Below, in pieces: positions 1 through 64,000 of a DNA stretch of 64,000 nt. Within the stretch, counting starts at the first letter, position 1. Every line of letters begins with the position of its first letter. Under the pieces are notes generated by a model. It saw nothing but the letters and a program-made list of their open reading frames with translations. It was not told where the DNA came from and ran no database searches. The DNA comes from the human T2T-CHM13v2.0 reference genome, Homo sapiens: the NCBI RefSeq assembly GCF_009914755.1, contig NC_060943.1; one strand, given 5' to 3'. Both the position numbers and the translations under genes were made by a program.

Positions 1-470
1 TTGAAGCAAAAAAATTAACAAAGATATCAGGACCTAAACTCAACATTTGACCAAATAGTCCTAACTGGCATCTATAGAACTGTCCAACTGAAATCAACAT
101 AGTATACATTCTTCTCATCACCACGTCACATACTCTAAAATTGACCACACAATCAGAAATAAAACAATCCTCAGCAAATTCAATTTTCCCAAAGTCATAC
201 CAAACACACACTTAGGCCACAGCTTTGTAAAGATATAATTCAATACAAAGAAAACCACTTCAAATTATCCAATTACATGGAAATTTAAAAACCTTCACCT
301 GAATGACTTTTGGGTAAATAATAAAATTAAGCAGAAATCAATAAGTTCTTTGAAACAAATAAGAAGAACAAAGATACACAAACCAGAATCGCTACAACAC
401 AGCCAAGGCAGTGTTAAGAAGGAAATTTATAGCACTAACTACTCACATCAAAAACTTAGAAATCAATTTA

Positions 471-644
<174 letters not shown>

Positions 645-1167
645 TCAATCAATCAATAAAGCAAGAGAAAACCAATTCCCAAGCTAGCAGAAGACAAGAA
701 ATAACCAAAATTAGATCTGAACTGAAGGAGATTTAGAAATGAAAAGTCATAGAAAATATCAAGTAATCCAGGAGTTAAATATTTGAAAAAAATTAAGAAG
801 ATAAACCGCTAGCAAGATTAGCAAAGAAAGAAGATCCAAATAAGCACAATTAAAAATGACAACAGGGGGCCAGGTGCCGTGACTCATGCCTGTAATCCTA
901 GCACTTTGGAAGGCCAAGGAAGGTGGATCACCTGAGGTCAGGAGTTTGAGACCAACCAGCCTGGTCAACATGGTGAAACTCCCTCTGTACTAAAAATACA
1001 AAAATTACCCAGGCGAGGTGGTGCATGCCTGTAGTCCCACCTACCTGGGAGGCTGAGGCAAGCCAATTACTTGAACGCAGGAGGTGGAGGCTGCCTGGGC
1101 AACAGAGCGAGACTCTGTCAAAAAAAAAAAAAAAAAGATAAGGACAAAACCCAAAAAGGATGAAAAC

Positions 1168-1265
1168 TGAGAATGGCACTAAGGCCCAGAGTTTTGGTCG
1201 CACTCTGACCAAAAAATGAGAATGGCACTAAGGCCCAGAGTTTTGGTCGCACTCTGACCAAAAAA
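1168..1265. repeat. Perfect 49-bp tandem duplication (2 copies)
   Basis: tgagaatggcactaaggcccagagttttggtcgcactctgaccaaaaaa occurs identically at 1168-1216 and 1217-1265. Confidence 0.95.
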
Positions 1266-1269
1266 GGAG

Positions 1270-1465
1270 ACAGTTTTAAACAAAATTATTGGACGACATT
1301 ATTCTGGACTGAGCTTGTGCACTAGGTCCAAACAGACAAACCTAACCAAAATGGAGTCACTGATGCTTAAATGTGACATAATGGAACTGAACATTTAAGG
1401 AAAGTGGTAGATGCTAAAACAGGCCAGGTTTTGTCTGTCTTTTGTAAACAGCAGATTTAAGCACA
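1270..1465 (+). mobile_element. ERV1-class LTR fragment (MER66-like)
   Basis: ggactgagcttgtgcactaggtccaaacagac...aaccaaaatggagtcactgatgct resembles MER4-group LTR 5' ends; subfamily uncertain. Confidence 0.5.
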
Positions 1466-1531
1466 TAATTGCTTAAACCAGGAAGGCGAAGGTTGCGGTA
1501 ATCTGAGATCATTCCACCGCACTCCAGCCTA

Positions 1532-1913
<382 letters not shown>

Positions 1914-3333
1914 TTACCTCTGACCCCACAAAAATACAAATAGCTATTGAAGTTTACTATAGACACCTCTGTACACAAAAACTAGAAAATCTAAAGGAAG
2001 TGGATAAATTTCTAGACAAACAAATTCTCTCAAGACCAAACAAGTTGAAGCCCTAAATAGATCAATAACAAGCTCCAAAATTAAGTTAGTAGTAAATAGG
2101 CTACCAACTAAAAAAACCCAAGACCAGAAGGTTCACAGCTGAATTCTACCAAGTATAAAAAGAAAAGCTGATATAATGCCTTTTAAAACTATTACAAAAA
2201 ATTAAGAAGGGACTTCTCCCCAGCTCATTATATAATAGCATCATTCTGATACCAAAACCTGGCAGAGACAAAACAACCCAGAAGAAAACCTCAGGCTAAT
2301 ATCCTTGATGAACATTGCTGCAAAAATCCTCAACAAAATATGGGCAAACCAAATCCAGCAGCACATCAAAAAGCTAATCTACTATAACCAAGTAGGCTTT
2401 ATCGCTGGAATGCAAGGTTGGTTCAACATACAAAAATATCAATAAATCTGATTCACATAAACAGAACTAAAGAACCACAAAATTATCTCAATAGATGCAG
2501 AAAAAACTTCCAATAAAATGTAACATTGTTCATGCATAAAACCCTCAACAAACTAAGCATTGAAGATACATACTTCAAAATAATGAGTTATCTATGACAA
2601 ATCCAAAGCCAACATACTAAATGGACACAAGCTGGAAGCATTCCTTCTGAAAACTGGCACAAGATAAGGATGCCTTTTCTTACCGCTCTTATTCAACAGA
2701 GAATTGGAAGTCCTGGCTAGAGAAATCAGGCAAGAGAAAGAAAGAAAATGCACCCAAACAGGAAGGGAGGAAATCAAACTATCCCTGTTTTCAGATGACA
2801 TGATTCAGTATCTAGAAAACCCTAGTTTTGGCAGAAATGCTCTATAAACTGACAACTTCTGCAAAGTTTCAAAATACAAAACAAAGGTGCAGAAATAAGT
2901 AGCACCTCTATACATCAACATACAAGCCAAAAGCCAAATCAAAAACACAATCACATTCAAAAATGCCACAAAAAGAATAAGGTATCTAGGAATACAGCTA
3001 ACCAGGGAAGTGAAAGATCTCTACGACAACAATTACAAAACACTGCTCAAAGAAGTCAGAGATGACACAAACAAATGCAAACTATTTGATGGTCATGGAC
3101 AGAGAAGATCAATATCATTAAAATGGCCATACTGACCAGGCATGATGACTCACGCCTATAATCCCAGAACTTTGGGAGGCTGAGGCAGGCAGATTGCCTG
3201 AGCTCAGGAGTTTGAGACCAGTCAGGACAACATAAAGAAACCCAATTTCTACAAAAAAAATACTAAAAGAAAAATTAGCTGGGCACGGTGGCGTGTAATC
3301 CCAGCACTTTGGGAGGCTGAGTCGGGTGGATCA

Positions 3334-3870
<537 letters not shown>

Positions 3871-3914
3871 TCAAAAAAAAAAAAAAAAAGAAAGAAAGAA
3901 AGAAAATATAATAT

Positions 3915-4912
<998 letters not shown>

Positions 4913-4919
4913 GAAAGGA

Positions 4920-11065
<6,146 letters not shown>

Positions 11066-11240
11066 CATTTCTAGGCTTCCAGGGGAGGCCCTGGCGTCTT
11101 AGCTGTGGATCTCCCAATGCTTGCAGGTCACAGGGCCACAGAGGCTGGGCCTCTAAGAGCAGGGGACACAAAGCAGGGAAGACGAGACCAAGCGCTCCAG
11201 CTGCAGCGAGAGACAAAGGCCCCGCCAAATCCCGGAAGCC
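11066..11240 (-). CDS. ZNF724: Exon 1 of KRAB zinc-finger gene: 5' UTR plus start ATG only (coding bases 11066-11068, phase-0 donor); upstream boundary approximate
   Basis: Minus strand reads ...GATCCACAGCTAAGACGCCAGGGCCTCCCCTGGAAGCCTAGAAATG|GTGAGA, the hallmark first exon of ZNF91-subfamily genes. The symbol is inferred from the neighbouring IPO5 pseudogene and the ~24-kb spacing to the next promoter, as recalled for 19p12. Confidence 0.8.
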
Positions 11241-11619
11241 GCCCTGTCCGCTCCAGTTGCGTGCCTGATTGGACGGTCCCCAGCTCAGGGTCCCTGATTG
11301 GAAAACGTCTAAGGCCCAGCCCCTTCAGGCCTTAAGTGACAGAAGACCTGACCAAACGCTGGACTGAATGAAGAAAGAGTGACAGCCTAAGCTGCAGCGT
11401 TTTCAGGCAGGGCTTCCTCCCTGAGCTTAGCCCACCCCGGAGGGTATTTGCATTTGACCTCGTGTATGAGGTTTCATGTATTTATAAATAACATACTATA
11501 CGGCTATTCACAAATGAAAAATATATAATAACAATAATTTTAAAATTTCAGTTTTTATGATCTTCCTGGCTTCTGGCATTTGAGCAAGCAGCCTGAGACT
11601 TTTTTAAAAAGGCAATCCT

Positions 11620-11853
11620 CTGAAATAAAATATAAGCCACATGTGAATTTTGAATTTTCTAGTAGCCAACTTTAAAAAGAAACAAGAAAAAGGTGGAGTT
11701 GATTGTAACAATTTAACTTACCCAATATATCCAAAATATTATCAGTTTAATATGTGAGCAATAATTATATATGTATATACATGTATATGTATGTATATAT
11801 GTATATATGTGTGTATATATGTATATATGTATGTGTGTATATATGTATATATA

Positions 11854-11886
<33 letters not shown>

Positions 11887-12005
11887 CACTAAATCTTTGA
11901 AACTCACTCTGTATTTTACCATTCCAGCACATCGCAGTTTAGACCAGCGACATTCCAGGCACCCAGGAGCCACACGTGGCCAATAGCTGCCATATTGAAG
12001 TGCAG
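11620..12005. mobile_element. hAT-Charlie DNA transposon fossil (MER33/MER3-like) containing a (TA/TG)n microsatellite at ~11767-11886
   Basis: agccacatgtgaattttgaattttctagtagcca...acccaatatatccaaaatattatca...agccacacgtggccaatagctgccatattg. Confidence 0.7.
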
Positions 12006-12228
12006 CTGCGATGTCAGCTGAGTGAAGGGCCTGGACATCAGAGGTGGGGGAAAGCCTCTTCCTACCAACATCTCTTCAGTTCCCAGGGTGGAACAGATAG
12101 TGGCCATAAAAGAGCAGAAGGCAGCAAGAATAAAATAACCACACATAGACCACTGCTGGCCACCTGTTGACCACCTTCCTTCCAGATTAAACAGTGAACA
12201 AAAAGTGATGGGGTGACAGGAGAAGTAA

Positions 12229-12474
<246 letters not shown>

Positions 12475-14096
12475 TGAACTCCCGACTTCCGGTGATCTGC
12501 CGGCTCCCACCTCCCAAAGTGCTGGAATTACAGACGTGACCCACCACGCCCGGCCTTTTTTTTTTTTTTTTGAGACAGACTTGCTCTGTCACCCAGGCTG
12601 GAGTGCAGTGGCACGATCTTGGCTCACTGCAACTTCCACCTCTTGGGTTCAAGCAATTCCCTGCCTCAGTCTCCTGAGTAGCTGACATTACAGGCGCCCA
12701 CCACCACGCCGAGCTAATTTTTGTATTTTTAGTAGAGACAGAATTTCTCCATCTTGGCCAGGCTGGTCTTGAACTACCGACCTCATGATCCACCCGCCTC
12801 AGCCTCCCAAAGTGCTGGGATTACAGGCATGAGCCCAGCCTTGTCCACAGTCTTGACCTCCAATGTTTATATATGAAGAAAACAGATTAAAGGCAAACTT
12901 ATTTTGCTATTTGACCTTGGCCCTAATGGTCAGGCTGTGGTTATCTGTTTTATTTTGTGGTGTGGGGGGGTCTGTGTAAGTACAAATCACATGCATAAAT
13001 GTCTACGTGTATTTCTGCATTACTCAGCATTATCTTACAAGACATCCAACTTTCTTTTTATTTATTTATTTTGAGACAGAGTCTCACTCTGTTACCCAGG
13101 CTGGAGTGCAGCAGCGCAATGCGACCTTGGCTCACTGCAACCTCCACCTCCTGGGTTCAAGCTATTCTCCTACTTCTGCCTCCCCAGTAGCTGGGATTAT
13201 GGGTGCGTGCCACCACGCCCAGCTGATTTTTTTTGTATTTTTAGTAGAGACAGTGTTTCACCATGTTAACCAGGATGGTCTTCATCTCCGGACCTCGTGA
13301 TCTGCCCACCTCGGCCTCCCAAAGTGAGCCACCGTGCCCGGCCAAGACATCCAACTTTAAATCAGAAATAAAAAATTAGAGGCTGGGCACGGTGGTTCAG
13401 GCCTGTAATCCCAGCACTTTGGGAGGCAAGGCAGGTGGATCACGAGGTCAGAAGATCAAGACCATCCTGACTAACACGACGAAACCCCGTCTCTACTAAA
13501 AATACAAAAAATTAGCTGGGCGAGGTGGTGGGCGCCTGTAGTCCCAGCTACTCAGGAGGCTGAAGCAGGAGAATGGCGTGAACCCAGGAGGCGGAGCTTG
13601 CAGTGAGCCGAGATGGTGCCACTGCACTCCAGCCTGGGCGAGACTGTGAGACTCCATCTCAAAAAAAAAAAAAAAAAAAAGTTTGTGACTTATGTATAAT
13701 CTTTAATAAGGCGACTTTAAAATTATTGGTAAAGTAGTATCAGCAATGTCTTAAATATTGTTAGCATTTTGTTAACTTTTTTGAGATGTAGTCTCACTCT
13801 GCCGCTCAGGCTGGAGTGCAGTGGCGCGATCTTGGCTCACTGCAAGCTCCCCCTCCCGGGTTCAAGCAGTTCTCTGCCTCAGCCTCCCGAGTAGCTGGTA
13901 TTACAGACGCCTGCCACCATGCCTGGCTAATTTTTGTATTTTTAGTAGAGACGGAGTTTCACCATCTTGGCCAGGCTGGTCTTGAACTCCCGACCTTGGG
14001 ACCCACCCGCCTCGGCATCCCAAAGTGCTGGGATTACAGGTGTGAGCCACTGCGTCTGGAACATTTTTTTAATCAAGGGGTTTTTGGCCAGGCTCA

Positions 14097-14255
<159 letters not shown>

Positions 14256-15479
14256 CTACTCAGGAAGCTGAGGGAGGAGAATGGCTTTAACCCAGGAAGC
14301 AGAGGTTGCAGTGAGCCGAGATTGCACCACTGTACTCTACCCTCGCTGACAGAGTGAGATTCTGTCTCAAAAAAAAATCAAGTGGTTTTATGATTATTCC
14401 TCCAACAATACTATAAGATTTGCCCTAAGGGTTACAAATGATAAAGCCCAGCACATGACAGAATAACCTTTGCTTGCATATGCTTATAAAATATTGTTGG
14501 CTTAATGAAAACAGCTAAATTGTACACTTTTGGAATAAACTTTTTTTTTTTTTTTAGAATGGTATGAGGTCACAGGTTGGTTTAAGAGTGTGCCCTTTCT
14601 TAAGGATGATATGCATGGAAAGGCCAAAAGCAATTTCAGGATACCAAAAAAACTTCCCCTAATTGGCACTTTAACTAGTGAGGCTGGGGTGGAAGAGCTT
14701 TTCATTGACATTCCCCTTTATTTAACAATTTATTTAGTTGAATCAAATAAGGTACTCTTTTTACTTTTACAAAGCCCGGATGGCTTCTCTACCATCCAAG
14801 GAGGTAAGAAGTTAAACTGAGAGTTTTGATTGTTTTTGTTTTTTGAGATGGAATCTTGCTCTGTCACCCAGGCTGGAGTGCAGTTGCTTGATCTCGCCTT
14901 ACTGCAGCCTCTGCCTCCCAGGTTCCAGCGATTCTCTTGCTTCAGCCTCCTGAGTAGCTGGGATTACAGGTGCTCACCTCCACACCCAGCTAATTTGTGT
15001 ATTTTTAGTAGGGACGGGGTTTCACCATTTTGGCTGGGCTGGTCTTGAACTCCTGACCTTAGGCGATCTGCCTCCCAAAGTGCTGGGATTACAGGGATGA
15101 GCCACCACGCCCAGCCAGCTGAGAGTTTTAATCCTCTATTACACAATTGGTTTCTCTGGCAATCAATCCTGGTCCTGAGGCTGTCCAGAAGCCTCCAGCC
15201 AGAAGTCATCTCATTAACATACAAAAGATGCTTCTCTTTTCAGACATTCTAAAGATTTTAGGGGCTGCATACAAAGAAACTGAGACAAACTAAATACTGA
15301 CATTGATAAGAGCCTCCAGACCTGGCTCAGCTCTGGCAGTCTCTGGAAAGCTTTGCTTTACTCACCTCCTTTTAATTAGAACCTACCCCCAATAACCCTG
15401 TGGACATTCTTTATAGCAGCGGCATGTTCTGGCATTTCACATCTTTGATATAATCTTGGTGTTTGTTGTTTACTTCCTT

Positions 15480-15830
15480 ATACTTTTGTTCCGGGGAGCT
15501 ATGTCTTGTTTACACTATATTCCCAGTGCCAATCACAGGCCTCAGCCCATGGCAGGTGCTCAATGAATAGTTGTTTAATCAATGCACAATGGCATTGTCT
15601 GTAAAAGGGAAGCAAGGAGTAGGTTAGAGCACAGTTTAGCTCAGCCACTTCCTATCTGGCTGACTTTGGGCAAGTTCCTGAATTTTTTCTTCTTTCAGTC
15701 ACCTTGTCTGTGACACGAGGAATCATTAAACTTACCTACAGAGTTTCTGCTGATGAAGATTTAATGAGCAAAAATATCTAAATGGCTTTGAAACACTGGC
15801 TGGCACAGCAAGAGTGCTCCACACATCAAC
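15480..15830 (+). mobile_element. L2 3' end followed by MIR remnant
   Basis: ggcaggtgctcaatgaatagttgtttaatcaatg (L2 tail); tcagccacttcctatctggctgactttgggcaagttcc...acttacctacagag (MIR core). Confidence 0.6.
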
Positions 15831-15831
15831 T

Positions 15832-15947
15832 GTGTCGACTAAGGGTCAAACTCTTTAAAATATTTGAAGAAATTTATTGAGTCAAATATGAGTGACCATG
15901 CCCCATGACACAGCCCTCAGAAGGTCCTGAGGACATGTGGCAAAGGT
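15832..15947 (-). mobile_element. MER4-family LTR terminal fragment
   Basis: ggtcaaactctttaaaatatttgaagaaatttattgagtcaaatatgagtgaccatgccccatgacacagccctcagaaggtcctgaggacatgtg matches the MER4 3' end in antisense, as recalled. Confidence 0.65.
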
Positions 15948-16237
15948 GTTCTTCAAAGTGTTCATTATTAAGGCATCCATCTCCCATAACTTCAATGCAC
16001 TTTGCTAAACAATGCATTATTTCTGAGGACATCTGAAACTGTTTCTGTACCAATGGTCTTAATCAGAACATCACATAAATTGCCACATCTGTGTGAGATA
16101 CTCAGGACCACGGACTCTCACACACTCCAGAAGAAAAGGCACGGATTCTGCTGCTGCCCCTCCAACACCATTGTGGAAATAAAATTTCAGTAAAGGGACC
16201 ACCAGTTTGACAACCTGCTTGGTGTACTCCACAAAGC
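15948..16237 (-). pseudogene. IPO5P1: Importin-5 pseudogene fragment (internal coding piece, two 2-nt frameshifts, no poly-A tail)
   Basis: Manual minus-strand translation across the frameshifts: [95 protein letters not shown], matching the IPO5 segment [51 protein letters not shown]... as recalled. Confidence 0.92.
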
Positions 16238-16239
16238 AG

Positions 16240-25432
<9,193 letters not shown>

Positions 25433-25552
25433 CGCCGGGCACAGTGGCTGATGCCTGTAATCCCAGCACTTTGGGAGGCCGAGGCAGGCAGATCACCTGA
25501 GGTCAGAAGTTTGAGACCAGCCTGACCAACATGGAGGAGTCCTTCTCTACTA

Positions 25553-26057
<505 letters not shown>

Positions 26058-26364
26058 TGATCCACCCACCTCAGCCTCCCAAAGTGCTGGGATTACAGGC
26101 ATGAGCCACTGCATCTGGCCCAGAAAATTTTCATAAACAGGGGCAAATATTATTACTTCTCATAAATTATTGTTGTATTGTGCATTAATATATAAAAAAT
26201 TGCTAGGATAAAATATAGTAGTCAATATAGCCCAAGAAAGATTGTTGCCAGGCATGGTGGCTCATGCCTGTAATCTCAGCAATTTGGGACTCCAAATGAT
26301 CCCAAAGGATCACTTAAAGTGAGGAGTTCCAGACCAGCCTGGCCAACATGGTGAAACGTCTCTA

Positions 26365-26417
<53 letters not shown>

Positions 26418-27618
26418 AAAATCAGCCAGGCGCAGTGGCTCACGCCTGTAATACCAGCACTTTGGGAGGCCGAGGCGGGTGGATCACAAGGTCAGGAGAT
26501 CGAGACCATCCTGGCTAACAAGGTGAAACCCCGTCTCTACTAAAAATACAAAAAATTAGCCGGGCGTGGTGGCGCCTGTAGTCCCAGCTACTCAGGAGGC
26601 TGAGGCAGGAGAATGGCATGAACCTGGGAGGCAGAGCTTGCAGTGAGCCGAGATGGTGCCACCGCACTGCAGCCTGGGCGACAGAGCGAGACTCCGTCTC
26701 AAAAAAACAAAAACAGAAACAAAAACAAACAGAAAAAACATTAGCCAGGCTTTGTGGCGCGTACCTGTAATCCCAGCTACTCAAAATGCTGAGGCAGAAG
26801 AATCACTAAAACCTGGGAGACAGCAGTTGCAGTGAGCCAAGATCGCGCCACTGCACCCCATCTTGGGTGACAGAAGATGACTGTCTCAAAAAAAAAAAAA
26901 AAAAATTGTTGCCATTCTTGCTATAATGCTATAAACCTGTAAATTCTATAAAACTCTCAATTTCATATTCTCCATGAATTCTTACAGGCACACACCTGTA
27001 ATCCCAGCTACTTGAAAAGCTGAGACAGAAGTATTGCTTGAACCCTGAAGACAGAGGTTTGCAGTGAGCCGAAATTGTGCCACTGCACTCCAGCGTGGGG
27101 AATAGGCAAGACTCTTTCCCAAAAAAAAAAACAAAAAAAAAAACACAGAAACATAAGCCCAACCCCGGATCTCTTGAATGAGAATCTGCATCTCAAGATG
27201 ATCTCCAGTTTATTGTTGCACATGATACAATTTGCAAAGTGTGCTTCTAAATCACTGACTTTTCTACCTGATAATTATACACAGCTGATTCTGGATGATT
27301 TAAAATAGCACTCAGGCCAGGTGCGGTGGCTCATACCTGTAATCCCAGCACTTTGGGAGGCCGTGGTGGGCAGATCACAAGGTCAAGAGATCAAGACCAT
27401 CCCGGCCAACATGGTGAAACCCTGTCTCTACTAAAAATACAAAAATTAGCTGGGTGTGGTGGCCTGCGCCTGTAGTCCCAGCTACCTGGGAGGCTGAGGC
27501 AGGAGAATGGCTTGAACCCGGGAGGCTATGTTGCAGTGAGCCGAGATCACGCCACTGCACTCCAGCCTGGTGACAGAGCGAGACTCTGTCTCAAAAAAAA
27601 AACGTAAAAATAAATTTA

Positions 27619-27777
<159 letters not shown>

Positions 27778-27799
27778 TCAAACAAACCAACAAACCAAC

Positions 27800-34897
<7,098 letters not shown>

Positions 34898-35085
34898 CTT
34901 TTCCCAGCTTCCAGGATGTCCTGGCATCTTAGCTGTGCGTCTCCCAGAACCTGCAGATCACAGGGCAAGAGGCTGTGACAGTCACCGGGGGCTCCCGAGG
35001 TGGAGGACGTAAAACAGCAGAGACCGATCCCAAGCTGTGGCGGGAGTGAGATACAAAGGCCCCACCAAATGCCGGAAGCCACGCC
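34898..35085 (-). ncRNA. IPO5P1: ZNF-type exon 1 of a truncated ZNF duplicate, probably the first exon of the IPO5P1 non-coding transcript; keeps a 10-codon open start MPGHPGSWEK (34927-34898) and a consensus GT donor
   Basis: Minus strand reads GACGCACAGCTAAGATGCCAGGACATCCTGGAAGCTGGGAAAAG|GTGAGT, homologous to the exon at 11066-11240. Transcription cannot be seen from sequence; the assignment rests on recalled annotation. Confidence 0.65.
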
Positions 35086-35249
35086 CTCCTCTCCAACTGG
35101 GCGGTTCCTGCGCTAGCGCCACTGATTGGATAAAGCACCAGCACTCTCTCTCCATACCAACCCCCTCCTCTCAGCATTAGTGCATTTTACTGACAGGAAA
35201 ACAGGCTAAAGTAGGTAGGGTAAGGTGCACAGGGAATTACAGCTAATAA

Positions 35250-35910
<661 letters not shown>

Positions 35911-37280
35911 TGATCCGCCCGCCTCGGCCTCTCAAAGTGCTGGGATTACAGGCGTGAGCCACCGCGCCCAGCCCCATTTGGACATTTTAAAACAACTTTT
36001 TAATCATTTTGATAATGCAGAAAAAAACCAGCACTTTGGGAGGCTGAGGCGGGCGGATCACGAGGTCAGGAGATCCAGACCATTCTGGCCAACATGGTGA
36101 AACCCCATCTCTATTAAAAACACAAAAATTAGCTGGGTGTGGTGGTGTGCGCCTGTAATCCCAGCTACTGGGAAGGCTGAGGCAGGAGAATCACTTGAAC
36201 CAGGGAGTCAGAGGTTGCAGTGAGCTGAGATCGTGCCATTGCACTCCAGCCTGGCTATAGGGCGAGACTGCGTCTCAAAAAAAGAAAAGAAAACAAAACA
36301 AAACAAAACAAAAATCCTGAGATGGTGCTGCTGGATATGAGTGCTGGAAAGGGGGAGGGAATTAAGAGCTGACCAGATCCCTCCTGACTGCCCCGCAGAA
36401 CAAGTGGGGGGTGGTGCTGCACTAAATGATGCCCTCCCACAGAAGATGTATTTGCATTGGTTCAATGAATATACAATGCAGAGACCTAAATGAAGACACG
36501 TGAATGGGTGTATGTGGACATCAGATTGCAGCTGGGAAACAGGTGCCTCTCATTCTCCCCAGCAAGTGTGGAAGGTGTCCATGCCCATGAGGGTATAGAT
36601 CTGTCATTCTTAACTTGTATACAACTCTAGGTCAGTTCTGACTCAATGACGTGCAGATGAGATTTCTCAGATCATTTGTATGTTTGACATTGTGGCTGCT
36701 GCTTTTGCTGCCACCATCCCCAGGCCCAACCTGGCTTAAAGTCCAGGCTTTAGGTCAAAACAATGGAGGGCTTCCTGTGTTCTGGGATGGGAAGTTGGAG
36801 ATCTGTGGTAGGGCTGGGGGTTGGGGTACACTTTAGTTTTGTGCAGAATGAGAGCTGCAGTGGTTTTATTAATCGTGATGATTGGCCTGGCCTGGTTGTA
36901 ACTCTGGGCGGGGGGAAGGAATCAGCAGTGGTTGTTCCCCAGATATTCATGTGTCCAGCCCTGGCCTTCCTGCCCTCAGACCCAGCAAAAAGTACCACCA
37001 CAGACTCTGACTTGCCTGCCTACTCCCTGCACCCCAGATGGGAATACCTTGGAGGCCAGACTCTGAATGTATTATTCTCCCCATTCTAACCAGACCTGCC
37101 TAACACACAGTGAGGGAGTGAAGATAGGCAGGGTGAGGGACCTGGGGAGAACCAGAGTGGAATCACAAATCCTTGGGAAAAGTTAAAGATACAGCAGTGG
37201 GCTGGGCTCAGTGGCTCACGCCTGTAATCCCGGCACTTTGGGAGGCCGAGGCAGGCAGATCACCTGAGGTCAGGAGTTCA

Positions 37281-37490
<210 letters not shown>

Positions 37491-37826
37491 CTATCTCTCA
37501 AAATTGAGAAGATGACCAATAGGGAGAAATTGTTAAATTAATTATACCCTAAAGCTGCTCCCTTTCCTGTTTAATTTTAGTCAATAGTTGTTTTTTGTTT
37601 TACATAGTAAACTGAAACCTAACTGGACATGTAAATAGACTGTACCCATTCTTGTACCAACCACTGTGGTTTGGCCAATAAAAGGATGTCAACTGTTCAA
37701 ACCATGTTCAAATAAGGCAAACCCCAAGCTGTAATCAATCTGGCTGTTTCTGTACCTCACTGCCATTTTCTGTATGTCATTTTGCTTTTTCTATCCATAA
37801 GTCTTTTTCCACCTTGTGGCTGTGCT

Positions 37827-39343
37827 TGAAGGGGGCCTGCCCCTCCACACCTGTGGGTATTTCTCGAAAGGTGGAAATGAGAGACTGAGAAAAAAAAATA
37901 AGACACAGAGACAAAGTATAGAGGAAGAAAAGTGGGCCCGGGGGACCAGCGCTCAGCATATGGAGGACCTGCACCGGCACCAGTCTCTGAGTTCCCTCAG
38001 TATTTATTGATCACTGTCTCTACCATCTCGGTGAAGGGGATGTGGCAGGACTATAGGGTAATGGTGGGGAGAGGGTCAGCAGGAAAACGTGTGAGCAAAG
38101 GACTCTGTGTCATAAATAAGTTTAAGGAAAGGTGCTGTGCCTTGATGTGCACATAGGCCAGATTTATGTTTGACTTTACACAAACATCTCAGTGCAGTAA
38201 AGAGCAATATTGCCACTAGCATGTCTCACCTCCAGCCTTATGGCGTTTTTCTCCTATTGTTGTAACCGAGCGAGTTATAGAGAAATGCCACACTCTGAGA
38301 CTAATTCAGGAGTCCTTTATTGCCAGCAACTGAGAGACGGCTAGCGCTCAAAATTCTCTCAACCCCGAAGAAGGGGCTAGATTTCTTTTTATACCTTGGT
38401 CTAAAAGGGGAGGGGGAGTCTAGCTGAAGCAATTTTTACAGAAGCAAAACAGGCAAAAAGTTAAAAAATTGATGGTTACAGAGATAGTTACAGAAAAATA
38501 AACAGTTCCAGGTGCAGGGGCTTAAACTATCACAAAGAGATAATGCAGGGGCTTTGGGTACCATCCACCGAGCGCATCCCCAGGAGCTGCTGGTTCAGCT
38601 TGCCTCTATATCTTATCAGTAAGTGCATTCCTGGACGTGCTTGGAGTCAGCTTGCACTAGTTATGTCCTTAAGGGAGGGGGATAAGGGGGGCTGCAAGTG
38701 AAGAAACAAAAATGGAGTCTGTCTGGCTCTCTCAGCTAAAAGAGAGTCAATCCGGTTAAAACAAGGTAGGGTATCACACTACCTTAGTAAATAGAATGTA
38801 CGATTGGGTTTTACACCGAGACATTCGAATCCTAGGGACGAGCAGGAGACAGATGCCTTCCTCTTATCTCAACTGCAAAGAGGCCTTCCTCTCTCACTAA
38901 TCCTCCTAAGCACAGACCGTTTACAGGTGTTGGGCTAGGGGACGGTCAGGTCTTTCCCTTCCCATGAGGCCATATCTCAGGCTGTCTCAGTTGGGGGAAA
39001 CCTTGGACAATGCACAGGCTTTCTTAGGAAGAGGTCCCTGTGGCCTTCTGCAGTGCATTGTGTCCCTGGGTACTCGAGACTGGAGAATGGTGATGACTTT
39101 TACCAAGCATACTGCCTGCAAACATATTTTTAACAAAGCACATCCTGCACAGCCCTAAATCCATTAAACCTTGAGTCAATACAGCACATGTTTCTGCAAG
39201 CACAGGGTTGGGGCTAGGGTTACAGATTAACAGCATCTCAAGGCAGAAGAATTTTTCTTAGTACAGATCAAAATGGAGTTTTTATGTCTTCCTTTTTCTA
39301 CATAGACACAATAACAATCTGATCTATCTTTCTTTCCCCCACA
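37827..39343 (-). mobile_element. HERV-K(HML-2) solo LTR, older LTR5A/LTR5B type, split by LTR6B
   Basis: Minus strand begins TGTGGGGGAAAGAAAGATAGATCAGATTGTT and ends ...GTGTGGAGGGGCAGGCCCCCTTCA; near-TSD gtgct/atgct. Confidence 0.9.
38258..38778 (-). mobile_element. HERV-S71/HERV-T solo LTR (LTR6B-like) nested in LTR5
   Basis: Minus strand TGTGATACCCTACCTTGTTTTAACC...GAGAGAGCCAGACAGACTCCATTTT...CGGTTACAACA; 4-bp TSD ctat/ctac; LTR5 sequence is continuous on both sides. Confidence 0.8.
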
Positions 39344-39570
39344 ATGCTGAAATCTCTCTGAGCCTACTCTGGCTTCACAGGCTACTCGATTTGCAAATCA
39401 CTCTTTGTTCAATTAAACTCTGTTGAATTTAATTTCTCCAAAGTTTTTGTTTTATTTTAAACATTTTCCTCAAATTTTTTCTATCATTAAAATGAATAAT
39501 GTGCTCTTGGGCTTTGATTTTCTAAATTCATCCCTCAGCTATTTTCCCAAATTATTTTGTCCTTTCATAA

Positions 39571-39768
<198 letters not shown>

Positions 39769-39879
39769 TAAAGATGGGGTTTCACCGTGTTAGCCAGGAT
39801 GGTCTCCATCTCCTGACCTGGTGATTTGCCCGCCTTGGCCCAAGAGTGCTGGCGTGAGCCACCGCACCTGGCTACATCT

Positions 39880-42209
<2,330 letters not shown>

Positions 42210-42649
42210 CTACTCGGGAGGCTGAGGTGGGAGAATTGTTTGAACCCAGGAAGCGGTGGTAGCAGTGGCTGAGATTGTGCCACTGCACTCCAGCCTGAGC
42301 AAAAGAGTGAGACTCCATCTCAAAAAAAAAAAAAAAAAAAAACCCTCTCTCTCTCTTTGATTGTCACACCCAGGCTGGAGTGTGACAAAAACAAAACTAA
42401 TAGGTCAAATTCAGCATGCAGGAAGAAGCACAGGAAAATAGAGAGAGAAAAGAAAAAAGAAGAAAAACAACACCAAGTTACTCTAAGTACTGTGGAAATA
42501 AACTGAAAGTGGGGTTAGAGAAAAAAAGAAAGAAGAAGGTCCAAGTAGTTCCAGGTACTTGGGAGGCTGAGATGGGAAGACCAACTGGACGTGACCAGTG
42601 AATCACAGTCTGCATGGACCTGAATGGTACAGGCGCCAGTGAGAGCCAT

Positions 42650-42660
42650 CTGGTCGACCT
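42650..42660 (-). terminator. Intact Sal-box core AGGTCGACCAG (candidate TTF-I site)
   Basis: Plus strand ctggtcgacct. Identical to the 11-bp core of the mouse Sal box and one base from the human GGGTCGACCAG. Function untested. Confidence 0.5.
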
Positions 42661-43969
42661 TAGACATGGCAAGCTGACAGCCAGGTCCAAAGCTCATGGC
42701 CAACATCTCTCTCAAAATAAATAAACAAAAAACCAACAGTAAATTTTAACAATAACAAAGAAATAATAACAAGCAATAAGACCAATAAATAAGTAGAAGT
42801 AAACAAACGTAAAAGGTAATTAATATCACAATTAGTTGTTCTCTCTCTCTGTTTCTCAGTTTCTGTCTTTCTGTTTCTCTGTCTCTCTCTCCCTTGATCT
42901 CTGTGTGTCACACTATCACACCCAGGCTAGAGTGCAGGTGTATGGTTACAGCTCACTGTTGATTGCACACCTGCACTCAAGCCATGATGTGACAGAGTGA
43001 GAAGACCTAGCTAAATAGAAATATATATAACATCAACTTCAGCATCTAGGAAGGAGCATAAAAGATTTTAAAAAGAGAGAGAGAGAACAAAGGACACAAA
43101 AGAAAAACTACGGCAACTCTCTCTAAGTACTGTGGAAGCAAACTGAAAGTGGGGCTAGAAAAAAAACAGAGGAAGAAGGTTTGAGTAGTTTTACATACTT
43201 AGGAGGCTGAATGGAAAGACCACCAGGGTGAGACTGAGGAGATCAAGGCTATAGGGAATCACAATCACATCCTTCCTTTGGACCTGAAAAGTACTGCCAC
43301 TGGTTATAGCTATCTGGTCCACCTGAGACATGGCAAGCTGGCGGCCAAGTCCAATGCTCATGGCTGAAGTCTGTCTCAAAATAAATAAACTAACAACAGT
43401 AAATATTCAACAATAAAGAAATAATAAAAAACAATAATAAGACAAATAAGTGGGAGGGAACAAAGATAAAAGGTAATTAATATCACAATTAATTGTCTCT
43501 CTTTCTGTCTCTCTCTCCCTTGATCTCCATGTGTCACAGTTTCACACCCAGGCTGGAGTGCACATGTGTGGTCACAGCTCATTGCTGATCACTCACCTGC
43601 ACTCCAGCCAGGGCGTGACAGAGTGAGAAGACCCAGCTAAAAAAAAAAAAAAGAAATCTAAAACATCAGTTTCAGCGTGCAGAAAGGAGTGTAAGGAAAT
43701 GAAACAAAGAGAGCAAAGAACAAAGGAGAAAAACCACAGCAACTCCCTCTAAGTTCTGTGGAAGCAAACTGAAAGTGGAGTTGGAAAAAGAACAGAGGAA
43801 GATCCAAGCAGTTTCAGGTACTTAGGAGGCCGAGATGGATGGGAAGACCACCTGGGCAAGACCAGGGAGATCAATGCCACAATGAATCACAGTTGCATCT
43901 CTTTCCAGCCATGCTCAGTGGCTCACGCTTGTAATCCTGGTACTTTGGGAGGCCGAGGCGGGTGGATCA

Positions 43970-44218
<249 letters not shown>

Positions 44219-45067
44219 TTACCTGAGTAATATGAGCAATACTGCTGCCGGTGAGAGCTATCTGGCTGACCTTAGACAAGGCAAGCTGGCGGCCAGGTCC
44301 AATGCTCGCAGCTGACAACTGCCTCAAAATTAATAAACAAATGACCAACAGTAAATAATAATAACAGAGAAATGATAATGAACAATAATATGACCAATCA
44401 ATAAATAAATAAATGGGAGTGAACAAAGGTAAAAGGTAATTAATATCACAATTTATTGTTGTCTCTCTCTGTCTCTATTTCTCTGTCTGTTTCTGTCTGT
44501 CTGTGTCTCTGTCTGTCTTTCTGTCTCTCTCTTTGATCTCTGTATGTCACACTGTCAAACCCAGGCTGAGGTGAAGGTGTGCAGTCACAGCTCACTGCTG
44601 GTCATGCACCTGCACTCCAGCCAGGGTGTGACAGAGTGAGAAGACCTAGCTAAAAAAATATATATGTGTATAAAACATCAACTTCTGCATGCAGGAAAGA
44701 GCGTAAAAAAAATTAAAAAAAAAAAGAGAGACAGCAAAGAACAAAAAGAAAAACTACAGCAACTCTCTCAAAGTACTGTGGAAGCAAACTGAAAGTGGGG
44801 TTAGAAATAAAGCAGAGGAAGAAGGTCTGAGTAGTCCCAGGTACTCGGGAGGCCAAGATGGGAAGATCAGCCCCGTGAGACTGGGGAGATGCAGGCTGCA
44901 GTGAATCATGATCGCATCCCTCTGCTGGACCTGAATGGTACTGCTGCCAGCAAGAGCCAAATGGTCGACCTTAGACATGGCAAGCTGGCGACCAAGTCCA
45001 ACACTCGTGGCTGACATCTGTCATAAAATGTATAAACAAGAAAACCAACAATATATATATTTTTTGA

Positions 45068-45220
<153 letters not shown>

Positions 45221-46121
45221 TAGTTTTAGTAGAGATGGGGTTTCTCCATGTTGGTCTGGCTGGTCTCGAACTCCCGACCTCAGTTCATCCACCTGCCTCG
45301 GCCTCCCAAAGTGCTGAGATTACAGGCATGAGCCACCTCGCTCAGCCCATAAATATTTAAAAATAACAAAGAAATAACAATAACAAGACCAATAAATAAG
45401 TAAGTGGGAGTGAACAAAGGTAAAATGGAATTAATATCACAACTAATTGTTGTCTTTCTGTCTGTCTCTGTTTTGGTCTCTCTGCCACTGTCTGTGTCTC
45501 TGTCTCTCTGTCTATCCCTCTCTCCATCAATCTCTGTGTGTCACACTGTCACACACAGGCTGGAGGGCAAGGTCACGGTAATGACTCACTGCTGATTGAA
45601 CACCTACACTCCAGCCAGGGTGTGACAGAGTTAGAAGACCTACAAAAAATAAAATTAAATTAAACATCCATGTCAGTGTGGAGGAAAGAAGGTAGCAAAA
45701 AATAAAAGAAAAAAAGAAACAGAGCAAAGAACAAAGAATAAAGGCCACAGCAACTCCCCCTAAATACTGTGGAAGCAAAATGAAAGTGGGGGTAGAAAAA
45801 AAAAGTAGGAAGATGGACTGTGTAGTCCCAGGTAAATGGGAGGCTGAGATGGGAAAACCTTCCGGATGAGACCACGAAGATCGTTGCTGCATTGAATCAT
45901 GATTGTATCCCTCTGCTGGGCCTGAACAATAGTGCTGCCAATGAGAGCCATGTGGTCAACCTTGACACCAGCAAGAGCCATCAGTTTGACCTTAGACATG
46001 GTGAGCTGGCGACTAAGTCCAACACTCGCAGCCGACATATGTCACAAAATAAATATACAAAAAAAAACAACAGTAAATATTTAACAATAACTAAGAAATA
46101 ATAACAAACAATATTAAAGAC

Positions 46122-46609
46122 TGTTGGGAACAGGCTCCCAAATCTGGCCATAAACAGGCCCCAAAACTGGCCATAAACAAAATCTCTGCAGCACTGTGAC
46201 ATGCTTGTGATGGCTATGATGCCCATGCTGAAGGTTTTTGGTTTACCAGAATGAGGGCAAGGAACACCTGGCCAACCCAGGGTGGAAAGCCGCTTAAGGC
46301 ATTCCTAAACCATGAACAATAGCATGAGCAATCTGTGCCTTAAGGACATGTTCCTGCAGCAGATAACTAGCCAGAGCCCATCCCTTTGTTTCCCATAAGG
46401 AATGCTTTTAGTTAATCTATAATCTATAGAAACAATGCTTATCACTGGCTTGCTGTCAATAAATATGTGGGTAGCACTCTGTTTGTGGCGGTCAGCTCTG
46501 AAGGCTATCAGCCCCCTGATTCCCACTCTGCACTCTGTATCTGTGTCTGTGTCTTTAATTCCTCTAGCGCCACTGGGTTAGGGTCTCCACGACTGAGCTG
46601 GTCTCGGTA
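46122..46609 (+). mobile_element. MER9 solo LTR (HERV-K9/HML-3) inserted into array unit 5
   Basis: tgttgggaacaggctcccaaatctggccataaac...gctggtctcggta, flanked by a perfect 6-bp TSD AAAGAC (46116-46121 and 46610-46615). Confidence 0.9.
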
Positions 46610-49384
46610 AAAGACCAATAAATAAATGAGAGTGAACAAGGGTAAAAAATAATTAATATCACAATTAAGATATTCTTCTCTCTCTCTCTCTGATTATCAC
46701 ACTCAAGCTGGAGTGTGACAAAAATAAAAAAAATCTAAGAGGTCAACTTCAGCATGCAGAAAGGAACATAGAAAAATAGAGAAAACAACAAAGATTTAAA
46801 ACAACAGCAAGTCACTCTAACTACTGTGGAACAAACTGAAAGTGGGGTTAGAACAAAAACAGAGGAAGTAGGTCCTAGTAGTTGCAGGGACTCTAGAGGC
46901 TGAGATGGAAAGATCACCCATGTGAGAACAAGACTGAGGCTACAGAGAGTCATAATCACATCACTCTGCTGGACCTGAAACAGTATGGCCACCAGCGAGA
47001 ACCATCTGGTCAACCTTAGACATGGCAAGCTGGCAGCTAAGCCCAATGCTCATGGCTGATATCCATCAGAAAATATATAAGCAAAAAAACCAACAGTAAA
47101 TATTTAACAATATCAAAGAAATAATAACAAACAATACTAAACACCAGTAAATCAATAAGCAGGAGTCAACAAAGATAAAAAGTAATTAATATTACAAGTA
47201 AGATCTTCTTCACTCTCTCTCTCTCTCTCTCTTCATTTGTCACACCCAGCTGGAGTGTGACAAAAAAATCTAAAAGGTAAACTTAAGCATGTAGAAAGGT
47301 ATGTAGAATAGAGAGAGAAAGAAAACAAGTAAAATAACAGCAAGTCATTCTAAGTACTCTGGAAACAAACTGAAAGTGGGGTTAGAAAAAAAAAAAGGAA
47401 GAAGGTCTGAGTAGTCCCAGGTACTCATGAGGCCGAGATGGGAAGACCACCCAGGCAAGACTGGGGAGATCTCGATCACATCCCTCTACTGGACCTGAAG
47501 GGTACTGCCACAGGTGAGAACCATCTGGTCAACCTTAGACATGGCAAGCTGGTGGCTAAGACCAAGGGTCATGGCTGGCATCTGTCTCAAAATTAATAAA
47601 CAAAAATACCAACATTACACATTTAACAATAACAAAGAAATAACAATATTAAGGACCAATAAATAAATAAGTGGGAGTGAAAAAAATAAAAGGTAATTAA
47701 TATCACAGTTAAGATTTCCTCTCTCTCTCTCTCTCTCCTTTTGTCACACCCAGGCTGGAGTGTGACAAATAAAAAATAACCTAAAAATTCAACTGCAATG
47801 TGCGCAAAGGACTATAGGAAAATAGAGAAAAGAACAAACAAGAAAAACAACAGCAAGTCACTCTAAGTACTGTGGGACAAACTGAAAGTGGGGTTAGGAA
47901 AAAAAAAAGGAAGAAGGTCTGAGTAGTCCAAGGTACTCAGGAGGCTGAGATGGGAAAACCACCTGGGTGAGACTGGAAAGATCAAGGCTGCAGTGAATCA
48001 GGATGGCATCCGTCTGCTGGATCTAAGTGGGACTGCTGCTTGCAAGAGCCATCTGGTTGACCTTAGACATGGTGAAACATGAGGCATCTGGAGGACCTTA
48101 GACATGGCAAGGCAAGAGCCATCTGGTTGGCCATAGACATGGCAATCTGGTGGCTAAGCCCAATGCTCACAGCCGACAGCTGTCTCAAAATAAATAAACA
48201 AAAAACCCAACAATAAATATTTAACAATAACAAAGAAATAATAACAAACAATATTAAGGAAAATAAATGAGTGAAAAAGGTAAAGAGGATAATAAATATC
48301 ACAATCAATATTATCCCCTCTTTTTTTCTCTCTTTCTCCATTTGTCACACCCACGCTGGAGTGTGACAAAAAAAAATAGTTAACTTCAGCTTATAGGAAG
48401 GAGTGTAGGAAAATAGATAGAGAAAGAACAAAGAAGAAAAACAACAGCAAGTCACTAGAAATACTGTGGAAACAAACCGAAAGTGGCTTTAGAAAAAAAG
48501 AGAAAGAAGTTCCGAGTAGTCCCAGGTACTCAGGAGGCTGAGATGGGAAGACCACGCAGGTGGGACCAGGAAGACTGAGGCTGCAGAGAATCATGATCAC
48601 ATCCTTCTGCTGGACCTGAATGGTATTGCCACTTGGCAAGAGCCATGTGGTGAATCTTAGACATGGCAATGGAGGAGCCATCTTGTTGACCTCAGACATG
48701 TCAGGGCAAGAACCTTCTGGTCCTGCCTCCAGTTTCCCTCTCCAAAATGGATTTATGTTTTAATATATTTAATAATTCTAATATTGAAATAACTTTATTT
48801 AGTTTTTATTCATCAAAAATACTAATTTTCTGTATAATTAATGGTTAGATTTAATTTAATTAGATTTAAATGAGAAATTGCCACAATCAAAACTTTTTAA
48901 AAGTACAACTGTATTTTATAGTTATAAAATGTACAAAATATGCAAAAATTAAAAATAAATTTGTGACATATTAAAGTGTATCTGTGTCTGTAAGATTGAG
49001 AAACATAGTGGATAAGCACATTGTCTACTCCTGAAACTTTCTTTTTATAATGAGGTGACTTTAGAAATGTCATTCAGCCTTCTTTTGTTTAATATCTCCT
49101 CACCTGTAAAAAGGGAACAATAAAGCACGTTGTAGATTTATGATAAAAATACATGTAAAACTTGTTATAGTATTCTAGAGTAGTACTATAATATAGTGGG
49201 AATATATGTTTTTCTTTTTAGAACAAAACTGTTACAAAAAAAGGGGTTCAATAAAATATTTCTGAGTTGGAAACAATGGCAAGTATACGGCAGAATGTTT
49301 TGGTTTCCTCCATAAAGCAGACGTCATCTGTCCATGAAAGATCTCCTCACTTGGAATGAAATTATAAGTCACTTGAAAATAACA

Positions 49385-51780
49385 GATTGTCTCCAGTAAT
49401 ATAGCAGTAGGAATGATCTTATCTCAGACCATAGTTAAATAGCTGGGATTTTTTGTTTCTTGGCATCAGAGTTTTCTTTATTTACCACATGCACATTATG
49501 ATCCACAGATTTGATTCTCAAGCACCTGACTATGGCCAACTCCTTGGTACTCTCTAAAAAAAGTCCTTTAGATGATGACTGATTTGGAGTTGAAATATTT
49601 TCTCAGTAATATTAAATAGAAAGTGTTTTCTATGTTCAGAGAGTGGCCAGAGCATGTGCATTGACACCATCTGCCTCTTGAGTATCTCCCAGGCCATCAC
49701 CATCAGCCCCAAAAACCTCATGTGGGCATAGCTTAAACTACATGATTCCAAATATATTTGAATCTCTAATATCCAAATTATGTGCTGAATTCTGAATAGG
49801 CTTATAAATGTCATTTTTCCTATGTATGTTACTGGCAAATGGAACACAATAAACAACACAAAAATTATTTAAAACACTGTTCTGGAGTAGTTAATAACAG
49901 AATTCCACATTTATCACATGTTGTGCTTTTATTATTTTTTAATGTTTTGTGTTTGGAACTTTTAACCTGGGCCAGCAGCTCCATGACTTTTATCCTGTTC
50001 AACACAAGTAGTGGGGTCCAACACATTCATAGGTCCAACACCACTCCTAAATTCTCACCTGAGTCCACAGTCACCCAAAACATCTTTGTCCTAAGGAGCA
50101 CCTTTGTATTATTTTACACTCTCTTCTACATCTTTTCAGTATATACGTTTTTTTTAATTTTTTTATTTTTTTATTTTTTAGTATTTATTGATCATTCTTG
50201 GGTGTTTCTCAGAGAGGGGGATTTGGCAGGGTCATAGGACAATAGTGGAGGGAAGGTCAGCAGATAAACATGTGAACAAGGGTCTCTGGTTTTCCTAGGC
50301 AGAGGGCCCTGCTGCCTTCCGCAGTGTTTGTGTCCCTGGGTACTTGAGATTAGGGAGTGGTGATGACTCTTAACAAGCATGCTGCCTTCAAGCATCTGTT
50401 TCACAAAGCACATCTTGCACCGCCCTTAATCCATTTAACCCTGAGTGGACATAGCACATGTTTCAGAGCACGGGGTTGGGGGTAAGGTTATAGATTAACA
50501 GCATCCCAAGGCAGAAGAATTTTTCTTAGTACAGAACAAAATGGAGTCTCCTATGTGTACTTCTTTCTATACAGGCACAGTAACAATCTGATCTCTTTCT
50601 TTTCCCCACATTTCCCCCTTTTCTATTAGACAAAACCGCCATCGTCATCATGGCCCTTTCTCAATGAGCTGTTGGGTACACCTCCCAGACGGGGTGGCGG
50701 CCGGGCAGAGGGGCTCCTCACCTCCCAGACGGGGCGGCTGGGCAGAGGCGCCCCCCATCTCCGGGACAGGGTGGCAGCCAGGCGGGGGCTGCCCCCACCT
50801 CCCTCCCGGACTGGGCAGCTGCTGGGCGGAGACGCTCCTCACTTCCCAGATGGGGCGGCTGCCGGATGGAGGGGCTCCTCACTTCCCCGACGGGGCGGCT
50901 GCCGGGTGGAGGGGCTCCTCACTTCTCAGACGGGGTGGCCGGGCAGAGACGCTCCTCACCTCCCAGACGGGGTGGCGGTCGGGCAGGGACACTCCTCACC
51001 TCCCAGATGGGGTGGCGGTCGGGCAGAGGTGCTCCTCACATCCCAGACGGGGCGGCCGGGCAGAGACGCTCCTCACTTCCTAGACAGGATGGCAGCCGGG
51101 AAGAGGCGCTCCTCACTTCCCAGACTGGGCAGCCGGGCAGAGGGGCTCCTCACATTCCAGACGATGGGTGGCCAGGCAGAGACGGTCCTCACTTCCCAGA
51201 CGGGGTGGCGACCGGGCAGAGGCTGCAATCTCAGCACTTTGGGAGGCCAAGGCAGGCGGCTGGGAGGTGGAGGTTGTAGCGAGCGGAGATCACGCCACTG
51301 CACTCCAGCCTGGTCAAGATTGAGCACTGAGTGAGCGAGACTCCGTCTGCAATCCCGGCACCCGGGGAGGCCCAGGCGGGCAGATCACTCGCGGTCAGGA
51401 GCTGGAGACCAGCCCGGCCAACATGGTGAAACCCCATCTCCACCAAAAAATACAAAAACCAGTCAGGCGTGGCGGTGCGCGCCTGCAATCCCAGGCACTG
51501 GCAGGCTGAGGCAGGAGAATGAGGCAGGGAGGTTGCAGTGAGCCGAGATGGCGGCAGTACAGTCCAGCCTCCACTCGGCATCAGAGGGAGACCATGGAAA
51601 GTGGGAGACGGGAGAGGGGGAGGGGGAGGGGGAGGGGGAAGGGGAGGGTTCTTTTTTATAATCCAAGTTGTTGGCTTATGAAAAACTCTAAACTGATCAC
51701 TGCTTGTTTTTTCTATAGTCAGGTCCATTGTTCTCATAAGCCATGACCCCAGAATATCCAGGATAACCTCTTCCTGCTAT
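49385..51780 (+). pseudogene. Vomeronasal type-1 receptor (VN1R-family) pseudogene, split by an SVA into ~49385-50147 and ~51648-51780
   Basis: V1R motifs in shifting frames: STDLILKHLTMANSLV (~49503), FYVQRVAR (~49628), TICLLSISQAITISP (~49666), WASSSMTFILF, VQHIHR, SPESTVTQNIFVL; after the SVA, LFYNPSCWLMKNSKLITACF and PLFS/VLISHDPRISR-like TM7 and tail sequence. Multiple stops and frameshifts. Confidence 0.9.
50148..51647 (-). mobile_element. Full-structure SVA retrotransposon, probably an older subfamily (A-C), with a short VNTR
   Basis: Left to right on the plus strand: poly-T tail (50148-50179), SINE-R (~50180-50675), GC-rich VNTR (~50680-51220), Alu-like domain (~51220-51590), hexamer-like (GGGGGA/GGGAGA)n head (51602-51647); degenerate TSD gttttttttaa / gttcttttttat. 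Confidence 0.95.
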
Positions 51781-52284
51781 GGAAGGAATATACAGTTTCC
51801 TAAGATGATCACATAGATCTACATTTTATGTGGAATTATTTTTTTAATGTGCAGACCTTCATTCATTATTTTATGCAGAGGTTTAATTACCACAAAGAGC
51901 AGTCACATATCAGAGAACCCATGAGTCACCGACTGAGTCCCTGCCCTCATAGAATTTATTATATGGTAGCAATGACAGTTACAGACTAAATGTTTTGAAT
52001 AGTTCTTTGATAATTTTCTATTTACTAAATGTTATAATAAAGAAATTTAGAGGCCAAAATTTTATTTTAAAATGGGGCCTCTAGTAATTTGGAGACATTG
52101 GAAAACTTATATGGGTATGTAGCTTTAAACTAATTAATTTAAAACGTCCACTGGGAGCTGTGGCTCATGCCTGTTATCTCAACACTTTGGGAGTCTGAGG
52201 CAGGTGGATCACCTGGGGTCAGGAGTTTGAGACCAGCCTGGCCAACATGGCGAAACCCTGTCTCTACTAAAAATATAAAAATTA

Positions 52285-54450
<2,166 letters not shown>

Positions 54451-56164
54451 ATGATACAAGAGGGCAAATGAGTGAGGCCTACAGGCTCCAGGGCAATGTA
54501 AGAGACCTCAGAAGCCTCCTGTGCTTCCTTGTTTGCCTCCACTGTTCTGAGGTATCCAGTTAACTCACAAGTTCATCATCCCAGCCTGGAAAATGACTCT
54601 GGTTCCACTTCCAAAAAAGAACCCCAGAGCTATGACAGGGATGGTCTTCAGAGCAGTGATCTGATGCTCTGCCACATTCTACACTAGCCTGAGTGCTCAG
54701 TCCCACAAACCCCCAAGCAAATTTCTGCTCTGAAAGGCCTCCAGAGGATATGGAGAAATTTCCAAGGATCTGAGAGTACAGTGGGTAATTGATAGACAGC
54801 AAGGTCAACTCACCTTTTTGAGCGTTCGAAATTTAGATGCCACCCAGGTCAATTACTTCAATTTACAGAGAAAAATTTGAGGTTTTTCACTACTGTATTC
54901 CCCTTCATACTGTGTGTAGGGGGATTACTCCCAATTTTAATTACACAGAGCAATGAATGCAGAAACTAAGTTTTTGTCCTCTAAAAGCTTTCCTGGGGAT
55001 GGCCACAGAACAGGCAGATCCATGGGAACCTTGAGGTTCCCAAGTCATCAGCCTGTTATCTTTTCTCCTCCCCATGTTATAGGTCCTGGGCATGTTACCC
55101 AGGAGACTGGGTGCCCCTACCCCGTGGCAGAGCTGCCCTCATCCTCTGTCTTCTTGTCACTCCATCAGTGTTAACTGCTCTTCTGACCTTTAACCTGAGA
55201 AGTCTGTGTGTGTGTGTGTGTGCACGCTCATGCACGGAAACCTGTGCAAGTTTAATGGTGCAGATATGAGTGTGCTCCATACGAGAAAATTGGCAGAAAT
55301 TCTCAAGATCTCAGGGACTCTCATTCTCAAAGCAAACCCCGTGATAGCGATGAGCCCTGGCCTATGAGGTCAGAATGCTCTTTTATCCTCTGGACTCTGC
55401 CAACTTTATGTTCTCTGGGCCAGTCTCTGCTTCTCTCCAGACCTCAGTTTCCCAGTTATCCAGTGAGATGTTAGATGTCAAAGTGTTTAAGCCACAGCTC
55501 AGCATGCACACGGTGCAAGCTCCCTACCAACTAGGATGGGTGTAGCAGGGCTGTGATCAGGGTGTACCCAGATCTTCCTCAGTTGGACAGAAATAGATGA
55601 GTTCTGCACTGGGCAGCTGGACCTTCTGTCCAAAAAAGGTCACGCGCACAGGATCCTTCAAGGACCACAGACAATGTGCGCATATGAGACCCACCTTTAT
55701 CCCCCAGCAGCTCCCACTGGAGCATACCCAATATGTCCCCTGTCCTCTGCATCTAGAAAGTGGTGACATCCTCACTTAACACATGGACTGATGGACCCTT
55801 TGTGGTGGAGTAGTCCCACAAAGAGAATCTGAGATGCTATTAACTGTACAAGGAACTATGGATGTGGGCCATATGAAGGCACTAGAACTTCAGAATTAAA
55901 TCTTCCCCACTCCTGCCTCCACCACTATGCAGATAAAAAAATGGTCCTTGGAAAGTGATATGTCTTACCGAAGATTACCAGGGATTCCATGTCAAAGCTA
56001 GCACTTTGGTTAGGATTACATTTGCCTATAAGTAGAAGGATGCCCAATATAACAGTAGTGCAGACAAGATACAGAATGCTTTCTTTCTCATAAATAAGAA
56101 TCTTAGAGCTGGACAGTCCATGACTCTGGACTGTGCACCAAGGCAGTCAAAAATTATCTTTTTG

Positions 56165-64000
<7,836 letters not shown>

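What the first reader, a model, noticed from the sequence alone, without database searches (positions are those of the whole stretch)
42520..42730. The unit suggests the primate rDNA terminator repeat is built on an Alu monomer
Seen: on the plus strand each unit runs as an Alu right-arm/FLAM-like body (tagtcccaggtactcgggaggctgagatgggaagatc...ggctgcagtgaatcatgatcgc), then ~95 bp of non-Alu sequence containing the Sal box where ccagcctgggcgacagagcgaga would be, then the normal Alu end ctgtctcaaaataaataaa. Inference: if the array is homologous to rDNA R-repeats, the Sal box was captured inside an antisense Alu and the composite was amplified. The Alu ancestry would be mostly hidden in the GC-richer modern rDNA but preserved here, which would mean a SINE was incorporated into the Pol I terminator / fork-barrier architecture.
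Basis: partly seen in the sequence, partly recalled or inferred. Interest (0 to 1): 0.8.

Follow-up and report, generated by a model that had tools for sequence, protein, structure and literature searches.

The report
Fossil rDNA terminator repeats on chr19
A decayed tandem repeat on human chromosome 19 is an old copy of the ribosomal-gene terminator repeat, and it preserves a short Alu-derived piece that is almost unrecognisable in today's ribosomal DNA.

Summary
Window 42520-42730 is the 3' half of unit 1 of a nine-unit tandem array (about 42340-48730; profile hits 42350-48669; units about 520-660 bp), found almost only on chr19.

**rDNA homology: supported.** A profile of the family hits all 4 R (Sal-box terminator) repeats of one rDNA unit, on the opposite strand (nhmmer E 4.6e-7 to 2.9e-4). 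Consensus versus R repeat scores z 21.8 (0 of 500 shuffles); the wrong orientation scores z 0.

**Alu piece in the chr19 unit: supported.** About 90 nt of each unit matches the Alu right arm (E 5e-10). It lies between two blocks that are strongly homologous to R.

**Alu piece in modern R repeats: probable.** Over the whole R unit Alu similarity is not significant.

**Sal box captured inside an Alu: not shown.**
- The "Alu end" is non-significant without its A-tail.
- Part of it is R-homologous sequence.
- It has no counterpart in R.

**Verdict.** This is a fossil copy of the Pol I terminator repeat with an older-looking sequence state and no shown function. My searches found no description of the homology or the Alu relic. 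Interest is moderate.

The parts
42340..48730 (+). Tandem array of nine units of a chr19 satellite family, a paralogue of the rDNA R repeat. The window's + strand corresponds to the rDNA - strand.
   Evidence: Direct-repeat families with spacings of about 520-660 bp. Profile hits at 42350-42733, 42813-43396, 43470-43905 plus 44202-44342, 44433-45045, 45424-46064, 46696-47090, 47241-47609, 47741-48207 and 48327-48669.
42520..42730 (+). The reported stretch: the 3' half of unit 1. It holds a shortened Alu-like body (about 42546-42612), the Sal-box segment and an A-rich end.
   Evidence: Sequence; profile hit 42350-42733 covers profile positions 162-580.
42650..42660 (-). Best-kept Sal-box-like 11-mer in the window, AGGTCGACCAG. 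It matches 10 of 11 bases of the human terminator consensus GGGTCGACCAG.
   Evidence: the only site in the 64-kb window with 1 mismatch or fewer. The consensus is quoted from the S3 Fig legend of PMC6281188.
44433..45045 (+). Unit 4, the best-preserved long unit (10% from the consensus over profile positions 283-556).
   Evidence: Profile positions 2-581, E 3.9e-172; 28 of 274 differences from the consensus.
44745..44828 (+). Non-Alu block of unit 4, homologous to the R-repeat segment ...cagccccaccgcgagtttgcgtccgcgggacttttaagagggagtcactgc (reverse strand).
   Evidence: nhmmer alignment of profile positions 298-393 to L035. This block alone scores z 11.3, 0 of 500 shuffles. Identity to R is 44 of 73.
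44829..44920 (+). Alu right-arm-like fragment of unit 4 (Alu positions of about 158-250).
   Evidence: Alu profile against the family consensus, E 5.1e-10. The consensus is 65% identical to Alu over 102 columns. No signal-recognition-particle covariance-model hit falls on any of the nine units at E<=1.
44921..45012 (+). Sal-box segment of unit 4, homologous to the third Sal-box subrepeat of the R repeat. The core GGTCGACC is at 44963-44970.
   Evidence: This block scores z 14.8, 0 of 500 shuffles. The consensus matches R at 52 of 78 positions with no gaps. Core position.
45013..45045 (+).
   Evidence: Significant only when the A-tail is counted. Its first 8 bases align to R sequence.
44540..44650 (+). 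Inverted pair of Alu 3'-end-like pieces followed by an A-run. Present in the long units 2-5 and collapsed to about 30 nt in the short units 1 and 6-9.
   Evidence: Alu profile hits on the consensus at positions 164-110 (- strand, E 8.2e-6) and 164-205 (+ strand, E 0.028). Unit extents; sequences.
43908..44201 (+). Later full-length Alu inserted into unit 3.
   Evidence: Alu profile positions 2-291, E 9.5e-92; signal-recognition-particle model hits.
45052..45350 (-). Later full-length Alu inserted between units 4 and 5.
   Evidence: Alu profile positions 2-290, E 1.7e-88; signal-recognition-particle model hits.
46120..46600 (.). Unrelated insertion of about 480 bp in the A-rich part between units 5 and 6. 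Its nature was not identified.
   Evidence: No family-profile hit covers it. A 23-bp tandem duplication lies at 46129-46179. Sequence.

Best explanation
The stretch belongs to a fossil copy of the RNA polymerase I terminator repeats.

Shown:
- A nine-unit array at about 42340-48730 belongs to a small family found almost only on chr19.
- Its core of about 270 bp is homologous, on the opposite strand, to the core of the rDNA R repeat.
- In rDNA orientation both run: Sal-box subrepeat, then about 80-90 nt that in chr19 is a clear antisense Alu right-arm fragment, then a unique segment, then a pyrimidine-rich tract.

Inferred:
- A piece of rDNA spacer carrying R repeats escaped to chr19 heterochromatin tens of millions of years ago.
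- It was amplified and copied along with the zinc-finger gene cluster.
- It has since decayed neutrally, losing CpGs and most of its Sal boxes.
- The rDNA copies kept changing under concerted evolution and became GC-rich.
- The Alu fragment was therefore already next to the Sal-box segment in the common ancestor, and modern R repeats carry a nearly erased relic of it.

The evidence does not show that the Sal box was inserted into an Alu. No present function of the chr19 array is shown, and I expect none.
For: - The family profile (82 hits, none from rDNA) was searched against one whole rDNA unit (50 kb, both strands). All 4 of 4 R repeats were hit at the same place on the minus strand, E 4.6e-7, 5.3e-6, 2.9e-4 and 2.9e-4. 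One more colinear weak hit lies over the Sal box (E 3). Every other hit with E<=0.001 lies on an Alu-like part of the profile (positions 81-171 or 339-461), outside the R repeats.
- Smith-Waterman score of the consensus against R (reverse complement) is 103.5, against 25.8 +/- 3.6 in 500 dinucleotide shuffles (z 21.8, 0 of 500). The same-strand control gives z 0.0.
- A natural single copy on chromosome 6 gives z 17.2, 0 of 1000.
- The blocks on either side of the Alu-like piece are independently significant: z 11.3 and z 14.8.
- The Alu-like piece is significant against a profile of 60 Alus from outside the array, E 5.1e-10.
- The R interior between the two flanks is 77 nt, against about 90-105 nt in chr19.
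- The R interior resembles the chr19 interior (z 3.7, 2 of 1000). It also resembles the Alu right arm in the expected register (z 3.7, 3 of 1000).
- The best Alu-profile hit in each of the 4 R repeats falls at that same site and strand.
- Decay: window units hold 1-7 CpG each against 19 in the consensus. Mean pairwise distance is 0.215 over 36 pairs.
Against: - The Alu-like interior is the least conserved block between chr19 and R: 55 of 101 identical, against 44 of 73 and 52 of 78 in the flanks. On its own against the whole R unit it reaches only z 3.2, 4 of 500.
- Alu against the whole R unit is not significant: z 1.3, 63 of 500; nhmmer E 0.8-2.6.
- A semi-global alignment of Alu to the R interior gives z 1.7, 75 of 1000.
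- Two alignment methods place the gaps in the interior differently.
- The 4 R repeats are near-identical, so they are not independent. Only one species and one rDNA unit were examined.
- The pyrimidine (CT) tract of the chr19 unit lies on the strand opposite to what a simple inversion of the whole R unit would give. This is unexplained.
Confidence: 0.65

Rival explanations
1. The array is a true paralogue of the R repeat, but the Alu-like piece was acquired or converted locally in the chr19 lineage. On this view the R repeats never contained Alu sequence.
For: - Direct Alu-to-R similarity over the whole unit is not significant.
- The interior is the weakest block between chr19 and R.
- The array lies among many Alus that could act as conversion donors: 60 in the window outside the array.
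Against: - The nhmmer alignment between chr19 and R runs about 28 nt into the Alu-like piece with high posterior probability.
- R has an interior of similar length.
- The R interior matches Alu in the expected register, 3 of 1000 shuffles.
- R agrees with Alu against the chr19 consensus at 10 of 96 columns, for example CAGCT against CAGGT.
- The Alu-like piece is present in the single copies on chromosomes 5 and 6 as well.
Confidence: 0.18
2. A Sal-box segment was captured inside an antisense Alu monomer, with the Alu body on one side and the Alu end and tail on the other. This composite was then amplified to form the R repeats.
For: - In chr19, GACATCTGTCTCAAAATAAA matches the Alu end plus tail: z 4.0, reached by 2 of 1000 shuffles and 1 of 1821 natural window tiles.
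- With long insertions allowed, the Alu right arm can be threaded through the unit: score 92 against 26.8 +/- 4.1.
Against: - Most of that score comes from the Alu body alone (76.0 without the long gap).
- Without the A-tail the Alu 3' end gives z 0.1-0.6 in chr19 and z -1.3 and -0.3 in R.
- The split-Alu test on R gives z 1.3.
- The first 8 bases of the 'Alu end' align to R sequence that precedes R's second Sal box.
- From recall, not tested here: the Sal box is shared with mouse and so is older than Alu.
Confidence: 0.12
3. There is no rDNA ancestry. The array is just an Alu-containing local satellite, and the Sal-box and R-repeat resemblance is chance or a composition effect.
For: - blastn at ordinary sensitivity does not find the homology.
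- Identity to R is only 54-67%.
Against: - z 21.8 with dinucleotide-preserving shuffles, against z 0 for the wrong strand.
- nhmmer E-values with bias correction down to 4.6e-7.
- Three colinear blocks.
- An independent natural copy gives z 17.2.
- No profile hit of comparable strength (E<=0.001) falls in the rDNA unit, including the GC-rich coding and spacer parts, other than the R repeats and the hits to the profile's Alu-like parts.
Confidence: 0.03
4. The chr19 arrays are still functional. Their Sal-box-like sites would bind the termination factor TTF-I and act as fork barriers, or as tethers to the nucleolus.
For: - Sister arrays keep many AGGTCGACCAG sites: 9 in L042 and 8 in L043. These include a 35-bp minisatellite of about 34 copies.
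- A large part of chromosome 19 and zinc-finger gene clusters are nucleolus-associated (PMC2845662, passages read).
Against: - In this window only 1 of 9 units keeps the 11-mer with 1 mismatch or fewer.
- The units diverge at neutral-looking rates and have lost their CpGs.
- No binding data were available.
Confidence: 0.07

Closest known systems
rDNA R repeats (Sal-box terminator and fork-barrier repeats downstream of 28S)
   Same: - A homologous core of about 270 bp in the same internal order: Sal-box subrepeat, Alu-like interior, unique block, pyrimidine-rich tract.
- Tandem organisation.
- The Sal-box subrepeat is itself multiplied in some units.

   Different: - Located on chr19, not in an rDNA array, and on the opposite strand relative to its CT tract.
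- 50-55% GC against 71% over the aligned core (window unit 4 50%, family consensus 55%, R 71%); window units overall are 42-46% GC.
- 54-67% identity to R.
- Usually one Sal-box segment per unit against three in R, mostly decayed.
- Carries extra parts not found in R: an inverted pair of Alu 3'-end pieces and a long A-rich spacer.
Degraded rDNA units and fragments near human centromeres (Robicheau et al. 2017, PMC5381670; abstract and passages read)
   Same: rDNA-derived sequence that escaped concerted evolution and decays in pericentromeric DNA.
   Different: - That study used BLAST-level similarity.
- Its main text has 0 occurrences of chromosome 19, R repeat, Sal box or terminator.
- The sequence here is much older. 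It is only detectable with a profile and has been re-amplified as a satellite.
Alu right monomer (free right Alu monomer / AluJ-like right arm)
   Same: About 90 nt match Alu positions 158-246. This includes the stretch present only in the right arm.
   Different: - A fragment only: there is no recognisable 5' end.
- The 3' end is doubtful.
- None of the nine units is hit by the signal-recognition-particle covariance model.
- The subfamily could not be assigned because no Dfam models were available.
SATR1 satellite
   Same: A primate satellite of comparable unit length; 589-bp SATR1 arrays are reported in macaque (10.1101/2025.08.04.668424, passages read).
   Different: - An unrelated sequence.
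- Published SATR1 primers (PMC3606032, Table S1) have 0 matches in the window with up to 3 mismatches.
- One of the two primers (SATR1_L), searched with up to 1 mismatch, has 1191 sites spread over many chromosomes.
- The family profile has 0 hits at E<=1 in 4 loci around such sites.

Membership tests
rDNA R repeat | Sequence homology to the non-simple core of the R unit | tested here: met
   nhmmer hits 4 of 4 R repeats, E 4.6e-7 to 2.9e-4. z 21.8, 0 of 500 shuffles. The chromosome 6 single copy gives z 17.2.
rDNA R repeat | Lies in the rDNA intergenic spacer just downstream of 28S | tested here: not met
   The window is chr19:23.37-23.44 Mb. After masking Alus, blastn of the window against the rDNA unit gives 6 hits, none in or beside the array.
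rDNA R repeat | Carries the Sal box GGGTCGACCAG | tested here: inconclusive
   The family consensus has AGGTCGACCAG, 10 of 11 bases. In the window, 1 of 9 units has 1 mismatch or fewer. Five further sites in four other units, at the homologous unit position, have 2 mismatches; a sixth 2-mismatch site (46268) lies in the unrelated insert. R itself has 9 exact sites and 4 with one mismatch in 3.5 kb.
rDNA R repeat | Binds TTF-I, terminates Pol I and arrests replication forks | not testable with these tools
   No binding or functional data were available.
Alu (right monomer) | Significant similarity to the Alu right arm | tested here: met
   E 5.1e-10 for Alu positions 158-246. The right arm scores 75.5 (z 17.7) against 54.5 for the left arm.
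Alu (right monomer) | Complete monomer with its 3' end and A-tail in continuity | tested here: inconclusive
   The 3' end without the tail gives z 0.1-0.6. With the tail it gives z 4.0. About 90 nt of non-Alu sequence lie in between.
Alu relic inside modern R repeats | Alu similarity detectable in R itself | tested here: inconclusive
   Whole R unit: z 1.3 and E 0.8-2.6. Syntenic 77-nt interior: local alignment z 3.7, 3 of 1000; semi-global z 1.7, 75 of 1000.
SATR1 | Matches the SATR1 consensus (published primers; natural SATR1 loci) | tested here: not met

The most novel reading that the evidence does not exclude
The chr19 arrays would be a snapshot of that ancestral state. Some of them, such as the 35-bp Sal-box minisatellite at C19:24.145 Mb, would still recruit TTF-I and contribute to the nucleolar association of the chr19 zinc-finger heterochromatin.
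Probability: 0.1. Interest if true: 0.8.

Novelty: new variant of a known kind. Interest (0 to 1): 0.5.

Why it matters
R repeats hold the human Pol I terminators and the replication fork barrier, yet their origin is undescribed in the papers I could read. A paralogue that left the rDNA long ago escaped concerted evolution, so it serves as an outgroup for reconstructing how the terminator region was assembled. It already suggests that a short interspersed element (SINE) fragment lay beside the Sal boxes before the repeat was amplified.

It also adds an old, re-amplified example to the known class of rDNA relics near centromeres. In addition, it identifies clusters of Sal-box-like sites outside rDNA that could be checked for TTF-I binding.

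The practical consequences are modest. No function is shown for the chr19 array.

Tried and rejected
- **SATR1 identity: rejected.** The published primers and the profile search both fail.
- **Remnant of the 7SL S domain in the non-Alu segment.** No signal-recognition-particle covariance-model hit on any of the nine units at E<=1, while all the true Alus nearby were hit. A direct comparison with a 7SL gene could not be made, because the genome search with RF00017 gave no answer twice.
- **Larger rDNA fragment around the array: not found.** blastn of the Alu-masked window against the Alu-masked rDNA unit gave 6 hits, all elsewhere.
- **Plain blastn of the array against rDNA.** It returned only Alus and CT microsatellite.
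- **Split-Alu threading through R: not significant**.
- **Same-strand similarity.**
  - The CT-tract side of the chromosome 6 copy against the start of the R unit gives a weak z 2.7, 21 of 1000.
  - Consensus positions 91-170 against R give z -1.5 on the + strand and z 0.7 on the reverse complement.
  - I keep this as a lead only.
- **Literature.** None of these searches returned a paper that describes an Alu origin of R repeats or a chr19 paralogue:
  - 'R repeats' + 'Sal box' + 'intergenic spacer' + 'Alu';
  - rDNA + intergenic spacer + chromosome 19 + pericentromeric + rDNA-like;
  - R repeat, butterfly repeat and long repeat;
  - Sal box + TTF-I + ChIP-seq;
  - rDNA-like pseudogenes.
- **Supplements.** The Alu table and the Sal-box figure of PMC6281188 are not held as text. 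A term search of its 4 held supplementary files found nothing relevant.
Full report
**Observation**

The sequence at 42520-42730 is the 3' half of the first unit of a tandem array. Direct-repeat analysis gives families spaced about 520-660 bp between about 42340 and 48730. A family profile places nine units in the window:

| Unit | Window coordinates | Note |
|---|---|---|
| 1 | 42350-42733 | short form |
| 2 | 42813-43396 | long form |
| 3 | 43470-43905 plus 44202-44342 | split by a later Alu |
| 4 | 44433-45045 | long form, best preserved |
| 5 | 45424-46064 | long form |
| 6 | 46696-47090 | short form |
| 7 | 47241-47609 | short form |
| 8 | 47741-48207 | short form |
| 9 | 48327-48669 | short form |

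Two full-length Alus (43908-44201 and 45052-45350) and an unidentified insert of about 480 bp (46120-46600) interrupt the array.

- The 37-mer has no exact match anywhere in the window. Its first 22 nt occur once, at 44832.
- 'ggctgcagtgaatcatgatcgc' occurs once, at 44894.
- 'ctgtctcaaaataaataaa' occurs at 43371 and 48180.

Exact GGTCGACC survives in 2 of 9 units, at 42652 and 44963. The other units carry variants such as GGTCAACC and GGTTGACC, consistent with CpG decay.

**The family**

A 341-nt query from unit 4 found copies almost only on chromosome 19. There are arrays near 23.41 (this window), 23.56-23.58, 24.14 and 30.30 Mb, plus single fragments on C5 and C6 (52 matches; 40 of 263 first-look candidates scored). 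A 156-nt query without any Alu-like sequence gave 59 candidates. Of the 40 scored, 36 lie on C19 and one each on C6, C7, C10 and C22.

I fetched the sister arrays and the single copies. From 82 hits I built a 582-position profile that contains no rDNA sequence.

The family is not SATR1:
- The published SATR1 primers (PMC3606032, Table S1, read) have no match in the window with up to 3 mismatches.
- One of them (SATR1_L), searched with up to 1 mismatch, has 1191 sites dispersed over many chromosomes.
- The family profile finds nothing at E<=1 in 4 loci around such sites.

**Homology to the rDNA terminator repeats**

I located rDNA through 5.8S (period 46,970 bp on C13) and fetched one whole unit as five 10-kb loci. 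The R repeats lie at about L035 1700-4750. GGTCGACC occurs there 14 times, and the repeat period is about 830 bp.

- The family profile, searched against the 50 kb on both strands, hit all 4 of 4 R repeats at the same relative place on the minus strand. Profile positions 298-393 matched with E 4.6e-7, 5.3e-6, 2.9e-4 and 2.9e-4.
- One more colinear weak hit lies across a Sal box (profile 497-552, E 3).
- Every other hit with E<=0.001 lies on an Alu-like part of the profile (positions 81-171 or 339-461), outside the R repeats.
- A Smith-Waterman comparison of the consensus with the non-simple 470 nt of one R repeat, reverse-complemented, scores 103.5. Five hundred dinucleotide-preserving shuffles give 25.8 +/- 3.6 (z 21.8, 0 of 500). 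The same-strand control gives z 0.0.
- The natural single copy on C6 gives z 17.2, 0 of 1000.
- The alignment runs colinearly from the unique block, through the Alu-like piece, to the Sal-box segment. Identities are 44 of 73, 55 of 101 and 52 of 78.

The rDNA homology that the finding depends on therefore holds. The window's + strand equals the rDNA - strand.

**The Alu-like piece**

A profile of 60 Alus from the window outside the array matches consensus positions 364-457 to Alu positions 158-246, with E 5.1e-10. The right arm fits better than the left, 75.5 against 54.5. The piece is therefore right-monomer-like, not FLAM-like. It is a fragment: the signal-recognition-particle covariance model hits every true Alu nearby but none of the nine units at E<=1.

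A second Alu-derived feature is an inverted pair of Alu 3'-end pieces followed by an A-run (consensus about 110-215). Its two arms score E 8.2e-6 and E 0.028. It is present in the long units 2-5 and collapsed in the short units.

**Is the Alu piece also in the R repeats?**

Tested directly over the whole R unit, no:
- Alu against R gives z 1.3, 63 of 500.
- The Alu profile gives only E 0.8-2.6 in each R repeat.

Four observations nevertheless point the other way:
- Those weak hits fall, in all 4 repeats, exactly at the site and strand where the chr19 Alu-like piece aligns (L035 about 2111-2142, 2942-2973, 3771-3803 and 4469-4502).
- The significant nhmmer alignment between chr19 and R continues about 28 nt into the Alu-like piece.
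- The R interval between the two strongly homologous flanks is 77 nt long, close to the chr19 length. It resembles the chr19 interior (z 3.7, 2 of 1000). It also resembles the Alu right arm in the expected register (z 3.7, 3 of 1000). The semi-global version of the Alu test is weaker (z 1.7, 75 of 1000).
- In a four-way alignment R agrees with Alu against the chr19 consensus at 10 of 96 columns, for example CAGCT against CAGGT. The C6 copy also has CAGCT.

I put about 0.7 on the R repeats carrying a relic of the same Alu fragment.

**Is the Sal box inside an Alu?**

This part is not supported.
- Without the A-tail, the Alu 3' end is not detectable after the Sal segment in chr19 (z 0.1 and 0.6). 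It is not detectable in R either (z -1.3 and -0.3).
- With the tail, the 20-mer GACATCTGTCTCAAAATAAA does stand out: z 4.0, 2 of 1000 shuffles and 1 of 1821 natural tiles. However, its first 8 bases align to R's GGCAGCTG, which in R is followed by the second Sal box.
- Threading an Alu through R with a free long insertion gives z 1.3.

The defensible statement is that an Alu right-arm fragment lies next to the Sal-box segment in the shared core. The evidence does not show that the repeat is an Alu with a Sal box captured inside it.

**What it is and how it came about (inferred)**

- The array is a fossil of the Pol I terminator repeats. It left the rDNA and was re-amplified on chr19.
- It decays neutrally. 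Window units hold 1-7 CpG each against 19 in the consensus. They differ 10-21% from the consensus, and mean pairwise distance is 0.215 over 36 pairs.
- That level of divergence suggests an age of tens of millions of years. This is my estimate and is not calibrated.
- Degraded rDNA near human centromeres is a known phenomenon (PMC5381670, abstract and passages). A large part of chromosome 19 and the zinc-finger clusters associate with the nucleolus (PMC2845662, passages). That proximity gives a plausible opportunity for the transfer.
- No function is shown for the array.

**Literature**

Passages of PMC11931683, PMC8559705 and PMC6281188 describe R repeats, Sal boxes, TTF-I and the fork barrier. 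None mentions an Alu component or a chr19 relative. PMC5381670 has 0 occurrences of chromosome 19, R repeat, Sal box or terminator in its main text. Five searches returned nothing closer.

Three sources could bear on novelty, and I could not consult them:
- the Alu table and the Sal-box figure of PMC6281188;
- the older subscription papers on the spacer, La Volpe 1985 and Gonzalez and Sylvester 1995 (both recalled, not read);
- Dfam annotations.

**Limits**

- Only one species and one rDNA unit were examined, and its R copies are near-identical.
- No curated Alu subfamily models were available.
- The interior alignment is ambiguous in its gap placement.
- The CT tract of the chr19 unit lies on the strand opposite to that expected from a simple inversion of an R unit. 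I cannot explain this.

Noticed in passing
L042 6247-7427 (G000:C19:24,145,247-24,146,427); also L042 5948-6113: The 35-bp Sal-box subrepeat (GAGCCATCTGGTCGACCTCAGACATGGCAAGGCGA) is expanded into a minisatellite of about 34 copies. L042 holds 9 sites of AGGTCGACCAG and L043 holds 8, far more than this window. These are possible TTF-I sites outside rDNA.
   Followed up: partly
L045 1975-2125 (G000:C5, about 40.424 Mb): A 151-bp fragment of the family (profile 286-436, E 3.5e-47) lies alone between unrelated sequence with sharp borders. It may be a fragment captured through an RNA intermediate. This was not examined.
   Followed up: no
L046 1894-2460 (G000:C6, about 135.381 Mb): A single copy, very close to the family consensus over profile 200-423, is preceded by a (CCCCT)n-like tract of about 250 bp. 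It has CAGCT, as Alu and R do, where the chr19 consensus has CAGGT. Its CT-tract side shows weak same-strand similarity to the start of the R unit: z 2.7, 21 of 1000.
   Followed up: partly
window 42355-42395, 46690-46725, 47225-47265, 47735-47775, 48335-48375 versus 42895-43010, 43525-43650, 44540-44650, 45530-45645: There are two unit forms. Long units carry an inverted pair of Alu 3'-end pieces. Short units have it collapsed to about 30 nt (gtcacacccaggctggagtgtgacaaaaa), as expected from deletion within a palindrome.
   Followed up: partly
L035 4741-4940 (rDNA, just after the last R repeat): A truncated antisense Alu begins at the exact point (after ccttggtgccttctcggctc) where each R repeat would start its Sal-box part. 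The Alu profile matches positions 197-244 with E 1.8e-5.
   Followed up: no
window 46120-46600: An unrelated insert of about 480 bp within the array, with a 23-bp tandem duplication at 46129-46179. Its family was not identified.
   Followed up: no
window 50145-51650: A composite element with a tandem repeat of about 37-40 bp (families D2 and D6), Alu-like sequence and a G-rich hexamer run at its end. It looks like an SVA-type element and overlaps the annotated span of VN1R91P.
   Followed up: no
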